Of a stretch of DNA of 64,000 nt, positions 1 to 64,000 are shown one piece after another. The stretch covers positions 1 to 64,000 of the IMG/VR virus record IMGVR_UViG_3300029215_000002. One strand, written 5' to 3'. The notes beneath the pieces are model-generated. The model saw only the letters and a program-made list of their open reading frames with translations. It was not told the DNA's origin and did no database searches. The DNA comes from a virus. The number at the start of each line of letters is the position of its first letter. Within the stretch, counting starts at the first letter, position 1. Both the position numbers and the translations under genes were made by a program.

Positions 1-573
1 CATACCTCTCATACCGAAATCTGCACAAGCCATATTGCTAGATAATCCATCTGTTGTTTTGTCATACCAATAATCAGCAATCTTACGGTACATATAACCG
101 ACTGTCGCATGGCAACAAGGCTTCCACAACTCAACTTGAAGAAGGCATTCAATCCACTGAACAAGCCATGCAAATTTGTCATCTGTATTTGTAATTTCAA
201 TACAAGGAACACCCATTGGAACAAGCGTTCCTTCTGGTAATGCTCTAATTTTAAGTGGCAAATATCTTAATCTGTGAAGTTCTATAATCTTTGTTAAATC
301 ATAGTTACCCCAACCAATCTGTACATCCATTGATTCTGTGTAAATAGATATCATCTCATCTTCTGGTAAATCAAAGAATTCTTTCTGAAAATATTCTATT
401 AAATATTCTTTTATAAACGCTTGTAATCCAAAGAAAACCATTTTATTTTGATTTTCTAACATAGATTTTCGAGGCACCCAATATGAGACCAATTTAGTCA
501 ATCCCGTTGGATACATACGAGAATGACAAGCTTTATATGTATCTGATAATAATAAAGGCATTGTATTATTCAT
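1..573 (-). CDS. nadV: Nicotinamide phosphoribosyltransferase (NAMPT/NadV family), N-terminal part; the gene runs off the window start
   Basis: Translation from the ATG at 573 (minus strand) reads MNNTMPLLLSDTYKACHSRMYP...IRALPEGTLVPMGVPCIEITNTDDKFAWLVQWIECLLQVELWKPCCHATV...ADFGMRGM. It aligns along its length with human/bacterial NAMPT (DSYKVTHYKQYP; IKAVPEG; NWIETILVQSWYPITVATN; DFGYRG). GGAGG RBS upstream. No stop within the window. Confidence 0.8.
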   Translation of the reverse strand, partial: MNNTMPLLLSDTYKACHSRMYPTGLTKLVSYWVPRKSMLENQNKMVFFGLQAFIKEYLIEYFQKEFFDLPEDEMISIYTESMDVQIGWGNYDLTKIIELHRLRYLPLKIRALPEGTLVPMGVPCIEITNTDDKFAWLVQWIECLLQVELWKPCCHATVGYMYRKIADYWYDKTTDGLSSNMACADFGMRGM

Positions 574-579
574 AATTCT

Positions 580-1410
580 TTAAACCTCCATAACTGTAAT
601 TTTTTCATGACTGCCATTGAACAAACTATTTGTAGTGAACAACCTGTTCACTGTATTATTCTCTAAAGATTTGATTAATGTTCCCTTTTCTTTATCAAGA
701 ATTGAATTCTCTGTATGTGTAGCATATGCATAAATCTCAGTTACTCCATGTTTTTTCAATTCTTCTGCGCTATAGTATAGTGAACCACCATAGGCTATAA
801 TGTCATCGATCATTAATACAGCTTTATTACTCAAATCAATACCATTTGTTCTAATATCTAATCCAAGAATTTTACCAGTCTTCCAATCTCTTTTCTTTTC
901 ACCATAACACCATGGAAGTTCAGGAAATAAATCAGAATATTTTTTAGAAGCGCCACTATCTGGGAAATAAAGTACAAGATTTCTCATACCGATTTTAGAA
1001 ATTACCTTATCAACATACTTCTTTGGGTCTTCTTTAGCGCAATTATTAAGTAATGCTGTAGAAACATCGCTATGAGCATCTAAAACATAAACTTGCTGAA
1101 AATGAAGGTTATTAATTACTTCACAAAAATATTTTAATGTAAATACTTCACTAAAATCTTTTGTTCTATCCATTCTAGCATTTGGAATATATGGTAATTT
1201 CAAATATCCTTCTCTACCATGTTCATCCATCCATCTTTTAATCATTATTAGATACATTAATTCATCGTTACTTTCATATAACCAAGTTACGGTGTTATAT
1301 TTATTTTTTGAAAGTTTAGAAAAATCAATATTTATTCTTGGTGTTCCATCTGGAAATTTATTAATTTTAATTATATAATTATCAATTTTAATCATATTTT
1401 TATTCTCCAA
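580..1410 (-). CDS. Ribose-phosphate pyrophosphokinase (Prs)-like protein, 276 aa; possibly an ADP-ribose pyrophosphokinase (Adps-type)
   Basis: Prs family motifs: FPDGTPRINI (compare FSDGEVQINI), YIPNARMDRT (compare YYGYARQDRK), PRTase loop VLMIDDIIAYGGSL, IYAYATHTENS. About 40 aa shorter than canonical Prs. The ribose-5-phosphate loop DTAGT is replaced by AYGGS. Confidence 0.7.
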   Translation of the reverse strand: MENKNMIKIDNYIIKINKFPDGTPRINIDFSKLSKNKYNTVTWLYESNDELMYLIMIKRWMDEHGREGYLKLPYIPNARMDRTKDFSEVFTLKYFCEVINNLHFQQVYVLDAHSDVSTALLNNCAKEDPKKYVDKVISKIGMRNLVLYFPDSGASKKYSDLFPELPWCYGEKKRDWKTGKILGLDIRTNGIDLSNKAVLMIDDIIAYGGSLYYSAEELKKHGVTEIYAYATHTENSILDKEKGTLIKSLENNTVNRLFTTNSLFNGSHEKITVMEV

Positions 1411-1933
1411 TCACATTAATCTGACAACTCTTCATAATTTCCATAGCAGCTTTATGTTTTTCAGGTGTTGAACCAGCACAACAATTTGCATCTACTATGA
1501 TTTCTGCATCTGGATATAGTGTTTTAATAATAAGAGCATTTGTAATTACACAGATGTCAGAATCTAATCCACAAAGTTCTATTTCAATATTCGGGTCACA
1601 AGTATACAAACAACACGCTAATTCATTTTTCCAATCGAAGTATCCAAATGTTGCCTTATCAATAACTTTATAATCACTTGGAACTACTTCAAGTCCAATA
1701 TTCCATCCATGTGTTCCTTTGATACAATGAGGAATAGGAAGTTTTTTACCTTCAGATGTATCTAAATAATTTTTTTGATGAGTATCTCTTGTAAAAATAA
1801 TCTTATATCCATTCTTCTGATACTCTGAAATTTTCTTTTTTACTCTAGGGACAATAGCTTTTGCCTCTTCATTCCCTAAGACACCATCAATAAAATCATT
1901 TTGTAAATCTACTATAATTAATAATTTATTCAT
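1400..1933 (-). CDS. Nicotinamidase/pyrazinamidase PncA-like cysteine hydrolase (isochorismatase family)
   Basis: LIIVDLQNDF, RDTH and PHCIKGTHG (metal-binding Asp/His set), the Lys in VIDKATFGYF, and the catalytic Cys in CGLDSDICV all align with M. tuberculosis PncA. Its 5' end overlaps the end of the Prs-like gene by 11 nt. Confidence 0.75.
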   Translation of the reverse strand: MNKLLIIVDLQNDFIDGVLGNEEAKAIVPRVKKKISEYQKNGYKIIFTRDTHQKNYLDTSEGKKLPIPHCIKGTHGWNIGLEVVPSDYKVIDKATFGYFDWKNELACCLYTCDPNIEIELCGLDSDICVITNALIIKTLYPDAEIIVDANCCAGSTPEKHKAAMEIMKSCQINVIGE

Positions 1934-2001
1934 ATTGTTACCTCTTTCTTTGTCTGTGTTTATCTTAATTTTTTGTCAACGAAACTGTCGTTTAGTATAG
2001 T

Positions 2002-2316
2002 CTATAATAGTTCTTCAATGCTCTTACTAACGGCTTCTCTAACAGCTTTTGTTCTTGCAAGTTTTTCTGCTAATTTATCACTTGTAATTTCAATAATTTT
2101 ATCTTTGTTATCCTCGAAAAAATCTTGAATATTATCATTAATCATATCTTTAATTTTTTGTGTATAATCGTAATTGGTTATATTTTTTCTGCCGACTAGT
2201 GCTTTTATACAATCATTTTTGATTGCGCCAGCTACTTGTTTCATAACATTATTTTCAATAGTTTGCTTGATTTTATCATCATCAATACTAATACCGAATT
2301 GTACGATATGTTCCAT
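2002..2316 (-). CDS. hypothetical protein (104 aa)
   Basis: ORF in the dominant minus-strand tiling; no recognisable motif. Confidence 0.45.
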   Translation of the reverse strand: MEHIVQFGISIDDDKIKQTIENNVMKQVAGAIKNDCIKALVGRKNITNYDYTQKIKDMINDNIQDFFEDNKDKIIEITSDKLAEKLARTKAVREAVSKSIEELL

Positions 2317-2353
2317 AAATTACCTCCTTTAAAAATTATGAATTCAACTACAC

Positions 2354-2914
2354 CTACAAAACTTCATCAACAATTCCATACTTGACTGCTTTATCAGAAT
2401 GAATATAAAAATTTTTCTTCTTTTCACGAATTTCCTTAATATCGTCTTTTGTGAGATTGGTTCTGTCGATCACATATTCTTCAATCTTTTTATTCAGCCA
2501 GTCTATTTCTTTTCTATCTTCAACCAAATCCTGATATTTACCACTTCTCCAACAACTCATCTGATGATACATAAATATTGAATGCTTATAACAATATCTC
2601 TTATGACCTGCTAAGAAAATTTTAAAAGCTGCACTCATTGCATATCCTGTGCAATATGTATAGATTGGAGTTTTACTATTGAGAATGACATCAATCAATC
2701 CCCACATATCATAAACAGATCCACCATACGAGTTGATATACAATTTAATTGGTTCACGCCTATAATCTTTCTCTTTTTTATCCTTTTCATCATCAGATTT
2801 AATCAATCGTAAAATATTCCATGTTATACTTCCAACCGATTCATTATCTATGTCGTCAGATAAAAATAATATCCTCTCATCTGTGTTTGCATATATATTA
2901 TCTTTTGAATTCAT
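2354..2914 (-). CDS. clpP: ClpP-like serine protease
   Basis: ClpP catalytic context: INSYGGSVYDMWGLID, the Ser in TGYAMSAAFKIF, the His in MYHQMS, and the Asp in the YGIVDEV tail. Resembles the ClpP Ser-His-Asp triad regions. Confidence 0.7.
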   Translation of the reverse strand: MNSKDNIYANTDERILFLSDDIDNESVGSITWNILRLIKSDDEKDKKEKDYRREPIKLYINSYGGSVYDMWGLIDVILNSKTPIYTYCTGYAMSAAFKIFLAGHKRYCYKHSIFMYHQMSCWRSGKYQDLVEDRKEIDWLNKKIEEYVIDRTNLTKDDIKEIREKKKNFYIHSDKAVKYGIVDEVL

Positions 2915-2929
2915 AAAACCTCCTAATTT

Positions 2930-3181
2930 TTATAAGCATTTATCAATTTCTTTACGCAACTGACATAATACCTCGTATGCTCTATTGCCTATCTTAGATA
3001 CACTATCTTTTGGGTTATTTCTGTATTTAGAATTATTTATTAAATCTTCAATACCATTTGTAAGTATCAGAATAATTTTCTCTTGATTTTTATATCTTAT
3101 ATCATCAATTTGTGGGGCTCCATATGGTTCGCTATATCCTACAAACATTTGTATAACTTCCAACAATGATTCATTCACCAT
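2930..3181 (-). CDS. hypothetical protein (83 aa)
   Basis: minus-strand tiling ORF. Confidence 0.4.
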   Translation of the reverse strand: MVNESLLEVIQMFVGYSEPYGAPQIDDIRYKNQEKIILILTNGIEDLINNSKYRNNPKDSVSKIGNRAYEVLCQLRKEIDKCL

Positions 3182-3534
3182 TAAAATTCTCCTTCTGTAT
3201 ATGGCTTATCCCAACACTTTTTACAATCATTTTCGCACGAAACTTTCTTACTCAAATTCCCAACGCAAAGAAAAGGGTGTCTTTTCCACATTGAAGCGTT
3301 CGGGAACATTTTTAGAAAATGCTCTTTTCTAGTTTCTACCTGATGTTCGTCGCTCCATTTCTGAACAATTTCTATCGCTTCATCGGGATATGTTCTTTCA
3401 AACACTTCACATGGCAAGTCGGTCTTGTTATTGTCATTACTAATCGGACAATCTTCACAAGCTATTTCGCAATTCTTAATCATTCTATTCTTTTCTTTAA
3501 AATAATTTTCTGTGTATCCGCAATCAACTTTCAT
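3181..3534 (-). CDS. hypothetical Cys-rich protein (117 aa)
   Basis: Multiple CxxC-like pairs (CEIACEDCP; CENDCKKC); no family assignment. Confidence 0.45.
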   Translation of the reverse strand: MKVDCGYTENYFKEKNRMIKNCEIACEDCPISNDNNKTDLPCEVFERTYPDEAIEIVQKWSDEHQVETRKEHFLKMFPNASMWKRHPFLCVGNLSKKVSCENDCKKCWDKPYTEGEF

Positions 3535-3708
3535 TTTTCTATTCTCCTTTATTTAATATAATATTTTCTAAATGATTATGTGGGTAGGGATTTTCACCCT
3601 ACATGATTCTGCTCACACTACTTACTTTCCTATACCAGATTAGCTAATTAATCAGCTAACACAGAATCCTACCCTGTGTGTCTACATATTCCACCACCAC
3701 ATATTTTT

Positions 3709-4095
3709 TTAAAATACTGCTTCAAATCCAATACAAATGTATTTTTGTAATGCTTTTTTATCGTTATTACTGAATAACTGTCTCTCATCGACCAAAATAA
3801 GAGAACCATGTTTTACTCTTTTTTCCAACTGTATTGGAGTTATAACTATAGGTTGAAACTTTCTATAACACTCGCAAGCCCATTTAGCTGACATAATGTT
3901 TGATTCAATAAGAGGAATTTTGTATTTTCCACTAATCTTCATTAGATTATATGTTTTTCCAATTCCCCTACTGTTAAAATGATATAGCCTTTTTATATGT
4001 GTTTGCTTCTTCTTTACATAATACTTCAGCTCATGATATAATGCTTTTGATCTTAATAAATATGACCATGATTCTAATCGTTCATAAAATTTCAT
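3709..4095 (-). CDS. hypothetical protein (128 aa)
   Basis: minus-strand ORF. Confidence 0.4.
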   Translation of the reverse strand: MKFYERLESWSYLLRSKALYHELKYYVKKKQTHIKRLYHFNSRGIGKTYNLMKISGKYKIPLIESNIMSAKWACECYRKFQPIVITPIQLEKRVKHGSLILVDERQLFSNNDKKALQKYICIGFEAVF

Positions 4096-4193
4096 ATATA
4101 TGGTATCATCTCCTTTTCTGTATACTATATATAGTAGTTATATATTTATCTAACCACTACATATTGTGTCGATAACGGAATGAAATCCGTCAT

Positions 4194-5117
4194 TCAACCG
4201 AAAATTTTCTCAATTGTTGCTAATTTAATCTCATCTGTAAATCGTGAACCAGCAGCTTTTGGATGACCACCACCGCCAAATAATTTAGCAATATCATATC
4301 CTAAATCTATATTCTCTTTTACAGTTCTATAAGAAACAGTTTTTCCATCCATATTAATCATTGCTACGAAATCAATCTCAGGATGCATCAAGCATAACTT
4401 ATTGCCAAGTTCGCTAAAATAGTTTTCTGCAAATACAAAACCACACTTCATACCACAAAATTCTGTGATATACATCGTCTTATCTTTTGATTCAATATAT
4501 TTATCAATTTGTTTCTGTTTGAGATTTAACACAAGTTCGTCTTCTGCATACAGTTTTGGAAATACTCCATCCTGAATTTCAGAAATACACCACTGAATAA
4601 ATCTGTCTCTATCATATAAATACAATAAATCATTTACTTGTTTACAGATAACACCATCTTCACCAAGTGTCTCCCAACGCCAAGTGTCATAATTTCTCAC
4701 TAATTCAGCAAATTCTTCTAATGATTTATTCGCCTTTAATTCATCGTCAAGATAACCATTTAACACTAACCAACGATAAAATAACATTGTCCCAGACGTC
4801 TTAATACCATCTTGTCCATCAATCGAAACAGTACACCAATTATATCTATTAAGTCCAAGTGCGGTTGGATGATGGTCAAACAACTTAACATTTCCTCTCT
4901 GATTCAATAAATCTGCCACTACATCATTAACGCTAATATCAGTAATATAAATAGGAATGCTATCATCCCAATTGTTCAATATATAATCTTGTACAGTCTT
5001 ATTAATATCATCATAATTACAATACGATACATCCATATTCTCTTTTCCGAATGCAAGCTGTGCTAAAATAGCACAACCTACACCATCCATATCTGTATGT
5101 GTGAATAACTTTATCAT
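4194..5117 (-). CDS. DHH/DHHA1 family phosphoesterase (NrnA/RecJ-like nanoRNase or pAp-phosphatase fold)
   Basis: N-terminal HTDMDGVGCA, a DHH motif (LFDHHP), and the C-terminal DHHA1 glycine-rich motif FGGGGHPKAAG. Confidence 0.75.
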   Translation of the reverse strand: MIKLFTHTDMDGVGCAILAQLAFGKENMDVSYCNYDDINKTVQDYILNNWDDSIPIYITDISVNDVVADLLNQRGNVKLFDHHPTALGLNRYNWCTVSIDGQDGIKTSGTMLFYRWLVLNGYLDDELKANKSLEEFAELVRNYDTWRWETLGEDGVICKQVNDLLYLYDRDRFIQWCISEIQDGVFPKLYAEDELVLNLKQKQIDKYIESKDKTMYITEFCGMKCGFVFAENYFSELGNKLCLMHPEIDFVAMINMDGKTVSYRTVKENIDLGYDIAKLFGGGGHPKAAGSRFTDEIKLATIEKIFG

Positions 5118-5182
5118 ACCTTACGTATCTCCCTTCTCTTGAATATATTGAGTCATATCAATATATCTGTCATATTTCAGCT

Positions 5183-8100
5183 CTAACAAATTTTGTATTC
5201 AGAAATCCACCATTCCTGTTCATTAGTCTCTCGCCATTCACCATCAATTTTTTTCATCTTTGGTTTTTTATACTGGTTTGTGACTTTTACAATATCTCCA
5301 CGTCTAATAGGATTCTGTTTAAATATTTTCTTGCTAATTTTTACTGGAATCGTGTTGCCATTTGCCAGCGCATATAATTTCAATCGTGGCGAATAGTCAA
5401 CATTAATATCTTCCACAAAACAATAACCTGCATATTTTTTATCAATTATATCCATGTACCCAAGTACAGAATACCTAGCCAATAATCTTTCTTTAAAGGT
5501 TATTTTTTTATTAAAATTTTTAGTAACTTCTGATATGATTGCTTTTGCATCTATCTTCATAAACGTTTGAACTGTCTCTGATACGCAGTGTTTTCTAACT
5601 ACATCAAAATCTATCTCAAGTTTAAATGCCTTGTCCTTTTTTAATTGAGATAAAAACTTTTTATTCTTATAGAGTTGAAGGAATATATGAAGATAGTTGA
5701 GAAGATATTTTATATCACCAAAATCTGAAAAATACTCAATACCAATAAGGTCTTTTATTCTACTTTCTGCTATGCCTTTTTCTCTAAGAGCGACCAATAA
5801 AGAGCCAAAATCCTCAAACTTTTTTTGTCCTAATTCATACAATGTATTTGCTATAGTCATCGAAAAATTTTTTATAGATGAAAGAGACGGATTTATACAA
5901 CCTGCTTCTTTATCTACAGAAAATTTTCTATTATCCAAACCGAATTTATATGTACCAATTCGAATTCCTGCATATTTAAGCATTTCTATTTTGTATGCAG
6001 ATACCTTATCCTTATCTCCTTTGTCAGAATAATGTTGCATCATAATCGAATAAAACTCATAAGGATAATGTGCTTTACAATACGCTCCATAGACAGAATC
6101 AAAACCGTAACTTAGGGCATGTGAAGCATTAAAAGAATACTTCGATGCAGCTTCTATAATCTCCCATGTTTTTTCAAAGCCTTCATCAGTACCCACATTT
6201 TTTATCCAGCCGTTTAACAGTTTGGCTTTTAATTCGATTAATTCTTTTTCTTTAAACTTCTTTTTACTGATTTTCTTAATAATGGCATATGTTTCAGTCT
6301 GTTCAATACCTAACCATCCAAGATAAGTCATAATTGATTCCTGATACATCATATAATGAAAAGAATCTTTTAATAAATTATCTAATTCTGTTACACCAGT
6401 TGTATATGGAAGTCTATTTAAAAAATTATCCAACTGGGTTTTAAAACCAGGTCGTAGAGCTGCCACTAAAGAAGTGAGCTCCACCATGTTTTGTGGTTTA
6501 TATTGTTTACAACATTGCACACCAAAATTTGATTCGCATTGGTTTATGCCTAATGTACAACCACTAGAATACACGTCCCAAGTTTTTTTATCGTTTTCAA
6601 TTAGCTTTGTCATTTCAGGAACAGTTGGAGTCTTAACTCCTGCTGCTTTAAAAATGTTGTTAATAGTAAGCCAAATATCTACCTTTAGTAGATCATTTTT
6701 TACAAATTTATAATTTTCAGCAACCATTCCATCGATAACAGTCGTAATAACTTCTTTTTTAGTGGCTTCAGATTTACATCTAATTAAGCCAACTTCACGT
6801 CTTATGTCTCCGTCATATATTAAATACCCACAAGGTGCTTGTGATTTTGAATTAATAATTCCTCTATATTTTTTACTTTCATCAATATATTGCTTATATT
6901 TTTTATCCACAAAATCATATAAATCGATAGAATCTGTTGAATCATCATCTGTATGTTTTAAAGCTTTTTCATATTCTTTAATCTGACTCGTAATATCATT
7001 TGATATTTCGAAATCTAATCCTTGGGATTTTGCATACAATTTAAACGCAGATGATACTTGCAGAGGCTTGTATGAAATCATTGGATAAGCGTGTCCTTCC
7101 CCCATTACCTGCTTTTGTGCTTTTGCAAATATTTCTGGAGTACCCAGATTTAAATCCAAGTCTGGCAAACTCTTTGTCTTTAATATTCTCGTCTTTGAAA
7201 TAAACCTATCTGGATATAATTTAACAGGAGAAATAAAACGGTCAATATTACTAAACCCTAATAATGAATTAATATAATATGAAACGCCACTTCCTCTTCC
7301 TGTCTTTGTAATAATACCTCCATGAGATACTCCAATTTTTACAAGTTCATAGTCAATTAAAAAATAGTCAGACATTTTTGTTTCAATAATTGCATTTAAT
7401 TCATATTCAATGCCTTTTTCATATTCTTCATATCTTTCTTTTGGTATTGTATTTTTTATTTCATCCCACTTAGAATATACAAGATTTCGTAAGGTTGCAT
7501 CTCTCCATTCTTGTGATTTGCTTCCTACCCATTCACCATTAAAGAGATAATTCTTGGGTAATTTAATATTTTTATTCAAAACAATATCATCAAAATCCAA
7601 TAAAATATCTGTGTTATTAATACATTCATCTATTTGTTCATCATTCAAAATGCCTTGTACTTTTAATCTCCTTCTGGCTTCAGATTCATCAGGGTAATCC
7701 ATATACCACCCTTCTTCATCTTCATCATAGGAAATTCCTCTTCCTTCTAAATAATTATCTCGTTCTTCATGTTGGTCTGGATATATATAATGGCTATCAC
7801 AACCAAGTATAAGTTTGATTCCCAATTTATTATGTAGCTCAATAATTCTTTTGTTAATTTTTTTCTGGATGTCAGTGTCATGGTATTGAATTTCGAGGAA
7901 AAAGTTGTCACCAAAATGCTGAAACAACTTTTCTGTAATTTCTTCTATATCATCGTAAATCCAATATTTTAAACATGCCGTAGTCACCATTACATTTTGT
8001 GGTTTTACTTTTAATAAAAGTTCAATGTCTATTCTTGGTTGTCCATAAAATCCGTCTATGCTAGCAATTGAAAGGATTTCATTTATATCTCCACGACCTT

Positions 8101-8491
8101 CTTCATTTTTTGCTAACAAAACAATGTGACAGTTAGTTCTATCTTTGACAAATTCATTAGGAATTATATTTCCTGTTTTTTTATCAAATTTAGGGTATTC
8201 AGCTAACCTATCTTTTACCCAATAGGCTTCTGCTCCAAAAATAAATTTCAGTTTCTTTTTTCTATATTCATCTTCAGATAGCTCTCCACTATCTACTTTT
8301 TTATGAAGTGCATCATTATGTTTCTGCACTAATTCATATGGAACATAGTAATTGCTTTGATAGCCATGTTCTACACTGGAAATTACATTTTGTCCAAGTT
8401 CTATAGCTCTGTGGACATATTCATCATAAGAAGTTGCACAATCCCCAACTAACACATTGCTATATGAAGTATGTTTATGATAATTTTGCAT
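5183..8491 (-). CDS. dnaE: DNA polymerase III alpha subunit (DnaE-type, PHP domain + polymerase core), 1102 aa
   Basis: N-terminal PHP motif YHKHTSYS. GRGSGVSYYINSLLGFSNIDRFISPVKLYPDRFIS matches the DnaE GRGSAAGSLVAYxLGIT...ERFLNPER region. Size is consistent. Confidence 0.8.
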   Translation of the reverse strand: MQNYHKHTSYSNVLVGDCATSYDEYVHRAIELGQNVISSVEHGYQSNYYVPYELVQKHNDALHKKVDSGELSEDEYRKKKLKFIFGAEAYWVKDRLAEYPKFDKKTGNIIPNEFVKDRTNCHIVLLAKNEEGRGDINEILSIASIDGFYGQPRIDIELLLKVKPQNVMVTTACLKYWIYDDIEEITEKLFQHFGDNFFLEIQYHDTDIQKKINKRIIELHNKLGIKLILGCDSHYIYPDQHEERDNYLEGRGISYDEDEEGWYMDYPDESEARRRLKVQGILNDEQIDECINNTDILLDFDDIVLNKNIKLPKNYLFNGEWVGSKSQEWRDATLRNLVYSKWDEIKNTIPKERYEEYEKGIEYELNAIIETKMSDYFLIDYELVKIGVSHGGIITKTGRGSGVSYYINSLLGFSNIDRFISPVKLYPDRFISKTRILKTKSLPDLDLNLGTPEIFAKAQKQVMGEGHAYPMISYKPLQVSSAFKLYAKSQGLDFEISNDITSQIKEYEKALKHTDDDSTDSIDLYDFVDKKYKQYIDESKKYRGIINSKSQAPCGYLIYDGDIRREVGLIRCKSEATKKEVITTVIDGMVAENYKFVKNDLLKVDIWLTINNIFKAAGVKTPTVPEMTKLIENDKKTWDVYSSGCTLGINQCESNFGVQCCKQYKPQNMVELTSLVAALRPGFKTQLDNFLNRLPYTTGVTELDNLLKDSFHYMMYQESIMTYLGWLGIEQTETYAIIKKISKKKFKEKELIELKAKLLNGWIKNVGTDEGFEKTWEIIEAASKYSFNASHALSYGFDSVYGAYCKAHYPYEFYSIMMQHYSDKGDKDKVSAYKIEMLKYAGIRIGTYKFGLDNRKFSVDKEAGCINPSLSSIKNFSMTIANTLYELGQKKFEDFGSLLVALREKGIAESRIKDLIGIEYFSDFGDIKYLLNYLHIFLQLYKNKKFLSQLKKDKAFKLEIDFDVVRKHCVSETVQTFMKIDAKAIISEVTKNFNKKITFKERLLARYSVLGYMDIIDKKYAGYCFVEDINVDYSPRLKLYALANGNTIPVKISKKIFKQNPIRRGDIVKVTNQYKKPKMKKIDGEWRETNEQEWWISEYKIC

Positions 8492-8499
8492 AATACCTC

Positions 8500-9357
8500 C
8501 TATTCATAGGAATCAGTTTCAGGGTTATATCTCCTATTGTTCTCTTTGTTTTTCTTGCTGGTTAATTGTGGCTTATACTGGCAAGCATTGTTTCTCTGTG
8601 AACACAAATTCCAACAATAATATGCATCTGGATTGCAAAGGAATTCTGTTTCATTCTCAATCAACTTTATAGTGTCTTCTGCCCATTTTATTGCTTCATC
8701 ATAATCCTCTTTATTAAATGGGAGTTTCAACCAATTTTTATCCTTAAATAAATTCCACCATAACCCATCAACATGCCCATATTCTTCTAGTACAGGTTTT
8801 GCATATAAGCAAAGCTGCCTAATAAATTCTCTGACATGTGGCTTGTCCGATTTACTTATATTGCCATTTTTTAAAAATTTTATAGATGCACTTTTATGAT
8901 CTAAAATAATGATTTTACCTGTACTTTTTTCTTTCAAGAGTAAATCAATATAGCCAATAAAATCCTTATTAGCAATCTGAAATTTAACCTCTTTTTCAAC
9001 TCCTAATATTTCATAATTTTCAAGGTCTAAATCTATATTGTCAAAATAATCTAATCCTTTATCAAAATACGATTGTTTTATGTCAGTATACTTATTAGGT
9101 GGTGCGTCATGCACCACCATTTCAGAAAACAGCTTCTCATATTCTTGACTAATTTCAAAAAGTGAAATCTCGCCCTTTTCGTATTTCTCAAGAACTTTGT
9201 GACAACAGCCACCAAACTCTCCGAAAAAACCATTTTCGCCTTTTTGACACATTACATATCTCTCGTACCATTCATGTGGGCAATTATAGAACGAATTCAA
9301 CCTTGAAAAACTCCAAGTCATTGTATCTAGTAAAAAATCTAATTCTTCATCCATCAT
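8500..9357 (-). CDS. PD-(D/E)XK nuclease, Cas4/RecB-like exonuclease with a C-terminal Fe-S cysteine cluster
   Basis: N-terminal SFSRLNSFYNCPHEWY, GYIDLL...ILDHKS (D/E-x-K), and a C-terminal four-Cys cluster CNPDAYYCWNLCSQRNNAC. Confidence 0.65.
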   Translation of the reverse strand: MMDEELDFLLDTMTWSFSRLNSFYNCPHEWYERYVMCQKGENGFFGEFGGCCHKVLEKYEKGEISLFEISQEYEKLFSEMVVHDAPPNKYTDIKQSYFDKGLDYFDNIDLDLENYEILGVEKEVKFQIANKDFIGYIDLLLKEKSTGKIIILDHKSASIKFLKNGNISKSDKPHVREFIRQLCLYAKPVLEEYGHVDGLWWNLFKDKNWLKLPFNKEDYDEAIKWAEDTIKLIENETEFLCNPDAYYCWNLCSQRNNACQYKPQLTSKKNKENNRRYNPETDSYE

Positions 9358-9371
9358 AATAATTATTCTCC

Positions 9372-11288
9372 TTATTTATCTGGGAATTCATTGTCTATAG
9401 ACCTATCCATATATGGAAGTTTATCAGTATATACGTTGTTGTCCCACGCAAACTGCTTATCGTATTCTAAGTAATTTGTGTAAAATCTTCTTGAAACCAA
9501 ATCGTACCAAAGCCCGACTTGAACATCTGATTTACCAAACATTCTGTCTTTCATAACAGTTAGTACAACATCATAGTTTTTCCATTTACATTTAGTATCA
9601 GCTTTTTCTTTTTTAGATACCCTTCTTAGTCCAATAGACCTCATAGCAAGATTAATAATATTGGAACTGCCTGCAATATCGTACATTTCAATATCAGAAT
9701 TACTATCTTGGGTTTTTCTTGGATGTGCAATAAGAACAACTGCAACATTAAATTTAACTGCAAATTTTATTAGAAGATTAATAAAATTTGTCTGAGCTGT
9801 ATTTTTATCGCTTTCATCACACTTCAAATCTATCATCATTAGATTGTCAAGTACAATTAGTTTGCAACCAAATTTTCTAACACACTCTTCTGCTGATTTT
9901 AAAACAGATTCAAAATCATTTGATTCATCGTCTTTATAAATAAATAATTTTTTATTATAAAAACTCTGCATTTTCTTTTGTATTGCAAATGGTACAACAT
10001 AATATTTCTTCCCATTATTACTTTGTTTTTCTACCATATTTCTACGTCCAGCTATAATTGTATTGAACCAATTAGCAGATAAACGTTCTGGGAGTTCTTT
10101 GGAGTACAGAAATACAGGGTTTCCACCGTCAATAGTTTCTGCAATAGCTTGGTCAATTAAAGATGTTTTTCCCGAACCTGGTCGTCCAGATAAAATTGTA
10201 AGTGTTCCATAAAACAGTTTTACAAGCTCATCATCTAACGGCTTAATGCCAGTTTTTACTCCATCCATTTGAGAAACATCAAGTTCTTCAATTTCTGAAT
10301 AATCAACAACACTTTTTACAGGCACATCCTTTGCTTCGGAGATAAGATTCATAACAAAATCTTTACCGCCGACTTGTAGACAGTCATTAATATCTTTTAA
10401 CGGAACTTCCTTACCATTATCTTTTTTAAAAAATTCAGGTGTTGATATGTATTTTGTTCTCCAAGTTCCAAGACGATATATACATTCTTTTCTCATCTTA
10501 ATGCCAGGTTCATCATTGTCAGACCAAATAACAATTGAGTCAAAATTATTTAACCATTCCCAATTTTCTTCAATCCAATGAAGATTACCAGCTCCTAGGG
10601 GAACACTTACAGTATTAATATATCCTGCTTCAACAGCGCTTGCACAATCTGTTTCTCCTTCTGTAATAAGCAAAGGTTTTGAGGTATTGACTCTATTCAT
10701 ATTAAATAGAAGAGATGATGTATCAGAATCTTTTTGACACCACGTTTTAGATTGTCCTGAATGTTTTTCTATCGTTTTCGCTGGTCTATATTTAACCATT
10801 GTCAAAACATCATTTGTGTCATAAAAATTAAACACACCATTACCATGAGCATCTTCACGAATGTCAAGATAATCAATAACATTTTTTGATATACCACGCT
10901 TGCCCCAATAATCAATTACATGTTCTTTTCCGTTTATTGGTTCTTCGTGCGGGTATCTATAGTTACGACGAGTCTTTACATCTTTTTCACCAAAACTGTA
11001 TTCAATATTTGCTTCTTCGAATAGATGCTTGACAGCTTCTAAAAATGTATTTCCTTTTTCCATTAAAACATCGATAATATCCACTGTTTTATTGCAGCCA
11101 AAACAATGGAAGGTCTTGTTTTTCTTGTTATATATAAAGCTTGCTGTATCTTCACTATGATATGGGCAACAAGATTTTAAATTTTTTTCGTCAAAATTCT
11201 CTAATTCAAGTAGCTCTGCCATTAAAAATGCATTATTGTCACCAAGTTTATCTTTAGCTTTTTCAATGTCAGTTTTTTCAATTAACAC
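9372..11288 (-). CDS. Bifunctional primase-helicase (DnaG-type zinc finger + TOPRIM, fused to a DnaB-like helicase)
   Basis: CHC2 zinc finger CPYHSEDTASF...HCFGCN, TOPRIM ITEGETDCASAVEAGY, Walker A LSGRPGSGKTSLIDQ, and Walker B-like LIVLDNLMM. Confidence 0.8.
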   Translation of the reverse strand: MLIEKTDIEKAKDKLGDNNAFLMAELLELENFDEKNLKSCCPYHSEDTASFIYNKKNKTFHCFGCNKTVDIIDVLMEKGNTFLEAVKHLFEEANIEYSFGEKDVKTRRNYRYPHEEPINGKEHVIDYWGKRGISKNVIDYLDIREDAHGNGVFNFYDTNDVLTMVKYRPAKTIEKHSGQSKTWCQKDSDTSSLLFNMNRVNTSKPLLITEGETDCASAVEAGYINTVSVPLGAGNLHWIEENWEWLNNFDSIVIWSDNDEPGIKMRKECIYRLGTWRTKYISTPEFFKKDNGKEVPLKDINDCLQVGGKDFVMNLISEAKDVPVKSVVDYSEIEELDVSQMDGVKTGIKPLDDELVKLFYGTLTILSGRPGSGKTSLIDQAIAETIDGGNPVFLYSKELPERLSANWFNTIIAGRRNMVEKQSNNGKKYYVVPFAIQKKMQSFYNKKLFIYKDDESNDFESVLKSAEECVRKFGCKLIVLDNLMMIDLKCDESDKNTAQTNFINLLIKFAVKFNVAVVLIAHPRKTQDSNSDIEMYDIAGSSNIINLAMRSIGLRRVSKKEKADTKCKWKNYDVVLTVMKDRMFGKSDVQVGLWYDLVSRRFYTNYLEYDKQFAWDNNVYTDKLPYMDRSIDNEFPDK

Positions 11289-11299
11289 CTACTCACCAC

Positions 11300-11665
11300 C
11301 TATGCTCTAAATTCTTTTTCGTAGAACAATTTTCTAAGTCCATACAGAATTTGAACAGGTTTTGTTGAATAATATGACTTTGATAATTCAATATTTCTTC
11401 TGATAAATTCTATAGGCACTTTGTTTTTAAATACCATTGTATTTATTGCTCTATATGCAATTGGAAATTGTGTCTTATCTTCTATACATTCCATATAGGA
11501 ATCAACACAATCTCTAATTTCTTGTTTCATACCTGCACAATCCCAGTGATAATGTTTCTTGTTTATAACCACGGATTCAGGTGCTTTGACCTTTTCTCCG
11601 TGGTGTAAACAATATTTTCCGTATGCGCAGACATATTCTTTTTCTTTTTTATCTGCCATGTCCAC
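11300..11665 (-). CDS. hypothetical protein (121 aa), Cys/His-rich
   Basis: minus-strand ORF; CAYGKYCLHH...HWDC. Confidence 0.45.
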   Translation of the reverse strand: MDMADKKEKEYVCAYGKYCLHHGEKVKAPESVVINKKHYHWDCAGMKQEIRDCVDSYMECIEDKTQFPIAYRAINTMVFKNKVPIEFIRRNIELSKSYYSTKPVQILYGLRKLFYEKEFRA

Positions 11666-11670
11666 CTCTT

Positions 11671-12078
11671 TTAATTAAAAGGGAGGTCTTCATCCATATC
11701 TATAAAACCTGTATCTGCTGAAGTATTAGAATTAGATGTATCACCAGGTGCGTTTTCGTTCGCAGAACTCTTGCTTTCTGCGAATTCTACCTGTTCTACA
11801 ATAACATCTGTTGTATAAACTTTCTGCCCATCTTTATTTGTAAAAGAACCAGTCTGAATATGTCCCTCCACAACAAACTTTGTACCTTTATGTCCATACT
11901 TCCCAATAAATTCACCAGTCTTACCAAAAGCTACACAACTAATAAAATCGGCAGCCTGTTCTCCGTCCTTCTTAAATCTGCGGTCAACAGCAAGAGAAAA
12001 TCTTGCTACTGATGTATCTCCGCTATATCTTACCTCTGGATCTCTTGTTAATCTTCCCATTAAAATCGTCTTGTTCAT
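11671..12078 (-). CDS. ssb: Single-stranded DNA-binding protein
   Basis: OB-fold SSB signature MNKTILMGRLTRDPEVRYSGDTSVARFSLAVDRR, plus an acidic C-terminal tail ending DEDLPFN (compare DDDIPF). Confidence 0.85.
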   Translation of the reverse strand: MNKTILMGRLTRDPEVRYSGDTSVARFSLAVDRRFKKDGEQAADFISCVAFGKTGEFIGKYGHKGTKFVVEGHIQTGSFTNKDGQKVYTTDVIVEQVEFAESKSSANENAPGDTSNSNTSADTGFIDMDEDLPFN

Positions 12079-12098
12079 GTATTTTATCCTCCTTAAAA

Positions 12099-13049
12099 TT
12101 ATGCCTGTACTGACTGGATTTCCTTAATTTTTGTCAAACAAGCTTTTGCTTTCTGTACATCCTTAATAGCATTTGGATTTCCGCTAACTGTGAACTCCTT
12201 TAATGTTGTCATAAGTGTTTCATTCTTAGTTCCACCAAGTTTAGTACAGAGTGAAATAATCTCTTTTTTAATGTCTGCAATATCTTCTACTGATTCTGTT
12301 GTTGCGGTAGATGCTGTAAACTTAGGCTTCGTAGGTTCTATATCAGAAGCATTTGCCCACTTAATAATCTTCTGACCATGTGCTTCTGTAAGAAGTGTTG
12401 CATTATCGTTCTCAAAGATATGAGTGTTATCCTTCTGTGGTTCTGCCATATGTGTCTTCTGGTCTACTGTAAATGTACATGTGAACTCATATTCGAAGCC
12501 ATCTCTCTGCTTTGCACCAACACCAAGTTTCTTAACACTTGTCTTACCTCTGTCATCTTTCTCAATTTCGTATTGATCCTTGCCTCTCATAGTAGCAATT
12601 AAATGAATAGGGCTTGTTGCTAACTTGTTAATAAATGCGTCATGTCTAGGAGTTACCTTACCCCATGCCTGATATGTACCGCCAGCTTTCTGCTGTAATT
12701 CAAGACAACCACCTTTTCCATCCCACTCAGGAGAAGTGCTGTCCATAAGAAGAATGTCGTACCCTTCATTTACAGCAAAATCAATTGCATCCGAAAACTG
12801 TTCAGGATTAAAAGGTTCTACAAGGTCAATAATGTCATAATCAAACTCATTAGCATAATATCTGCCTCTTGCCCCCTCAGTATTAGCCATTAAAATTTTA
12901 CAAGCTTTTCCTGTAATTTTTTCAAGCTCTGCTTTCATTCCTGTAGCAAGTCTTAATGCTGAGTAAGTCTTGCCACCACCTGAAGGAGCCATAAGTGCTA
13001 CCTTTGTATAAATTTTTTCTCTTACTGCCTTTTGTACTTTAAATGCCAT
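12099..13049 (-). CDS. Sak4-like RecA-fold ATPase (phage recombination/annealing helper)
   Basis: Walker A ALMAPSGGGKTYSALRLA and Walker B ILLMDS. Typical Sak4 placement next to ssb. Confidence 0.6.
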   Translation of the reverse strand: MAFKVQKAVREKIYTKVALMAPSGGGKTYSALRLATGMKAELEKITGKACKILMANTEGARGRYYANEFDYDIIDLVEPFNPEQFSDAIDFAVNEGYDILLMDSTSPEWDGKGGCLELQQKAGGTYQAWGKVTPRHDAFINKLATSPIHLIATMRGKDQYEIEKDDRGKTSVKKLGVGAKQRDGFEYEFTCTFTVDQKTHMAEPQKDNTHIFENDNATLLTEAHGQKIIKWANASDIEPTKPKFTASTATTESVEDIADIKKEIISLCTKLGGTKNETLMTTLKEFTVSGNPNAIKDVQKAKACLTKIKEIQSVQA

Positions 13050-13249
13050 TTAAAATGTCCTCCTTATATGTAAATAAAATTTTTAACAACCTTTATCTAA
13101 ACGTCCAAACGGACGGAACATAGGGATAAAATCTATGTAAACAGTGGTTTTTGGGCGTAGAAACCCAAGGGTATGCTATTGCCCACCCATACTTATATTC
13201 TCTATTCAGTTTTGATTTCATTGGAATTTTCGACTCGAACAAGTCAAGA

Positions 13250-13588
13250 TTAATTGTTTAAGAAATTTCTAATATCATTCATCATCTGTTCTGATTCATT
13301 GATTAGATATCTATAAGTATCTTCACCATCATAATATTCAAAATATGGTATTGGTTGTTCATTCTTATCATACATCCAACCTAATTCTGAATATGCATCA
13401 AAATATACAGATACATATTTTCCATTATAGCTAATTACAAAACGGATAATTGCGCCCGCAAATGGTGGAACAATCAGTACATCCCATTCTTTATCAAAGT
13501 GAAAAGCAGGAAGTTTTCTCGCCCAACCTCTGTAATCACATATCTGCTCTATTTGAGCCAACATTAGCGACTTATTTACTTGTTTCAT
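13250..13588 (-). CDS. hypothetical protein (112 aa)
   Basis: minus-strand ORF. Confidence 0.45.
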   Translation of the reverse strand: MKQVNKSLMLAQIEQICDYRGWARKLPAFHFDKEWDVLIVPPFAGAIIRFVISYNGKYVSVYFDAYSELGWMYDKNEQPIPYFEYYDGEDTYRYLINESEQMMNDIRNFLNN

Positions 13589-13610
13589 AATGTCATTTTC
13601 CCCTCCAGTT

Positions 13611-14030
13611 TTATATTCTCTTTACTTTAACAAACCTGTATGGTTGATGAGTATTTGGATACGTCTTTTTATTTACTTTACTAGCAAACATATCATATGG
13701 TCTAATCCACACTTCTCGATCTTTTAAACTCTTATATACAACCATGTCCTCTTCTGTTTCTGTATTAGTTCCAATAGCAACAATCGTATACAAACCACCT
13801 TTAAAATGCTTAACTACATCTCCTGGCTGAAAATTTCTATCATATGCGAAGAAATCATTAACTCCGTTTAATTCTACATGTCCTAAAAGTTCAACTTTCA
13901 TGTTTTCATCGGACTTACAATTTGGATTTCCAGTTATACTCTCTATGCATTCCTCATTGTCGTAAATATCGCTTAATCTAATACTCTCTTTGTTTCGCAA
14001 CCTACTTATTAACCCTTTATCTTTTGACAT
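13611..14030 (-). CDS. hypothetical protein (139 aa)
   Basis: minus-strand ORF. Confidence 0.45.
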   Translation of the reverse strand: MSKDKGLISRLRNKESIRLSDIYDNEECIESITGNPNCKSDENMKVELLGHVELNGVNDFFAYDRNFQPGDVVKHFKGGLYTIVAIGTNTETEEDMVVYKSLKDREVWIRPYDMFASKVNKKTYPNTHQPYRFVKVKRI

Positions 14031-14079
14031 TATTATTTTTTCCTCCTGTGTTTATTTATGTTAAATAAACTTTTATAAA

Positions 14080-14508
14080 TTATTTGTCAAAGTCTTTAAT
14101 ATCATTACTTTTAATTTCTACTATATGTATTCTCTGTTTAATATTGTCGTTATTATCAACTCCCAGTCCATCACAATTAAGTATAGGTTGAACATATCGT
14201 AATATAGATTCATTAATTATTTTTCTATCAATTTCACTTTCAATTATTACACCGTTAAACCTAAGTCCTCTTATAGGAATAAAATCATTCGCACACCAAA
14301 CCTGAATCATACTTCCATTGTTCCAGCAAATATCTACATAATGTTGATATTTGCTAACTTGTATATCATTTAGAACATATGATAAATTTGCAATACACTG
14401 CATGACGATACGTCCTTGTTCTGGACTTTTTACAAATATACCACACCTATATCTATTTAATTCTTTGCACAAATGTATTTGTTCTTTAAGAGCTTGTACT
14501 AAATTCAT
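14080..14508 (-). CDS. hypothetical protein (142 aa)
   Basis: minus-strand ORF. Confidence 0.45.
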   Translation of the reverse strand: MNLVQALKEQIHLCKELNRYRCGIFVKSPEQGRIVMQCIANLSYVLNDIQVSKYQHYVDICWNNGSMIQVWCANDFIPIRGLRFNGVIIESEIDRKIINESILRYVQPILNCDGLGVDNNDNIKQRIHIVEIKSNDIKDFDK

Positions 14509-14523
14509 ATATAACTTACTCCT

Positions 14524-14670
14524 ATTTTTTTATATAATAAGACATTGTAAACAACATTGTTCCCAAGGATGCTCCAAATCCTAATAACCCTGCTATATCA
14601 TTCATCATAGTAAGCTTAAAAAGGCAAACAGCACAAAGTACTAATCCAATAATAAATTTTAATATTTTCA
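14524..14670 (-). CDS. small hydrophobic membrane protein (49 aa), not in the ORF track
   Basis: MKILKFIIGLVLCAVCLFKLTMMNDIAGLLGFGASLGTMLFTMSYYIKK. GGAGG RBS 7 nt upstream. The AGAGAATAT promoter motif lies about 75 nt upstream. Confidence 0.4.
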
Positions 14671-14756
14671 TCTTTTATCCTCCAGTATGATAATTCATCA
14701 GTTTTTAATTTCCTGTAAGTTTATTTATTTCTTGCCTCCAACTATATATTCTCTAT

Positions 14757-15116
14757 TTAATTTTTGCTTTTAATGAATAATTGATTACACTGAAACTTGT
14801 TTAGTTGTTTTTTCTTTGAAATAATCAGAAATTTCCCAATGGTCGCAAGGTTCTGAAAAATGTTTATTATTCCCTTGACTAAATTTTGTTCCCATATATT
14901 TTTTATCAAGACCGCACCAATTATGCCATGCCTGTTTACACCCCAATCCTGTGTTATATATGTTTCTGAGCATCTATGTTTGCATGTAGAACAAATATGA
15001 TGAACCTCTATGATTTCATTGTTCTTATTATTAAGCCTTTCCAATATTTTTCTAAACGCATTTCCTATATCCTCAGTAGAATACATAATATTTGTAGTTA
15101 AATTTTCTTTATACAT
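14757..15116 (-). CDS. hypothetical Cys/His-rich protein, probably frameshifted near 14973 (the N-terminus in this frame continues into the overlapping 14785..14973 frame)
   Basis: The first ~48 aa look protein-like (EVHHICSTCKHRC). The rest of this frame is low-complexity I/K/N-rich. The overlapping frame encodes a protein-like CKQAWHNWCGLDKKY...EPCDHWE but has no RBS of its own. Confidence 0.35.
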   Translation of the reverse strand: MYKENLTTNIMYSTEDIGNAFRKILERLNNKNNEIIEVHHICSTCKHRCSETYITQDWGVNRHGIIGAVLIKNIWEQNLVKGIINIFQNLATIGKFLIISKKKQLNKFQCNQLFIKSKN

Positions 15117-15140
15117 CTATATATCCTCTCTTTCACATTT

Positions 15141-15572
15141 CTAATCCCACAACAAAACATTATTTATTGCAGATTCTCTTTCAAATTCATCCATATCCCA
15201 AGGTTTATGGGTTCTTATTTTGAAACTATCATCAACGACTTTTTCTAATAGTGTTTTATCTTCTTTTGACTGCATTTGTTTCTCTAAAAATTTCTCACAA
15301 TCAGGACACAATGTTTTATCATCTTCAAAACTCCAAGGTTTTATTTTTATTGGAGCACCACAGCAATCACACATATTTTTTGTATCACTTTTATAATCAA
15401 GAATATATCTCTTGTTTTCTCTGTCAAAACCACTACCTGTTAATACAACTTCGTTATAAGGCGGGGTTAAATTGTCATCAAGATTTGTTCTATCGAATAT
15501 ATCTCTCCATCTTCCTAGAAGACTAAAACCATCATTATGAAAATCACCATTGGCTGTCAAATCATGTATCAT
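15141..15572 (-). CDS. hypothetical protein (143 aa)
   Basis: minus-strand ORF; CDCCGAP...CPDCEKF zinc-ribbon-like. Confidence 0.45.
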   Translation of the reverse strand: MIHDLTANGDFHNDGFSLLGRWRDIFDRTNLDDNLTPPYNEVVLTGSGFDRENKRYILDYKSDTKNMCDCCGAPIKIKPWSFEDDKTLCPDCEKFLEKQMQSKEDKTLLEKVVDDSFKIRTHKPWDMDEFERESAINNVLLWD

Positions 15573-15574
15573 TG

Positions 15575-16375
15575 TTATTTACCTCTAGTAAATATTGTCT
15601 TAACTTTTGTAAAAATATTGCTCTTAGGCTTAGAACTCAAATCAGCATCAGCTTTTCTAACAATTTTAGAAATACTATCTTTCTCAACTTCATAATGTGC
15701 ATCTATATATTCTCTTAATTCTTTCACATCTTTTGGCGTATTGATTGTTCTAACAATATTTCTACCTATTTTCTCAGTCTCGTTAATCATCTTGTCGAGC
15801 GTCAAATCACAAAAATCATCTACCCAATCACCAAGATAATAGAATCTATCGATGCAAACCTTTTTATTTCTATCCTGGAATGTTCCAAATAGAATCGGAT
15901 CTTTTTCTTTCTTCTCTGCTTCGATTTTTCTCTCTTCTTTGCCAGAATAGTCAGTATAAACAACGTACATCTGATCAAATAATTCCTTGGTTTTATCAAT
16001 CACAGCTACAATTTCATCAGGAATTTCTCGTTCGTATCTTTCCAATTCAATAATCTTGATTGGTTGCTCTCTACGATTACGTGTATTAGCAACTGTATCA
16101 ATATAGAAATCGATATCATCCTTATAAATGAATGTTGTAATTCCCATATCTACAAGTTTCTGTTCTTTTTCAATTGATTCCATACAGAAAAGAATTTTTC
16201 TCAATCCTCGAATTTGACCTGTAATTCTATACTTATTTGCCAATTCTAAGCAGTTTTCATAAATTTTCTTTAAGTCATCTGAAGATACTTCGTATTTCTT
16301 ATCCTTGATTTTTTCAAAATATTGCTGTGGAGTTAATTGAGACTCCACACTACCTGTTGTTTTTAATTCGTCCAT
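15575..16375 (-). CDS. hypothetical protein (266 aa)
   Basis: minus-strand ORF. Confidence 0.5.
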   Translation of the reverse strand: MDELKTTGSVESQLTPQQYFEKIKDKKYEVSSDDLKKIYENCLELANKYRITGQIRGLRKILFCMESIEKEQKLVDMGITTFIYKDDIDFYIDTVANTRNRREQPIKIIELERYEREIPDEIVAVIDKTKELFDQMYVVYTDYSGKEERKIEAEKKEKDPILFGTFQDRNKKVCIDRFYYLGDWVDDFCDLTLDKMINETEKIGRNIVRTINTPKDVKELREYIDAHYEVEKDSISKIVRKADADLSSKPKSNIFTKVKTIFTRGK

Positions 16376-16427
16376 TTATAATTACCTCCACTTTAATATT
16401 CTCCAAAAGAAATCGAAAATTCTTGTG

Positions 16428-17030
16428 CTATTCTTCGTTATAATACTGAGCCAGTGATTCGTCATACCACTCCCAGTTATCAACTCCACCTGCTTCTAAT
16501 GCACTTAATTTTCTATCTCTATCAAGTAAATCCTCATACTCTTCTTTACTAATAGTCTTATTAGAGTTTTTGATCTTGACAGAATTGTTACCAATTAAAT
16601 TACATAACTGTGTTGTTGCATCCTTAACCTGTCCAATTACTTCATTTCTTATAGAACTATACAAATCTTTATATAGATTCTCACTCACTTCGCTTTTAAT
16701 AATATTCTGTAATGAACCGAGACGTTCTGGATTTTTAGATAACTGATTTTTTACATAATCATTAAATTTATCAGCGTATTTGTCACCGACTTCTTTGATA
16801 ATCGAATCATAAACTCTTTCCTTGATTTCATTTTTTATCTCGTCTTTTAATTCTCTTTCGTCACTGTATGTAAGTTCTATCTTTGATTTAATCTCACTCT
16901 TTATCTGATTGATAACATTATCTTTTGCAGCATCGAAATTCATTTCTTCCAATTCTCTAACAACGCCTTGTTTAATTCCTTCAAACACTTCATCAAAATC
17001 GAATTCAAATTTTAGTGGTGTACTCATCAA
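16428..17030 (-). CDS. hypothetical coiled-coil protein (200 aa)
   Basis: minus-strand ORF; K/E-rich repeats. Confidence 0.45.
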   Translation of the reverse strand: MMSTPLKFEFDFDEVFEGIKQGVVRELEEMNFDAAKDNVINQIKSEIKSKIELTYSDERELKDEIKNEIKERVYDSIIKEVGDKYADKFNDYVKNQLSKNPERLGSLQNIIKSEVSENLYKDLYSSIRNEVIGQVKDATTQLCNLIGNNSVKIKNSNKTISKEEYEDLLDRDRKLSALEAGGVDNWEWYDESLAQYYNEE

Positions 17031-17259
17031 TATCCTCCTTATTCGTAAGTATTACTTTACTTGCATATTTCACAACATTTTCACTTGTTTCGTTATCATC
17101 TAAATATTCTCTGTAAGCATCTTTACAATATGCACCTTCACACCAATAATATCCATTTGGTGTAACGCATGATTTATGCTCTCCATAACCGGTTGCTGAA
17201 CAATATTCACACAAACTTTCTTCTTCAGATAATTCATCAAAAGTCTTTAACATATACAC
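17005..17259 (-). CDS. hypothetical Cys-rich protein (84 aa)
   Basis: minus-strand ORF; CEYCSATGYGEHKSCVTPNGYYWCEGAYC. Confidence 0.4.
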   Translation of the reverse strand: MYMLKTFDELSEEESLCEYCSATGYGEHKSCVTPNGYYWCEGAYCKDAYREYLDDNETSENVVKYASKVILTNKEDIDEYTTKI

Positions 17260-17431
17260 CCCCTGATAGATTATTCTCTACTCGTTCATAAACATCTGCT
17301 ACAACAGATTGTCCATTTTTGGTGTCTATGATTTTTAATGCACAATCAAAAACATGAAGATACTTTGCAAGAATTTCCTCTATCTCAATTGCGTCTATTG
17401 TTTTAATAAGTTTTGTTGCCATAATTCGCAC
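17237..17431 (-). CDS. hypothetical protein (64 aa)
   Basis: minus-strand ORF. Confidence 0.35.
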   Translation of the reverse strand: MRIMATKLIKTIDAIEIEEILAKYLHVFDCALKIIDTKNGQSVVADVYERVENNLSGGVYVKDF

Positions 17432-17433
17432 TC

Positions 17434-17670
17434 CTACATTCCAACATATTCAGGAAATTGTTCATAGATTTTATTCCACTTTTCAATAATTCTTCTGCTC
17501 ATAATTTCCTGATCAATCAATTCTTCTACGATCTTTGCAGTATCATACTGCGTCTGGCTTTTAAGAATTTTACAAGCATTTTTCTTATACTCTTCTAAAT
17601 CTTCTATAGAAACACTTGTCAACATTGTATTTTCGTTTGTTAATCCTTGCATTACTGATGGTGTTGTCAA
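17434..17670 (-). CDS. hypothetical protein (78 aa)
   Basis: minus-strand ORF. Confidence 0.4.
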   Translation of the reverse strand: MTTPSVMQGLTNENTMLTSVSIEDLEEYKKNACKILKSQTQYDTAKIVEELIDQEIMSRRIIEKWNKIYEQFPEYVGM

Positions 17671-17704
17671 TCGTTCACCTCCATATGAAACCGATAATTC
17701 CTAC

Positions 17705-18034
17705 TTATTTATTCTCTTCACTCGGAACGCAGATTTCAAAATCTCCATTCTCATTCATATAATAAGGAAACACATTAGCTGGAATTGTAACTTTATATGC
17801 TTCCGTAACATACTCGTACATAATAAGAAACTTTCCTTTTGAAATGCATGGTCTAACACGAAATCCATTTTCACATGCTACTTGAATATCAAATGGTATC
17901 ATTTTTTTAAGATGTTGATCATCATCTAATGTTGCTACCATGATTGAATCTAAGATAATGTTTTTCTGTTCAAAATCATAGTAATCTTCAAAGGTTTTTA
18001 TAAACTGTATTTTACATAATTCTTTACCAGCCAT
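17705..18034 (-). CDS. hypothetical protein (109 aa)
   Basis: minus-strand ORF. Confidence 0.45.
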   Translation of the reverse strand: MAGKELCKIQFIKTFEDYYDFEQKNIILDSIMVATLDDDQHLKKMIPFDIQVACENGFRVRPCISKGKFLIMYEYVTEAYKVTIPANVFPYYMNENGDFEICVPSEENK

Positions 18035-18049
18035 ATATTTATTCTCCTC

Positions 18050-18487
18050 TTACATTGCCTTTGCAATCGACTTAACCTGATTATCAAGGTATTTTACAAC
18101 CAGACGTTTCTTAGCAAGATTCAAACCTTTTTCAATTTCAAATTCATCATCTTTACAACAGGTAGCTTCTGCTTTAAATGCTCCACATCTAATCTGAACT
18201 TTTTTTCCGTTAGTTCGATAAAGATAGTTACATCTTACATCTTTGCCATTAATATCTGTAAACCTAATTTCATTTAAGTACCACTTACTCCAAGTCCTCT
18301 TTACAGGTTCTTCAACATTTTCAAAATACTTTTCATACTCGTCATATGACATACAGCCAAGATGACAACCACCAAACTTAAAGCAGATTACTCCACCTTC
18401 CTGAATATCAGTTACTTCACAAATCTCACCAATGTTATCAAAAACACCCATTTTATGAATGAGTTTAATTTTATCGCCTTTTATCAT
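18050..18487 (-). CDS. hypothetical protein (145 aa)
   Basis: minus-strand ORF. Confidence 0.45.
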   Translation of the reverse strand: MIKGDKIKLIHKMGVFDNIGEICEVTDIQEGGVICFKFGGCHLGCMSYDEYEKYFENVEEPVKRTWSKWYLNEIRFTDINGKDVRCNYLYRTNGKKVQIRCGAFKAEATCCKDDEFEIEKGLNLAKKRLVVKYLDNQVKSIAKAM

Positions 18488-19614
18488 GCTGCTTTGTCCT
18501 CCTTATTCGCAAATTTTTTGTTAAATGCATCAATAGCTTTCTGATCCTCTGCTGTTACATCATCATTAAATCTTCGTCTAGCTTGTACAATATGATTATT
18601 TCTTACTTCAATCGTTACCAAACTCTCATCTGGTTTACTCTTTTTTCTCAAAAAAAGAATGTGGCACTCACCGTCAATAACCTTATCTATGTATGAAGCA
18701 ACGCAATTTGACATCTGAGCAGCCTCATCCTTTATATCCTGTGTAGAATCTGGATAAATGAATATGTAATCACCAAAAGAGCATTCATACTGTTTATTTA
18801 TTCTCTTTTTAAATAACTCTTCTGAGAACTCTTTCTTCATTCGATTGTAATTTCTACAAGCAATCTTATGTGTAGTAAGGAAATGCCGTGGATATTTATC
18901 AAATTTAGGACTAATAGTTTTCATCATATTTGCATAATCGCACAATTCATGAATTAGGAAACCCATATCTTCAACTGCCTCAAACGTCTTGATTCTATCC
19001 AGATACAACCATAAATCCTTTGCATTATATCCAAAGTCGTTCACTAATTTATTGAAAAATGAATAATAAATTAAATCTCCATTAACTCTATCCCATGTTT
19101 CTGCATTCCAAACAATATAAATATCATCAAAATCTAAACTTAAATAATCCAAGTTATAAGCTATGTAATGTGCATCTTGATTTTCTTTATAATACTCAAC
19201 AGTATTGTTGGATAATTTAATAGGATATTTACGACATAATTTGATTAGAGATTTTGGGATTTCATTTATAGAATACTTGAACCGACAACCATCTTTAATA
19301 ATGTCATCAAAACCTGCTGAAAATATCTGTTCAAATCTATTATATCTTGGGACTCTATCAAGAATTGTTCCTATGTTACTTATCGGATACGAATACATTT
19401 CTGAGTTTCTAACAAATCGTAAAAACTTTGCATACTTCTCATCATCGCAACAATCAAATAATTTATTTAATGTAAGTCCACTTAACTGACTACATAGATT
19501 TTTTACTGGTTTACCCTTAATTCCAATAGCGGTCTTTGTTGCAAAATCATATTTTACGGTACGACCATCTTCATAATCAAAAATGAGATACTGCCTATCT
19601 TTATATACTCTCAT
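18484..19614 (-). CDS. PcfJ-like protein (376 aa)
   Basis: C-terminal MSNCVASYIDKVIDGECHILFLRKK...SLVTIEV resembles the conserved PcfJ-domain core. Moderate call from memory of the family. Confidence 0.45.
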   Translation of the reverse strand: MRVYKDRQYLIFDYEDGRTVKYDFATKTAIGIKGKPVKNLCSQLSGLTLNKLFDCCDDEKYAKFLRFVRNSEMYSYPISNIGTILDRVPRYNRFEQIFSAGFDDIIKDGCRFKYSINEIPKSLIKLCRKYPIKLSNNTVEYYKENQDAHYIAYNLDYLSLDFDDIYIVWNAETWDRVNGDLIYYSFFNKLVNDFGYNAKDLWLYLDRIKTFEAVEDMGFLIHELCDYANMMKTISPKFDKYPRHFLTTHKIACRNYNRMKKEFSEELFKKRINKQYECSFGDYIFIYPDSTQDIKDEAAQMSNCVASYIDKVIDGECHILFLRKKSKPDESLVTIEVRNNHIVQARRRFNDDVTAEDQKAIDAFNKKFANKEDKAA

Positions 19615-19668
19615 TTATATCACTCCTATCTGTTATAATTTTCAAAAGAAACGAATCTTGTTCTCAAT

Positions 19669-20256
19669 TCACATCATTATGTGTTTCGCCATCTGAGTAA
19701 TACAAAACTCCTTAATTCCAAGGTCAATTCCAATTTCATTATTACTAACTGGTAATTTCTCTTTATCATTCTGATTTACCAAAACAGAAACATAATATTT
19801 ACCAGAAGGGTTTTGTGAAACTGTAACAGATTTAATTAGCCCTTCAAAATCTCTATGTTTCTTGACCCTAATTAAACCTATTTTAGGTAATTTAATATAT
19901 CTATCAGATACATATATATTTCCACCTTGATTGTTAGTCGTGTAAGAGTAGTTGTGATTTTTCTTACTTTTGAATTTAGGGAAACCTACTTCTGGTCTTT
20001 TGAAGAAATTATTATAAGCCGTTTGTAAATTCATCTGTGCATTTGCTAACGCAAGAGAATCAACTTCTTTTAACCACTCAAACTCTTTCTTGTATTGAGC
20101 AGGTGTATTGTTAAGTTTCTTTTTTGTTTCCTTATAATACTCAATCTTATCTGAAAGCATACGATTATAGATGAATCGTACACATCCAAAACACTTTGCA
20201 AAATATTCTTTTTGTTCTTCGTTAGGATACAATCTGTATTTATATGCAATTAACAC
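19669..20256 (-). pseudogene. tnpB: Truncated TnpB (IS200/IS605/IS607 OrfB) N-terminal fragment, 195 aa, ending just after the RuvC-I motif
   Basis: N-terminal YRLYPNEEQKEYFAKCFGCVRFIYNRML and RuvC-I GIDLGIKEF are present. RuvC-II, the zinc finger and RuvC-III are missing. Paralogous to the intact TnpB at 36091..37281. Confidence 0.7.
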
Positions 20257-20303
20257 CTATAATCACTTCCTTTCATTTATATATTCTCTGTTTCATCGTC
20301 TTG

Positions 20304-20696
20304 CTACATACTTCTATATCTCTTTAACATTTCAGCATAAACTTCATCATTAGAAGCATAATATTCATCATCTAATATCTTCTGAATTTCCTGCTTACGC
20401 TTATTCATTTCTTTCTTTAACTTCTCTTTTTCTTTACGCTGTTCAACTCGTTTTTCAAATGCTGAAATATCAATTTTACCTATAACTTCTGCTGTAATAT
20501 TCTTTTTGCATCTTTCGGTTGCTTCTTCTACACTAATAATTTCAGAAATCTTTGATGGAGCAGAATAACCACTCAATATAACATAATCTCCAACATTATA
20601 AACATTACCATCTTCATAAATTGCAAAATGATATGAATTGCAACCATAGTTAATAACAGCTACTTTAGTGAAACCTTCTAATTTTAATTTTGTCAT
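20304..20696 (-). CDS. hypothetical protein (130 aa)
   Basis: minus-strand ORF. Confidence 0.45.
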   Translation of the reverse strand: MTKLKLEGFTKVAVINYGCNSYHFAIYEDGNVYNVGDYVILSGYSAPSKISEIISVEEATERCKKNITAEVIGKIDISAFEKRVEQRKEKEKLKKEMNKRKQEIQKILDDEYYASNDEVYAEMLKRYRSM

Positions 20697-20707
20697 AATA
20701 ATCCTCC

Positions 20708-21157
20708 TTATTCTGCATCAATAACTAAATTTCCATTACCGTCTACATAAATATTTGCTTTTGACAACTTCGTAGACACTGAACCTTTATTTGTTTCAAT
20801 AATAATTTCTCTGTTTGGATATGCCTTTCCAAGTTTTGTTAACATATCTTCTACCATATCTACCGAAGATATTTTACCTTTACTAACAACCCAATTTGTA
20901 AACTGTTCAAAATCTTTTTCAGTCATAACAACATCAGAGTAATAAAAATCCTTATTTGCAATAATTGCCCAAATTTTCTGAAGCTTTTTAATAAACGAAC
21001 TACTTTGTTCTCTATAGAAGTTGCCATTAGTAAAAGCAACAAAGGCACGGTCTGTTTCGTCTTCTTCTTTATTAATTTTTATATGTATACCGTCATTACA
21101 GCCACATTTACAACTTACAATTAGTTCATCGTTTTCGAAATTTTTTAATACTGCCAT
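20708..21157 (-). CDS. hypothetical protein (149 aa)
   Basis: minus-strand ORF. Confidence 0.45.
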   Translation of the reverse strand: MAVLKNFENDELIVSCKCGCNDGIHIKINKEEDETDRAFVAFTNGNFYREQSSSFIKKLQKIWAIIANKDFYYSDVVMTEKDFEQFTNWVVSKGKISSVDMVEDMLTKLGKAYPNREIIIETNKGSVSTKLSKANIYVDGNGNLVIDAE

Positions 21158-21182
21158 TTTAATTTCTCCTTTTGTAAATTAT

Positions 21183-21416
21183 TTATTGTATTAATTTAGA
21201 TAACACTTTGACGCTTTCAATAATTATTCCAACAAACATAACACCTAAACCAGTAAACATTCCAGATATAATAGAACTGCCGATAATATGTTTTATGTCA
21301 AATAATTTTAAGCACATATCTCGTAGTTCTTTAAAACCAAAAAGAACTAACAAATATCCTACTGCGCCAACTACAAAACCAATCAAACCAGCTTTGCATG
21401 TCATAACTCCAAACAT
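21183..21416 (-). CDS. small two-TM membrane protein (77 aa)
   Basis: Hydrophobic segments GLIGFVVGAVGYLLVLFGF and GMFTGLGVMFVGIII. Confidence 0.45.
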   Translation of the reverse strand: MFGVMTCKAGLIGFVVGAVGYLLVLFGFKELRDMCLKLFDIKHIIGSSIISGMFTGLGVMFVGIIIESVKVLSKLIQ

Positions 21417-22087
21417 CAGTTTTCACCACCTAATAATTCCAAAGCTACTTTATAATATTTAGTTCTCCCTTTATATTCAGAAGAACTAACTTTGCTCAAT
21501 TCAAGTTTTATCTTACCAATGGTATATTGATGAGTGATAGCATCTTCCATGACCTGAATGAATCTTATACACTGCTTTAATTTCTTATGCTTGTCTCTAA
21601 TATCATCTAGCAAATAACCAACCTTTGCCATTCTATGAGCTTGTGGTTTCTTACCACCTCTATTTTCTCTATAAGTCTGTAATGCGTGTTCAATATCAGA
21701 TTCAGCACTATCACATCTACTTAATTCTGCTATAAGTAGATTTTTATATGTATTAAGCTGTTCCATGTCCCAGCCTGCTAATCCTAGAAGATTATTTGTT
21801 TCATTTATTATCTTGTCTAGCATTGAATAATCAAAATTACTTTCATCCATATAAACTCCATCATTACCTTTGTAGTAAAGAGATAATCCTGATTCTTCAT
21901 TTTTATCTACATCAACAAGCTGATAATTTCTTAGCCATGATAACCTTTTGCCGCCTCTCTGAACTAATGACCTTGCTTGTTTGTAGGTAAATTCTTTTGC
22001 TTTTAATGGCGAAGTTGTTGCTAGATACTCACCTATCTTCATAGGATTTTCCATTACATAATTCTTACCATTGGTTAAAATAAACAC
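21416..22087 (-). CDS. hypothetical protein (223 aa)
   Basis: minus-strand ORF. Confidence 0.5.
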   Translation of the reverse strand: MFILTNGKNYVMENPMKIGEYLATTSPLKAKEFTYKQARSLVQRGGKRLSWLRNYQLVDVDKNEESGLSLYYKGNDGVYMDESNFDYSMLDKIINETNNLLGLAGWDMEQLNTYKNLLIAELSRCDSAESDIEHALQTYRENRGGKKPQAHRMAKVGYLLDDIRDKHKKLKQCIRFIQVMEDAITHQYTIGKIKLELSKVSSSEYKGRTKYYKVALELLGGEN

Positions 22088-22117
22088 TTTCTTATTCTCC
22101 TTTCTTATTGTAAATAA

Positions 22118-22189
22118 CGGGGCTAATCGGATTCGAACCGATGAATGCAGAGATCAAAACCCTGTGCCTTACCACTTGGCGATAGCCCT
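22118..22189 (-). tRNA. tRNA-Gln: tRNA-Gln (anticodon UUG), 72 nt, no encoded CCA
   Basis: Hand-folded cloverleaf: acceptor AGGGCUA/UAGCCCC, D-arm GCCA-AGUGGUA-AGGC, anticodon stem CAGGG/CUCUG with loop UUUUGAU, T-arm AUCGG-UUCGAAU-CCGAU, discriminator G. Very similar to E. coli tRNA-Gln. Position 1:72 is an A·C mismatch. Confidence 0.8.
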
Positions 22190-22224
22190 ATATTTTGTGA
22201 TGAATTAACTCATCACAATTATTT

Positions 22225-22542
22225 TCACTTTTTGTTACCTAATTTAATAAATCTTTCGATTAAATTAAAGAATATTATTACTAGAGCTGCTATGATAATA
22301 CTTAGAATAGAACTGAAAAAATGAACTAACTTTAGACAAATTCCAAATATATTCTTTCCAGTAAAATCAAAATATCTCTCAAAGATATTTCCAAAAATAA
22401 CATATAAACAAAATTCGATTATTGTTGATTCGCTATATTCATTACATGATTCACTCATCATCATCTCTAAAACTAAGAATTCTATCAAATTTACAAACAT
22501 TAAATATATAACTAAAATAATTCCTAAAAAACCTATCAACAT
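22225..22542 (-). CDS. polytopic membrane protein (105 aa)
   Basis: Strongly hydrophobic throughout. Confidence 0.45.
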   Translation of the reverse strand: MLIGFLGIILVIYLMFVNLIEFLVLEMMMSESCNEYSESTIIEFCLYVIFGNIFERYFDFTGKNIFGICLKLVHFFSSILSIIIAALVIIFFNLIERFIKLGNKK

Positions 22543-22560
22543 TCATATCACATCCAATCT

Positions 22561-22869
22561 TCAAAACATCAAATCTTCAAAGTCAACTATCTTTTTGAAA
22601 CTTCGATTATTATATAGTTCACTCTTTTTTCTTCGTACTATTCTGTTTGCATGCTTCTTAGCATATTTAAATAAACTCCAATTAGATCTAACATAAGATT
22701 TAGAGATTATATTAACTGGAGGTGGATAATGACCAAAGCTATGTATTGTTTGTAAATGCTTCTTATATTTATATTCGCTTTTTCTTCTTTTACGATGTCG
22801 TTTCTTTTTATAATCTGTCGCTGTGAGAGTAACGTCATATTCTTTCACATTATCCACTTCCTTTAACAT
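22561..22869 (-). CDS. highly basic protein (102 aa; KKKRHRKRRK)
   Basis: minus-strand ORF; lysine/arginine-rich. Confidence 0.4.
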   Translation of the reverse strand: MLKEVDNVKEYDVTLTATDYKKKRHRKRRKSEYKYKKHLQTIHSFGHYPPPVNIISKSYVRSNWSLFKYAKKHANRIVRRKKSELYNNRSFKKIVDFEDLMF

Positions 22870-22872
22870 TAT

Positions 22873-23382
22873 TTATACAGTTTCATCATATACTCTAATA
22901 GACTTTACTGCACCTTTTAGTCCGCCAGACGAAACATAAGACATATCTCCCATTTTCTTACAAGTCTTGTCCAATGATTTAGTGTCAACAATAAATTCTA
23001 CAACACAACCATTTTTACCAAGTCTGTTACTTGAATCAGTATGTTTATTATCTTTACCGTCTGCAAGAACACATTTAACTACTGTACCATTCTCCATAAC
23101 AATATCTAACTTTGTACCAATTGTTGTACAATAATAACTTCCTACGGCAATACAGTATCTACCATCAATAGTTCTTATACCATACTTACCAGTAGTTGCT
23201 CTTTTCTGTAACTTATATTGGTAAGAAGTTCTATCTGTTATAGCTTTATAACTCATATAGGTCTTCTTACTTGCTCCTACAGGAACTGCTTTTGTTGTAT
23301 AACTAGCTCCATACGCATTTAAACAACTAACGACTACTGCCGTTATAGCTACCACACTTTTAATAATTTTCTTTACACTCAT
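22873..23382 (-). CDS. secreted protein with a possible 3D-domain-like (cell-wall hydrolase) region
   Basis: N-terminal signal peptide MSVKKIIKSVVAITAVVVSCLNAYG. GTKLDIVMENGTVVKCVLADGKD weakly resembles the 3D/YuiC motif GTKIYIEG...DTGGAIKG. Confidence 0.35.
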   Translation of the reverse strand: MSVKKIIKSVVAITAVVVSCLNAYGASYTTKAVPVGASKKTYMSYKAITDRTSYQYKLQKRATTGKYGIRTIDGRYCIAVGSYYCTTIGTKLDIVMENGTVVKCVLADGKDNKHTDSSNRLGKNGCVVEFIVDTKSLDKTCKKMGDMSYVSSGGLKGAVKSIRVYDETV

Positions 23383-23570
23383 ATATTCACTCTTTCGTAC
23401 TTGCTATCCAACCACGTTATGCAGGCATTGATAGCATCTTCTTTTCTGATGAATGTTTCGCCATTAGGAATTGAAAATTTGAACCCATCTAAATCAACTC
23501 TTGCCATACTAACTAATAATGGTGCAATCTCTTCCAATGACATATTTCGTAACCTATCAATCTGTCTCAT
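23379..23570 (-). CDS. hypothetical protein (63 aa)
   Basis: minus-strand ORF. Confidence 0.35.
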   Translation of the reverse strand: MRQIDRLRNMSLEEIAPLLVSMARVDLDGFKFSIPNGETFIRKEDAINACITWLDSKYERVNI

Positions 23571-23591
23571 ATGTATATTCCCTTTTTAACA

Positions 23592-24461
23592 TCACTTCTT
23601 ATCTGTTACTACAGTTGATGTACCGTTAATTGTTACCCAGCCATGCTTAACTCTTGCTTCAGCTTCTTTCATTCTAATAAGTTCGTCAGTAATAGAAGAA
23701 CTTAGCTGCTTATTGGCTTCTGCCTGAGCTTTTGCTTCTATTAACTGAGCGTCTGCTTTAGCCTGTGCTTCTGTTCTTGTCTTTTCAGCATCGGCTTTTG
23801 CCTTCTTGATAGCAGTCTGATTATTAATTTCCTGTGTTTCTGCTGCCTGCTGTGCCGTAATCTTTGCGTTAATAGCTTCCTGAGTCTTCTCATCGACTGT
23901 AATATTAATAAGAGAAACATTGCTTATTGTTATGCCATAAGGGTCAAACTTCTTATTGAGATAATTTGTAAGCGCAGTATTAACATTTGCTCTTTCTGAA
24001 CCAAGAATATCTGATACCTTATAATTCGCTACTACTTCTTTAGTCCAAGAGATAATATTTGGCTTAATGAAGCTTTCTCTTACTTCTTTACCAGACTGAC
24101 CACGGAATCTTGTGAATAAACCAGAAACCTTGTCAGCATTATATTGATATGTAAATGTAAGGTCTATCTGAATAGCCTTGCCTTCTGATGAGCTAGCTGA
24201 GAAACTATCATTCTCACTAGAATCACCATTCTTACCAGCTGTCAAATAAGACTGTTCAAGGCTAGTTGAATATAAAGTTGTCTTCACCATAGGTGATTTA
24301 AAATGCCAACCTTGAGTTAAAACCTTGTCTTTAACGCCACCATTCATGCTGTACTGTATTGCTACATAACCAGCAGGTACTCTGACCGTTGATTTCGCAA
24401 ACAAAATTACTACTATAAGCAATACTATACCTGATATAATTCCACCAATTGTCTTTTTCAT
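23592..24461 (-). CDS. SPFH/band-7 (prohibitin/HflKC-like) membrane protein
   Basis: N-terminal TM segment, then VRVPAGYVAIQYSM..., then a long A/Q/E/K-rich coiled-coil tail typical of SPFH proteins. Confidence 0.65.
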   Translation of the reverse strand: MKKTIGGIISGIVLLIVVILFAKSTVRVPAGYVAIQYSMNGGVKDKVLTQGWHFKSPMVKTTLYSTSLEQSYLTAGKNGDSSENDSFSASSSEGKAIQIDLTFTYQYNADKVSGLFTRFRGQSGKEVRESFIKPNIISWTKEVVANYKVSDILGSERANVNTALTNYLNKKFDPYGITISNVSLINITVDEKTQEAINAKITAQQAAETQEINNQTAIKKAKADAEKTRTEAQAKADAQLIEAKAQAEANKQLSSSITDELIRMKEAEARVKHGWVTINGTSTVVTDKK

Positions 24462-24464
24462 TTT

Positions 24465-24605
24465 TTAATTCTCCTTTTCTTCATCTTCATTTATAAAACT
24501 ATTTACCATATCCATTATCCACGAACCAATCTTTGTGAATAATGGCGACATCAAAAGCCATAAGACTATTAATGCAATACATAATAAGATTAAAAATACC
24601 GACAT
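24465..24605 (-). CDS. small membrane protein (46 aa) directly upstream of the SPFH gene; not in the ORF track
   Basis: MSVFLILLCIALIVLWLLMSPLFTKIGSWIMDMVNSFINEDEEKGE; RBS AGAGGTGA. Confidence 0.35.
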   Translation of the reverse strand: MSVFLILLCIALIVLWLLMSPLFTKIGSWIMDMVNSFINEDEEKEN

Positions 24606-24623
24606 ATATAACTTCACCTCTTT

Positions 24624-25127
24624 CTAGCAAAATTCTCCTTCTATAAACACATAACCATTTTCATCCCTATAATAATTAGAAACATCATCAAAGGGATTTA
24701 ATTTTGCATATTCAATATGGTCATATGGAATGGTAATATCATAATCATCCTTTGTTCCTTCGATAAAATACTTAGTTCCACCAAACAATTTATCAGGAAC
24801 ACCTTTTGGAACATATTTCATATACTTAACTTCTTGATGTTCTTTCCAATCAATAAGTTCCTCTTGTAATTCCTTAATTGAAATCTCAGTACCATATTCA
24901 TCATAAATATCTATAACATCGTGATGTCTGGATAAAAATTCTATCATTTCTTTCACCGACTTATATGCTTTGTTATGTCTTTCAAATATAGGACACCAAC
25001 CATAGCTTCTTTTACCTACATGTATTTCATATCCCCAATATGGCTCGTCCACAATTCGATACTCATCTGAAAAATACTTCTCTGCAAGATTCTTATTTGA
25101 TGTTATTATGTAATAGTTTGTACTCAT
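24624..25127 (-). CDS. hypothetical protein (167 aa)
   Basis: minus-strand ORF. Confidence 0.45.
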   Translation of the reverse strand: MSTNYYIITSNKNLAEKYFSDEYRIVDEPYWGYEIHVGKRSYGWCPIFERHNKAYKSVKEMIEFLSRHHDVIDIYDEYGTEISIKELQEELIDWKEHQEVKYMKYVPKGVPDKLFGGTKYFIEGTKDDYDITIPYDHIEYAKLNPFDDVSNYYRDENGYVFIEGEFC

Positions 25128-25131
25128 TAAT

Positions 25132-25422
25132 TTATTCTCCTACTAGAATCCATAATTTCCTCTTCTTACTAACTTTTAATTCGTTAATGAAGTCTACTTT
25201 ATCCAGATTAACAACAAGGTTTGGTTTATTTCTTCTGATTTCACTTATTGACGGGTAAATACCTAACTCAACAAGAATTTTTGGCAAGTATCTTTCTTTT
25301 GTATAATAGGTTTTCTCCTGCTCAAAGTTTTTCCAGTCAGTCTCATTTAAAGCAAAAACATCTTGAGGAGAAATTAAAGGTTTTCCTATTACTACATTCT
25401 CTATGTATTTCAGTTTAATCAC
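25132..25422 (-). CDS. hypothetical protein (96 aa)
   Basis: minus-strand ORF. Confidence 0.4.
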   Translation of the reverse strand: MIKLKYIENVVIGKPLISPQDVFALNETDWKNFEQEKTYYTKERYLPKILVELGIYPSISEIRRNKPNLVVNLDKVDFINELKVSKKRKLWILVGE

Positions 25423-25443
25423 CTCCTTTAAATACCGATTTTA

Positions 25444-25686
25444 TTAATTATCAGATTGCTCATCTTCATCGTTTACAAAGAGTCCATGTCCTCTACGCCA
25501 ATAAGTACAACAACCTAAAACACAACTATTTGCCACTTGTCGTGCTATTCTTGATGCCATTTTTAACGACTCTCTAATAACTGTTCCACTCCTGCCGTTC
25601 CCTTTACCATTCTCAACCTTTTGTATTTCAGCTTTTGCTATTTCAAGAGATTTAATAGCATAATCTATCTTCTCTAATTGTGTCAT
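25444..25686 (-). CDS. hypothetical protein (80 aa)
   Basis: minus-strand ORF. Confidence 0.4.
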   Translation of the reverse strand: MTQLEKIDYAIKSLEIAKAEIQKVENGKGNGRSGTVIRESLKMASRIARQVANSCVLGCCTYWRRGHGLFVNDEDEQSDN

Positions 25687-26231
25687 TATATTTCCTCCAA
25701 GTCTCTGAGTTCACAAGAGATATAATTATAACTATTCAATATATCTCTAAGCCTTTTAATCTGGCTATTTATATATTCTCTATTTGCCTTTTTGTTTTTC
25801 CACGCATTCTGTTTCTGACGCTCTAATTTTCTAAGCTTGTCTAAAAGTCTTTCATATTTAAAAGTAATATCTACTTCTTTAATAATCTCTACTTCTATTT
25901 TTTCTCCACAATAAGGGCAATAATGAATAGTAGAGTTATAATTTACTTTCTGCAAACTATCCCAATTCTGTAACAACTCTTGTTTGCATAACTTAAACTT
26001 AGGAAAACTATTGCTGTAATCAATCTTATCTAAACACCTACATTTCTTACATTCGTCATCTGGGTAAGTATCTCTATTGTCACAGCCAGAGCAAAATAAT
26101 TCAGGAGTTTCAATATTGTTCGTCAACTGAATCATAGGGTTGCGTTCTAATTTCTGACAGCAATAGTGAAACTGTCTATATTTATATGTAGTTTTATCAC
26201 CAATAATATATTTAATTAACTCTACTTTCAC
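25686..26231 (-). CDS. hypothetical Cys-rich (zinc-finger-like) protein (181 aa)
   Basis: CSGCDNRD...CKKCRC...YCPYCGEKI. Confidence 0.45.
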   Translation of the reverse strand: MKVELIKYIIGDKTTYKYRQFHYCCQKLERNPMIQLTNNIETPELFCSGCDNRDTYPDDECKKCRCLDKIDYSNSFPKFKLCKQELLQNWDSLQKVNYNSTIHYCPYCGEKIEVEIIKEVDITFKYERLLDKLRKLERQKQNAWKNKKANREYINSQIKRLRDILNSYNYISCELRDLEEI

Positions 26232-26545
26232 GCTGACACCCCATTAAGTTGATTTTTAATTCTAATAACTTCATCTAAAGCACTTGTTAGAGAAGCTTCG
26301 TGCTTTTCTCTATACAACTCAACTGCTTTAACATAATTGCCAACTCTAATACATTCTTCTACTGTTGGTTCAAGAATTTCTCTCTTTATACCTTTACAAG
26401 AAGCTGCGTATTGTCTTATCGCAGCTAAATCATCACATGGAATACTCTTTTTATGATTTACATTTGCAATTAAACTTAATTCATAATTGGTAATAATGCC
26501 TCCATTTACCAATTCGAAGTATAAAATTTTACTCATAATACTCAT
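26228..26545 (-). CDS. hypothetical protein (105 aa)
   Basis: minus-strand ORF. Confidence 0.4.
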   Translation of the reverse strand: MSIMSKILYFELVNGGIITNYELSLIANVNHKKSIPCDDLAAIRQYAASCKGIKREILEPTVEECIRVGNYVKAVELYREKHEASLTSALDEVIRIKNQLNGVSA

Positions 26546-26559
26546 TCCTTTCTATATAT

Positions 26560-27939
26560 TTACATTGTAATGAAGTTGTCTACATCATTCTTCATCACTA
26601 AGTAATTCTCTTTTTGGTCTCTGATATATGTATTGTTTTTATCGAAGTAATCGATGAACCAATCTTTTAATTCAATTTCCTTTTCAAAGCTATAAGCTAC
26701 AATCGATAATAAAGACAACCTATTTTCTTTTTCTAATAGCCTTGAGCTGTTGTCTACTTCGACAGTATAATCATCTAGCATTGAACTAAACAATTCCATT
26801 CTATCTTCATCTACTTCGACAGAAGTAACATCTGTTACAAACTGTTCTACCTCTTCCTTTGTATATTCTCTACTTGGTTCTGGAATTTCTTCTTGAAAGT
26901 ATTCTTTCATTAACTTTTCGAGCATATCTAATTTTGCAAAGACAACCTTTTTATCTTTGCTATTTTTATCCTTATCATATGTATCAAAAGTTTTATCCTC
27001 ATACTCTGAGAATGTTTTGTTATGTAAGTTATTCTTAAACTCTAAAAGGAAGTCATTAAATCTCGCAGGTTCTATTTTATAGTCCAAGAATTTATGGAAC
27101 AAACTAAAGAATAAGAAGCTATTCTTTACATTGAACAATTTACCTGTTTCTTCATCAACAATATTAGCCAACATATCTAGTTCGTTGTTTAATGTATCAA
27201 ATTCTTCTTTGTTTGCGTTTTCATTTAAGTGTTTAAGTAAAGCTTGTCCTCTTGTATACTTATCAGAATGGAACATTATTGTTATTGTTTCATACACAGT
27301 TCTATTAAGCTTTCCGTTTTTAATTTCTGACTCTGTATAATTTCCATAATCCTTGAAGAAATTATTGTTAATTGTATCTTTTATATATGTAGCAATATTA
27401 GACATAGGAAGAATATTTTTCTCTTCTGCATTCATACTTGTCTGTCTGTTATATCTGGCAATATGATAAGCAATTTCTTCGTCTGTGCAATCCAAATGTT
27501 TAACTACCTCTATTGGGTAACTGTCGAAAGCATCTTGTAATTCTTCAGGCAAATCTTTAAAGCGCTTACCTCTTAAATCATATTTAACTACTTTCATTTC
27601 TTCGTTTATGCACTGTTGATAATATACAAAAGGCATTTCTAAATTCTTACTTATCCTAAAAGCACCGTTTTTATACTCTTCAAGAGTAGTTAATCTCTGT
27701 AAACCGTCTATCAACCATAAAATAAAATCTGTTTCGTTTAAAATTTGTTCGCAAATTTTAAGAGAATCTAAGTCTTCACCTTTTATTATAGTAGAGACTA
27801 GACCACTCTTCGCAATGAGTTTCCAACGGTCAGCATGTCTCTGTAGAGGATGATTTTTATTCAACTGTCCTCTCTTGAACATATTCAAAAGAACTTTAAC
27901 CATATATACATCTTTTTTCGTCTTGTCTCTACCAAGCAT
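26560..27939 (-). CDS. DUF262 (ParB/Srx-like nuclease N-terminal domain, DGLQR motif) protein with a long acidic C-terminal region, 459 aa
   Basis: LIDGLQRLTTL matches the DGQQR signature of DUF262/GmrS-like domains. No HNH/DUF1524-like His motif is visible in the C-terminal half. Confidence 0.6.
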   Translation of the reverse strand: MLGRDKTKKDVYMVKVLLNMFKRGQLNKNHPLQRHADRWKLIAKSGLVSTIIKGEDLDSLKICEQILNETDFILWLIDGLQRLTTLEEYKNGAFRISKNLEMPFVYYQQCINEEMKVVKYDLRGKRFKDLPEELQDAFDSYPIEVVKHLDCTDEEIAYHIARYNRQTSMNAEEKNILPMSNIATYIKDTINNNFFKDYGNYTESEIKNGKLNRTVYETITIMFHSDKYTRGQALLKHLNENANKEEFDTLNNELDMLANIVDEETGKLFNVKNSFLFFSLFHKFLDYKIEPARFNDFLLEFKNNLHNKTFSEYEDKTFDTYDKDKNSKDKKVVFAKLDMLEKLMKEYFQEEIPEPSREYTKEEVEQFVTDVTSVEVDEDRMELFSSMLDDYTVEVDNSSRLLEKENRLSLLSIVAYSFEKEIELKDWFIDYFDKNNTYIRDQKENYLVMKNDVDNFITM

Positions 27940-27990
27940 TTTTCATTTCTCCTTTTATCTTTAATTTAATATCTTTAACAACTTTTTTGT

Positions 27991-28605
27991 TTATGTAAAC
28001 AAGATAGAGATATTTCTATAAGCTTTTAATCCTTCAATGGCATCTAAAAGCTCTTTTCTATCTATCTTTAATATTCTCTCAATTTCACTGTATGTATAAC
28101 CTCGTGACAGCAATACTGCCACCTTCTTCTGTTTGTCGGATAAATGTTCTAAATATTCATCCAGCTTTTCACTTGCTTTACCAAAGCATTGTTTGTGAAC
28201 ATCGGAGTCAGATTTAAGCCCGCTAAGATAATTCTGAACCTTCTTAGTAGGATTCTCCAACGATATATTCTTAACAAAAACATCATTGCCTTCATCATCC
28301 TTCATAACTACACTTCTCTTTTTTCTATTCCTATCTCTTATGTATGTAGAATACAATCTCTTCTTTAATGAAGAAACTAAGAACGGATGGAATCTACATA
28401 TCTTTTCGTTGTAATTTAAAAGACTGTCTAAAAACACAACCTGTGCCAAGCTATACAAGTCATCATAATCCTTTTGACTTATTCCACCAATTTTAATGAT
28501 GATTGGATAACAAGTTTGTTTTAGCTTCTGCATATTGTTATCACAATATTGGTGAACAATTTCCATTTGTTTTCCCGTTAAGTTGGAATATTTTTTATTT
28601 TCCAT
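27991..28605 (-). CDS. Sigma-70 family RNA polymerase sigma factor (small, ECF/SigH-like)
   Basis: C-terminal region-4 HTH LSDKQKKVAVLLSRGYTYSEIERILKI; the N-terminal half is region-2-like. Confidence 0.6.
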   Translation of the reverse strand: MENKKYSNLTGKQMEIVHQYCDNNMQKLKQTCYPIIIKIGGISQKDYDDLYSLAQVVFLDSLLNYNEKICRFHPFLVSSLKKRLYSTYIRDRNRKKRSVVMKDDEGNDVFVKNISLENPTKKVQNYLSGLKSDSDVHKQCFGKASEKLDEYLEHLSDKQKKVAVLLSRGYTYSEIERILKIDRKELLDAIEGLKAYRNISILFT

Positions 28606-28846
28606 TAAACTAGACCTCCTTTACTTATCACTATTCGCTTTTTGTTCGCTCAACATTGTTGTGTTTTATTCATTTCCAAAGAATTTGAGTGGCTAAAGCG
28701 TTTTATGTATTTTTCGTCTAACAACTTAACTATATTTTAATAAAATATCCTCTTTTCTGAATAATATATTTGTAATTCTCTATACAATATATCATTTTCT
28801 ATATCTTATGTCAATATGCTTTATATAGGTTTCTATATATTTTGTA

Positions 28847-28879
28847 TTGACTAATATATTTTATATGTTACAATATAAA
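28847..28879 (+). promoter_or_regulatory. sigma-70-like promoter for the XRE regulator gene (TTGACT, 16 nt spacer, TACAAT)
   Basis: ttgact aatatattttatatgt tacaat, 20 nt upstream of RBS GGAGGTGA and the ATG at 28895. Confidence 0.5.
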
Positions 28880-28894
28880 TATGGAGGTGACATT

Positions 28895-29092
28895 ATGTTT
28901 TCATACAAACCATTATTAAAATTACTCATAGAGAGAGATATGACAAAAACTCAACTTCGTGAAGCCACTGGAATGAGTATGAATACTCTTGCTAAAATAA
29001 GCAAAAACGAATATATTTCAATGGCTACTCTTGACAACATCTGTTCTTATTTACATTGTAATATCGAAGATGTAATTGAATTTATTGAATAA
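28895..29092 (+). CDS. XRE-family helix-turn-helix transcriptional regulator (Cro/CI-type), 65 aa
   Basis: MTKTQLREATGMSMNTLAKISKNEYISMATLDNICSYL is a classic HTH_XRE. I prefer the ATG at 28895 with RBS GGAGGTGA over the longer track ORF from 28847. Confidence 0.7.
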   Translation: MFSYKPLLKLLIERDMTKTQLREATGMSMNTLAKISKNEYISMATLDNICSYLHCNIEDVIEFIE

Positions 29093-29101
29093 TTTATATA
29101 T

Positions 29102-29117
29102 TGTCACATAAGTGACA
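29102..29117. promoter_or_regulatory. Perfect palindromic operator TGTCACATAAGTGACA between the XRE and RHH genes
   Basis: 6-bp inverted arms TGTCAC/GTGACA with a 4-bp spacer, 24 nt upstream of the RHH start. Confidence 0.5.
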
Positions 29118-29140
29118 TTCTCTTAAACGGAGGTGATAAT

Positions 29141-29287
29141 ATGGATATCGGAAAAGACAAGACTGGTGTACTCATTAATATGAACAAAGAATTGAAATCC
29201 AAACTAGAAGAACTTGCTAAAAAAGATGGTCGTTCACTAACTAACCTTATTAATAAAATACTTACTGAATATATAAAAGGTAAGTAA
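29141..29287 (+). CDS. Ribbon-helix-helix (CopG/Arc/MetJ-like) DNA-binding protein, 48 aa; not in the ORF track
   Basis: MDIGKDKTGVLINMNKELKSKLEELAKKDGRSLTNLINKILTEYIKGK; RBS GGAGGTGA. Confidence 0.55.
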   Translation: MDIGKDKTGVLINMNKELKSKLEELAKKDGRSLTNLINKILTEYIKGK

Positions 29288-29361
29288 TTATAAAACCCTC
29301 TTGTCAACTAAACCAATAGATTACGAGCCTATTCAATTTATTAAATAGACTCGTTTTCTAA

Positions 29362-29547
29362 TCACATCCTTGTCCAATCTTGTTTATCATTCACGTTCTG
29401 GAAATGTGCAGCAGAGATACATCTCTGTTTCCAATCCAAATAACCAGCACATCCATCATGACAACCAACATATCTGATAAGACATTTATAACATGGCGAA
29501 ATTTCTTTCAAAGGATTAATTTTGATACTCTTTCCTTTATTGTTCAT
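29362..29547 (-). CDS. small Cys-rich protein (61 aa)
   Basis: CYKC...GCHDGCAGY...RC; RBS GGAGA. Confidence 0.4.
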   Translation of the reverse strand: MNNKGKSIKINPLKEISPCYKCLIRYVGCHDGCAGYLDWKQRCISAAHFQNVNDKQDWTRM

Positions 29548-29656
29548 AGTATATTCTCCTTTTTACCTAACAAAATGATATTCCTTTTTATACATTCTCC
29601 AAAATTTGTGTATTATATAAGGAATACCCAAATACAGGCATTCCTTATACAGTGAA

Positions 29657-29974
29657 CTATTCTATTTTCTCTTCTTCGTTATTCCGTGGTACAAGCAGAA
29701 AAGTGCTAACTTTCCCTTTTCTTTCTATCTTTTTAATATTTTGCTTTGAAGAGTAAGCATCGATTGTTTGAACTAATTCATCATATCGTTTTGCTATTGT
29801 CTCTGCCTGTTTAATCATATCTATACAAGTCTCTTTGAGTATAGGTAAGAAACTCTCTACACAATTTTCTTCTAAGTTACAAATAGAAACTGGAACTTTA
29901 TTTCCCTTAGATTCCTTTATTAACTTTGTGGCTTCTTCTTCTGTTATTTCGATTATTGCAGCTTTGAAACACAT
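29657..29974 (-). CDS. hypothetical protein (105 aa), translationally coupled immediately downstream of the MazF-like gene
   Basis: Its ATG at 29974 abuts the MazF stop (TAA at 29975..29977). Confidence 0.45.
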   Translation of the reverse strand: MCFKAAIIEITEEEATKLIKESKGNKVPVSICNLEENCVESFLPILKETCIDMIKQAETIAKRYDELVQTIDAYSSKQNIKKIERKGKVSTFLLVPRNNEEEKIE

Positions 29975-30370
29975 TTATTCACTCACCCTTTCTATGTTAC
30001 ATACATAAGCATTATAAATTTGTTGCTTATATTGTTTGTCGGTTATTTTTCCTCTATAATCTAAAATTCTACTCTTGTCTACTTGGCGAACAGCTTCACC
30101 TAAAACAATACTATCTTCTGTTAAAGCAGATATAAATTCGCTTTTAAGGAGGACGTGTGTTGGTTGCTTTAAACTTCTCTTTTGAGAAGTTAATGGCATT
30201 ACGATTGTTGTTGGACTATAATAATTTCCAATATTGTTTTGAATAACCACAGCAGGTCGAACGCCTCCTTGTTCACTTCCAATTGGTACATCGCCAAAAT
30301 CAACAGTAACAATATCATATGCCTTAATTTTTATTTCTCTTTTATGTTGCTCCTTTTTATTCTCAACCAT
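29975..30370 (-). CDS. MazF/PemK/Kid-family endoribonuclease toxin
   Basis: VDFGDVPIGSEQGGVRPAVVIQNNIGN...TTIVMPLTS matches the MazF core (DLDPTKGSEQAGHRPAVVLS...). Confidence 0.7.
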   Translation of the reverse strand: MVENKKEQHKREIKIKAYDIVTVDFGDVPIGSEQGGVRPAVVIQNNIGNYYSPTTIVMPLTSQKRSLKQPTHVLLKSEFISALTEDSIVLGEAVRQVDKSRILDYRGKITDKQYKQQIYNAYVCNIERVSE

Positions 30371-30671
30371 TTATTATTCGTCCTCCTTTCTTTAGTTTTT
30401 ATGTACTATTTTGTATCTTTCTTACTCTCTAACAATATATCAATAACATTGCCAACAACTTCTCTTTGAGAATAAGATAATCTGTATAACTTATGAGTAA
30501 TTTCTTCTTCCGTCATAGCATCACCTTCTTCTATGTTATTTCGGTAACACATTTTTGTTATCTTGATAACATTATAATTTACATTTTATTATCTGTCAAG
30601 TGTTTTTTGTTATTTTAATAACATTTTTTAACAAATCTAACCTTTTTAAGTTATTTTTAAAACATAATTTG

Positions 30672-30700
30672 TTGACACATTTTTTAAAATTTGATATTAT
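30672..30700 (+). promoter_or_regulatory. sigma-70-like promoter (TTGACA, 17 nt spacer, TATTAT) for the CI-like repressor
   Basis: ttgaca cattttttaaaatttga tattat, followed by RBS GAGGTGA and the ATG at 30721. Confidence 0.55.
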
Positions 30701-30720
30701 TTATGCAGAGGTGATATATT

Positions 30721-31497
30721 ATGACAATAGGCGAAAAAATGGGTCAAATTTTATACTTGAATAAAATTGATAACTTTGAAACAGCAGGCGAAAAATTAGG
30801 ATGTACTCGCCAACATATTAGCAACATCGTAAAAGGAGAAAAGACTCCTTCTGTTCAATTTATCAATAGTTTCTGTTATGTTTTTGACGTAAATAAAGAT
30901 TGGTTGGTCAATGAAAACAATGTAGATTTGACTCCTTTTATATCGAATAACAATTTAATAAAAAAAATTACAAGTAATTATATGTTGCTGTCAGAAGCAA
31001 GTAAAAATATTGTTGATAATCTTATTGATGGTTTATTGGAATTAAATAATAATCAACCGTCAACTACTCAACAACCAGTAATCAGATTAGCTGTATATGA
31101 CCAGCCAGTATGTGCTGGTAATGGTAACTTCATTACTGATGCAACAAAAACATTTAAGGATTTCCCTAATGTCCCATCTGATGCTGATTTCGCTGTTAGA
31201 GTTCAAGGTGATTCCATGACTCCTGTTTATAATGATGGTGATTTAGTGTTTATTAAATCTACTGACACATTGAATAACGGAGATGACGGGATTTTTATCG
31301 TAGACGGCGAAATAACGCTGAAAAGATTTATGGGTAATGAATTAATCCCGTTAAACACAAAATACCCTAAAATAAGCCAAAAAGCCATAATTCAAGGCAA
31401 AGTAGTTGGTATCGCAGAACACCACTCTGATTTAGAGGCTGAAGTCTTAGATATTGTAAATCAAGACAAGCCACAAAAACTTAAAAAATCTATTTAA
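30721..31497 (+). CDS. CI/LexA-like repressor: N-terminal XRE HTH + C-terminal S24 peptidase (autocleavable)
   Basis: HTH AGEKLGCTRQHISNIVKGEK; candidate Ala-Gly cleavage site VCAG|NG; Ser in GDSMTPV and Lys in ITLKRF, matching the LexA/CI Ser-Lys dyad. Confidence 0.8.
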   Translation: MTIGEKMGQILYLNKIDNFETAGEKLGCTRQHISNIVKGEKTPSVQFINSFCYVFDVNKDWLVNENNVDLTPFISNNNLIKKITSNYMLLSEASKNIVDNLIDGLLELNNNQPSTTQQPVIRLAVYDQPVCAGNGNFITDATKTFKDFPNVPSDADFAVRVQGDSMTPVYNDGDLVFIKSTDTLNNGDDGIFIVDGEITLKRFMGNELIPLNTKYPKISQKAIIQGKVVGIAEHHSDLEAEVLDIVNQDKPQKLKKSI

Positions 31498-31502
31498 CAA
31501 AA

Positions 31503-31545
31503 AAGGCAAGAAAAGAACTTTAAGCTCTCTCTTGCCTTTTTCTCT
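31503..31545. terminator. rho-independent terminator after the CI-like gene (possibly bidirectional)
   Basis: AAGGCAAGA...TCTCTTGCCTT stem followed by TTTTTCTCT. Confidence 0.55.
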
Positions 31546-31868
31546 TACTTAACCGAAGTATAAGTAATAAATATTGCTTGATCTATCAGCTTGCAAGTTT
31601 ATCAATAACAATTGTTCTTTGCATTTATAAACTCCCTTAATATGCCTTCCAATCAAGCTTTTAACATAATGTACCTGCATACCGCTTGCCTCCCTTTCCA
31701 TCATATTCCCTAAGACAATGGACTGTTTAGCACCAGAAAAGAGGTACAGAGAAATATTAACATAAAATGACATAATTCGACAAGAAGTAACATTTTCCAT
31801 TTTTTATCCTATACACACTATAGGACTTGTGTTATAATACAACCAAAATAATAAATTAGGAGTGATAA

Positions 31869-31967
31869 AATGACACAAGTGCAAAAAGATATTATTAAAT
31901 TATATTTACAACTCAATACCGAAGACGAGAAAGAGTTTCTCATATGGTTATTTAGTTTAATCGATTA
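31869..31967 (+). CDS. small ORF (32 aa) with a strong RBS; not in the ORF track
   Basis: MTQVQKDIIKLYLQLNTEDEKEFLIWLFSLID; RBS TAGGAGTGA; an extended -10 tgtTATAAT upstream; terminator downstream. Confidence 0.35.
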
Positions 31968-31988
31968 AAAATTAATATCTTGTATATA

Positions 31989-32026
31989 ATAGCCTTATGT
32001 AGTTTACAAAGGCTATTTTTATTTTA
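31989..32026. terminator. rho-independent terminator (AATAGCCTT...AAGGCTATT + T-run)
   Basis: 9-bp stem followed by TTTTATTTT. Confidence 0.5.
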
Positions 32027-32282
32027 TTGATTCTCTTAGCTCATTCGCTTTCTCTTCGTCAATAATGCCGTAGTTTAGCAAATTGTTTATATCTATATGT
32101 GCTTCTCTATTAATTTTTCTTTTAATATCATACTTAGCTCCAAGCAACAAAGCTATTCGAATGATTTCTTCATTTGTTGGATTTTTAACTTTGCATATAT
32201 CTGTATATACTTGTCTCATAATCTCTAATTCTTTTTCAAGTTCTTTTTCCTCAATCAAATATTCAACTGTAACTTTAATCAT
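32019..32282 (-). CDS. hypothetical protein (87 aa)
   Basis: minus-strand ORF. Confidence 0.4.
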   Translation of the reverse strand: MIKVTVEYLIEEKELEKELEIMRQVYTDICKVKNPTNEEIIRIALLLGAKYDIKRKINREAHIDINNLLNYGIIDEEKANELRESIK

Positions 32283-32306
32283 ATAGTCATCCTTTCTTTG
32301 TCTCCA

Positions 32307-33410
32307 TTACTTTCGCCCATACATATCTGCGTTTACTTCAGCTTGCCAGTAGTTATGGCTCGTAGTATAAGAGTTAAACAACATAGCAATTAAATAGGCT
32401 TTAATATTTTGAATCCTAGTTGGATTTTCTTTTAATGCCACTATCACATACTCTATATGGTCATATTTTAATTTCCAGAATCTTTGTTGGACAATTGTAC
32501 TTGGATATTCCACTCCAGAAATCATATAGCTTATGTTATCAACAGTTACAACTTCTGTCATAAGTTCAACTATCTCATCAATTATTTCTCTGTCATTAGA
32601 GTAAGAGATTATTAAATCGCTATAACCTATGTTTTGTTTTATAATTTGGTTCAAACGAATATAATCTTGCATCGTATACTTTGGTTGTCTTTCTCTATCT
32701 ATCAATCCATCTCTTGTGTTATTAATATTATTATAGTTAGGTTGATAGATTGATTGTTTAATACTTAATTGTTTAGTATTTAATTGTTTAGTATTTAATT
32801 GTATGCGGTTTTCCATATCAGGAAATCCCATATCTGGGTTATCCATATCTGGGAAATCAGGATATGGATGAGATACCAGTAAATCTGCCCTTTTCAAAGG
32901 ACACCTTTCTTTTTCGCTTATGTAATCTTCAATCGAGATATTATCGGCAACATTTAAATTTTTAGTATTATTGTAATGTGTATCATTTGTATTAAAATCA
33001 GTATCTTTCCCTTCGATTTGTTTAATATTAGTATTATTATTTTTAACACTATTATTAATATTACCTTCAGTAGTGTTTTCAGAATTAACCTTATTATTAT
33101 TACATTTAGTAAACTTTTGAGGTTCATCATAAAGTGTATAATCCACATCTAAGATTTTACCTTTATCATCTCTAATTGTAGTTCTAATTAAATAACCTAA
33201 TTCTTCTAATTTTTTTAATCCACTTGTAATAGTTGTTCTGCCATCTGGTAAAATTTGATTTAATCCATTAATAGAAAATTCCCACTCAGATGGTAGACTT
33301 AACATTGTTATAAGCAGACCTCTTGATTTAATATCTAAATTCATATCTCTTAATATTGCATTGTTAACAATTGTGAAATTATTTTTTAGTTCTTTCTTTA
33401 GTATGCCCAT
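32307..33410 (-). CDS. Putative replication initiator (N-terminal winged-helix/DnaD-RepA-like domain) carrying internal iterons
   Basis: The N-terminus ILRDMNLDIKSRGLLITMLSLPSEWEFSINGLNQILPDGRTTITSGLKKLEELGYLIR resembles replication-initiator/replisome-organiser HTH domains. The central region is encoded by tandem DNA repeats. Confidence 0.5.
   Translation of the reverse strand: MGILKKELKNNFTIVNNAILRDMNLDIKSRGLLITMLSLPSEWEFSINGLNQILPDGRTTITSGLKKLEELGYLIRTTIRDDKGKILDVDYTLYDEPQKFTKCNNNKVNSENTTEGNINNSVKNNNTNIKQIEGKDTDFNTNDTHYNNTKNLNVADNISIEDYISEKERCPLKRADLLVSHPYPDFPDMDNPDMGFPDMENRIQLNTKQLNTKQLSIKQSIYQPNYNNINNTRDGLIDRERQPKYTMQDYIRLNQIIKQNIGYSDLIISYSNDREIIDEIVELMTEVVTVDNISYMISGVEYPSTIVQQRFWKLKYDHIEYVIVALKENPTRIQNIKAYLIAMLFNSYTTSHNYWQAEVNADMYGRK
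32751..32880. repeat. Iteron-like tandem repeats inside the rep gene (about 3.5 copies of TAATTGTTTAGTATT; then CCATATCTGGG x2 plus an inverted copy)
   Basis: Directly visible: ...gattgtttaatact taattgtttagtatt taattgtttagtatt taattgtatgcgg..., then cccatatctgggttatccatatctgggaaatcaggatatgg. Confidence 0.6.
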
Positions 33411-33438
33411 AACATTTTCCTTTCATACCTTATAATTT

Positions 33439-34386
33439 TTATACTATCCTGAGTTTATTCGCCATATTTATAGCTGTTTGATACTTGTCTACATCATCAG
33501 TAAGACACCTAATAATTTTTCCTAAATCATCAGATTTTAGGGAGATAACAGGCATATTTTTGACTATCTCATCACCTTTGCCAGCCAATACATTATGGAT
33601 AAACTCCCCATGGTCATTAATCAACTGTCTATTTTTCTCGTCTGTTAAACCAATATAATCCATAGTATCGTTTAAATTTGTATGATTAAACAATTTCTGC
33701 AATGATAATAAACAATCGGGATCAAATGGATGTGTCTTATGAATCCAATAGCCAAAACTCTTACGAAGAGAGTGCGTACTGACAGCATATTTTATATTCG
33801 CTGCTTCAACTGCTTTGTTTAACAGTTTTCTATAAACATTCGTTTGTTGCTTTACGACATCGTTATATTCCACCACATAATAAAGATAATCTCCAAGAGA
33901 TGAATATCTTTGTTGTTTACTAAACTCTTTGATTATTTTCTCTTTTCTATCTTCTGATATAGTTTTATTTAGTGCTTTACACCAAAACTCTATATCATTT
34001 TTACTGTAAATATCTAAGTTCTTTCTTTTTATCCAGTTACTTTTAGGAATATATTTGAAGATGTATTCGTTGTAATGTTTCTTTATATCAACATCTACAT
34101 TCTCCAAATACTTATCTACAACTTCAAACACAGTATCACTTATGGGGATATTAGTAACTTTCTCTGTTTTTTGTTCCTCAATAGTGTTAATTTCTCTTTT
34201 TCGATTTCCGTTTTCGTAATACAAATCAGACCATTTTATCATGACTGTATCACCAATTCTTCTACCGAGCAGGAGTTCCAACATTGTAATGAGATATCCA
34301 TCCCATTCATTATTATTTTCAAACCATTCAACTACATTTCTAATGTCTTCCATTTTCCAAAACGGATATACTGCCATATTTATCAA
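33439..34386 (-). CDS. int: Tyrosine site-specific recombinase/integrase (small, XerC/D-like), 315 aa
   Basis: C-terminal catalytic boxes: STHSLRKSFGYWIHKTH (H-x-x-R ... H) and LLSLQKLFNHTNLNDTMDYIGL (catalytic Tyr). Confidence 0.7.
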   Translation of the reverse strand: MINMAVYPFWKMEDIRNVVEWFENNNEWDGYLITMLELLLGRRIGDTVMIKWSDLYYENGNRKREINTIEEQKTEKVTNIPISDTVFEVVDKYLENVDVDIKKHYNEYIFKYIPKSNWIKRKNLDIYSKNDIEFWCKALNKTISEDRKEKIIKEFSKQQRYSSLGDYLYYVVEYNDVVKQQTNVYRKLLNKAVEAANIKYAVSTHSLRKSFGYWIHKTHPFDPDCLLSLQKLFNHTNLNDTMDYIGLTDEKNRQLINDHGEFIHNVLAGKGDEIVKNMPVISLKSDDLGKIIRCLTDDVDKYQTAINMANKLRIV

Positions 34387-34408
34387 CCTTCTTTCAAAAT
34401 TTTCGTAA

Positions 34409-34440
34409 TAAAAAAGAAGTAGATTAATTTCTACTTCTTT
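34409..34440 (-). terminator. rho-independent terminator for the 34459..35088 transcript
   Basis: AAGAAGTAGA-ttaat-TCTACTTCTT hairpin with an A-run on the plus strand (a U-run on the minus transcript). Confidence 0.5.
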
Positions 34441-34458
34441 TACAATTCTCTTTTTTAT

Positions 34459-35088
34459 TTATTTAAAAATATCCGTATTCCACAATTTATTCAATACTTG
34501 TGGATCGCTAGGTAAATTAGAATAAGTTGCACCCACAATATCCAATTTTTTATATTCTTCTTCAGTTATAATAATTCCTTCATCTCCTATTGCAGTTTTA
34601 TCATAATCATATCCATTTGAATTTGGATTATCAAAATAAAATTTTCTATATTCAGTTTTCCCATCTTTTTTATGATCATATAAGCAAGCAATTACTTTAC
34701 CTGTACTCATTTCTGTTGTTACTAATCGGTTAAATCTTGGGTCATATTTGTTATAAGCCAAATCTCCAAATCTCAATGCTATCTCTTTATTTCCTTCATC
34801 AATTCTACGCATTTCTGCAATTCTTCTATCAAATGAATCTGCATAAATCTTATTACTCTTTGCACCTACAGTATAAGTATGTCTATTTCCATACCTATCA
34901 TATCTTGTATGCTGATAAGTTTTTTCACCATTATAAAGCTCGTGTCCTACTCTATCATAGCAAACTCTATTTCCATTTTCGTCTATTCTTAGAGTTCCGT
35001 TCTTTGACTGTTCATTCTCAATCGCACACTTTGTACCACTAATACCTAAAGCTCCTAAAAAACCTAAAACACCTAATAATCCTAACAT
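34459..35088 (-). CDS. secreted/lipoprotein-like protein (209 aa)
   Basis: N-terminal signal-like MLGLLGVLGFLGALGISGTKC; tyrosine/aspartate-rich YD-like repeats. Confidence 0.45.
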   Translation of the reverse strand: MLGLLGVLGFLGALGISGTKCAIENEQSKNGTLRIDENGNRVCYDRVGHELYNGEKTYQHTRYDRYGNRHTYTVGAKSNKIYADSFDRRIAEMRRIDEGNKEIALRFGDLAYNKYDPRFNRLVTTEMSTGKVIACLYDHKKDGKTEYRKFYFDNPNSNGYDYDKTAIGDEGIIITEEEYKKLDIVGATYSNLPSDPQVLNKLWNTDIFK

Positions 35089-35150
35089 AATATTACATCC
35101 TTTCTTAAATATATTCTCTAATCATATTTTATTTTATTTCTACTACTTTT

Positions 35151-35525
35151 TCAATATAAATTTTCTATTTTTACATTATCATTATACAATTCATTATGTT
35201 TCTCTACTGCCATTTCCATAATATCTGGAAAATAATCATTTTCTCTGACCTCTATTGTCTTTACATCACCACACTTTACACAAACGGAATCTTTAATATG
35301 ACCATATTCTCTTTGAGAAGATCCTCTTTGAATTCCATTTATTGCTACTGTATCCGTATGTAAGCAACTTAAACAGATAAATCTACTTAATTGCATATAG
35401 TTATTCTTTCTATTTCTATGTCTACACATTTTACCACCTCGTTTTTGTATTAAAAAAGAAGCAGGAATTCCCGCCTCTCTCATTAGTTTATTTCCGTTGA
35501 AAATGATTATTTCAATGTTCGTCAA
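35151..35525 (-). CDS. hypothetical Cys-rich protein (124 aa)
   Basis: CLSCLH...CVKCGD. Confidence 0.4.
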   Translation of the reverse strand: MTNIEIIIFNGNKLMREAGIPASFLIQKRGGKMCRHRNRKNNYMQLSRFICLSCLHTDTVAINGIQRGSSQREYGHIKDSVCVKCGDVKTIEVRENDYFPDIMEMAVEKHNELYNDNVKIENLY

Positions 35526-35673
35526 TCAAATCCAATACTTCACATAAAGCTTTGTATCTGCCCTTTTCAAAGTCGTTCATATTACGATTTGCTGTTTTAT
35601 TTTCTAAATCCTCAATAAGCTGTTCAATTTTGATTCTAAATAAAACATTCTCTCCCTTTGAAGTGAACTTCAT
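35512..35673 (-). CDS. small protein (53 aa); not in the ORF track
   Basis: MKFTSKGENVLFRIKIEQLIEDLENKTANRNMNDFEKGRYKALCEVLDLIDEH; GGAGG RBS. Confidence 0.35.
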   Translation of the reverse strand: MKFTSKGENVLFRIKIEQLIEDLENKTANRNMNDFEKGRYKALCEVLDLIDEH

Positions 35674-35910
35674 TCACATTACCTCCTTTAAAGTGTCGAA
35701 TAAATCATTTCTACTTTCTGTAATATCTACAACTTTGCTTAATTCTTCCCAATCTTCTTGATTTCCTGTTCTACTTAAATGGTAATGCCCACCGTCAATT
35801 GCTACAGCTCCACATTTACAAGATACAAATTGATGTTGAGCTTTACTTTCTATAATATCTCCACATCTCTTACATTTAATTTTATTTACTAAAATCTTTT
35901 CCAATATCAA
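35674..35910 (-). CDS. zinc-ribbon protein (78 aa)
   Basis: CKRCGD...CKCGAV. Confidence 0.45.
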   Translation of the reverse strand: MILEKILVNKIKCKRCGDIIESKAQHQFVSCKCGAVAIDGGHYHLSRTGNQEDWEELSKVVDITESRNDLFDTLKEVM

Positions 35911-35929
35911 TCACCGTTACTGAAAACTT

Positions 35930-36110
35930 ATAAAAAGTTATAATTATCTTATCTTTTATGTTTCATTCCTACTTCTATGAGTATGCTTTTGAGGGTTGCT
36001 TGCAACCCTCTACTTACAAGTTCTTGTACTCTCCATAGGCGTAAATTCCTGACTAACGAATCAGTACATATCTGTGATAACTTGATTGTGTTATACTACA
36101 GATTGTTTTA
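35930..36110 (-). ncRNA. Candidate omega-RNA (TnpB guide RNA scaffold) overlapping the 3' end of tnpB and the element's right end
   Basis: Position expected for omega-RNA. It contains a perfect hairpin GAGGGTTGC-tt-GCAACCCTC and further short hairpins (TACAAG-tt-CTTGTA; CTGAC..TCAG) immediately 3' of the tnpB stop. Confidence 0.35.
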
Positions 36111-37281
36111 AAATATTTTCTCCGTATTTTTTTAGATTTAAAGAAGCTTGATAATCTCTGTCAATTACATTTCCACATTCACATCTGTAAATACGGTCTG
36201 ATAAACTTAAATCTTTCTTGATTGTTCCACAACAACTACATAATTTAGAACTTGGAAAGAATCTGTCTACAATGATTACTGAAATATTATTCCAAACAGA
36301 CTTATATTCAATTTGTCGTCTAATTTCATAAAATCCTTGTTGTTGTACTGCTTTGGATAAATGCCTATTCTTCATCATTCCACTTACATTCAAATCTTCT
36401 AACACAATAAAACTTGGTTCTCGTTTTATAATCTCTGAAGTTATATGATGTATGTAGTTCTGACGAATGTTTGTTAGTCTATGATTTAATTTTAATAAAA
36501 GTTTTTCCTTTTTGATTACATTCTTTGTTTTACAGTAACTTTCTCCTTTCTTATTTTTTCCATATTTTCTTGATATAGAACGCTGTAATCTGCGTTTTTG
36601 TTTTTCTAACTTCTTAACTCTTTGTGTCTTGTTAATGTTTTGATATTTATTACCATCAGAACATATTGCTAAATCTTTAATTCCTAAATCAATTCCAATT
36701 CCTTCATTAGACGGATTTATAGTGGAATCTTCATACTCAATACCAACCGTAAAATACCAATTTATTCCATCATATTTGATACGAGGATTCGTGTACTTAC
36801 AATCTGTAGGTATTCTATTATGTTCTGCAAGTCTAATCCAATTTAACTTTTGTTTGCTTTTCTTCTTAGAATTAGCAAACCCCTCAACTTTTACATGAGT
36901 ATCAGAAAATTGAATCCTTACATTATCCTGATAGAAAGATGGCATTGAAAATTTACGGCTTTTAAACTTAGGGAATTTTGAATATCCTTTGAAAAATCTC
37001 TTATATGCGTTGCAAGCATCTTTAATTGCTTGTTTTGTTACATTATTAGAGATTTTATTTAACCAAGAATATTTATCAGTTTTCTTCAACTGTGTAAATT
37101 CTTTTCTCAAATCTCCATCAAATATGAACTTGCCACCATTTTTATGGTTTTCTTTTTCTCTACTTAAAGCCCAATTATAAGCAAATCTGGCAGTATTAGC
37201 ATATTGGAAAAGTTTAGTCTTTTGCTTGTTATTTGGAAGTAACATTACTCGAATTGTTTTTATCATCTTTTTCACCTCCAT
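36091..37281 (-). CDS. tnpB: TnpB (IS200/IS605/IS607-family OrfB RNA-guided endonuclease), intact, 396 aa
   Basis: RuvC-I GIDLGIKDLA, RuvC-II IVLEDLNVSGM, zinc finger CSCCG...CECG, RuvC-III DRDYQASLNL. Confidence 0.85.
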   Translation of the reverse strand: MEVKKMIKTIRVMLLPNNKQKTKLFQYANTARFAYNWALSREKENHKNGGKFIFDGDLRKEFTQLKKTDKYSWLNKISNNVTKQAIKDACNAYKRFFKGYSKFPKFKSRKFSMPSFYQDNVRIQFSDTHVKVEGFANSKKKSKQKLNWIRLAEHNRIPTDCKYTNPRIKYDGINWYFTVGIEYEDSTINPSNEGIGIDLGIKDLAICSDGNKYQNINKTQRVKKLEKQKRRLQRSISRKYGKNKKGESYCKTKNVIKKEKLLLKLNHRLTNIRQNYIHHITSEIIKREPSFIVLEDLNVSGMMKNRHLSKAVQQQGFYEIRRQIEYKSVWNNISVIIVDRFFPSSKLCSCCGTIKKDLSLSDRIYRCECGNVIDRDYQASLNLKKYGENILKQSVV

Positions 37282-37296
37282 CCTCTATAAGTTCTC

Positions 37297-37459
37297 TTAC
37301 AAGTTTTCTTGATTTAATTGCCCGTGTGAATAATACCTATACCCATTACTAGATGTATGGCGAGGACGTAGTTTTCCATTCTTATCCCAATTTCGTAATG
37401 TTTTGTGCTGATACACCTAATATCTTTGAAAACTCATTGATAGAATAATATTTACTCAT
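37297..37459 (-). pseudogene. tnpA: Remnant of IS607-family TnpA (serine recombinase): only the N-terminal MerR-like HTH, with a frameshift; the catalytic domain is deleted
   Basis: Frame 1 reads MSKYYSINEFSKILGVSAQNITKLG*. The adjacent frame reads KTLRNWDKNGKLRPRHTSSNGYRYYSHGQLNQENL*. Joined, they match the IS607 TnpA N-terminus (MKYYSIGEFAKLCGVSVQTLRNWDKNGKLKPHH..GYRYYSEEQL). GGAGG RBS. The stop abuts the tnpB start, as in IS607. Confidence 0.6.
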
Positions 37460-37589
37460 AAAGTAAATCCTCCTTATAATGTTTATACTTTATTCTATCA
37501 ATATATAAGTTATAAAAATCAACACTTTTTATATGTTTTTATAAGTTATATTTAACTGCTAAATACCTCTTTCTTAACAATCTTAAAAG

Positions 37590-38051
37590 TTAAAATTCAT
37601 CCCATAATTTATCATCTTCATTTCCAAAAGGTGTGCTACAATTTTCTTCGGCAGCCTTAATAAGATATTTTCTTTCTAGCATAGTCATATCAGATACAAT
37701 TTCTTCAGCTTGTTCTTTAGCTTTTAATATTTTATTAATCAAAAAATCACATTTTTCTTTTACTTGATTTTTAACACCATTAGGAATATTATCCCATTTA
37801 AGATAACAATTCAATCTTTCTTCTATATCTTTATCATCTCTTAAATCATTTCCACTGAAACAAATTTCTCTTATGTCTCCATTTATATCTTTCCCAAAAT
37901 TATTTTTATGTCTTGAAAAATTCTCATAATGATCTATATATCCACCAGTATAATATTTACTATAAAATACTTTTCCACAATGTTCGCATATCATTTTATT
38001 TATTTCCATTCTCATCATTCCTTTCCATTCCCGAAGAAAACTTGGTTTCAT
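37590..38051 (-). CDS. hypothetical protein (153 aa)
   Basis: minus-strand ORF; CEHCGK zinc-ribbon-like N-terminus. Confidence 0.45.
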   Translation of the reverse strand: MKPSFLREWKGMMRMEINKMICEHCGKVFYSKYYTGGYIDHYENFSRHKNNFGKDINGDIREICFSGNDLRDDKDIEERLNCYLKWDNIPNGVKNQVKEKCDFLINKILKAKEQAEEIVSDMTMLERKYLIKAAEENCSTPFGNEDDKLWDEF

Positions 38052-38270
38052 TTATTTATATTTAGTCTCTTTTGTTCTTGCATCTATTCCTATGACTTCT
38101 TTCTCTCTCTTGTTAAATATAAATTCTAAAACAGGTGTGTTGAATTCCGGATCAATAGTAGCCCATCCTCTAGCTCTTTCATCATCAACTAATTCTACAG
38201 ACTTGTATCCCTCTTTCTTTTTCTCTTTAAGAAAGGTTATTACACTATCAATATCTGAACTAATTCGCAA
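38052..38270 (-). CDS. hypothetical protein (72 aa)
   Basis: minus-strand ORF. Confidence 0.4.
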   Translation of the reverse strand: MRISSDIDSVITFLKEKKKEGYKSVELVDDERARGWATIDPEFNTPVLEFIFNKREKEVIGIDARTKETKYK

Positions 38271-38272
38271 TA

Positions 38273-38803
38273 TTATACACCTCTTTCAATAAATTCTTTG
38301 TCAAATTCTCTATCAGTATCAACAAATTCACCTACTGAACCAATAATAGCCGATTCAATATCATCATCTTCTTCAATGTATTCGTCTTCTTCATCATCCC
38401 AATTTTCTTCAAATTTAAAAAAACCATCGCATTCATAAATACTACCAACCTTTTTAATTTCGTTCTGCTGTAATAAATATTCTTCATCAAGAAGGGTATC
38501 TGCAAGTTCTTTTAATAAATCTTCATAATCACTACCACATTCACAATTTGAAATTCTATGTAAAATTTCACTTCCTTTATCTGTATTTTGATCTAACCAA
38601 TTTGCATAACTTGATATATCATTACGCCAACCGTCAACATAATGTTTGTTGTCAAATACATCACCATCATTGTACCATTTATATATTAACTTACAAACTG
38701 CTGTTACAATCTGTGTTGCTTTTGTATCCCCTTCTCCCCAAACGGTTAAATATAAATCGCTTACATTTTTAAATTTTTTAAAATAAATTCCTTTTACTGA
38801 CAT
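38273..38803 (-). CDS. hypothetical acidic protein (176 aa)
   Basis: minus-strand ORF; D/E-rich. Confidence 0.45.
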   Translation of the reverse strand: MSVKGIYFKKFKNVSDLYLTVWGEGDTKATQIVTAVCKLIYKWYNDGDVFDNKHYVDGWRNDISSYANWLDQNTDKGSEILHRISNCECGSDYEDLLKELADTLLDEEYLLQQNEIKKVGSIYECDGFFKFEENWDDEEDEYIEEDDDIESAIIGSVGEFVDTDREFDKEFIERGV

Positions 38804-38987
38804 AAAAATTACCTCGCTTTTTTCATATTTTATATTATCTTATTATAACACAACATCATTTTTTGATACAGTATGCCAATCATCAAAATAGTATACATAT
38901 ACCAACAGTATATCTGGATGTATAACATATTCAACATACTTATTTACTTTTAGCATACCAAATCTTTTAAGCAAGTATTTGGTCATA

Positions 38988-39578
38988 TCAACTCTTTTCT
39001 TCAATACCTAAAACTCGATTGATTTGAGTAATTCTAGCAAGTAGCTTTTCTTTTTCTGCTATTAATTCTGATATTTCTTCCATATCTTCTCTAATTTCTA
39101 AAATCTCAATTTTATATGGAAGATCATCTTTCTCTTTTTCAAATATATTTTTATTAACTTTTGATAAATAAAAAACAGACCCAGCAGATACTTCTGAACG
39201 CCAATATTTTGCACTGCCTCCACTTTTAATCTTACCAGAAATAAGGACTACGTCCCTACCGACTCTTGCACCACTATCTCTATTATAAGCACTAGAAATA
39301 TCTTTTCCAAACACTCTTACAGGCTCTTTGCAAGCAAAAGAATCTTCTAAAAATTTTATTTTAACATCAATTGTTTCATTTCTATCTATGTCAGAATAAC
39401 CAAAAACATCTACCATAATATTTCTTACATTATCAATATATTCTTTTGGAACTGTCCAACATCTATTTGATGAATTCCATCTTGCAGAACCTATGTTTTT
39501 AATTTTAATAACAAATTCCTTATTGTACGGTGTATAAATATTTATTGAACTACTTCCTAGTACGATCTTAATGTCCAT
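38988..39578 (-). CDS. hypothetical protein (196 aa)
   Basis: minus-strand ORF. Confidence 0.45.
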   Translation of the reverse strand: MDIKIVLGSSSINIYTPYNKEFVIKIKNIGSARWNSSNRCWTVPKEYIDNVRNIMVDVFGYSDIDRNETIDVKIKFLEDSFACKEPVRVFGKDISSAYNRDSGARVGRDVVLISGKIKSGGSAKYWRSEVSAGSVFYLSKVNKNIFEKEKDDLPYKIEILEIREDMEEISELIAEKEKLLARITQINRVLGIEEKS

Positions 39579-39657
39579 ATCTTTATCCTCCCTGTATAAT
39601 TTCTCTAATTTGTTTATATAAATATAACCTCAAAAATTATTTTTGAGGTTATATTTC

Positions 39658-40128
39658 TTACATTAATGCCATTGTAAATGTTTGTAGAACACAGTAAAAA
39701 GTCCCATTTTTAGGATAATCTTTATCTTTTTCATCCCAATCAAGACGTAAAATATCAAGGAACCCTGAACTAATATCTGTCAATAAGTTTAATTGAAGAA
39801 TGGTATTAAAACAGCCATCTCTATCATGATATTCCATGTAATATACTAATTGTGTCCTTAGTCCTCTTAGTTTATCACCAGCCACTTTTTTCATTTCTTT
39901 TCCAGAATTATATGCTTTTTGTACATAGTTATCTCTAACTATATGATTAAGTTTTTCAGTTATTAACTGTTCTGCATAATCAGCTGGTTTCTTATCTGCA
40001 CTTATCCAATTTTCTAATGTTTCAATTTTAACTTTTAATGCTTCTGCTAATTCAGGAACTGTCTTAACTCCTAAATAATCCTTATATTCTTCCCAATTTT
40101 TAATAGTTATTTCTAACATAACATTCAC
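39658..40128 (-). CDS. hypothetical protein (156 aa)
   Basis: minus-strand ORF. Confidence 0.45.
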   Translation of the reverse strand: MNVMLEITIKNWEEYKDYLGVKTVPELAEALKVKIETLENWISADKKPADYAEQLITEKLNHIVRDNYVQKAYNSGKEMKKVAGDKLRGLRTQLVYYMEYHDRDGCFNTILQLNLLTDISSGFLDILRLDWDEKDKDYPKNGTFYCVLQTFTMALM

Positions 40129-40375
40129 TCCTTTTTTAATTATGTTTTATTTTTTAATTTAGCTCTTGACATATAATTAGTTTATTACACAATGTGTAGT
40201 ATGTCAAGTGCTTAGTATGCTCTATCTAATTCTCCTAAGATTTCCAATATTTTCCTTTCGTCAACCTTCATATGTTTATTTTCTATTTCCATCTAAGGAA
40301 ATTATTTTTTCTTTATACTCTCTCATTTTTACACTCCCTTTTATTAGAGCGTGAGCTAACTCACGCTCGATTAGA

Positions 40376-40663
40376 CTATTTGTATTGTTTTGCGACTTCG
40401 TACCAGTCGCTGTCAACATTCCCTTGTTCGTCTTCTGCCCAATGCTCGCCGCCAAATTGGCTTTCGTTGACATTACAAAGAACTACAGCGAAACTGTCAC
40501 AACTCTTTTTTTCTTGTTCTGTTAAATGCTCCCAACGGTATTTTGCTTCTTTTAGAGCATCCTCCTTGCTGTCGCATACTATTAATGCTTCAGTCATTTT
40601 TGTTGTCGAAAAATCTTCAACGACACACCATTTTAAATTTATAGCTCCTTTATAGCAATACAT
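40376..40663 (-). CDS. hypothetical protein (95 aa) in a locally GC-richer segment
   Basis: Protein-like composition; GGAGG RBS upstream; followed by the perfect hairpin GAGCGTGAG-ctaa-CTCACGCTC at 40346..40367. Confidence 0.45.
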   Translation of the reverse strand: MYCYKGAINLKWCVVEDFSTTKMTEALIVCDSKEDALKEAKYRWEHLTEQEKKSCDSFAVVLCNVNESQFGGEHWAEDEQGNVDSDWYEVAKQYK

Positions 40664-40825
40664 TATATATTCCTCCTTATTCGTCTAAAACAAACAATTT
40701 TATTAATTTTTTAAAAATGCCCTTAACAAAATGAAAAGTGATTTCTACTATTGTAGATAAAAAACATATTACAACAGGTTAGAGAGGCGGGGTTTATATC
40801 CGTCTCTCTTTTATTTGCTCTAATT

Positions 40826-41128
40826 TTAAGCCCAAACATCAGTTACTTTATACCCAATTAAAAATCCATTGGTGTTATATAATTTTTCGACCTGTACAGA
40901 TATTACTGTAGCATCCTTACTATTTACACAACATTGCCACACCTGTCCATCTCCACCAACCACGACCTCATCATTAGGATCAAGATTAGATTCAAAATCT
41001 TCAAAAGCACAGATAATATCATTTGCTAATTCTTGTGCTTGATTTTGTTCAATTTCATTTTCTTCATTTTTATATTCTTTTCCTATTAATATTTTTAAGT
41101 TTCCAATAACTTGTTCTAAAGTAATCAT
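40826..41128 (-). CDS. hypothetical protein (100 aa)
   Basis: minus-strand ORF. Confidence 0.4.
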   Translation of the reverse strand: MITLEQVIGNLKILIGKEYKNEENEIEQNQAQELANDIICAFEDFESNLDPNDEVVVGGDGQVWQCCVNSKDATVISVQVEKLYNTNGFLIGYKVTDVWA

Positions 41129-41147
41129 ATTGCTTACCTCCTCAAAT

Positions 41148-41354
41148 CTAATAATTTTCTCTCTTTCTAAATTCTTCTTCTAAATCCCTACTTCTTTGTT
41201 CAGATGACTTTTTATCTAATAATGAAGGAATACCAAAAACTACAAATAACGCAATGGCACAGCTAATTAAATCTACTAACATAAATAATCTCTCCTTTTT
41301 ATTTTTTATAATAACATAATTAACGATTAAAAACAATACTCTTAGTAAAAACAT
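41148..41354 (-). CDS. small membrane protein (68 aa)
   Basis: Hydrophobic N-terminus, then an N-terminal TM and a charged tail. Confidence 0.4.
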   Translation of the reverse strand: MFLLRVLFLIVNYVIIKNKKERLFMLVDLISCAIALFVVFGIPSLLDKKSSEQRSRDLEEEFRKRENY

Positions 41355-41599
41355 TTTTTAAACAATTCATCTTCTAATAATTTCTTTACGTAATCATTAG
41401 TCGATAAATGTTCACATTTATCTTTTTCTTTATACCTCAATAATCTATCTGCGTCCACAGAAGACAAAGTGAAATTTAAGTTTATCACCATATAATCCCT
41501 TCCTTTCTTGTATAATATCATTTGTGTAGTACCATAATTGGTACTAAAAAAGAGATTAGAAAATTTTCTAATCTCTTTATGAAATATGAGTTTCATCAA
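41342..41599 (-). CDS. hypothetical protein (85 aa)
   Basis: minus-strand ORF. Confidence 0.4.
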   Translation of the reverse strand: MMKLIFHKEIRKFSNLFFSTNYGTTQMILYKKGRDYMVINLNFTLSSVDADRLLRYKEKDKCEHLSTNDYVKKLLEDELFKKCFY

Positions 41600-41604
41600 A
41601 CATA

Positions 41605-41907
41605 TTATTCCTCTAAATATTTATCAATTTTCTCATACAGCTGGTCGCATAAGTTCAAAATACCACCAGTTCCATTTACTTTGTCATCATCATAAATTTC
41701 TTCGGATGCCTGATAACATAAATCTGAAATTCTTTTTAATAAATACTTTTCCTGTTTCTTATTATCCGTAAACTTCACATTTCTCTTTTTTGGATACCAC
41801 ACATACCATAATTGCTTGCCTTTGTGGGCACTCCACTGAACTTGCCCACCAACCTTATCTCTAAACTCACACGCCTTATCGTAGTTAGAAAATTCTTTTA
41901 CATCCAT
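41605..41907 (-). CDS. hypothetical protein (100 aa)
   Basis: minus-strand ORF. Confidence 0.4.
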   Translation of the reverse strand: MDVKEFSNYDKACEFRDKVGGQVQWSAHKGKQLWYVWYPKKRNVKFTDNKKQEKYLLKRISDLCYQASEEIYDDDKVNGTGGILNLCDQLYEKIDKYLEE

Positions 41908-41947
41908 GTTTTACCTCCAATTTTCATTTTGAAAATTCCATTTCTTT

Positions 41948-42184
41948 TTATTCAAACTCCTTATTAACCCAATGAGCAAATCCCGAAGAATCAATTGTAT
42001 ATTCTTCAACCAAATTTACCTTTTCTAACCATGCACAGTCACCATTTTCACACCTAATTGGTAACCATGCAAATACAGTAGAACGCCTTAACTCTCCATA
42101 AACAGGCTCAATTTTTATTTGCTTTTTCCATCTCATAATTTCCACCTTCTTTTTCAAAATAAAATTACTCAAGTTTTCTTGCAA
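41948..42184 (-). CDS. hypothetical protein (78 aa)
   Basis: minus-strand ORF. Confidence 0.4.
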   Translation of the reverse strand: MQENLSNFILKKKVEIMRWKKQIKIEPVYGELRRSTVFAWLPIRCENGDCAWLEKVNLVEEYTIDSSGFAHWVNKEFE

Positions 42185-42686
42185 TCGCTTCTATTCCTTT
42201 GATTATTACTTCATATTTTCCTTCCTCATTAAATGACACTATATAAGGAAACGGAAATGTTTCACAATAACCACGTACAGATTTACGTTTTGTATGTCCA
42301 TTTCCTAATTCACAATCAATCCTAATATTTTTATTAGTATCTTCAACAGAAGTATCTTTTTCTCTTTTAATATAGGCTAATATCCCTGATTGTCCAGGAA
42401 ATTCTTCTATACACCATATTACTTTATCAACTATATAACTCTTTCCTCTAACATGAATTGTATCTCCAATTGTAGGCTTAACACCTACTTCTAAATTAAC
42501 AACCAAATTATCTTCTTCACATTTGAGCTGTACTAACAACATATTTATACCTCCTTTGTATACATTATTTCTTATTACATTTATGACCCAAATGTGGTTT
42601 ATAAAATAATCCACATTTATCACATTTACATACTGTGGTCTGAGAATTAATATTATTTCTAAACCACTTTTTTGTATTTTTATCAT
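42165..42686 (-). CDS. hypothetical protein (173 aa)
   Basis: minus-strand ORF. Confidence 0.45.
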   Translation of the reverse strand: MIKIQKSGLEIILILRPQYVNVINVDYFINHIWVINVIRNNVYKGGINMLLVQLKCEEDNLVVNLEVGVKPTIGDTIHVRGKSYIVDKVIWCIEEFPGQSGILAYIKREKDTSVEDTNKNIRIDCELGNGHTKRKSVRGYCETFPFPYIVSFNEEGKYEVIIKGIEAIARKLE

Positions 42687-42731
42687 ATATGTTTGACACG
42701 ACTACTCCTCTTTTCTAAAACAGATAAAATT

Positions 42732-43145
42732 TTAATTGTTTTTAAATTTAATTTCTCTATCTTCCAACCAATTAATTAATGGAGCAAAATATGCTTGTGG
42801 CATTTTTATATTTGGTATGTTTTCTTTTGCCCATTCAAATCGACTTAATGAAAGTTTCCCACCATTCATTAGAAAATCTAACTCCAAATTATGAAGATGT
42901 TCTGCTATATCTAAGTCATAATGTTCATATAAATATTTTGATGGTAAAAGACAAACCCAAGTTTCTGCCATTTTGTATTTCTTTTTTATTTTGTTTATTT
43001 TTGATTTTGTTAATTGGCTTATTAAATCTATTGCATCTTCTTCTAAATTGTTTAATTCAAAAAATGCTTGTATAATTTGAATGTCCGTTGACTCATATTC
43101 TCCTTTCAATTTCTGTATCTCCATCAATTCTTTTAATGTTATCAT
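42732..43145 (-). CDS. hypothetical protein (137 aa)
   Basis: minus-strand ORF. Confidence 0.45.
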   Translation of the reverse strand: MITLKELMEIQKLKGEYESTDIQIIQAFFELNNLEEDAIDLISQLTKSKINKIKKKYKMAETWVCLLPSKYLYEHYDLDIAEHLHNLELDFLMNGGKLSLSRFEWAKENIPNIKMPQAYFAPLINWLEDREIKFKNN

Positions 43146-43173
43146 ATTTATACCTCCTAACTAAATGCGGTTT

Positions 43174-43452
43174 TCATCTGTTGTTTACCAATTCAAATAT
43201 TTCGTTCCAATCATCGTATTCATCTAATTTTTCTTGTGGAACTAATAACTCATACTCTTTTTCAATTTCTTCTTTTGTTCCATATCCATTAAAGCTAGGA
43301 CAACTACCTATCTCAAATTCGTTATGTTTTTCTATCTGTTTAAAGATAATAATTATATCCTTCTCAAATTTTGCCATATGAGCTGCAAAACTATCAATCT
43401 GAATAATAGATTTATTATCTTCTTTATTTACATAAATATCTCCAAGTTTCAT
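43174..43452 (-). CDS. hypothetical protein (92 aa)
   Basis: minus-strand ORF. Confidence 0.4.
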   Translation of the reverse strand: MKLGDIYVNKEDNKSIIQIDSFAAHMAKFEKDIIIIFKQIEKHNEFEIGSCPSFNGYGTKEEIEKEYELLVPQEKLDEYDDWNEIFELVNNR

Positions 43453-43478
43453 ATTTTACCTCCTAACAAATGTGCTTT

Positions 43479-43613
43479 TCATCGTCTTAAAATAAATCCT
43501 AACCAACCAGTTCTAATTAAATGCTGTCCATTACTAAATGTAATATCTATATCTATTGCACCCAAAGTTACAAATGATAATAAAACAAATCCAATATAAT
43601 ACAATATCTTCAT
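43479..43613 (-). CDS. small membrane protein (44 aa); not in the ORF track
   Basis: MKILYYIGFVLLSFVTLGAIDIDITFSNGQHLIRTGWLGFILRR. Confidence 0.3.
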   Translation of the reverse strand: MKILYYIGFVLLSFVTLGAIDIDITFSNGQHLIRTGWLGFILRR

Positions 43614-43673
43614 ATAATCACCATCCTTTTGAAATTTCCGTTTCCTTTTTATTTTTAATTAATAAAAAATTTC

Positions 43674-43916
43674 TCAAATATCTTCAATTAAATTTCCTGT
43701 ATCTTTTGCCAACTTGTATAAATATTGACCATCTTCTTCGGGAACATATGTCTCTAAAAAATCTTCAATGTTTTCCTCATAATCATAATTGGGACATTCT
43801 TCCCAATGCAATAATAAGAAATCCTCCGAAATAACAAAGTTTGTTTCTCCAATAGTTTCTCCAACATCATCTACAATCCACTTTCTGTTAAGTTCATATT
43901 CTTTTTGTATAGTCAT
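43674..43916 (-). CDS. hypothetical acidic protein (80 aa)
   Basis: minus-strand ORF. Confidence 0.4.
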   Translation of the reverse strand: MTIQKEYELNRKWIVDDVGETIGETNFVISEDFLLLHWEECPNYDYEENIEDFLETYVPEEDGQYLYKLAKDTGNLIEDI

Positions 43917-43946
43917 ATAATCAACCTTTCTATTTAAATCATCAAT

Positions 43947-44369
43947 TTATTCTGTTATTTCAACCTTAATTTCTGTATTTCTCCAATTTCCTTGTAAATA
44001 TTCTTTAGATACAGATGTTCCAGATTTGTAATTATCAATAAATTCTGTTAACGACTCCATAACTTTATAAAACATTTCAAGCAACCAATAATGAGTATAT
44101 GATATATGTATACCATCGCATAAAAACTCCCACAGAAAATCTTTTGCATCATCTTTACAAATCCAGTCTTCTTTGTCTATAAATTCTACTGAACCGATAT
44201 AATCATAATAACTACGGCTAGGTATTGCTATTCCCTTATCAAAATCAATAAAATCATAATATTCATCATCATCTATTATTACTTCTTTATCCGTACAGCC
44301 AAATTTATCAGCATTTCGCAACCAGTAATCGCCATCAGTATATAATTTATAAGTAATAGTTATTTTCAT
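43947..44369 (-). CDS. hypothetical protein (140 aa)
   Basis: minus-strand ORF. Confidence 0.45.
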   Translation of the reverse strand: MKITITYKLYTDGDYWLRNADKFGCTDKEVIIDDDEYYDFIDFDKGIAIPSRSYYDYIGSVEFIDKEDWICKDDAKDFLWEFLCDGIHISYTHYWLLEMFYKVMESLTEFIDNYKSGTSVSKEYLQGNWRNTEIKVEITE

Positions 44370-44403
44370 TTACTTCACCTCTTTAAATAAAAAGTTATCT
44401 AAA

Positions 44404-44580
44404 TCATCGTTTCCTTGGATTTTTCCAACCCATTCGTCTCTTTTCATTCAAATCTTTATTATATGGACATTCTGGAATTTTGCATTTACCACACCATCCA
44501 ATATCACTTGCAGATTCACGATCATATGCTTCATCATAATCACAAAGTTCGTGATCTATATTTTTTGTTTTTCTGCTCAT
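44404..44580 (-). CDS. small Cys-containing protein (58 aa); not in the ORF track
   Basis: MSRKTKNIDHELCDYDEAYDRESASDIGWCGKCKIPECPYNKDLNEKRRMGWKNPRKR; RBS GAGAGG. Confidence 0.35.
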   Translation of the reverse strand: MSRKTKNIDHELCDYDEAYDRESASDIGWCGKCKIPECPYNKDLNEKRRMGWKNPRKR

Positions 44581-44616
44581 AACAACAACCTCTCTTTTTT
44601 AAGAAATCCTCATTTC

Positions 44617-44892
44617 TTATGATTTTTTATTTCCCAATTTTCTTCCACATTCAGGACAATATTTTATTGGAATATAAATAGAACCAACACCCTCTCCTTT
44701 AAAATAACCAGGACAAGTGAGAATTAATTCTGGTGTAGCTGTTTGATAATCATGAATAACACCATCTCATTTATCATTTTCCAATACATTTCCATTCAGT
44801 CTGCCTTCGGTTAGATTATTACTATGGTATGGAAGTTTCGGTTGTTCCCATCCAAATTTTACGTCTGTTCTTCTTTCACAATACATGCACAT
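44617..44892 (-). CDS. zinc-ribbon protein interrupted by a single in-frame TGA (at 44767..44769): a readthrough/recoding candidate or a pseudogene
   Basis: GGAGGA RBS, then MCMYCERRTDVKFGWEQPKLPYHSNNLTEGRLNGNVLENDK-TGA-DGVIHDYQTATPELILTCPGYFKGEGVGSIYIPIKYCPECGRKLGNKKS. CxxC pairs lie on both sides of the stop. Confidence 0.35.
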
Positions 44893-44926
44893 ATTTATTC
44901 CTCCAATCTTCACAGTAATTTCTTAT

Positions 44927-45172
44927 TCAAAGTAATTTATTTAACTTTTCCATAATTTCATTTTTAAATCCTATCACATTAAGAGTCTGGATAATACCCT
45001 CTGCGTATCCTCTGTAATTCCATGCCTTTGTTTCCAAAATATGTCGTTCTGTTGTATCATAACATCGTGCAGCTTCTTCAAATTCTTTTTTAGAATTATT
45101 TGCATTCTGTATTGCTTCTTCCGCTAATTTTTCACACTTAATAATTTCTAATCGTGTCATAAAATCCTCCAT
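44927..45172 (-). CDS. hypothetical protein (81 aa)
   Basis: minus-strand ORF. Confidence 0.4.
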   Translation of the reverse strand: MEDFMTRLEIIKCEKLAEEAIQNANNSKKEFEEAARCYDTTERHILETKAWNYRGYAEGIIQTLNVIGFKNEIMEKLNKLL

Positions 45173-45198
45173 TCTTCCAAAGAAACTCTTGATTCAAT

Positions 45199-45426
45199 CT
45201 AATAATCCAATACTTCCAACACATCTGGATGATCTTCAAACCATGAATTTTCATCCAATTTCCATATTTCAATCCAATCTGTTTTAGCATTAAATTCATT
45301 AGAATGTGCATTGTATGCAGTTTTTACTTTTTCTCTTGCTTCTTCCACACTATCAGCAATAACAATTCCTGTTGCTAAATCCTTTACGGAATAACCATAT
45401 AATCTTTTAACATTCATAATTACCAC
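45199..45426 (-). CDS. hypothetical protein (75 aa)
   Basis: minus-strand ORF. Confidence 0.4.
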   Translation of the reverse strand: MVIMNVKRLYGYSVKDLATGIVIADSVEEAREKVKTAYNAHSNEFNAKTDWIEIWKLDENSWFEDHPDVLEVLDY

Positions 45427-45824
45427 TCCCTTAACTCTTCATTTGCCTTATCAATCAAACTAACTGGAATTGCTTTAAAGTCTGTCACATAACCTTCCAT
45501 TGCATTGATATGTTCTTCAATATATTCTTCCAGTTCCTTTTTGAAATCATCATCAGATACATTTGTTAAGTCGTCATTCCCTGAAAAACTTGCGACATCA
45601 CAATAATCATACGGATATTTATCAGCCCCATATCCATATCCTGTATCAACACCACCAACGTACAAGTCAAACCATAAGTGATTTCCCCAATCAATAATAT
45701 CAAAGCAAAGATTCCCAACTCTTACGTTCCCAATATACTCTCCACTTCCTTCTTCATTTATATATACATGTTGTTCTGCCTTATATCTCTGAAACTCTGG
45801 CTGCAAATTCCATTTAAACTTCAT
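45420..45824 (-). CDS. hypothetical acidic protein (134 aa)
   Basis: minus-strand ORF. Confidence 0.45.
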   Translation of the reverse strand: MKFKWNLQPEFQRYKAEQHVYINEEGSGEYIGNVRVGNLCFDIIDWGNHLWFDLYVGGVDTGYGYGADKYPYDYCDVASFSGNDDLTNVSDDDFKKELEEYIEEHINAMEGYVTDFKAIPVSLIDKANEELREW

Positions 45825-45830
45825 ATCTCA

Positions 45831-46664
45831 TCACTCCTTCCACAATTCTCTATATGCTTTTTTAGCAGCTTCTTTTAGTTTGACTGTCCAATATTCATCC
45901 GAAAAGTCTATCTCATATGGGTAACAATCTTTCAATTTATCGTGTTCCCAAAGACCTTTTTCGTTTTTAAATATTCGATAGAAAGCACTATTGTACTCTG
46001 TGTTTTCTGCACTATTGTCAATGCAGAGATTGTAGTCAACAGCTTTCTCTTCATTTCCATACTCAGCGTCTCCCCAACTATCATAGTTTTCGTGTTTTTC
46101 AATACAGTTTAAAATTTCAAACTTACATATGCGAAGAGAAAATATATTCGGCGAAGCTATTTCTTCTATTTTATCGAAGAATAAAAGAATTTCGTCTGCC
46201 CTATCCTCACCAAAACGATTCTCAGCATCTTCAGAAGGTACTTTATAGTATTTTTTATCAGATTTATCAGATGTAACTATAATTACAAAATTATCCTCAT
46301 AGTCAGCAATTTCTGCATCAAATAATTCAAGAAATTCATACAAATCTTCGTCATCATAAACAATGTTATCCTCGCATTCTACAGGGATTTCAAATTGATA
46401 TAAGTCATTGTATTTATTTACAACATCTTGAAATGTCATTGTTTTAAGGTCGTTTAAAATTTGTTCAAAATTTCCCTTTTCTAACTCAAACCCCTCATGA
46501 CAAAATCCAACTTTATCAGACAACCAATCTGAAATTTCTTCTTGATATGGGTCATCTGGGTTGTAATTAACTTCTAAATCGTAAGGGATTACCATTTCCT
46601 TTGGTAAATCCTGTAATGTTTCCTTATTATCTGTGTCCCATTTAATATTTATTGCTTTTAACAT
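45831..46664 (-). CDS. hypothetical acidic protein (277 aa); its central domain is paralogous to 49060..49398
   Basis: IPVECEDNIVYDDEDLYEFLELFDAEIADY...YYKVPSEDAENRF vs IPVECIDNVVFEDDDLYEFLKEIGAEIYDY...YYELPYAERENRF (about 50% identity by eye). Confidence 0.5.
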   Translation of the reverse strand: MLKAINIKWDTDNKETLQDLPKEMVIPYDLEVNYNPDDPYQEEISDWLSDKVGFCHEGFELEKGNFEQILNDLKTMTFQDVVNKYNDLYQFEIPVECEDNIVYDDEDLYEFLELFDAEIADYEDNFVIIVTSDKSDKKYYKVPSEDAENRFGEDRADEILLFFDKIEEIASPNIFSLRICKFEILNCIEKHENYDSWGDAEYGNEEKAVDYNLCIDNSAENTEYNSAFYRIFKNEKGLWEHDKLKDCYPYEIDFSDEYWTVKLKEAAKKAYRELWKE

Positions 46665-46670
46665 AATTCA

Positions 46671-46892
46671 TCACTCCATTTCTGTAAATCCATTTCTCTT
46701 TAAATACTCTATGTAATCTTCAATATCCGATTTCTTTTTAACCTCAATATCTTCTGGATGATAATATCCATAAAAAGCATTCGTATATACCTTATATGTT
46801 TTATTTTCCATATCAACAATGAGATGATAATTATTTGCACAATCACCACGTTTCTTCCAATTCTTATCAAGCCAAAATAGATGCAATCTCAT
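46671..46892 (-). CDS. hypothetical protein (73 aa)
   Basis: minus-strand ORF. Confidence 0.4.
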   Translation of the reverse strand: MRLHLFWLDKNWKKRGDCANNYHLIVDMENKTYKVYTNAFYGYYHPEDIEVKKKSDIEDYIEYLKRNGFTEME

Positions 46893-46909
46893 ATAATCAA
46901 CTATCCTTT

Positions 46910-47203
46910 CTATAATTCAAATTCCACGATTCTTCCAGAACTTAACACTACATATTCATCATCATTTTCTGCAATATAATTTCCAAGTTCTGTATAATCA
47001 ATAACTGCTATAATATGATAATCTGATAATCTAATCACATTATCAATATAATTATCTGCCAAATCAAACGCTGAATCAAATATTGCGACAATATGTAAAT
47101 CAGTTTCTGTTACATTGTCATGAAAATTTCCAAGAAGTTCATCAACTTCCCTCTCCCATACTCCTTGTTTTAATAAGTATTCCTTTAATTTTTCTTTTTT
47201 CAT
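46910..47203 (-). CDS. hypothetical acidic protein (97 aa)
   Basis: minus-strand ORF. Confidence 0.4.
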   Translation of the reverse strand: MKKEKLKEYLLKQGVWEREVDELLGNFHDNVTETDLHIVAIFDSAFDLADNYIDNVIRLSDYHIIAVIDYTELGNYIAENDDEYVVLSSGRIVEFEL

Positions 47204-47229
47204 ATATCATCACTCCTAATCTTACCGCC

Positions 47230-47739
47230 TTATTTGATAAAGCCAAATTCTTTTAGCACATCTTTAATACCCAAAGCACGATTTTCTTTTTCGATGGCTT
47301 CTTCCCAACAACTTTCCCACTCTAATTCATTTCCGTTGTCCAAATATTTATCTGCCTTTTTATAAAGTTTTTTGGATTCGTTTTCTAATTTATTGCATTT
47401 TTTAAGGAGATTTCTTATAGTCTGAATAACTTTATTGTTTGATTTGTAGTTTACATTTAACCAATCCATGTATAACTTAGTTATATCGTATTCTTTTTCT
47501 GTTAAATAACTATATGACTGTAAAAATTCTTCTTTCGTAAGAATTTTAAAATCTGCCATTTTAGGAATATCAGTAATAAACAAATTTGACATATCAAAAT
47601 CAATATCAAATTCTGTTTTGCATTTATCACACTTTGTATAAAAATTTTCTAAAGTCTCTTTATTCTGACTTAATTCTTTTAAATTAATTTCTTCTCCACA
47701 ATTAGGACATATGGTTCTTATCATAAAATCACTCTCCAA
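47230..47739 (-). CDS. hypothetical protein with an N-terminal zinc ribbon (169 aa)
   Basis: CPNCGEEIN...CDKCKTEF. Confidence 0.45.
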   Translation of the reverse strand: MESDFMIRTICPNCGEEINLKELSQNKETLENFYTKCDKCKTEFDIDFDMSNLFITDIPKMADFKILTKEEFLQSYSYLTEKEYDITKLYMDWLNVNYKSNNKVIQTIRNLLKKCNKLENESKKLYKKADKYLDNGNELEWESCWEEAIEKENRALGIKDVLKEFGFIK

Positions 47740-47842
47740 TCTTAAAATGAAATTGCTATTTCTTCATTCAATCTAAAATTACTTCTTTTGACTTGAGAAG
47801 TATAGAACAAGTCCTACACATATACAGTGTAGAATTATGTAA

Positions 47843-48805
47843 TTAGTTTCTTTTTGGCGTAACCTGTTGGAACATTTCTGTTGGTGACTGACCGTACGCT
47901 TCACATATTGCACAGAAAGTTTTGATAACATTTTTCCATTCACTTTCATCTATCCACTGGATATATGGCTTTTCACCTCTCTGTTTCAAACAAATTCCAT
48001 ATTTATACTGGAGATTCTTGTAAAGTTCGTTCCAAAGATTTCCAAATGGAACACCTGTCACAGCGGACAACTGTCTTACACCTGCATTTAATTTATTTCT
48101 GTCAGACCATGCAAGAATTTCACCAGCTAATGCTTTGTTGTCATTTTCTAACTTTTTAATATGTCTATTTTTGAACGCTATAAGATTTGCTGATGCTACT
48201 GCAACTGCATTTGCATCTCCACTTGCTACAGCTCTTCCGACACTAAGCATTAATTTCTGTTCTTCTTCAATATCTTCTGTCTTAGCTTCTGTTGAAGTCT
48301 TTTCTTCTATATTAAGAAGTTGAGTTCTGACTTCTCTAGCAATTTCTGATTCTCTAAGTAACATTCCGACTCGAAGAATTGCTCTGCGAGGAAACACCTG
48401 CTGTCCTCTTGTTGAGAAGTTGAGAATGTTTCCATTTTTGAATATAAACGTTACTTTTCCTTTTGAAGTTTTCAAACTTTCATATTGCAAGTTTGAAAGA
48501 TCTTTGTATTTTACAACCTTCATTCCATCAGATTTTAATTCATCAGAATGTCTGCTATATATTGCTACTATTGCATCTTCTCCAACTTCATAAAAATCAG
48601 CAACTTGTTTTACTGTTGCAAATTCTTCACCTGGTAAAAGAAGTAACTTCTTTACTTTGTCTAATACTTCGTATCTTTCTACACACTTATCTCTAAGTTG
48701 TCTGTTGTCAAGTAATGGATTTTCTTGTTTTTTCTGTTCTTTTGTTAATTGCATATCGTATCTTCCTTTCTTAACGCTTTCTAATTTATGTTTTACTTTC
48801 TCCAA
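47843..48805 (-). CDS. putative phage antirepressor-like protein (ORF6N/ORF6C-like), 320 aa
   Basis: The N-terminal LLLLPGEEFATVKQVADFYEVGEDAIVAIYSRHSDELKSDGMKV and the C-terminal AWSDRNKLNAGVRQLSAVTGVPFGNLWNELYKNL resemble antirepressor KilAC-type domains. Weak call from memory. Confidence 0.4.
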   Translation of the reverse strand: MEKVKHKLESVKKGRYDMQLTKEQKKQENPLLDNRQLRDKCVERYEVLDKVKKLLLLPGEEFATVKQVADFYEVGEDAIVAIYSRHSDELKSDGMKVVKYKDLSNLQYESLKTSKGKVTFIFKNGNILNFSTRGQQVFPRRAILRVGMLLRESEIAREVRTQLLNIEEKTSTEAKTEDIEEEQKLMLSVGRAVASGDANAVAVASANLIAFKNRHIKKLENDNKALAGEILAWSDRNKLNAGVRQLSAVTGVPFGNLWNELYKNLQYKYGICLKQRGEKPYIQWIDESEWKNVIKTFCAICEAYGQSPTEMFQQVTPKRN

Positions 48806-49047
48806 TAATCTTCATCGGTTTCTATATCATCCTTTTCATACACTGGAAATCTATGGAGTTTCTCACCGTCACTAAATTCCACATATTCATCTTCAAGAAT
48901 TTCACAATCCATTCCATAATCAGCAGGTTCAACTGTTTCAATATCAAATACTTCGTGGGTTTCTGTATTTATTTTACAACTTGTTTCAATTTCTCCTTCA
49001 TCTGCCCATACAGATGTATAGGTACCATTTACAACCATCTTTATCAC
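48793..49047 (-). CDS. hypothetical acidic protein (84 aa)
   Basis: minus-strand ORF. Confidence 0.4.
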   Translation of the reverse strand: MIKMVVNGTYTSVWADEGEIETSCKINTETHEVFDIETVEPADYGMDCEILEDEYVEFSDGEKLHRFPVYEKDDIETDEDYWRK

Positions 49048-49059
49048 TCCAATTCAATT

Positions 49060-49398
49060 TCAATCCACATAACTTTCAGTTACATCGTAAATTTTATTTA
49101 CATCAAAAAATAAAACTGTTTCATTTGGCAACTCATCATCAAAACGATTTTCTCTTTCTGCATATGGCAATTCATAATACTTGCCTTCATTTGTTGTGAT
49201 TATTACGTAGCCCACTCCATAATCATATATTTCTGCTCCAATTTCTTTCAGGAATTCATATAGATCATCATCTTCAAAAACTACATTATCTATACATTCT
49301 ACTGGAATATCTTCTTTACGAGATTCTTTATTATATTTTTCCATAATTTTTTCAAATGTTGTCTTCTTTAACTGATCTAATAAATTTTCAAAATTCAT
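49060..49398 (-). CDS. hypothetical acidic protein (112 aa), paralog of the central domain of 45831..46664
   Basis: See the paralogy note above. Confidence 0.5.
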   Translation of the reverse strand: MNFENLLDQLKKTTFEKIMEKYNKESRKEDIPVECIDNVVFEDDDLYEFLKEIGAEIYDYGVGYVIITTNEGKYYELPYAERENRFDDELPNETVLFFDVNKIYDVTESYVD

Positions 49399-49410
49399 AT
49401 TTATTCCTCC

Positions 49411-49683
49411 TTAATACTTTCCGTTTACCTTGTTGTCCCACATATTATTAAAACGTAGCAATGATGCTTTGATTCTGTCTTTACAACTATCACGGCACTT
49501 ACTGTCATCATCACATAGTGAACAAGGCAATATTTCTGTATGGCAATGAGAACATACTATAGATTCATCTCTCATTGGATTGAATTTAAAGTCGGTTTCC
49601 ATCTCACATTCTGGACACCATTCTGTCCCATTAAAGCTCCGATTTAAAAATTTTTCTTGCTGTTCAGATATAGTTAAACTCAT
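49411..49683 (-). CDS. Cys-rich zinc-finger protein (90 aa)
   Basis: CPECEMET...CSHCHTEILPCSLCDDDSKCRDSC. Confidence 0.45.
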   Translation of the reverse strand: MSLTISEQQEKFLNRSFNGTEWCPECEMETDFKFNPMRDESIVCSHCHTEILPCSLCDDDSKCRDSCKDRIKASLLRFNNMWDNKVNGKY

Positions 49684-49700
49684 AATTATGCCTCCTTTTT

Positions 49701-50033
49701 TCAGTTAAAACTAACCATAACAATTTTGTTTTCTAATAACGCAAGGTCATACCATTCTTTACTATCTTCACTGGTATATTCCTCCTGTAAAAATCTTCTT
49801 GCTTCTTTATTAGACTTAAAGCCGTTTTCTTTTTTAATAAGATTGAATAACCAATCTCTTTCAACAATTACAATGATTTCACAGAAATCGCTTTCTTCTT
49901 CTTTATCCGTATCTGGATTGTAACAAAAACATTCATCACTTACACAAAATGCGATTAAATCTTTATGTTTTTCAAAACCTTTATATCCAAAATACGCAAC
50001 TTCTCTTAATATTCTTTCTCTTACTGCGTTCAT
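49701..50033 (-). CDS. hypothetical protein (110 aa)
   Basis: minus-strand ORF. Confidence 0.45.
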   Translation of the reverse strand: MNAVRERILREVAYFGYKGFEKHKDLIAFCVSDECFCYNPDTDKEEESDFCEIIVIVERDWLFNLIKKENGFKSNKEARRFLQEEYTSEDSKEWYDLALLENKIVMVSFN

Positions 50034-50035
50034 AC

Positions 50036-50272
50036 TTACACCTCCACAATTTCAAATGTAACATTGTGAATATGCTTTGAATTATATCCACCACCAGCAA
50101 CTAGCTTTAAATCTCGCTTGATATAATTAATACAATCCTCTTCTGTGTAATCATCATTAAATGTATATGTATCATCAAAGCTCAATACCTTATTCTCTGT
50201 CCAATCTTTAACATATTTAACATCTGGATGATTTTTGTCTATCGTACAATTTATTTTTCCGTAATATTTCAT
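50036..50272 (-). CDS. hypothetical protein (78 aa)
   Basis: minus-strand ORF. Confidence 0.4.
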   Translation of the reverse strand: MKYYGKINCTIDKNHPDVKYVKDWTENKVLSFDDTYTFNDDYTEEDCINYIKRDLKLVAGGGYNSKHIHNVTFEIVEV

Positions 50273-50278
50273 TTAAAT

Positions 50279-50451
50279 CACTCTCCCTTCAGATTAGGAC
50301 ACAAACCAAGTCCTCCGTCAATTTCTGGTAATCTTCTATAGGTATTTCTATGAATACAATCTTCCTTCATACATCTGTGGCAATAACATTTCTTATATTC
50401 CTCGTAAGACATTTTATAATTTGTCTCTTTAAATCTCTCTTCTGTCATCAT
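50279..50451 (-). CDS. small Cys-rich protein (57 aa); not in the ORF track
   Basis: MMTEERFKETNYKMSYEEYKKCYCHRCMKEDCIHRNTYRRLPEIDGGLGLCPNLKGE; RBS GTGAGGT. Confidence 0.35.
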
Positions 50452-50501
50452 AATTCGTTACCTCACTTTCTAAATAAACAGTTCTTTCAACTGGTTTTAT
50501 T

Positions 50502-50882
50502 TTATAAAAAGATACATTCAATCACTTCTGTTCCATTTTCTTTAGCCTGATTGTATAATCTTTCTTGTTCTTCTGCCTTTTGCTTTTCAAAATCTGTAAT
50601 GTATCCATATTTTTCATGGAACAGCTTACTTTTTATATTTCTGAAAATATACATTGTGCCATCTGAAATAATACAATCTCTTATACTAATTTTTCCATGT
50701 AATCCCATATCACGGATTTTTCTATAATAATCCATCTGCTTATTTGCCTGTAAATCATAAAGGCTCACAATGTTTCGTACTACTCCGCAAGTTTTTCCTT
50801 CATCGTTTTTGATTGTAATACTTCCTTTACTTATTTTTACCTTTTTATTTATACAATCTTTAATTTCTGCCATATTAACCAA
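50502..50882 (-). CDS. hypothetical protein (126 aa)
   Basis: minus-strand ORF. Confidence 0.45.
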   Translation of the reverse strand: MVNMAEIKDCINKKVKISKGSITIKNDEGKTCGVVRNIVSLYDLQANKQMDYYRKIRDMGLHGKISIRDCIISDGTMYIFRNIKSKLFHEKYGYITDFEKQKAEEQERLYNQAKENGTEVIECIFL

Positions 50883-50890
50883 CCTCTCTT

Positions 50891-51340
50891 TTATAAGCCA
50901 TAAGCACTAATGTCAATTCTATTCAACTTAAAATTCAAATTCCTACTCCAATTTAACTCTCCTGATTTTACTGGCAAATCATTATCGTTATAATATCCAT
51001 AGATATTTGCCTTATAAATACGCCATCTTGCACCATCTACATGTAATACTGAATAAACTAACTTGTCATTTTTGTAGAAGTCATAGCAGCTACAATCAAT
51101 ATCAAGATAATATTTATATCCGTTTTCATCCTCTGCATTGATTATAAAATCTTCTCTGTTCATTCTTGATATTCTTGATTTACCTATTAGTTCTGCCTTG
51201 ATTGCATCTGGAATATCTTCAATCTTGTCTAATAAGCTTGAATTAACGAACACAGGCTTCTTTTCTTTTCGTTCATATAAATTTGGAAATTTCTTTCTAA
51301 ATCGTGCTGCTGTTCCACAAATATATTCATATTTGTTCAT
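50891..51340 (-). CDS. hypothetical protein (149 aa)
   Basis: minus-strand ORF. Confidence 0.45.
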   Translation of the reverse strand: MNKYEYICGTAARFRKKFPNLYERKEKKPVFVNSSLLDKIEDIPDAIKAELIGKSRISRMNREDFIINAEDENGYKYYLDIDCSCYDFYKNDKLVYSVLHVDGARWRIYKANIYGYYNDNDLPVKSGELNWSRNLNFKLNRIDISAYGL

Positions 51341-51407
51341 TTCGCATTCTCCTTCCTAATAAATAAGACAGACACATATATTTGCGTCTGCCTTATTATT
51401 CTCTGTA

Positions 51408-51563
51408 TTAAACTTCCTTAACTTCTAACATTTCATACTCAACATCACCATTATCAAGTCCGTAAATTCGCTTACATTCTTCAATAGATGATACTGTACA
51501 GCTTTGTATTCTCCACTCCCAATTACTCATTGCATCTCTATATCTGAATGTAATATTAAGCAT
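51408..51563 (-). CDS. small protein (51 aa); not in the ORF track
   Basis: MLNITFRYRDAMSNWEWRIQSCTVSSIEECKRIYGLDNGDVEYEMLEVKEV; GGAGG RBS; 8-nt overlap with the upstream gene. Confidence 0.3.
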   Translation of the reverse strand: MLNITFRYRDAMSNWEWRIQSCTVSSIEECKRIYGLDNGDVEYEMLEVKEV

Positions 51564-52077
51564 CTACATTATCCTCCTTTGGTGTAATAAGCTTTGTAAT
51601 CTTATCTCTGAAAAATTCACAATATCCGTGAATACTTCCGTCATTATAAACCCAAAACCAATCGTTATCATCATTCCAAAAAATCATTACCTCATGTCCA
51701 ATTGTCACACCCTCAAATACAAAACTTTTACGGTCTCCATTTTCAGATTTAAAACAATCATCTACTGTAGCATCACTTACTCCATTTTTCTTTAAGACAA
51801 GATATAAATATCTTCTAAGATTTTCTAAATCTCTTTCTGTTTGAATATCAAATATTTCAACTCTTTCATCTTCACTACAGTTATCGTTTATATTAGCATG
51901 TAAAATATAGTTTTTATTTCCCATTCTTTTTAACTCTTTGCTTACTGCAAACAGTGCTGATTCTTCATATTTTTTACATTCTTCTTCGTTACTAAATACA
52001 GTTCCATCCTCTGCAATGTACTCTGTTCTTACAAGTTTCTCAATTGTTTCTATTTTTCTAATTTCGTTTACCTTCAT
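51556..52077 (-). CDS. hypothetical protein (173 aa)
   Basis: minus-strand ORF. Confidence 0.45.
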   Translation of the reverse strand: MKVNEIRKIETIEKLVRTEYIAEDGTVFSNEEECKKYEESALFAVSKELKRMGNKNYILHANINDNCSEDERVEIFDIQTERDLENLRRYLYLVLKKNGVSDATVDDCFKSENGDRKSFVFEGVTIGHEVMIFWNDDNDWFWVYNDGSIHGYCEFFRDKITKLITPKEDNVDA

Positions 52078-52189
52078 AATTTTAGTCTCCTTTTCTTATA
52101 CTATATATTGTATTTACTTGTTTTATGTACCACTATATCTTGTAATTATTTTGCCAAGAAATTACAATTTCCTTTGTAATTGTCATATC

Positions 52190-52720
52190 TTATTCCTCCG
52201 TTTCTGTTTCGTGCCACTGCAATCCTCTTGCCTTATATAATGGAATCCAATGACTTTCATAAAAATCATAACCAGCTCCATCAATTCCGAAGAAGTAACC
52301 AAAATCTTCGCTTTCATAGACTCTAAATCCGCACTGTGACATCAGTTCAATTCCGTTATCTTCTTCTAACCACCAATCATCACAACTATCTCCAAAGCTC
52401 CACATTGTTCCCCACATTGGAAGATAATCATCATGATCAACTTCAAAATCGCCATTTTCACATTTGATTTCTTCTCCATTGTCAAGTGAGATAATATATT
52501 CTTCCGTTTCTTCGTCAATGTCTGTGATTTCTCCATAGTCTCTATTATCGAATACATATACTCTGTCTCCTTTGCTTGGCTTTGTAACTTCTGTCCAATC
52601 ATCAGGATAATCTTGGAATAACCTTGAAATCATTTCCTGTGGAATTGCATTCATTTCATGCACCCATGCTTCAGTTGCTTCTTTAATTGTTTTAAATCTA
52701 CTCATAATCGTTTTCCTCAC
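52190..52720 (-). CDS. hypothetical acidic protein (176 aa)
   Basis: minus-strand ORF. Confidence 0.45.
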   Translation of the reverse strand: MRKTIMSRFKTIKEATEAWVHEMNAIPQEMISRLFQDYPDDWTEVTKPSKGDRVYVFDNRDYGEITDIDEETEEYIISLDNGEEIKCENGDFEVDHDDYLPMWGTMWSFGDSCDDWWLEEDNGIELMSQCGFRVYESEDFGYFFGIDGAGYDFYESHWIPLYKARGLQWHETETEE

Positions 52721-52855
52721 TTTCTTGTAATAAAATAGGCAGCTAGGTATTTATTCTCCTAACTGCCTTTGCGTTTGCGTTATTCTGTTTAGTTGCTAAA
52801 TTAAGTTATAATTAGTTCATACTGAAATGTAAATAAGAAATCTTAGTTTCCTTTG

Positions 52856-53614
52856 TTAAAATAAATCATTCTTTTTTATTTCTTTAAGAACAACATCTCT
52901 GTTCTTCAAAGTAATTGTATATGGTATGCCTCCTCTATATCCAAATATTTTACCAGATTCACGCATTTTTCTGTTGTCTTCTGCTGTAAACCTCCTTCCA
53001 CTACTAACAACAGATCCAATTTCAAATAATTCAGAGTCAAGTTTCTCCTTTGCATTTGCCTCACTATCAGCCTCTATATTCCTTGTACATGTTTTAATCT
53101 CTTCTTCCTTAGTTGAACTATCAACATAAGTTTCTGAAATCTCAAATACATATACGTTATCATAAGCAGGAATACCTAATTCCCAACATACAATTTCTTT
53201 TGCTTCCGATTCTAAAATTCCTTGCAGGGCTACCCGAAAAGAAATTCTTTCATCCTTTGAAAGCTGTTCATACTTTTCCATTCTTTCTATTTCAAATGGA
53301 AATTCATAATCAACCACTCTGCCGCTATCATAAAGAGCATCAACAGTTGCATCATCACAAGTAAAAAATGAACCATCAGAACAAACAAACCAATTTGTCT
53401 TTCCCTTTCCCTCTACATCTTTTACAGTTGCGAAATCTTGATACATTTCTGTTGGACAATCAATCTCTCCAATGTATCTATACTGCAAATCTTCTTTCAG
53501 ACTTGCAACCCTTCTCCGTGAATCTTCCTCTATAGCAGAAAATAAATTCTGCCAATCTTTATTACTTAACGCCTCTAACTGTTCCATAATATTTGCCATA
53601 ATATCATCCTCCAT
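52856..53614 (-). CDS. hypothetical protein (252 aa)
   Basis: minus-strand ORF; GGAGGATG RBS; a conserved structured leader upstream. Confidence 0.5.
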   Translation of the reverse strand: MEDDIMANIMEQLEALSNKDWQNLFSAIEEDSRRRVASLKEDLQYRYIGEIDCPTEMYQDFATVKDVEGKGKTNWFVCSDGSFFTCDDATVDALYDSGRVVDYEFPFEIERMEKYEQLSKDERISFRVALQGILESEAKEIVCWELGIPAYDNVYVFEISETYVDSSTKEEEIKTCTRNIEADSEANAKEKLDSELFEIGSVVSSGRRFTAEDNRKMRESGKIFGYRGGIPYTITLKNRDVVLKEIKKNDLF

Positions 53615-53722
53615 TCAGATTTAGTTTGTCATCATCAGTCTACAAGTTACTATCTTGCATAGACCGCCTGTAATAAGGCGGTTTCGACTTAATTCTTTGT
53701 AATGAAATGCGAATTTAGTCTG

Positions 53723-53998
53723 CTATAAATGTTCAACCAAATCTCTTGCAAGTTCCATATCATTTTTACCTTGTGCGATTCCGACACATGCAGCTTTAAG
53801 CATATTTATACTTGCCTGTTCACTTTCTCTACATCTGTCTATAATAGATTGATGGTACTCTTTTTCAACTTCCCTCAATCTGGTATTCTCCTGCCTTAAA
53901 TATCTATTTTCTCTCACAATATCAGCAAGTCCTAACACCAATTCTTCTATATCATATCTTTCCATATTTGCTTTCCTTTCTTCCAATGAAACACGCAT
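53723..53998 (-). CDS. hypothetical coiled-coil protein (91 aa)
   Basis: minus-strand ORF. Confidence 0.4.
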   Translation of the reverse strand: MRVSLEERKANMERYDIEELVLGLADIVRENRYLRQENTRLREVEKEYHQSIIDRCRESEQASINMLKAACVGIAQGKNDMELARDLVEHL

Positions 53999-54013
53999 TT
54001 AATCAGTTACTTT

Positions 54014-54304
54014 TTAATCTGCATAATACAACCCCCATTTTACTTCGACAACTTCCCAAGTCCATTCATATTCTCCATCGTAGGATGAAAGATATGCTGT
54101 ACCGTCATCACTAATTGTTAAATCAATTAAATCTTTATCTCCGTCATCTGCATTATTCACTTCTTCTTCATAAGTGTTTTGTGCATCCTTTTTGAGAAAT
54201 GTATAAGCATCATCCTCATTATCGAATATATCATGGCTTGCAATTTCCTTTTCGTGAACCGCATAACAAATTACTACATATTTTTTCATATTATCACCTC
54301 TCAC
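54014..54304 (-). CDS. hypothetical acidic protein (96 aa)
   Basis: minus-strand ORF. Confidence 0.4.
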   Translation of the reverse strand: MRGDNMKKYVVICYAVHEKEIASHDIFDNEDDAYTFLKKDAQNTYEEEVNNADDGDKDLIDLTISDDGTAYLSSYDGEYEWTWEVVEVKWGLYYAD

Positions 54305-54322
54305 TTTAAAATGTTGTTTTCC

Positions 54323-54595
54323 TTAGGCTGTCGCAGTTTCAAACATATGAAAACTATAACTAGACCCAATTCCAACTTCACCATTTTGTTCACCGATGAT
54401 TTCGCTTAATAAGTCAATCATTTCATTTTGACTTTTAGTTCCGTATAAAATATTTCTTGTACCTACCCATACAATGAAGTATTTATAACCCCAATAACAA
54501 TCATCACCATTGTCAAATACAGGTGGATCTGTAGTGAAATATACTTCACCGTTTAGTTTGTTAGCTAACTGTTTTAACTCCCTTTTTATTTTCAT
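54323..54595 (-). CDS. hypothetical protein (90 aa)
   Basis: minus-strand ORF. Confidence 0.4.
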   Translation of the reverse strand: MKIKRELKQLANKLNGEVYFTTDPPVFDNGDDCYWGYKYFIVWVGTRNILYGTKSQNEMIDLLSEIIGEQNGEVGIGSSYSFHMFETATA

Positions 54596-54617
54596 ATTAT
54601 TACCTCCAGTTTTATTT

Positions 54618-54884
54618 TTATAAGTTATTGTATATGTAATTACAAGTTTCGATTATCTTTTCTCTGTTCGCAGCTTCTCTTTTGCGTTGCATTGTTTCAA
54701 AATGCTTTTGAGAATGTATAATAGATTTGTATACATCTATTGCAATCTTTGTGACACTTAATGCTAATAATGTTATTGTTGCAAATAAAAGTCTTGTACC
54801 AACACCATAAGGCAAGAAAAAAGCAACTGCAAAAACAGTTGCTAAAATTAATTTCGCTTTTTTAGTTATGTATAAATGTTTCAT
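54618..54884 (-). CDS. two-TM membrane protein (88 aa)
   Basis: LILATVFAVAFFLPYGVGTRLLFATITLLALSV. Confidence 0.4.
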   Translation of the reverse strand: MKHLYITKKAKLILATVFAVAFFLPYGVGTRLLFATITLLALSVTKIAIDVYKSIIHSQKHFETMQRKREAANREKIIETCNYIYNNL

Positions 54885-54915
54885 AATATTCCCTCCTTAA
54901 TTTTAATTTCGTTTT

Positions 54916-55269
54916 TTAGTTCCAATAGTACCAATCAATAATATTATTGTTATTGTCTAATACAAGTTCTACAATTACTTCATCCCAGTTATCAGCTGTA
55001 AGGTAGAATGAGTCGTTGTAAATATACTCATTTCCCTTGCTATCTACAAAATGAATAGCTGGTTTATTGTTTATACACGCAATTGATTTAATTTTTGCGT
55101 GTTCGTAATGAATAGCTGTTTCCGTTGTAATTGTAGGCGTTGCGTCTGTAGGTGTTAATGATACACCTAGTACAGTTGTTAATGTTAAAATTGCAGTTGT
55201 TAAAAGTTTCTTAAACTTCATAATTAAAACCTCCGTTTCGTTTTTTTTAGGTATAAAAATAACAGCCAC
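54916..55269 (-). CDS. secreted protein with a signal peptide (117 aa)
   Basis: MKFKKLLTTAILTLTTVLGVSLTPTDA. Confidence 0.4.
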   Translation of the reverse strand: MAVIFIPKKNETEVLIMKFKKLLTTAILTLTTVLGVSLTPTDATPTITTETAIHYEHAKIKSIACINNKPAIHFVDSKGNEYIYNDSFYLTADNWDEVIVELVLDNNNNIIDWYYWN

Positions 55270-55307
55270 CGTTTTTGATGACTGTTGTTAGTTACTGTTT
55301 CGCTTAT

Positions 55308-55706
55308 TTATTTTTGTAAATATTTTTGAACAAACTTTGGAAGTTCATAATAATAGTAATCATATTCATCCTCAATTTGTTCATTCTGGATTTCTCTATA
55401 GCTAGACCATTCATCTATGGTAATTCCATATTCTTCGTATAACCATTCAGAAAATGATAACTTGCCTTCCGTATTAGGAGTTGGAATGGTTTCAAGCTCA
55501 AAGTCGGTTTCTTCGATACTAAACCAGTCCATTTCCCATTCTCCGTTTACCTTTTCGTAGATACTTAGGCATCCATTGCTTTCCCACGTACTTGTGGCGA
55601 TAGGATTACCGGTTTCGGTATTTACACCGTACCAAAAGCCATTTTTAAGTGTAAATCCGTGGTAATTAGCACTTTCAAAGTCTGCCATTTTCTTTAATTT
55701 AAGCAT
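55308..55706 (-). CDS. hypothetical protein (132 aa)
   Basis: minus-strand ORF; a conserved hairpin motif in the leader. Confidence 0.45.
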   Translation of the reverse strand: MLKLKKMADFESANYHGFTLKNGFWYGVNTETGNPIATSTWESNGCLSIYEKVNGEWEMDWFSIEETDFELETIPTPNTEGKLSFSEWLYEEYGITIDEWSSYREIQNEQIEDEYDYYYYELPKFVQKYLQK

Positions 55707-55864
55707 AATTGCCTCCTTATGTGAGAGTCCTCACCCCAAATATTTTTATACGCATTTGGGTTGCGTTAGTTATTATGTATGAATATTGGTTTCCCATTTA
55801 TATAAATGGTACTTACGGTGAGAACCACGAGAAGGTTTCCAACACTCCCACCATAAGGCAAAAA

Positions 55865-56074
55865 TTAATTTGCCTTTTCGTCATCATCATCTTTGTGACG
55901 GCGTAATGATACACCTTTTTTATTTATTATTACATCGTATTCACCGTCACAGAAATCTTTCATTAGCCCTTCTGTAATAATAGATAACGGTAAACCGTAA
56001 CTATTTTTACAACACTCTTTAAATTCTTCAAAGAGTGTTTCTTCTAGGCTTATATTTACATTTTTTGTTGCCAA
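55865..56074 (-). CDS. hypothetical protein (69 aa)
   Basis: minus-strand ORF. Confidence 0.35.
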   Translation of the reverse strand: MATKNVNISLEETLFEEFKECCKNSYGLPLSIITEGLMKDFCDGEYDVIINKKGVSLRRHKDDDDEKAN

Positions 56075-56252
56075 TTAGACCACATCCTTTCAATATGTTT
56101 TTCTATTATTTTAACACAGTTTTAAAATAGTGTCAAAATGTAAATTAAAAGTCTGTAATCCGACTCAGTATTTAAGCCGTTTTAAAAGTATTTTATTCAT
56201 TGGGATTCCTCCTAGCTAGTATTCGTTTTTTATTTTTATGACGCAAAATCTC

Positions 56253-56453
56253 TTATATTGTTACACCCTTTTCTTTTAAGCATAATAATAAAAAATTGAG
56301 TGTATCCAAGTTATGGTTTTTCATAGTTGTGTACACTTCATAGATGGCATCATAATCATCCTTAAAAGCTTTTCTGATACCGTTTAAAAGCATTTCATCT
56401 ATATTGTTGTTATCAATGTCACAATAAATTATGACAAATTTTTTAATTGACAT
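56253..56453 (-). CDS. hypothetical protein (66 aa)
   Basis: minus-strand ORF; AGGAGG RBS; both conserved leader motifs upstream. Confidence 0.4.
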   Translation of the reverse strand: MSIKKFVIIYCDIDNNNIDEMLLNGIRKAFKDDYDAIYEVYTTMKNHNLDTLNFLLLCLKEKGVTI

Positions 56454-56587
56454 AATAGCCTCCTTATAGGTAATTCTACCCCTTGCATATTTTTATACGC
56501 TTGCAAGTAGCGTTAATTTTTTTGGCTTGTCATCATCAGTACACAAGTAGCCAACTTGTATAGACTAGGCATAAAGCCTAGTTTCGA

Positions 56588-56806
56588 CTATTCGTCATCT
56601 TCTAACGGTGTTTCTTTATCAGGCACAATCATACCGTCAGAATTGATTGTTGCTGTACCTACTTCTAGCACAAGATTATTTCTTGCGTATTCAAGTGCAA
56701 GTTCGTGCGTTTCAAAAATGATGATGTGTTTTTCAGCTGGCATCATATCTAATACGCACTTTTCATATTTTATATATCCGTACACTTCTAGCCCACCTCC
56801 TTTCAT
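56588..56806 (-). CDS. hypothetical protein (72 aa)
   Basis: minus-strand ORF. Confidence 0.35.
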   Translation of the reverse strand: MKGGGLEVYGYIKYEKCVLDMMPAEKHIIIFETHELALEYARNNLVLEVGTATINSDGMIVPDKETPLEDDE

Positions 56807-56879
56807 TGGACTTTATATAAAAATACGCACTATAGTTATATTAATAAATAATACATATGGTGCGTAAATTATAGCAAAA

Positions 56880-57125
56880 TTAATTTAATTCAACCATTTT
56901 TACATCGTAACCAGCCTTAAATACGCAACCAATTTTTCCATTGTAAATACGCCCAATCCATTCTAGGCGTATTAACGGTTTGTCGTTGACTTCGAAGAAA
57001 ATATCTTCAGGTAATAACTTATGCAATCCATATTTTATAGCGTGTTTTGCACACGCTAACAACAAGCTGTCTGGTGTAGTGTCTGATGTTATGACGGTTA
57101 CTGGTAATCCTAAGCAAGTTACCAT
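56880..57125 (-). CDS. hypothetical protein (81 aa)
   Basis: minus-strand ORF. Confidence 0.4.
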   Translation of the reverse strand: MVTCLGLPVTVITSDTTPDSLLLACAKHAIKYGLHKLLPEDIFFEVNDKPLIRLEWIGRIYNGKIGCVFKAGYDVKMVELN

Positions 57126-57180
57126 TTAAAGCACCTCCAATTTTTTAAATAATATTTTTAAATAATTAACTAATAGGTAA

Positions 57181-57208
57181 TAAAAAAGGACTACTAAAAA
57201 GTAGTCCA
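57181..57208 (-). terminator. rho-independent terminator (GGACTACT-aaaaa-AGTAGTCC + U-run on the minus transcript)
   Basis: 8-bp stem with an A-run on the plus strand immediately 5' (U-run 3' on the minus strand). Confidence 0.5.
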
Positions 57209-57222
57209 TAGGTTTTATAATT

Positions 57223-57621
57223 TTAAATTATAAAACCTTCATCCGTCGGCTTGTGGTTAGGTGTAATGCTTTTAACCTTTTTGCGCCTGGTAATCGTGTC
57301 GTTGGAGTGCAAGGCATTGTATTCAGTTTGTGAATATTTTACCACGCAACTACCTTGTAATTTGTTTTTATCAATCAAAGGCTTGATGAAATAGTTGTAG
57401 TAACCAGCCACGCACTTATTATGTAGGTTGAGTGTTACCCATTTATTACCAATAAGCACTTTGATATTATTGTTTGTATAATCATCAATAAGCCAAACGG
57501 ACGCTTGATTGATATTGTTGTGCATAAGGTTAAATGCACCATAGCAAGCATTTTTTGAGAATGTATAGCCGTAAAGGTTAAATTGTTTCTTTACAATATT
57601 AAATTTTTTCATATTAAACAC
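57223..57621 (-). CDS. hypothetical protein (132 aa)
   Basis: minus-strand ORF. Confidence 0.45.
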   Translation of the reverse strand: MFNMKKFNIVKKQFNLYGYTFSKNACYGAFNLMHNNINQASVWLIDDYTNNNIKVLIGNKWVTLNLHNKCVAGYYNYFIKPLIDKNKLQGSCVVKYSQTEYNALHSNDTITRRKKVKSITPNHKPTDEGFII

Positions 57622-57669
57622 TCCTTTAGTCAGATTTTTATTAATACTATTAGTTAAAATTTATTGCAC

Positions 57670-57695
57670 TAAAAAAGGGACTATAAATAGTCCCT
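57670..57695 (-). terminator. rho-independent terminator (AGGGACTAT-aa-ATAGTCCCT + U-run on the minus transcript)
   Basis: 9-bp perfect stem preceded by AAAAAA on the plus strand. Confidence 0.5.
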
Positions 57696-57702
57696 TAATA
57701 GA

Positions 57703-58449
57703 TTAGATTTCATAAAGGTTGCTATCAACCTTAGTTTGTCTATCTTTTTTAGAGTACCCTACTCTTTCACCAACGGTTGAAAGAATGACCTGTTTTATTA
57801 ACTTATTTTTACTATTCAACACTTGCTTAATGCTAAGTGTTTCGTAGTTACGAACACCTTTAGCATTAAAAGTGCCGCTTTTTGTGAACGCAACTCTCAA
57901 GATATAATCAAGAGTATTTGTTCCTAAGTTTGTTAATTTAAAATTAGAGTTATCCCCTAATCTTTCGTTAACAAATGCCATTATGTCAGTCTTGATACTT
58001 TTAGTGTCTTCGGCTGTTTTGCTATTATTAACATAATAGCTATAACAATTTTGGACTAACTCAGTAGCCCCCTTGAAAGTGACAGCCTTTAAAGGCTTGT
58101 AGCTCCAAGCTAACATCTTAGTTACGCTGTCGGCATTTTGGAAGTTTTTATAACTTCCTTTGTATTTATTTTTTATTTCTTCAAGAACTTGAAGTTCTTC
58201 TTCAAGAACTTCAAGTTTTTCCTTGTCTGTACCGGTTTTATTTTTTTCATTAGTGATATTATTTTTTGTTTCACTAATTTTTAAAGCAAGCTCAAGAGCA
58301 AATAAGCCTTCCGCGGCTTGCTTAAATTCGACTTCGTATTGATTTTTAAGATTGTTTAAACCGACTTTTTTTTCGCCGATTGTAAACAACTTAAAGTCAA
58401 TAGTTGTGATTGTAGTTGTTTTTTCAGTTGTAGTTATTGTGTTTGCCAT
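57703..58449 (-). CDS. hypothetical protein (248 aa); first gene of the minus-strand block
   Basis: minus-strand ORF with an RBS AAAGGTGG; a T-rich N-terminus (TITTTEKTTTITT). Confidence 0.5.
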   Translation of the reverse strand: MANTITTTEKTTTITTIDFKLFTIGEKKVGLNNLKNQYEVEFKQAAEGLFALELALKISETKNNITNEKNKTGTDKEKLEVLEEELQVLEEIKNKYKGSYKNFQNADSVTKMLAWSYKPLKAVTFKGATELVQNCYSYYVNNSKTAEDTKSIKTDIMAFVNERLGDNSNFKLTNLGTNTLDYILRVAFTKSGTFNAKGVRNYETLSIKQVLNSKNKLIKQVILSTVGERVGYSKKDRQTKVDSNLYEI

Positions 58450-58534
58450 AGTTATACCACCTTTTTAATTTTTAAAATTTTTTTAACAACTAGATACAAT
58501 TCGACCTTGAAAACGCAAAATGCAAAACATTATG

Positions 58535-58559
58535 CAACACAAGTATTGTACTTGTGTTG
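58535..58559. promoter_or_regulatory. Operator-like palindrome CAACACAAGTA-ttg-TACTTGTGTTG in the early promoter region
   Basis: Perfect 11-bp inverted arms about 85 nt upstream of the first minus-strand gene. A second near-palindrome TACAATATTGTA lies at 58573..58590. Confidence 0.5.
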
Positions 58560-58813
58560 TCTTTTTAAAGTTATACAATATTGTACATCATTCTTTTTTC
58601 GTTAGTTCTCCTGTACAGAAGAACCCTTTTTTGTTTCTTTTATTTTATTTTTTCTATACAGAAGAAATAAAATAGAAAAAATTATGATATAACCTATTTT
58701 CAAAGTACACTAGTTTTTCAAAAAAAAACTAGAAAAAACAAAATATGTAATTTGTAAAAAAGAATTTAAAATTTGAATTGTAAAAAATCGACATTTTAAG
58801 ATAAACAACGCAC

Positions 58814-58842
58814 TTGACAAAATAAAAACAAAGTGATATACT
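58814..58842 (+). promoter_or_regulatory. near-consensus sigma-70 promoter (TTGACA, 17 nt spacer, TATACT)
   Basis: cacTTGACAaaataaaaacaaagtgaTATACTactaac. Confidence 0.55.
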
Positions 58843-58854
58843 ACTAACTGTAGT

Positions 58855-58882
58855 GAGCTAGTGCGTCAGTACTAGTTTTTTT
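58855..58882 (+). terminator. intrinsic terminator hairpin (CTAGTGC-gtca-GTACTAG + TTTTTTT) about 10 nt downstream of the predicted TSS
   Basis: 7-bp stem (one G·U pair) followed by a 7-T run. Confidence 0.45.
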
Positions 58883-58903
58883 ACAATATTTAATTTTTTT
58901 TGA

Positions 58904-58945
58904 GAGTACAGCCTGTTTTCAAAGAGTAGCTGTACTCTTTTTTAT
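58904..58945 (+). terminator. second intrinsic terminator (GAGTACAGC...GCTGTACTC + TTTTTT)
   Basis: 9-bp perfect stem with a long loop followed by a T-run. Confidence 0.45.
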
Positions 58946-59932
58946 TCCTTATTTACAATATCTATTATAACAGATGTAAAAACATCTGTCAACTACTTTT
59001 TAATATTTTTTCTTAAAAATTCGATAAAAATATTTTTACCTTATTTACCAGTAATAACCATATAAAAATTACTGGCTATCTTTTTAATTCCTTTATATCC
59101 TACCAAAATACTATAGTATAGTGTAAAATATTGTTTTACAGTCGTTTTGGGGATAACTGGGGGTGGCAAAAACCAGAATTTAAGCATCAAAATCACCTCT
59201 AGGTATAAGCTATTTCATCCACACACCAACTCAAAAATTTACCAATTTTCCTCCACAAAAATAATCTCTCAAATCCCCTATTTTACTAACAAAAATCACG
59301 CTTTTTACTTTCAAACCACTTATCGTACACCTTATCGTTCAAACCCTTGAAAAACAGTCTTTTCAATACTAAAAATTCATAAAAATAAATAATTACCAAT
59401 TCAGAAATAATACACTAAATCATCAAATAATAAAATAAAACAGTAATCAGAACGATAACACTTTTATGTCAAAATTATCCCAAAGTTTTTAGAAGAAATT
59501 ATCAAGCAATTTTATCTTTGATATATCAAGTTAAATCCAATTATTTCCATATACAATGCTGTTAATCACACAAAATTTAATACATTTACTACATATCACT
59601 ATACTAAAACCTATATATTTTTAAGTTATTTTAAAGAAATTTTCTTAATATTTTTAAAGAAAAATAAATTAATCCCAATTAACAACTATAGATTTTTTCT
59701 TAGATTTTAATATTACATTTCTATAACTCCCCTATTTCATGTTAAACAAATTTTAAATAAAACCTCTACAAAAAATAGACCCTTTGATAAGGGTTGGTCT
59801 TTCTGAAATTATGAGCAAAGCGAATAATAGAAGAAAGAATTTTGGGATAGATATAACTTCTTATATAAACCAATTATAAATAGAGAATATATAAGTGTAA
59901 TAAAATTATTTTATCTTAAAGGAGAGAGCATA

Positions 59933-60958
59933 ATGAATGTTTATTTAGTACCTATATCAACCAATAAATCTAAAAATTTTAATTATCTTAGACTTTGTTT
60001 TGCATTTAGTGAGAAAGAAGCTTACATTCAGACAAGTAAAGAATTTCCCCTTAATGAAGTTCAATCATACAAAGAAATTCCTTATGACATTTTTGATATT
60101 AATTTTTTTAGTATAAAAGAATCTATCATCTTTAATAAATCAAAAAAATATGATATAATAAAGAAAATATATACTAAGGAGAGGATTAATATGGATATTT
60201 ATGATTATATGGATTGGGGAGACTATAATGCAAAAATCAAAGAACTTGCTGGGAAAGCCCTACCCGAAAAATGGAGTTTTGATAACAATGAAGATAATTA
60301 TATTTTAAAGAATTATTTAAAATACACTTTCAATAAACTTCAAGACGAAGGTAAAGTCATAGAGACAGAAAATTATTGTGTTTTTGATACTGGATTATTT
60401 TCTTGCTATTATGAACCAATTTATGTATATGGAGAATTAAATAAAAATAATGATGGAAATGCTGAGAAATGGTTTTTTAAAGGGTTTAAGGATAAATATG
60501 AATTAGGAGCATTAGATGTAATTAAAGATTTTCCACAAAGAGCAGATTTCTTTTCTGACCCTTCAAGATTAGTGTTCAATTGGCATTTAGAAGTAAATAA
60601 AAATTATAAACATATTCTTGATGACTTAGATACATCCCAAAGATTACCTGATTCTATTAAAAACAGTGAAAGACCTTTAGATGTATTAAAAGGAGTTATA
60701 GATACTGCTATCCAAAAAGTAATAGCAAATTATAAATTAGCAGTTCCTCATTATTATCAAAATAAAATACAATTATTAGTTCCTTTATGTTTTGGGAGAG
60801 ATGATAAACCTGATGTAGCATTAGTATTGGATTTAAAGAAAAATGGATATTATCAAGCTACCACATGTTTATCTATGGAAATGGCTTATATGGATGCAAG
60901 ATTAATAACAAAGCCAGAATCTAATTGGTTAATAGCTGAAAATATAAAAGAAGATTAA
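59933..60958 (+). CDS. hypothetical protein (341 aa); first gene of the plus-strand block
   Basis: Plus-strand ORF with an RBS AAAGGAGAGAG. The promoter-like motif AATAGAGAATATATAAGT lies about 40 nt upstream. No confident family assignment. Confidence 0.55.
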   Translation: MNVYLVPISTNKSKNFNYLRLCFAFSEKEAYIQTSKEFPLNEVQSYKEIPYDIFDINFFSIKESIIFNKSKKYDIIKKIYTKERINMDIYDYMDWGDYNAKIKELAGKALPEKWSFDNNEDNYILKNYLKYTFNKLQDEGKVIETENYCVFDTGLFSCYYEPIYVYGELNKNNDGNAEKWFFKGFKDKYELGALDVIKDFPQRADFFSDPSRLVFNWHLEVNKNYKHILDDLDTSQRLPDSIKNSERPLDVLKGVIDTAIQKVIANYKLAVPHYYQNKIQLLVPLCFGRDDKPDVALVLDLKKNGYYQATTCLSMEMAYMDARLITKPESNWLIAENIKED

Positions 60959-60985
60959 AATATAAAACAAAATAAGATTAAGTAA

Positions 60986-61017
60986 AAGACAGTTGATTTT
61001 TCACTGTCTTTTTTTAT
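60986..61017 (+). terminator. rho-independent terminator (AAGACAGT-tgattttc-ACTGTCTT + TTTTTTTA)
   Basis: 8-bp perfect stem plus a T-run, 28 nt after the stop of 59933..60958. Confidence 0.6.
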
Positions 61018-61856
61018 TGCCTATATTACAAGTTTTGGTATAAAAGAAGAAATATTTATCAAGTATAGATTAACAATAGTAAAAGTAAATAGAGAATATA
61101 CATTATAGAGACAATAATCTACTATAAAACACCAATATAAATACAGAGCACCAAATATAGCCAATATAAAAAGAGAATGTATATATGATTTACTCTAAGA
61201 AAATAAAAACAAAATTATATATAACATCTTTCTCAAAGAGAGAAATAAAGATTATAGACATAGAATCATTGATATTTAACCACTACAAAATCAAATGTAT
61301 AAATAAATTCAATGTATAAAAAGAGAAATATATTTTATCAAGATAGCTGTAATTTATTAGTTGTACTGTCAAACATGAGATTAATGATTAATAAAGAAGT
61401 TAAATATAGTTGTAATAGAAATGAAGATATAAATAGAGAATAAAGTATAGAGAATACAATAATTTTATTGCCAGTGGCACTATTGGTCATTCATTGCATG
61501 CAATGAACGCCCTTGTGTCCTGCTAAAGCAGTCCACAAATATATTTATATTATTCTTACAACTTTTTATATAGTTCTCTTTAAGCAAAATCTCTTAAAAC
61601 CCTTTATTTATAAGGCTTTTATTTTAATTTTAACTCTTTTTGATGTATAAATGATTTTACCCTATTTTATAACTAATCATTATTTTTTCCTTATTTTATA
61701 GGTAAAATATGTAAACACTTTTTTTAGAAAAAAGGAGTTAAAATTTTTATTTAAACCAAACATCAATTGATTGAATATTACAACTTTTAATAGAGAATAT
61801 ATAAATAACAGCTAAATTATTAACAAAACTAATGAACGAAAGGAAGAAACGAAAAT

Positions 61857-63095
61857 ATGAAATTTGATTGTAAAGTTAATATTGTTGATGCAATTATGGG
61901 TGCTGGTAAAACAAGTGCCATAATCAATCATATTAATAGTTCAGATGAAGATGAAAAATTCTTAGTAATCACACCATTTCTTGATGAAATAACAAGATAT
62001 AGAAAATATTGTAATAAGAAGAATTTTAAAACTCCAACATTTTTAAAAGACAACGGAAAGGCTAGTAAATTAAACGACTTAAAGAGATTAATAGATAAAG
62101 GTGATAACATTGTATCAACTCATGCTTTGTTTCAAAGATTTGATAATGAATTAATAGATTTATGTAGAGCAAAAAATTACACACTTATTATGGATGAAGT
62201 AGCAAATGTAATTGAAGAATACAATTTAAGTAAACAAGACTTTGAAATTTTAAAAAATACATATGTAGATATAAATCCTGAAACAAAACAACTTATATGG
62301 AAAGAAGACTACTCTGATTATCAAGGTAAATTTGATAATGAGAAAAGATTATGTGAATTAGGAAGTCTAGTTTGTTATGGAGACAACCTAATGGTGTGGT
62401 TATTTCCAGTAGAGACGTTTAACTCATTTAGAAATATTTATATTCTAACATATTGCTTTAATATGCAAATGCAGAAATATTATTATGACTATTATGGAAT
62501 TCAATATACTTATTGGTCTGTACAAGGTCAATCTTTAGAAGCATATCGCCTAATCCCTTATGATAGTGAGATAAAGTATAATTCTTACGATTACAATAAG
62601 TTAATTCACATTTGTGAAGTTGAAAAATTAAATATGATTGGAGATAGAGAAACTGACCTTTCCTATTCTTGGTATAACAGGAATAAAAATAACGCCTCTA
62701 TGAAAGTTCTAAAAAATAATTTGTACAACTATTTCCATAACATAAGAGAGAATAAAGCAGAGGACAATATCTGGACAACGTTTAAAGAGTATAAAGAGAT
62801 ACTTAAAGGAAAAGGATATACAAAAGGATTTCTTTCGTGTAATGCAAGAGCAACGAATGAATATAGAAACAGAACTTCAGTTGCATATACAATTAACAGA
62901 TATTTAAACCCATTCATTAAAAGTTTTTTTAAAGTGAATAATATATCAGTTGACGAAAACGGCTATGCACTCTCAGAAATGCTTCAGTTTATATGGCGTT
63001 CAGCTATTCGTGATGGGAAAGAAATATGGGTTTATATTCCAAGTATAAGAATGAGAGAACTTTTAAAACAATGGATTAAAGATAATTCTAAATAA
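61857..63095 (+). CDS. P-loop NTPase (Walker A/B; helicase-like N-terminal domain), 412 aa
   Basis: Walker A AIMGAGKTSA, motif Ia-like LVITPF, Walker B LIMDEV. No confident family assignment. Confidence 0.5.
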   Translation: MKFDCKVNIVDAIMGAGKTSAIINHINSSDEDEKFLVITPFLDEITRYRKYCNKKNFKTPTFLKDNGKASKLNDLKRLIDKGDNIVSTHALFQRFDNELIDLCRAKNYTLIMDEVANVIEEYNLSKQDFEILKNTYVDINPETKQLIWKEDYSDYQGKFDNEKRLCELGSLVCYGDNLMVWLFPVETFNSFRNIYILTYCFNMQMQKYYYDYYGIQYTYWSVQGQSLEAYRLIPYDSEIKYNSYDYNKLIHICEVEKLNMIGDRETDLSYSWYNRNKNNASMKVLKNNLYNYFHNIRENKAEDNIWTTFKEYKEILKGKGYTKGFLSCNARATNEYRNRTSVAYTINRYLNPFIKSFFKVNNISVDENGYALSEMLQFIWRSAIRDGKEIWVYIPSIRMRELLKQWIKDNSK

Positions 63096-63285
63096 GTTTA
63101 TTACTTAAACATAAAAAGAGAATAACTACATATACAACCAAATAAACTTTGGCAACTTGTCAATACAAAAGCACGCAATTGTTAAAGATTAGATGGAGAA
63201 TATAATAATGAAGCACTTAATATGTGTCTTCATCTTAAATCATAGCAGTAAAATATATTTTTATTAAAGAAAGGAAAGAAATCAA

Positions 63286-64000
63286 ATGAGAGAATTAAAA
63301 ATTGATCCTGAATTAAGAGACTTATTACCACCACTTACTAATGAAGAGTATAAACAACTTGAAAAAAATATTATAGAGAATGGTTTTGACAAAAACTTTC
63401 CAATTATGGAATGGCATGGATTTATTGTAGATGGTCATAATCGTTATTCTATTTGTAAGAAACATGGTATTGATTATGTAGTTGGTACTCTTGCTTATGA
63501 AACAAAAGAAGAAGTTATGGAATGGATGCTTGATATCCAGCTTGGTAGACGCAACTTATCCCCTATTCAAAGAATAGCAGTAGCTGAGAAGTATAGACCG
63601 ATATATGAGAGACTAGCAAGAGAGAATTTAAGATTAGCTGAAGGTGGAGATAGACGTTCAAAGGAATATATTAAAAATCAAGGTGTGGAAAATTTACCAC
63701 AGGTTGATTTTTCTAAAAAAGAACGCAATCCAACCACTTCTGAAAAATTATCAGATATAGCAGGAGTATCTGAAAAAACCTATCGTATGGGAGCAAAGGT
63801 GCTTAATTCAGATAATGAAGATATAAAACAAAGAGTATTATCAGGTGAAACTTCTATTAGTGCTGGATATAAAGAATTACAGAATGAAAGTAAGAAAACA
63901 CAGACTTCTGACAATTTAAACGGAGAATACAATAATGAACTAATCACCACAAGTTCACAAAAGGCAAAAGTTAGTGATGAAGTCAGACAAATATGTGAAG
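63286..64000 (+). CDS. ParB-like nuclease domain protein (ParB/Srx N-terminal domain), 3' end beyond the window
   Basis: LPPLTNEEYKQLEKNIIENGF...IMEWHGFIVDGHNRYSICKKHG contains the DGHHR-like ParB nuclease motif. No stop before the window end. Confidence 0.6.
   Translation, partial: MRELKIDPELRDLLPPLTNEEYKQLEKNIIENGFDKNFPIMEWHGFIVDGHNRYSICKKHGIDYVVGTLAYETKEEVMEWMLDIQLGRRNLSPIQRIAVAEKYRPIYERLARENLRLAEGGDRRSKEYIKNQGVENLPQVDFSKKERNPTTSEKLSDIAGVSEKTYRMGAKVLNSDNEDIKQRVLSGETSISAGYKELQNESKKTQTSDNLNGEYNNELITTSSQKAKVSDEVRQICE

Follow-up and report, generated by a model that had tools for sequence, protein, structure and literature searches.

A phage-borne, non-autonomous IS607-family element with an intact TnpB nuclease gene and a RAGATH-18 guide-RNA scaffold

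An IS607-family insertion of 1652 bp was identified on the minus strand of the window, the 64,000-nt stretch of virus record IMGVR_UViG_3300029215_000002 analyzed here, at positions 37565..35914. The element consists, in order, of a left end (LE), a tnpA pseudogene, an intact tnpB, a 177-nt guide-RNA scaffold, and a right end (RE) terminating in ...TTTTCAGTAACGG (Table 1). The copy lies in a phage genome, its tnpA is dead, and its tnpB, full RNA scaffold, and both ends are intact. It is an ordinary IS607 element of a kind already published, with an RNA-guided TnpB nuclease (PMC11061315), and what is new is a further copy that is borne by a phage. The initial annotation had recognized a degenerate IS607 element in which TnpB is intact, the serine recombinase is dead, and a putative guide RNA is retained. 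All of these were found on the minus strand, and the guide RNA is genuine. The span given for it (35930-37459) lies within the element but is too short: a boundary at 35930 loses the entire guide together with the final 16 nt of the scaffold, and 37459 leaves out 106 nt of the left end (37565..37460).

Table 1. Features of the element and its surroundings, as positions in the window
Feature	Position	Strand	Basis or remark
Second TnpB: N-terminal remnant of a different TnpB (IS605/IS1341-like)	19669..20256	-	outside the element; ends after RuvC-I
Downstream phage gene, DUF7695 zinc-ribbon protein	35674..35910	-	PF24749, 7.3e-26; probable start TTG 35904
Predicted 20-nt guide TGATTGATATTGGAAAAGAT	35894..35913	-	flanking phage DNA; covers the start of the downstream gene
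Right end TATAAGTTTTCAGTAACGG	35932..35914	-	end of scaffold
Guide-RNA (reRNA / omega-RNA) scaffold, 177 nt	35914..36090	-	Rfam, covariation, published scaffolds
Lineage-specific 8-nt insertion in loop of 3' flank hairpin	35952..35945	-	alignment of relatives
RAGATH-18 motif	36039..35966	-	Rfam RF03064, 65.3 bits vs gathering 44.9, model positions 1-71
Hairpin GAGGGTTGC-AA-GCAACCCTC	36010..35991	-	variable apical stem of RAGATH-18
tnpB, intact	36091..37281	-	396-aa ORF; Pfam and 8iaz_A alignment
tnpA C-terminal tail, aa about 187-219, KLVRELIEDGGEKDDKNNSSNVTSK then stop	37229..37309	-	tblastn with CB457P1 TnpA and alignment
Deletion junction, CAAG microhomology	37308..37311	-	comparison with CB457P1 tnpA
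tnpA N-terminal MerR-type HTH remnant, aa 1-50	37297..37459	-	Pfam MerR and alignment
Left end (LE), non-coding	37460..37565	-	holds TAGCAGTTAA motif and two TTATAAA-type repeats
tnpA RBS AGGAGG	37474..37469	-	within left end
LE promoter-like hexamers TTGATT and TAGAAT	37522..37517 and 37497..37492	-	19-nt spacer
GG crossover core	37567..37566	-	also present at right end
Left flank AAGAGG	37566..37571	-	Shine-Dalgarno-like target, presumed TAM

Homology to intact elements (the L002, L005, L022, and L026 group) begins at 37572-37577 and runs to 35914. Comparison with IS607 relatives, a check proposed at the outset, fixes the right end at 35914: the RE boundary is sharp across about 90 junctions, with conservation ceasing right after AACGG. 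On the opposite side, RRAGG terminates the LE flanks in about 30 independent relatives. As in IS607 elements, LE and RE are homologous to those of intact copies and the GG core stands at both junctions; the vacant site (AAAGAGG/TGATTG, with the slash at the insertion point) and the occupied site differ by no target duplication other than this core. The closest intact left ends are 77-88% identical to that of the window. A consensus scan made no call for a left-end promoter, because the spacer between the hexamers is 19 nt rather than the 17 nt found in intact relatives. The element had been called immobilized, which goes too far. Because it has kept two ends with homology to those of intact elements, it is better described as non-autonomous than as demonstrably fixed.

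The tnpA remnant starts with an ATG at 37459. The upstream HTH stub, reported to have a ribosome-binding site (RBS) and to be split by a 1-nt frameshift, was borne out in these respects: it is preceded by AGGAGG, the repaired 53-aa peptide matches Pfam MerR (1.3e-14), and the reading frame is broken by a single additional A in the run at 37404..37401, a stretch that reads GCACAAACATTA in intact relatives. Frame 1 of the remnant stops at 37382 and frame 2 at 37297. The stub does not end exactly where tnpB starts, as had been claimed, since its stop at 37297 lies 15 nt ahead of the first ATG of the tnpB ORF. The recombinase catalytic domain is indeed missing, but not by C-terminal truncation; the loss is a 424-nt internal deletion, and the tail of the gene survives. 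Relative to the tnpA of Enterocloster phage CB457P1, the missing 424 nt encode the entire serine-recombinase catalytic domain (codons about 51-191 of CB457P1 TnpA) and lie between TAAA[T/A]CAAG microhomologies. These breakpoints were set from local matches, as a global MAFFT alignment put the gap in the wrong place. The surviving tail overlaps the RBS and start of tnpB (37281/37266) in the same orientation, which is the IS607 gene order. An IS607 TnpA contains both an HTH and a catalytic domain, and only a frameshifted head and a tail are left here; the deletion of the catalytic domain makes this copy a degenerate derivative that is non-autonomous, rather than a functional IS607 member. A programmed frameshift was rejected, because even the repaired tnpA product would be without the whole catalytic domain.

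That these tnpA lesions are real is shown by a second, independent viral contig. IMGVR_UViG_3300023504_000391 shares exactly the same frameshift and the same deletion junction, and its left end and tnpA remnant are identical to those of the window, although it differs from the window at 55 tnpB positions and at 23/200 right-flank positions. This contig was the only other match to a 24-mer of the junction among viral contigs, and it has the element at the same site. The dead-tnpA allele is thus known at one site only and provides no direct trace of spread. A tblastn search with CB457P1 TnpA found no TnpA-like sequence elsewhere within the 64-kb window. A nearby integrase-like ORF was considered as a recombinase acting in trans and rejected, as it is a tyrosine recombinase.

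The likely start of tnpB is the ATG at 37266, with GGAGGTG (37279..37273) in front of it, giving a protein of 391 aa. HTH_OrfB_IS605, OrfB_IS605, and Cas12f1-like_TNB domains were identified by Pfam. The RuvC residues D193, E290, and D369 and the CxxC..CxC zinc finger align with those of the solved ISFba1 TnpB (8iaz_A; E=3.6e-82), so the early reading of an intact TnpB with RuvC residues and zinc finger stands. TnpBs of the RAGATH-18-guided IS607 group have about 330-433 aa, a D-E-D triad, and a zinc finger, all of which this protein shares. It is 76% identical, gap-free, to the TnpB of ISCsp from Coprococcus sp. AM25-15LB (Ren et al., 2024; PMC11061315). The second TnpB of the window had been described as a paralog truncated after RuvC-I. 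It does end directly past the RuvC-I motif GIDLGIKE, but it is not a paralogous copy of the element, sharing 31% identity with the window TnpB and 62% with the OrfB of Clostridium phage c-st.

The RAGATH-18 match is full-length and lies 52 nt past the tnpB stop codon, without overlap with the tnpB coding sequence. The strong hairpins noticed downstream of tnpB do belong to a guide RNA, as had been supposed, and form the apical stem of this match. The guide RNA had also been supposed to reach into the 3' end of tnpB, but in this family it leaves the tnpB coding sequence free. In the scaffold, the RAGATH-18 motif is framed by one hairpin in the 5' flank and one in the 3' flank; the whole falls within the expected length (about 170-190 nt) and reaches the right end. 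In an alignment of 33 relatives, compensatory changes occur in 29/33 consensus pairs, and all RNA stems of the scaffold are preserved. Its start and end are the same as those of the published ISCsp and ISBsp2 scaffolds, with which it is colinear; the published scaffolds terminate at AACGG, at the same base as here. The fold of the single sequence is weakly better than that of shuffles (z = -1.74), and the structural case for the scaffold therefore rests on Rfam and covariation. The predicted guide follows directly in the flanking phage DNA and occurs once in the window.

The insertion separates the Shine-Dalgarno sequence of the downstream zinc-ribbon gene from its start codon. Vacant sites were located in metagenome contigs with a 21-mer and by a protein search with the downstream gene. 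The initial annotation had proposed that the guide at the 3' end of the omega-RNA be sought in other genomes beside a TAM, and perfect matches beside AAAGAGG were found. Three contigs (L088, L091, and L092) have AAAGAGG followed by TGATTG, within ...AAAGAGG/TGATTGATATTGGAAAAGATTTTAGTAAATAAG, with a perfect match to the guide of at least 30 nt. Vacant alleles are carried, for example, by ERZ773188 NODE-6 and IMGVR_UViG_3300045988_147361. In neighboring blocks, L088, L089, and L091 share 98-100% identity with the window, and L092 is 95.5% identical to it over 2.4 kb right of the site. Directly left of the site, the vacant-site phages have a different module of about 650-700 nt, and recombinational homing would therefore have to co-convert this module. 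No vacant site was matched in an exact 23-mer scan of viral contigs. L084-L086, which carry relatives of the upstream 153-aa gene, lose similarity directly past its stop codon and provided no vacant site. When 24 kb of the window were compared by megablast with GenBank phages, only the tnpB segment matched, indicating that there is no close reference phage among them.

Across the subclade, insertion between a Shine-Dalgarno sequence and a start codon was observed at 70% of 96 junctions, vs 14% of random positions. The flank is AAGAGG here and RRAGG across the subclade, vs the published TAMs AGGAG and GAGGG. The TAM of the subclade was deduced from natural flanks only; the supplementary table of the paper gives sequences and no per-system TAM. 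For ISFba1, which is only distantly related, any single TAM change abolishes cleavage (PMC11061315).

Among known systems, ISCsp and others whose scaffold ends in ...TTTTCAGTAACGG share the RAGATH-18 core, the scaffold ends, and an A/G-rich LE flank with the window element; the ISCsp scaffold is nearly identical save for the variable apical hairpin. A tnpA pseudogene is likewise a state of 30% of the TnpAs in such loci (Ren et al., 2024; PMC11061315). Unlike the systems of that study, the window copy is phage-borne, its tnpA has an internal deletion plus a frameshift, and the loop of the last hairpin in its scaffold contains 8 inserted nt. ISFba1 TnpB (PDB 8IAZ) resembles the window protein in fold, domain order, catalytic triad, zinc finger, and RAGATH-18 scaffold. 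ISFba1 nevertheless belongs to another subclade, with a scaffold ending in ...GAGTGGCAG and AGGAG as its TAM, and its TAM-contacting K80 aligns with N in the window protein in an alignment read by eye. The IS607-type element of phage CB457P1 (OP172753) is also phage-borne, with a tnpB 77% identical in DNA and with the same left-end architecture, right end, and overlapping tnpA/tnpB, but it encodes a full 221-aa TnpA with a serine-recombinase domain. The TnpB of the IS200/IS605 element ISDra2 likewise acts as a RuvC nuclease under RNA guidance, with the right-end flank as its guide and the vacant site as its natural target; ISDra2 differs in its Y1 HUH transposase, an omega-RNA overlapping the 3' end of tnpB, and a T-rich TAM.

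TnpA loss is the norm in this subclade, for phages and bacteria alike. At 37 distinct viral insertion sites, tnpA is full at 6, a remnant at 10, and absent at 17. It has been lost at 27 of these sites, and tnpB is intact at 33 of the 37 (33/35 scorable), which speaks for selection acting on tnpB irrespective of tnpA. Bacterial loci of the subclade show the same decay, with tnpA full at 20, partial at 27, and absent at 15. Intact relatives are abundant in the genomes of Lachnospiraceae and other Clostridia, and in phages.

We consider it probable that the window element is a non-autonomous IS607 copy of the RAGATH-18-guided subclade with a homing-type working as follows. Its transcription would be driven by read-through from the phage genes, by a promoter in its left end, or by both; the neighboring genes are all co-oriented, so read-through transcription is expected. 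TnpB would bind the scaffold, whose 3' extension would be the 20 nt of flanking phage DNA, and the complex would cut DNA where the guide sequence directly follows an A/G-rich TAM (AGAGG or GGAGG). RNA-guided cleavage, A/G-rich TAMs beside LE, and 20-nt guides have been published for such systems (PMC11061315). The target cut would be the uninterrupted allele, as carried by the sister phages; the occupied allele is proposed to be protected because AACGG stands in place of the TAM. If the cut were repaired from an occupied genome, the vacant site would gain the element with no need for TnpA (non-restorative homing); failed repair would destroy the competitor genome. For plasmids, homing that does not depend on TnpA has been demonstrated; for phages it has been proposed (PMC13565253). 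The homing or phage-versus-phage targeting suggested initially is thus plausible: sister phages carry vacant sites with a perfect guide match, which makes the canonical selfish role of cutting vacant sites and homing plausible for this copy. The predicted outcome of a mixed infection resembles that of phage homing endonucleases such as T4 SegF, in which the competitor is cut, repair is templated by the carrier, and neighboring DNA is co-converted, but SegF-type enzymes recognize their site by protein and the window element by a predicted RNA guide and TAM. Points that weigh against homing by this copy are the off-consensus promoter spacer, the 8-nt loop insertion, the strict TAM of ISFba1, the different module left of the vacant sites, and the occurrence of the dead-tnpA allele at a single site.

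Transposition to new sites would need TnpA in trans, and it is conceivable, if somewhat unlikely, that the element still moves with the TnpA of intact IS607 relatives in the host or a co-infecting phage. Homology of both ends to those of intact elements and the abundance of intact relatives would suit such trans-mobilization. However, the deletion junction occurs at one site only, in a single other contig, the window encodes no other TnpA-like sequence, and the divergence of the closest intact left ends (just 77-88% identical) leaves cross-recognition only presumed.

Alternatively, the copy may be an inert fossil that died recently and has kept its tnpB and RNA for lack of time, unexpressed or inactive. 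The window and its sole sibling are identical over the left end and tnpA remnant, so the lineage is young and selection unreadable, and the off-consensus promoter spacer and the loop insertion in the scaffold point the same way. We regard this reading as unlikely, given that tnpB stays open across the subclade where tnpA is lost, that all RNA stems are preserved, and that the co-oriented neighbors should provide read-through transcription.

Domestication, in which the phage has fixed TnpB and its RNA as a weapon against competitors or as a transcriptional regulator, was favored initially and appears improbable. A dead tnpA beside intact tnpB and RNA, a guide matching sister phages, and the fact that the majority of the subclade's phage-borne copies are without tnpA but have tnpB would all be compatible with it. 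A domesticated system would be expected to show a dead active site or a guide other than the flank, or lost ends together with fixation. Instead, the guide is the exact flanking DNA, as in all canonical copies, the element has kept its two ends, its catalytic residues are intact, in contrast to those of known nuclease-dead domesticated derivatives, and tnpA has decayed just as often in bacterial chromosomes. The insertion is also polymorphic among near-identical phages and hence has not become fixed as a phage gene. TldRs, which are phage-encoded TnpB derivatives with a guide RNA, differ from the window protein in being catalytically dead and in targeting host promoters.

The chance that the frameshift and deletion are assembly or sequencing errors and that the true genome has a full tnpA is negligible. 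The frameshift does sit in a short A run, but the independently assembled contig shows the extra A too, along with the junction, despite its differences in tnpB and the right flank.

With homing by a non-autonomous copy as the preferred reading, a further step may tentatively be proposed, which we hold to be possible though doubtful: the dead-transposase element might persist and spread among co-infecting sister phages by its nuclease alone, as a TnpA-independent gene drive that cuts the vacant allele in its Shine-Dalgarno/start-codon region, is copied in through recombination, and co-converts the adjacent variable module as phage homing endonucleases do. If so, the subclade would represent "ribosome-binding-site-seeking" guided elements that use the Shine-Dalgarno sequence as their TAM.

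The element itself matters little, as IS607 TnpBs with RAGATH-18 guide RNAs and frequent tnpA decay have already been published. It does provide a natural test case, in which one phage lineage exists with the insertion and with a vacant site perfectly matching the guide. Since both occupied and guide-matched vacant alleles exist, co-infection could test TnpB-only homing or competitor exclusion, and the preference for insertion between Shine-Dalgarno sequence and start codon could inform the co-evolution of TAMs and transposase target choice.

On the basis of its sequence, the insertion is classified as a degenerate, non-autonomous IS607 element that belongs to the RAGATH-18/IS607 TnpB systems. 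It lies in phage DNA with genes for a DNA polymerase, a primase/helicase, a tyrosine integrase and a replication initiator, and every gene in the region around the element is on the minus strand. The initial annotation of a degenerate IS607 element at 35930-37459 is confirmed in kind, while its span, too short at both ends, and its type of lesion are corrected here.

Features of the IS607-family element and other loci in the window
Feature	Position	Strand	Remarks
Whole element	37565..35914	-	1652 bp; GG at either junction
Promoter-like hexamers	37522..37492	-	TTGATT/TAGAAT; 19-nt spacer (TA-repeat expansion)
tnpA head	ATG 37459 to 37297	-	behind AGGAGG; first frame ends after 25 codons, one-base shift restores the same protein
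tnpA tail	37309..37229	-	last ~33 residues of CB457P1 TnpA; overlaps tnpB start
tnpB ORF	37281..36091	-	396 aa; Pfam HTH_OrfB_IS605, OrfB_IS605, Cas12f1-like_TNB
RAGATH-18	36039..35966	-	full length; 65.3 bits vs gathering score 44.9 (Rfam)
Guide	35913..35894	-	TGATTGATATTGGAAAAGAT; unique in the window
tRNA gene	22118..22189	-	among phage replication genes; Rfam, 57.1 bits
N-terminal TnpB remnant	19669..20256	-	195 aa; ends just after RuvC-I
PcfJ-like gene	18484..19614	-	follows the TnpB remnant

The tnpB gene is intact, as first proposed. Since the Pfam match and all relatives start at its second ATG (37266; MIKTIRV...), which is preceded by GGAGGTG, the protein is probably 391 aa long. It aligns with chain 8iaz_A (ISFba1 TnpB; E=3.6e-82), with the RuvC residues D193 (GIDLG), E290 (LEDLN) and D369 (IDRD) and the CxxC..CxC zinc finger conserved, and shares 76% amino acid identity, without gaps, with the TnpB of ISCsp from Coprococcus sp. 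AM25-15LB (Ren et al., 2024, Table S2). The tnpA gene is a pseudogene. When one A is taken out of the run 37404..37401, its head encodes a 53-aa peptide with a Pfam MerR match (1.3e-14) and 81–90% identity to residues 1–50 of TnpA (221 aa) from Enterocloster phage CB457P1. Because head and tail are both present, the lesion consists of an extra A and an internal deletion of 424 nt, bounded by two TAAA[T/A]CAAG microhomologies, which removed codons about 51–191 and with them the entire serine-recombinase domain. The frameshift, the MerR-type HTH head and the missing catalytic domain of the originally described stub therefore stand, but the retained tail rules out a C-terminal truncation.

Assembly error, raised initially as a possible source of these lesions, is effectively excluded because a different genome, the sibling contig IMGVR_UViG_3300023504_000391 (123.6 kb), carries this element at an identical position, complete with the extra A and the deletion junction. 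This contig differs from the window at 55 positions in tnpB and at 23/200 positions in the right flank. Most of the tnpB differences (45/55) fall within about 320 nt (37012..36691; 14% divergence), a pattern that resembles gene conversion by another IS607 copy. The left end and tnpA remnant are identical across 284 nt, and selection on this part is unreadable because the two genomes are too similar there. The second TnpB, previously called a paralog, is indeed cut off after RuvC-I, but it shares 31% identity with the TnpB of the element and 62% with Clostridium phage c-st OrfB, identifying it from these alignments as what is left of a TnpB from another family. The Rfam scan showed neither RAGATH-18 nor any other RNA beside it.

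The guide RNA core in a large clade of IS607 TnpBs is RAGATH-18, which is flanked by conserved 5' and 3' motifs; the scaffold is followed by a 20-nt guide, the guide RNA does not overlap the tnpB coding sequence, and the systems tabulated (Table S2) include some from the window's own subclade (Ren et al., 2024; PMC11061315). Window 36090..35914 and the ISCsp scaffold are co-linear and share the end ...TATAAGTTTTCAGTAACGG. The hairpin noted earlier belongs to this genuine guide RNA motif, 36010..35991 being the variable apical stem of RAGATH-18. In an alignment of 33 relatives, compensatory changes occur in 29/33 consensus base pairs and all scaffold stems are kept in the window, the single oddity being a final hairpin whose loop is enlarged by an 8-nt insertion (35952..35945). 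A single-sequence fold is weakly better than shuffles (z = -1.74), so the structural case relies on the family model and covariation.

Across about 90 independent junctions, conservation ends exactly past AACGG (window 35914) and the bases beyond vary by locus, which places the guide immediately downstream. On the left, homology to intact elements reaches about 106 nt 5' of the tnpA ATG, to about 37575, and the flanks of about 30 independent insertions read RRAGG, then N4-TAAC(A/T)G; the window junction reads ...AAGAAAGAGG followed across the boundary by TATTTAGCAG. The AGGAGG ahead of the tnpA stub was rejected as the TAM, since it is the tnpA ribosome-binding site and internal to the element. 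The left-end hexamer spacer is 16–17 nt in relatives with intact tnpA, in contrast to the window. A promoter scan of the left end did not call this site, and the longer spacer may weaken transcription from the element's own promoter.

A search with the predicted empty junction retrieved ERZ773188 NODE-6 (247 kb) and OOAZ01007860, and a search with the downstream gene retrieved two IMG/VR contigs. In three of the four, the vacant site reads ...TTATTAAAGAGG followed by TGATTGATATTGGAAAAGATTTTAGTAAATAAG, an A/G-rich motif and then a perfect match of at least 30 nt to the guide region; the fourth has GGAGG and 3 mismatches to the guide region. Neighbouring blocks of the vacant-site phages L088 and L091, and of L089, are 98–100% identical to the window, and vacant-site phage L092 is 95.5% identical over 2.4 kb right of the site; all four carry a different module of about 650–700 nt directly left of it. 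Compared with L088, L089, L091 and L084-L086, window 38559..37566, directly left of the insertion site, is a hypervariable slot, with different small-gene modules in phages 98–100% identical on either side. The window's 153-aa gene, which has relatives in L084-L086, adjoins unrelated downstream genes in other phages.

In a DUF7695 zinc-ribbon gene, the insertion parts the Shine-Dalgarno sequence (AAAGAGGTGAT) from the probable start codon, TTG 35904. We surveyed 96 distinct right-end junctions (loci L003-L172 and window 35913..35902) for a co-oriented start codon 3–14 nt past the right end that opens an ORF of 40 codons or more. Such a codon was present at 67/96 junctions (70%; mode 6–8 nt), compared with 14% of random positions. 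Judged from these junctions, the IS607 subclade of the window inserts between Shine-Dalgarno sequence and start codon, and as RRAGG closes the left flanks, the presumed TAM amounts to the ribosome-binding site. This preference is not mentioned by Ren et al. (2024; PMC11061315).

Loss of tnpA is common among relatives. At 37 distinct viral insertion sites with a TnpB of 60% identity or more, tnpA was full at 6, a remnant at 10 and absent at 17, and tnpB was intact at 33. The viral remnants are of varied kinds (aa 1-34+127-221, 142-221, 174-221 and 192-216). Among 62 scorable bacterial loci, mostly from Lachnospiraceae and other Clostridia, tnpA was full in 20, partial in 27 and absent in 15. 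For the loci of RAGATH-18-guided systems, Ren et al. (2024; PMC11061315) had reported 30% of TnpAs as pseudogenes. Independent internal deletions that spare the codons of the N-terminal HTH as well as the C-terminal tail recur (L005, L093, L100, L115, L122 and L151); in the Falcatimonas locus L151, aa 1-50+191-221 remain, nearly as in the window. Such recurrence is expected if what selection retains is the promoter of the left end and the ribosome-binding site of tnpB; the head was likely kept for its promoter region and the tail for its ribosome-binding site, both serving tnpB. In some tnpA-less relatives (L009 2925..3020; L011, L053, L044), a right-end terminus (..AAGTTTTCAGTAACGG) lies directly 5' of tnpB or the tnpA tail, and in L009 it is joined at the -35 region to an otherwise intact left end. 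This arrangement suggests one route of tnpA loss, in which the right end of a second copy hit the Shine-Dalgarno-like site of tnpB and recombination followed.

TnpBs of this family bind the scaffold, take a 20-nt guide from the 3' flank, need an A/G-rich TAM and cut both strands (PMC11061315). In the window's subclade, natural flanks suggest an A/G-rich TAM. ISFba1 belongs to a different subclade, with scaffold end ...GGCAG and TAM AGGAG, and single TAM changes abolish its cleavage (PMC11061315). One of the lysines with which it contacts the TAM, K80, corresponds, in an alignment read by eye, to asparagine in the window TnpB, which fits a different TAM and proves nothing. Expression of the window copy would come from its own promoter or from transcripts that read through from co-oriented phage genes, and its TnpB would cut AGAGG or GGAGG plus a guide match in vacant genomes, with the element's own junction, AACGG plus guide, escaping. 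Repair from an occupied genome would then copy the element in without TnpA. Such non-restorative homing has been shown in plasmids and suggested for phages (PMC13565253). Because the left neighbour differs in vacant genomes, repair would have to co-convert the left module; failing that, the cut would just remove a competitor. To reach new sites, the element would depend on TnpA supplied in trans; no TnpA-coding sequence was found elsewhere in the 64-kb window, and the deletion-junction allele was seen at the window's site only.

Domestication, as suggested initially, is rejected because none of its defining features was found when looked for: TnpB has an intact active site, the guide consists of flanking sequence, both ends remain, and sister phages differ in whether they have the insertion. 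The initial reading of an immobilised element is not supported. The suggestion of homing or phage-versus-phage targeting fares better as the canonical selfish function, to which the vacant sites give concrete form, with homing itself inferred. What is seen directly comprises the element's anatomy, its intact catalytic and RNA features and the guide-matching vacant sites in sister phages. The interest of the element is modest and lies chiefly in offering a natural system ready for testing.

Follow-up and report, generated by a model that had tools for sequence, protein, structure and literature searches.

The question raised by this locus is what kind of element occurs twice, in related form and at a length of about 70 nt, on the minus strand between the genes of a virus. 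The two copies occupy 53620..53689 (copy 1) and 56520..56589 (copy 2) of the window, i.e., the whole stretch of 64,000 nt analysed here (positions 1 to 64,000 of the IMG/VR virus record IMGVR_UViG_3300029215_000002). Both lie on the strand of every neighbouring gene (minus) and are read from 53689 down to 53620 and from 56589 down to 56520, respectively. The analysis described below indicates that both elements are, very probably, type II hammerhead self-cleaving ribozymes that belong to a leftward phage transcription unit of many genes; judged by its sequence, each of these RNAs is most likely its own nuclease.

The presence of two copies with common blocks, noted in the original prediction, is correct: a repeat finder pairs 53620-53664 with 56521-56565 (45 nt, 80% identity, family D6), and the common blocks are visible in a pairwise alignment of the two copies, where the shared string GTTTCGAC sits past the variable hairpin. 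The span originally given for copy 1, 53615..53722, does contain the element but equals the whole intergenic gap, the element itself being shorter, and the single-base difference (C/A) described before ACAAGT turns out to involve two bases (CT vs AC in the interval from TGTCATCATCAGT to ACAAGT). The differences within the internal hairpin, in contrast, are true compensatory changes. This hairpin is stem III, in which four pairs are changed on both sides between copy 1 and copy 2 (C-G to U-A, G-C to A-U, C-G to G-C, and C-G to G-C); what had been overlooked is stem I (CAAG...CUUG), a pseudoknot connecting the stem I loop to the tail, in which two central pairs are changed on both sides (G-C to A-U and C-G to U-A), and the catalytic core. 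Both copies fold more stably than shuffled sequence (z = -2.9 for copy 1 and -2.8 for copy 2), as two hairpins closed by GUC/GAC.

Read from 53689 down to 53620, the layout of copy 1 is A-GUC-GAAA-C CGCC UUAUUACA GGCG G-UC / UAUGCAAG AUAGUAA CUUGUAGA-CUGAUGA-U-GAC-AAACUAAA. The 5' strand of stem II, GUC (positions 11.3-11.1; 53686..53688), pairs with the 3' strand GAC (10.1-10.3; 53628..53630) and is followed by the core segment GAAA (G12 A13 A14 A15.1; 53682..53685), identified both in the sequence and in the Rfam alignment. Then comes the stem III hairpin (A15.1-U16.1 and CCGCC/GGCGG, loop UUAUUACA; 53663..53682), the covarying hairpin of the original prediction, and the predicted scissile bond between C17 (53662) and U1.1 (53661), placed by the position of the GUC triplet relative to the core. 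The stem I hairpin (UAUGCAAG / CUUGUAGA, loop AUAGUAA; 53639..53661), apparent from sequence and folding, leads into the core segment CUGAUGA (C3-A9; 53638..53632, from sequence and Rfam alignment) and an inserted U10 (53631). The 3' tail ACUA (53622..53625) forms a 4-bp pseudoknot with UAGU (53649..53652) of the stem I loop.

Copy 2, read from 56589 down to 56520, has the layout A-GUC-GAAA-C UAGGC UUUAU GCCUA G-UC / UAUACAAGU UGGCU ACUUGUGUA-CUGAUGA-U-GAC-AAGCCAAA. Here the stem II strands GUC and GAC are at 56588..56586 and 56531..56529, the stem III hairpin (A-U and CUAGGC/GCCUAG, loop UUUAU) is at 56564..56582, and the stem I hairpin (UAUACAAGU / ACUUGUGUA) is at 56540..56562, both hairpins being apparent from sequence and folding. 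Sequence and Rfam alignment agree on the predicted scissile bond between C17 (56563) and U1.1 (56562) and on the core segment CUGAUGA (56539..56533) with the inserted U10 (56532). The 3' tail AGCCAA (56522..56527), which matches the Rfam consensus tail AGCCaAA, forms a 6-bp pseudoknot with UUGGCU (56554..56549), a segment that spans the top of stem I and its loop.

Thus, the catalytic core (CUGAUGA, GAAA, and the GUC cleavage triplet) is complete in both copies: C3 U4 G5 A6 U7 G8 A9, G12 A13 A14, A15.1-U16.1, and C17 coincide with the type II core C3 U4 G5 A6 N7 G8 A9, G12 A13 A14, A15.1-U16.1, H17 (not G). Three covariation-supported helices surround this core, and the sequence and the Rfam alignment both yield the type II permutation, 5'-II-GAAA-III-UH-I-CUGAUGA-II-3', with stems I and III closed by loops and stem II open; the pseudoknot joins the stem I loop to the nucleotides immediately 3' of stem II. 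When the U that follows A9 is treated as an insertion, the pairs adjacent to the core are standard in both copies (1.1-2.1 U-A, 10.1-11.1 G-C, and 15.1-16.1 A-U), which is the acceptance rule applied by Perreault et al. 2011 (PMC3088659).

An Rfam search identifies both copies as Hammerhead_II (RF02276) over model positions 1-66, with 32.1 bits (E = 4e-5) for copy 1 and 35.2 bits (E = 6.5e-6) for copy 2 in searches of 201 nt; in a search of the whole window, the E-value for copy 1 is 0.014. Both scores are below the Rfam gathering score of 37 bits, which is an operational cut-off rather than a biological feature, so that default Rfam annotation omits the two copies. Part of the shortfall arises because the UG after A9 is aligned as an insertion and because the central U-A pair of stem II differs from the model consensus. 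Besides Hammerhead_II, only one tRNA and one RAGATH-18 RNA are matched in the whole-window Rfam search.

A search of the region 52800..57000 for DNA similarity to a phage collection, covering both near and distant relatives, detects nothing; therefore, relatives were sought through the RNA pattern. A scan of IMG/VR with a pattern that fixes the core strings only (GTCGAAAC, GTCT, and CTGATGATGAC) identifies at least 119 loci in viral contigs, with 147 distinct copies and up to six per contig. The same variant is found at 52 loci in species-representative bacterial genomes from many phyla; the bacterial genome scan shows no close relative of this phage. The core strings being imposed by the search pattern, their invariance among the 147 copies is not evidence. 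In a plain MAFFT alignment of the 147 copies, the proposed pairs form in 89.6% of the cells, compared with 24-42% when the partners are slid by 1-3 columns, where cells are counted over related copies and are not independent events; the covariation score of the same alignment is 0.462, compared with 0.05-0.09 for the slid controls. The variable pairs of stem III, stem I, and the pseudoknot each display 3-6 standard pair types across the 147 copies, and in the four central columns of the pseudoknot (helix 5) pairing is found in 75-94% of the copies, also with 3-6 standard pair types each.

The covariance model R1, trained on the 147 copies and run with the filters off, reports only two sites in the window, copy 2 with 69.2 bits and copy 1 with 62.2 bits, the next-best match scoring 13.1 bits; a short-motif search of the window for further copies yields none at 0-1 mismatch and only chance-level matches at 2-3 mismatches. 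When run over 40 of the viral loci, R1 detects 107 copies, 22 of which are outside the search pattern. In the model-found copies, pairing holds in 98.4% of the cells, and stems I, II, and III all show two-sided changes. Stem II covaries where the pattern left it free (G-C to A-U five times, U-A to C-G six times), the pattern-free copies including GCC/GGC, GACC/GGUC, and AUC/GAU. The search for more copies and the covariance model proposed in the original prediction thus produced 147 copies and a structure confirmed by covariation.

The strand on which the pairing is selected can be judged from an alignment-free count over the six core-nearest pairs of stems III and I, in which 1683 of 1764 are Watson-Crick, 53 are G.U, and 8 are A.C; the large excess of G.U over A.C points to pairing in RNA of the strand that carries the ribozyme, rather than in DNA or in the opposite strand. 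The same comparison on the plain MAFFT alignment (89 G.U vs 90 A.C) carries no signal; in that alignment, the short-stem subclass is out of register, and the pseudoknot ends are often unpaired. Together with the full-length Rfam matches and the covariation, the G.U excess bears out the earlier view of a functional RNA structure on the mRNA strand. That view had named a riboregulator, an RNase site, a protein-binding leader, or a structured DNA site as candidates; none of these is the best fit, the full hammerhead core being present.

A point against the identification is that stem II, which in both copies is open, consists of only three pairs, GUC/GAC, and requires one extra U between A9 and G10.1 to be looped out. 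Among the related copies, some have no U at this position (CUGAUGA-GAC) and one has C instead; the form without the extra U was also matched in a scan of viral contigs, and both forms can be present in one contig. Because of these sister copies and the covariation of stem II, the U is read, on comparative grounds, as an optional insertion between A9 and G10.1. The insertion appears compatible with activity because U at this very position is reported to accelerate cleavage: the plus-strand hammerhead of CChMVd has A between A9 and G10.1, and, in the part of PMC3705267 that cites De la Pena and Flores 2001, U in its place is given as raising the rate 3-4-fold. The hammerheads of Penelope elements conserve the same extra base position (PMC4209133).

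With respect to the genes, the original placement of the element between an upstream gene and the start of a downstream minus-strand gene is correct. Copy 1 begins 34 nt past the stop of a 91-aa ORF, and its GAC is 15 nt before the ribosome-binding site GGAGG (53612..53608) of a 252-aa gene (ORF 52856..53614, minus strand, likely start ATG at 53599..53597). Copy 2 starts within the TAG stop (56588..56590, minus strand) of a 72-aa ORF, which overlaps its first bases, A56589 and G56588; it is followed by a conserved 74-nt block and then by a 66-aa gene. The interval between the two ribozymes is about 2.9 kb and holds eight small genes. Pfam and PHROG scans of the ten flanking ORFs identify no family, so that gene function is no guide to interpretation in this case.

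The same placement recurs among the 147 copies. The stop of a same-strand ORF (at least 40 codons) is located within 10 nt upstream in 83% of them, compared with 5.5% of random positions at the same loci; a Shine-Dalgarno-like motif is present within 40 nt downstream in 127 of the 147, at a median of 10 nt after GAC; and the next ORF starts within 30 nt in 68 of the 140 copies that have a downstream ORF. In some viral contigs, stretches of 2-4 kb contain at least six type II hammerheads (L029:9360-12151, L089:1081-5476, and L093:11310-13074), with roughly one hammerhead before each small gene and GGAG plus a start codon often only a few bases on. A further observation concerns a bacterial subgroup (L125, L127, L132, L134, L148, L153, L157, L167, and others) with a near-identical stem I, CUCAGAGGUGGCCUCCUGAG, and tail, AGGCUUAAUUUUUGU. 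This subgroup is common to distant bacteria, among them Pandoraea, Alcanivorax, and Marinomonas, and close variants of it are present in Sphaerochaetaceae and Cloacimonadota, which hints at a widely transferred element.

Five related viral contigs show the same gene order as the window, with 75-97% protein identity for most genes, and have ribozymes at the same junctions. In three cases (L014:2035-2225, L019:7658-7798, and L056:132-272), the upstream gene is replaced by an unrelated sequence, and the ribozyme is kept together with the downstream gene. For copy 2, homology with those contigs begins at TAGTCGAAAC, and for copy 1, it begins 22-33 nt ahead of the ribozyme; the break in the relatives is 0-33 nt from the 5' edge of the ribozyme. 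The ribozyme thus seems to be linked to the downstream gene. The stronger proposition, that it travels as a unit with that gene and forms the shared boundary of exchangeable phage gene cassettes, is unlikely on the present comparison; arrays of up to six near-identical cores within about 2 kb would, on account of that similarity, be ready substrates for recombination.

The 74-nt block that directly follows copy 2 is present twice in the window, at 55704..55777 and 56451..56524 (read on the minus strand; 70% identity, family D2), upstream of two minus-strand genes, and is conserved in related contigs. The block consists of a hairpin, ACGC(U/A)...(A/U)GCGU, with one compensatory change, followed by the invariant AUAAAAAUAU, GGGGU, and AUAAGGAGGC.AUUAUG, and its exact string GCGTATAAAAATAT is found only at these two sites. 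It may represent a phage-specific promoter, operator, or leader. A promoter scan of the window predicts 36 sites compared with 28.5 +/- 5.8 in shuffled sequence; being no better than shuffled, it is uninformative on a promoter after copy 2.

The wider window is part of a large phage genome, with genes for a DNA polymerase III alpha-like protein, a primase-helicase, and replication initiation proteins. Its nearest record, with 85% polymerase identity, is a human faecal phage of 176 kb that carries no annotation, and the more distant relatives, linked through the DNA polymerase, are Clostridium phages. The direction of the genes changes near 59 kb, where the first plus-strand gene (59933..60958) encodes a DUF3825 domain, and bidirectional terminator-like hairpins are located at 58534..58560 and 57188..57207. 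The tRNA is a tRNA-Gln with anticodon UUG (22117..22190, minus strand). The RAGATH motif set owes its name to an association with genes that are found near twister and hammerhead ribozymes. The RAGATH-18 RNA of this phage (35966..36039, minus strand) scores 65.3 bits, above its gathering score, and lies about 50 nt downstream of a 396-aa TnpB-like gene (36091..37281, minus strand; Pfam OrfB_IS605, Cas12f1-like TNB, and HTH_OrfB_IS605). Since IS607 TnpB nucleases and RAGATH-18-derived guide RNAs are paired in the same way in published work (PMC11061315), the phage probably carries an RNA-guided TnpB element.

By hammerhead chemistry, the upstream piece acquires a 2',3'-cyclic phosphate upon cleavage and the downstream piece a 5'-OH, and it is from this established chemistry of the family that the reaction and the exact site are predicted for the two copies. 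During transcription, each RNA would fold into three helices around the core, with stem II open, stem III after GAAA, and stem I after GUC, and stems I and II would be held side by side by the pseudoknot that the stem I loop makes with the tail 3' of stem II. The core would then catalyse attack of the 2'-OH of C17 on its own 3' phosphate, an internal transesterification predicted to cut after C53662 (53662|53661) in copy 1 and after C56563 (56563|56562) in copy 2. The stem III hairpin with the 2',3'-cyclic phosphate would form the end of the upstream RNA, and the downstream RNA would start with the 5'-OH, the stem I and pseudoknot structure standing near its ribosome-binding site. The two ribozymes most likely cut a long phage mRNA into shorter pieces. 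The net effect would be a polycistronic phage RNA split at gene boundaries, with two cuts bracketing eight small genes. Neighbouring cistrons could then differ in mRNA stability and translation; such an uncoupling of their fates is what Perreault et al. proposed for multiple prophage hammerheads, arrays of which cleave in vitro (PMC3088659). Against the read-through RNA that this reading implies over copy 2 stands the conserved candidate promoter block that follows that copy. In a further and unlikely model, the 2.9-kb RNA between the ribozymes would have a 5'-OH and a 2',3'-cyclic phosphate end, which an RtcB-type host ligase could join; circular or spliced products were looked for elsewhere by Perreault et al., and none were found (PMC3088659).

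Several other explanations have to be weighed against self-cleavage. The elements, or at least copy 1, could be hammerhead-derived relics that have lost catalysis, or boundary hairpins that act, e.g., as exonuclease barriers. Copy 1 lends this some substance because the second pair of its stem I is an A1.2.G2.2 mismatch that is unique to the window (five of the five closest relatives have U at 2.2), and its pseudoknot is only 4 bp long, features with which it may cleave slowly; both copies, moreover, score under the Rfam gathering cut-off. Yet no core nucleotide is altered in either copy or in any of the close relatives, the pairs adjacent to the core (1.1-2.1, 10.1-11.1, and 15.1-16.1) are all standard, and the substitutions in the relatives are confined to loops or keep the pairing, position 1.4/2.4, for example, being G-C, G.U, or A-U. 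Preservation of 13 unpaired core bases would not be expected of a mere hairpin, and loss of catalysis is accordingly an improbable account of these elements. A leader that is structured without being catalytic, be it a site for a phage or host protein, a target of a small RNA, or a cut site of the RNase III type, would agree with the location just upstream of ribosome-binding sites and with conserved single-stranded segments that a protein could read, and matches to C/D-box RNAs, weak and at chance level, come from UGAUGA and CUGA. Those matches score 8-18 bits compared with cut-offs of 37-80, and the conserved unpaired segments are precisely those of the hammerhead core, correctly ordered and spaced with respect to three helices. 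There is no protein that regularly accompanies the element: the ORFs on either side belong to no Pfam or PHROG family, and the same element is found in hosts of many phyla, all of which makes such a leader very improbable. A C/D-box or k-turn RNA, in which box C (RUGAUGA) at one end and box D (CUGA) at the other form a k-turn and enclose a guide region, was also considered as a specific identity and rejected: UGAUGA and CUGA overlap inside the hammerhead core, and the idea was dropped because GAAA, GUC, and the order of the helices read as a hammerhead, in concordance with Rfam.

Finally, the repeat might act in DNA, as a recombination site or cassette boundary, a small mobile repeat, or a transcription terminator. 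Its position at gene boundaries, the several copies per contig, and the exchange of the upstream gene while the element stays with the downstream one are what such a site would produce. The excess of G.U over A.C (53 vs 8) indicates instead that the pairing is selected as RNA on one strand, and the orientation of the element, in the window as well as in its relatives, is always that of the coding strand of the adjacent genes. Neither element is surrounded by terminal inverted repeats or target duplications, neither hairpin is followed by a run of U, and both are absent from the list produced by the terminator scan; a role in DNA thus has next to no probability. The intrinsic terminator, a G+C-rich hairpin with a U run, was rejected as an identity in its own right, stem III being followed by GUCUAU and absent from the terminator scan. 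The observations are best compatible with type II hammerhead ribozymes.

With this identification, two unexplained conserved leaders become a named element whose predicted cleavage sites are placed to the single nucleotide. These copies and many like them escape routine Rfam annotation when the gathering threshold is applied: the variant with GUC/GAC in stem II and an extra U after A9 is abundant in viral contigs, and many more phage hammerheads would be recovered if the model were relaxed slightly or retrained. The quantified placement provides background for what hammerheads do for phages and reveals no new mechanism. The finding is real and well explained, but ordinary.

Among known systems, the closest is RF02276 itself as described by Perreault et al. 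2011 (PMC3088659), with which the window copies share the core, the permutation (stems I and III capped, stem II open and very short), the pseudoknot, and the intergenic setting in phages and prophages. Also described there, for type II hammerheads, are the pseudoknot of loop I with the 3' tail, stems II with just two pairs, several hammerheads that flank phage genes, and cleavage in vitro (PMC3088659). The window copies differ in the extra U between A9 and G10.1, in a stem II of GUC/GAC instead of the consensus GC/GC, and in the A+U-rich stems, and score 2-5 bits under the gathering cut-off. The prophage hammerheads of Clostridium scindens, Azorhizobium caulinodans, and the ardA locus of Agrobacterium tumefaciens (PMC3088659) are similar in that several are present, on the coding strand and at gene boundaries; it was proposed that they cut the phage transcript into mRNAs of single-gene or operon length (PMC3088659). 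In vitro cleavage has been reported for those RNAs, whereas the window ribozymes are predicted, are known from sequence, and have flanking genes without a recognisable family. Here, two ribozymes bracket eight small genes, and related contigs contain up to six within about 2 kb.

The type II hammerheads in phage-like regions of Desulfovibrio vulgaris, which cleave in vivo according to cyPhyRNA-seq (PMC8782182), likewise lie beside hypothetical and phage-like genes, but belong to a different host lineage and have no sequence relationship to the window copies beyond the family. The hammerheads of CChMVd (PMC3705267) and of Penelope elements (PMC4209133) have an extra base at the same core position; these are of type III or type I and come from viroids and eukaryotic retroelements, whereas here the type is II, the bearer is a bacterial virus, and the insertion is optional. 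Twister, twister-sister, and pistol as well as hatchet ribozymes have the same kind of phage gene neighbourhood and a presumed role in RNA processing, but their folds and cores differ, and the whole-window Rfam search gives no match to them. Already published are the class and its permutation, the pseudoknot, a stem II of very few pairs, and the arrangement at phage gene boundaries, with the class, the pseudoknot, and the phage habit known since 2011; new are the two members in an uncharacterised gut phage lineage, their scoring below the cut-off, and the counts that quantify placement relative to stop codons and ribosome-binding sites.

Follow-up and report, generated by a model that had tools for sequence, protein, structure and literature searches.

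The stretch of DNA that was analysed, hereafter called the window, comprises 64,000 nucleotides (positions 1 to 64,000 of the IMG/VR virus record IMGVR_UViG_3300029215_000002), with a G+C content of 30% and a strong strand skew. Among the proteins it encodes are Pol III alpha, a DnaG-DnaB primase-helicase, PcfJ, DUF6017 proteins and TnpB, the latter being adjoined by a RAGATH-18 RNA. Between 52 and 59 kb, small genes follow one another in series with terminator-like hairpins between them, nearly all genes of this part of the window lying on the minus strand. A consensus scan detected perfect sigma-70 promoters at 58992..58964 and 56136..56108 on the minus strand and at 58814..58842 on the plus strand, and the whole region looks early or accessory. 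Searches of PHROGs and Pfam with the neighbouring small proteins found nothing, and the comparison of positions 54000..58000 with the phage collection, by BLAST in both its near and its distant mode, returned no match. The close relatives of this DNA are IMG/VR contigs of 88-124 kb and contigs from human-gut metagenomes.

Two of the small minus-strand genes are of particular concern here. The first one, gene 56253..56453, codes for a 66-aa protein, starts at the ATG 56453..56451 and is preceded by a gene for a 65-aa protein that ends with the TAG stop codon 56590..56588. The second one, gene 55308..55706, starts at the ATG 55706..55704 and encodes an acidic 132-aa protein, with no fold assigned, whose record in nr reads "MAG TPA: hypothetical protein [Bacteriophage sp.]". 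Both genes are preceded by the same structured leader (copies A and B, respectively) and, in the case of copy A, a hammerhead ribozyme is located 49 nt upstream of the pseudoknot of this leader, hammerhead and leader forming together a 135-nt unit.

Two hammerhead ribozymes

The sequence GTCATCATCAGT occurs exactly twice in the window, at 53628..53639 and 56529..56540 in plus-strand coordinates, in agreement with the first-pass annotation, which had reported a second copy of this element in the leader of the 66-aa gene. Read on the coding strand, the repeat becomes ACUGAUGAUGAC, and what had been regarded as an anonymous conserved repeat represents, judging from its bases and their surroundings, the core (CUGAUGA) of a hammerhead ribozyme of type II. 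The corresponding Rfam model, RF02276, matches positions 56520..56589 (minus strand, copy A; 35.2 bits, E 6.5e-6) and 53620..53689 (minus strand, copy 2, upstream of gene 52856..53599; 32.1 bits, E 7.7e-4), both scores lying just below the gathering score of 37 bits and both E-values arising from small searches.

The conserved core of the hammerhead, defined in PMC3088659 as C3-A9, G12-A14, A15.1-U16.1 and H17, could be read directly in both copies (C3 U4 G5 A6 N7 G8 A9, G12 A13 A14, A15.1-U16.1 and H17), which share CUGAUGA, GAAA and the cleavage triplet GUC. The type II topology is also present, in the way that stems I (8-9 bp) and III (6-7 bp) are capped by loops and that stem II is short and open, being formed by GAC and GUC if an extra U is bulged. 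More precisely, copy A, on the minus strand, displays the GAA of G12-A14 at 56585..56583, A15.1 at 56582, stem III at 56582..56564, a predicted cleavage site between C56563 and U56562, stem I at 56562..56540, CUGAUGA at 56539..56533, the extra U at 56532, between A9 and G10.1, and a stem II made of GAC 56531..56529 and GUC 56588..56586. In addition, the UUGGCU of its loop I (56554..56549) is complementary over 6 bp to the AGCCAA of its tail (56527..56522, minus strand). Such a pseudoknot between loop I and the 3' tail is typical of type II hammerheads and critical for their fast cleavage (Perreault et al. 2011; PMC3088659). In copy 2, the same pairing is kept with another sequence and over 4 bp (UAGU/ACUA), and the two copies also covary in stem I and in stem III, the latter being CCGCC/GGCGG in copy 2. 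Among the relatives, the hammerhead of copy A is conserved, with wobble and compensatory changes in stem I, and the extra U after A9 is found in all of them as well as in both copies of the window.

Taken together, these features make the copy A hammerhead a new representative of a known class, from which it deviates slightly. It shares with RF02276 the CUGAUGA and GAAA cores, the GUC triplet, the capped stems I and III, the open stem II, the pseudoknot of 4-6 bp between loop I and the 3' tail, and a location between single small phage genes, in line with the hammerheads reported to flank single genes in prophages (PMC3088659), but it differs by its sub-threshold score, by the extra U and by its fusion to a conserved downstream leader. 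Since it begins inside the TAG stop codon of the 65-aa gene, copy A is presumably part of the transcript of that gene. Copy 2, for its part, has no pseudoknot leader downstream, and a regular-expression scan of the window detected no further hammerhead core.

A pseudoknot and a hairpin ahead of the start codon

The second element was noticed through the sequence GCGTATAAAAATAT, which occurs exactly twice in the window, both times on the minus strand, at 56487..56500 and 55740..55753. It is flanked by arms that are complementary and yet different in the two copies (CTTGCA/TGCAAG in copy A, CCCAAAT/ATTTGGG in copy B), and it is followed in both by GGGG(T) and later by TAAGGAGGC(T/A)ATTATG. These observations, namely an identical loop in two hairpins, differing but complementary stems, and the downstream strings GGG(G)U and TAAGGAGGC(A/U)AUUAUG, had all been made in the first-pass annotation and were found again here. 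Regarding the position of the hairpins, the interval 55734..55760 given for copy B is right, whereas 56463..56488 has to be replaced by 56482..56507 for copy A. A repeated 14-mer is in itself weak evidence in DNA with 30% G+C: when up to two mismatches are allowed, GCGTATAAAAATAT has 6 matches in the window, where 1.85 would be expected, and this number is attained in 2 of 100 shuffles. However, TAACGC is found exactly 9 nt upstream (counted from GCG) in both copies, a second hairpin of equal size follows at an equal position, and the distance from ACGC to the ATG amounts to 60 nt in both.

These features belong to one fold. Compared across ten versions, that is to say the two of the window and eight further diverged ones from gut phage and prophage contigs, element 2 emerges by covariation as an H-type pseudoknot with a second hairpin behind it that also covaries. 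The supposed conserved loop is thus composed of the 3' strand of helix P1 and of loop L3, its first five bases (NGCGU) pairing with the ACGCN situated nine bases upstream. In copy A (56482..56513, minus strand; 81.7 bits with the covariance model R1), P1 is formed by ACGCU 56513..56509 and AGCGU 56501..56497, L1 is A56508, P2 consists of CUUGCA 56507..56502 and UGCAAG 56487..56482, which is the stem already recognised in the first-pass annotation, and L3 is AUAAAAAUA (56496..56488). The hairpin P3 then occupies 56468..56481 (GGGUA, loop GAAU, UACCU) and is separated by 2 nt from the Shine-Dalgarno sequence AAGGAGG at 56465..56459. In copy B (55735..55766, minus strand; 78.2 bits with R1), the same parts are ACGCA 55766..55762 and UGCGU 55754..55750 for P1, A55761 for L1, CCCAAA 55760..55755 and UUUGGG 55740..55735 for P2, AUAAAAAUA 55749..55741 for L3, 55721..55734 for P3 (GUGAG, loop GACU, CUCAC) and 55718..55712 for the AAGGAGG. 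In the close relatives, P3 of copy A undergoes a U-A to U-G change (L003) and a G.U to G-C change (L004), while only 1 of 61 columns of the copy B leader is variable among 5 distinct relatives, versus 30 of 146 in the adjoining coding sequence. The search of the window with R1 yielded exactly these two copies in 64 kb, and no complementary copy of the loop, which could have acted as an antisense partner, was found in the window.

Over the ten versions, P1 (ACGCN/N'GCGU) combines four invariant pairs, which are neutral as evidence since they never vary, with a covarying fifth pair. L1 measures 1 nt in eight of the ten versions and at most 2 nt (L135), P2 counts 5-7 bp and covaries fully, its six pairs all changing on both sides, and L2 is absent in most versions and never exceeds 2 nt (L246a). 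L3 follows the pattern AUA(U)NAAAUR and reads AUAAAAAUA, AUAUUAAAUA or AUAUCAAAUA depending on the version, the exact loop sequence shared by the two window copies being therefore not general. P3 starts 0-3 nt after the pseudoknot and has 4-5 bp, all 5 pairs changing on both sides, usually with a tetraloop. The Shine-Dalgarno sequence comes 2-4 nt after the end of P3, which places it behind P3 and 16-20 nt past P2, and ACGC is located 59-64 nt from the AUG in all 12 sequences measured. Because of this fixed distance and of the close vicinity of P3 and the Shine-Dalgarno sequence, the element is tied to the translation initiation region.

The statistical support for the fold was evaluated with R1, built from 15 sequences, the pairs being counted on the model-based alignment (A3) of 17 distinct sequences. 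Standard pairs fill 94.9% of the pair cells, versus 73.5% in shuffles and 30-54% when the partners are slid, 12 of the 16 pairs show changes on both sides, and the covariation score is reached by none of 500 shuffles. Furthermore, the cells with G.U outnumber those with A.C by 17 to 2, so that the strand that folds is the sense strand, the mRNA. The covarying stem noticed in the first-pass annotation is thereby supported as real and as a mark of selection on a folded single strand, and the protein binding suggested there is possible. Taken alone, P1 and P2 are each worth about -3 to -8 kcal/mol, a few P2 and P3 values coming out positive at places where the model alignment has slipped out of register. 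P1 and P2 are mutually exclusive as long as they are folded as nested structures, and they can hence coexist only as a pseudoknot; likewise, lengths confined to 1-2 nt for L1 and to 0-2 nt for L2 are understandable only for helices stacked within a single knot. In the classical H-type geometry, the deep groove of a stem of 6-7 bp is spanned by one nucleotide and L2 is missing.

With regard to known families, Rfam 15 contains no match to the pseudoknot and hairpin: scans at E<=10 of 201 and 211 nt around the two copies returned the hammerhead and noise only, and in the eight related loci no match fell on the motif positions at E<=0.5. While a cis-acting leader pseudoknot is a kind of element already known, no description of this sequence family, or of its fusion to a self-cleaving ribozyme as a portable block, was found as far as could be searched. 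The motif may nevertheless stand unnamed in uncurated catalogues of structured phage RNAs such as that of PMC10690425.

Diverged versions and their surroundings

Scans of viral and metagenome contigs for the exact loop returned only members of one close clade, all with the two stem versions of the window, besides some chance matches, and brought no new covariation. The diverged versions were reached in another way. Homologues of the 132-aa protein with 50-65% identity were located by protein similarity, not by structure, and the regions upstream of those from L135, L140, L143 and L144 are built on the same architecture and differ in the sequences of P2 and P3. A scan of viral contigs for the pattern of shared bases then added L166/L184/L185, and L246, a mouse-gut Eubacteriales MAG, turned out to hold three copies of the motif within 3.5 kb, being the only genuine case among the genome-scan matches listed. 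A relaxed pattern scan of the viral contigs gave no new version among the matches listed, and the weak R1 matches of L157, L231, L167, L199 and L206 (17-26 bits) were not counted as members.

In seven of the ten versions, the gene that stands behind the motif is a member of the acidic 132-aa family; the motif also precedes the genes of the 66-aa protein, of two Cys-rich peptides (L002 and L246a) and of an 89-aa protein (L246b). In L002, the hammerhead and the leader are kept exactly, amid an upstream gene and a directly downstream gene that are both different, and the unit is thus portable. The pseudoknot is however not indispensable, since an intact gene of L138/139 is preceded by the 3' half of the motif only and L142 has no leader.

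What lies upstream of the motif varies as well, and is frequently a feature that generates 5' ends of RNA, be it a hammerhead, a hairpin or a promoter. In two of the L246 copies, a near-perfect hairpin of 25 bp (z about -8.3), which looks like an RNase III site, abuts the motif. In L140, a TTGACA-17-TATTCT sigma-70 promoter ends 23 nt upstream of ACGC, and the motif consequently sits in the transcribed leader. L246b has an extended -10 upstream of the motif, and weaker or hand-read promoter candidates precede it in L135 and L143. In L166/184/185, the motif begins about 10 nt past the upstream stop codon, and neither a processing site nor a promoter is evident there. In L246, a pistol ribozyme (61.1 bits) is also found just past the first motif-led gene, within 200 nt of a motif copy. 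The window and the L246 loci are ribozyme-rich neighbourhoods of the kind treated in PMC6765202, as are those of the RAGATH RNAs and pistol, found near hammerhead- and twister-associated genes, the window having two hammerheads and a RAGATH-18 RNA and L246 its pistol. Yet none of the RAGATH, pistol, hatchet and twister models of Rfam 15 matches the pseudoknot and hairpin.

At copies A and B themselves, neither the consensus scan nor a second scan, which covered 140 nt upstream and 30 nt into the motif, detected a sigma-70 promoter with its -35 box at 16-18 nt upstream of a TATAAT-like -10 hexamer. Several promoter types were considered and set aside. The resemblance to the T4-type late promoter, whose TATAAATA box stands at -10 before many late genes, was not supported: the box is TATAAAAATA in the window, with only two copies in 64 kb, it reads TATATTAAAT or TATATCAAAT in other versions, and the genes concerned are in an early-looking region beside perfect sigma-70 promoters. 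By eye, none of the spacings of sigma-70, ECF-type (AAC...CGTATA) and SPO1 late (CGTTAGA...GATATT) promoters suited the two copies alike. An integron attC-like DNA hairpin was discarded, its core sites not fitting and the folded strand being the sense strand.

Possible roles of the leader

The fold, its strand, its constant place ahead of the start codon and its portability being established by the above data, the function of the element is what we infer from them. The reading that we favour, with a probability of about 40%, is that of a two-part RNA module acting on the mRNA, in which the hammerhead would free the cistron while the pseudoknot and hairpin would guard and insulate the ribosome-binding site. 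The region would be co-transcribed with the upstream 65-aa gene, because the hammerhead starts in the stop codon of this gene and no sigma-70-type promoter lies between them. The hammerhead, in view of its consensus core, its three stems and its pseudoknot between loop I and the tail, is predicted to fold and to cleave itself between C56563 and U56562, which would separate the two cistrons and leave the downstream RNA with a 5'-OH. This RNA would then adopt the fold shown by covariation, with the pseudoknot (a 5-bp P1, a 1-nt L1, a 6-bp P2, an A-rich L3 of 9 nt and no L2), then P3 and a free Shine-Dalgarno sequence. Such a rigid stack, 59-64 nt before the AUG, most likely represents a boundary element, which would halt 5'-to-3' decay starting at the new end and protect the ribosome-binding site from pairing with upstream sequence, the cistron being thereby expressed alike wherever the module lands. 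The invariant P1 (ACGC/GCGU) and L3 (AUA..AAAU) might be explained by a minor-groove triplex that makes the knot robust, through putative contacts of L3 in the P1 minor groove, or might additionally offer a docking face to a factor. Copy B and the eight further versions display the same pseudoknot and hairpin, which in place of the hammerhead are preceded by a promoter, by a hairpin of 25 bp or by an upstream gene.

The order of the parts in copy A is reminiscent of the insulators of the RiboJ type, reportedly described by Lou et al. in 2012 as an engineered self-cleaving ribozyme with a hairpin just upstream of the ribosome-binding site. In both cases, a ribozyme is followed by a stable structure and by an exposed ribosome-binding site, the upstream context being cut away, and the natural module keeps its sequence while the flanking genes change, as seen in L002. 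However, the engineered element has a plain hairpin, whereas the natural one has a sequence-conserved pseudoknot with a hairpin and is often present without a ribozyme. Several observations were counted against the favoured reading: both hammerheads score below the gathering threshold and have the extra U between A9 and G10.1, the motif of L166/184/185 comes soon after a stop codon and lacks an evident processing site or promoter, the pseudoknot is dispensable in L138/139 and L142, and the copy 2 hammerhead has no pseudoknot downstream. Besides, a passive barrier has no obvious need for four invariant P1 pairs and for AUA..AAAU, given that P2 and P3 are equally structural and yet free to change, which points to specific recognition.

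The main rival of this reading is accordingly an operator for a trans-acting factor, in which a protein of the phage or the host, the ribosome or RNA polymerase would read the face formed by P1 and L3 and repress or activate initiation; we regard it as possible, but doubtful. The best argument in its favour is the invariance of P1 and L3 at a time when P2, P3 and the proteins diverge, the latter to 50-60% identity, and the fixed distance to the AUG goes in the same direction. Moreover, the motif precedes several different small genes per genome (two in the window and three in L246), which has the look of a small regulon, and the location of seven of the ten versions before homologues of one protein family is the pattern expected of autoregulated leaders. 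The absence of a candidate binder is, conversely, the best argument against an operator. A phage precedent exists in the leader of gene 32 of T2, T4 and T6, which is autoregulatory, gp32 binding the leader of its own mRNA, and whose pseudoknot has coaxially stacked stems and a single-nucleotide loop 1 that spans a stem 2 of 6-7 bp. This pseudoknot regulates translation, as cited in a passage of PMC10690425. Like the present one, it belongs to the classical H-type, is located in the 5' leader of an mRNA of a phage and has a loop 1 of 1 nt. The two differ in that they have no sequence similarity, in what stands between knot and start codon, namely a hairpin here and an unstructured A/U-rich tract in gene 32, and in their downstream genes, gene 32 coding for a protein that binds single-stranded DNA, whereas the present motif stands before the acidic 132-aa protein and before unrelated genes as well.

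A narrower version of the protective role is that the pseudoknot is an exoribonuclease-resistant structure, namely the bacterial or phage counterpart of the flavivirus xrRNAs, which would halt RNase J1-type 5'-to-3' decay starting from the 5'-OH left by a hammerhead or pistol ribozyme, or from an RNase III cut. RNase J1 has a role in the decay of the 5'-OH products of the glmS ribozyme. In Bacillota, these products are degraded by cellular RNases, according to work cited in a passage of PMC6765202. We consider this counterpart of the xrRNAs unlikely.

Still less probable is the original picture of the first-pass annotation, a plain hairpin with a sequence-specific loop of 12-14 nt and no P1 pairing. 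It is indeed the minimum-energy structure that RNAfold predicts for copy B, and four of the five P1 pairs, being invariant, bring no covariation evidence. Against this, the fifth P1 pair exists as four types (UA 8, AU 4, UG 3 and CG 2) with zero mismatches in the 17 distinct sequences, ACGC is conserved at a fixed 9-10 nt, and the lengths of L1 (1-2 nt) and L2 (0-2 nt) matter only if both helices form together.

Nor does a small-molecule riboswitch with an H-type aptamer like that of preQ1-I (RF00522) appear at all likely. The likeness lies in the size, an H-type knot of about 35 nt whose topology is given here by covariation, in the 5-bp P1, in the invariance of the core nucleotides and in the A-rich L3 (AUAAAAAUA), which begins with AUAAAAA as in the Bacillus subtilis preQ1-I aptamer. 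When set against the preQ1-I fold features described in PMC11625349, where an unpaired UC or AC holding the specificity cytosine directly precedes the 3' strand of P1, the motif has no unpaired L2 in most versions (2 nt at most) and no conserved C at this place, and its P2 counts 6-7 bp versus 3-4 bp. In addition, the junction pair covaries freely, the Shine-Dalgarno sequence is outside the knot, and thus outside P2, with no conserved alternative pairing seen that would hide it, no Rfam match was obtained at E<=10, and among the small phage ORFs downstream neither a metabolic theme nor queuosine genes are seen. The preQ1-I aptamer was rejected as a candidate on account of the lacking L2 and specificity cytosine, the free covariation of the junction and the location of the Shine-Dalgarno sequence.

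That the pseudoknot and hairpin constitute a new class of self-cleaving ribozyme seems highly improbable. The motif adjoins a hammerhead in the window and is no more than 200 nt away from the pistol ribozyme of L246 (61.1 bits), pistol is likewise a pseudoknot of roughly 50 nt with hairpins in such neighbourhoods, motifs near such ribozymes have earlier proved to be ribozymes themselves (PMC6765202), and the core is invariant. Nevertheless, the constant spacing from the start codon and the Shine-Dalgarno sequence directly adjoining the motif point to translation, a second ribozyme 49 nt past the hammerhead would be redundant, and the plain H-type fold provides no internal loops for an active site. 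Finally, an element that would act on DNA, be it a promoter box (TATAAAAATA) of a phage-specific or T4-late type, a hairpin or a recombination site, is hardly tenable: its AT-rich, TATA-like core just upstream of genes and the fixed spacing of TAACGC and GCGTATA are outweighed by the lack of a -35 box at 16-18 nt, the variation of the box (TATATTAAAT, TATATCAAAT), the good sigma-70 promoter upstream of the motif in L140, the presence of only two copies in 64 kb, and compensatory changes and a 17:2 G.U asymmetry that fit a folded sense strand rather than a duplex site.

Whichever role applies, the leader is a defined RNA motif of about 50 nt with strong covariation that stands outside every curated family. 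In copy A, a hammerhead, a second RNA structure with good support and a ribosome-binding site are physically joined in a unit that remains intact while the neighbouring genes are exchanged. The favoured two-part module translates into a testable hypothesis, in which cleavage would be followed by a protective or recognised knot and then by context-independent translation, and the open question of what ribozymes are for in phages thereby becomes a simple set of experiments. If the pseudoknot turned out to resist exoribonucleases in the manner of an xrRNA, ribozyme and knot would together make up a natural "cut and cap" cassette, and would supply the missing rationale for the self-cleaving ribozymes located between small genes of Bacillota phages and prophages. 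If it is resistant to nucleases, or bound by a protein or a ligand, the leader would also represent a compact natural part for the control of gene expression in Gram-positive hosts.

Genes and RNA elements between the two pseudoknot leaders

Downstream of the 66-aa gene, whose leader carries the first copy of the pseudoknot motif, an 11-codon ORF (MNKILLKRLKY; 56165..56200, minus strand) is preceded by a strong AGGAGG. In relatives this start codon belongs to a more extended gene (114 aa in the related contig L141), so the window has a deletion in the stretch from the 66-aa gene to the sigma-70 promoter at 56136..56108. Further on, a 69-aa protein gene (55865..56074, minus strand) lies between the two leader-bearing genes and has its own promoter, a perfect TTGACA-17-TAAAAT. 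Judged from its sequence, the encoded protein (KNVNISLEETLFEEFKECCK...) reads like a ribbon-helix-helix DNA-binding protein, and a Pfam search returned no match for it. Small HTH genes occupy similar positions in the related contigs L140 and L246.

Between the terminator-like hairpin that follows the 69-aa gene and copy B of the pseudoknot, a conserved structured RNA is found at 55769..55852 (minus strand), for which Rfam gave no match. Compared to the related contig L001, its hairpin changes from CCAUUUAUAUAAAUGG in the window to CCUUUACAUAAAGG, both pairing partners being deleted, and a U-A pair of its outer stem becomes U-G; besides, a possible long-range UGUUGG/CCAAUA pairing is retained as G.U in L001. 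This RNA is placed relative to copy B as the hammerhead is relative to copy A.

Promoters upstream of the leaders

Ahead of the 65-aa gene, the minus strand presents, in this order (56824..56876), an extended -10 promoter TGcTATAAT (56876..56868), a long hairpin UACGCAC...GUGCGUA immediately 3' of it (56866..56824), and then AUUUUUAUAUAAA. In sequence, the hairpin stem and the AUUUUUAUAUAAA tail are similar to the motif's P1 and L3 if U is substituted for A; R1, the covariance model of knot and hairpin, did not detect this region. Further upstream, a 550-nt intergenic region containing several hairpins harbours two divergent perfect sigma-70 promoters (58793..58992; minus strand, TTGACA-17-TATAAT; plus strand, TTGACA-17-TATACT) and is probably an early control region where the direction of transcription switches.

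A TnpB-associated RNA and a tRNA gene

A RAGATH-18 RNA (35966..36039, minus strand; 65.3 bits, above gathering) lies directly 3' of a TnpB/OrfB_IS605 gene (36091..37281, minus strand), which encodes a Cas12f-like TNB domain. IS607 TnpB nucleases are reported to use RAGATH-18-derived reRNAs as guides (PMC11061315); the window shows the same gene-RNA arrangement, here within a phage genome. In addition, a tRNA-Gln (UUG) gene (22117..22190, minus strand) sits inside the phage gene array.

Leader neighbourhood in related contigs

In L246, a mouse-gut Eubacteriales MAG, two of the three pseudoknot leaders share a near-perfect hairpin of 25 bp immediately in front of them, which may be an RNase III site (262..326: -28.6 kcal/mol, z about -8.3; 3455..3519: -29.2 kcal/mol, z about -8.7). 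The first motif-led gene there, a Cys-rich mini-gene, has a pistol ribozyme behind it (526..599; 61.1 bits). The contig IMGVR_UViG_3300023504_000391 carries a hammerhead-plus-leader block identical to that of the window (2149..2400) behind an unrelated upstream gene, and a Cys-rich peptide gene of ~47 aa (MMACEIFMCKEYKISCMSCENTGC...) has been inserted after the leader, ahead of the 66-aa gene. The inserted gene has taken over the leader of the 66-aa gene.

Finally, a shortened leader is present in two further contigs (L138, 2938..3000; L139, 1205..1267), which keeps the P1 3' strand, L3, the P2 3' arm, P3, and the Shine-Dalgarno and lacks the 5' strands of P1 and P2. A 15-codon ORF runs into this shortened version, which, taken together, suggests a recombination breakpoint within the pseudoknot motif.
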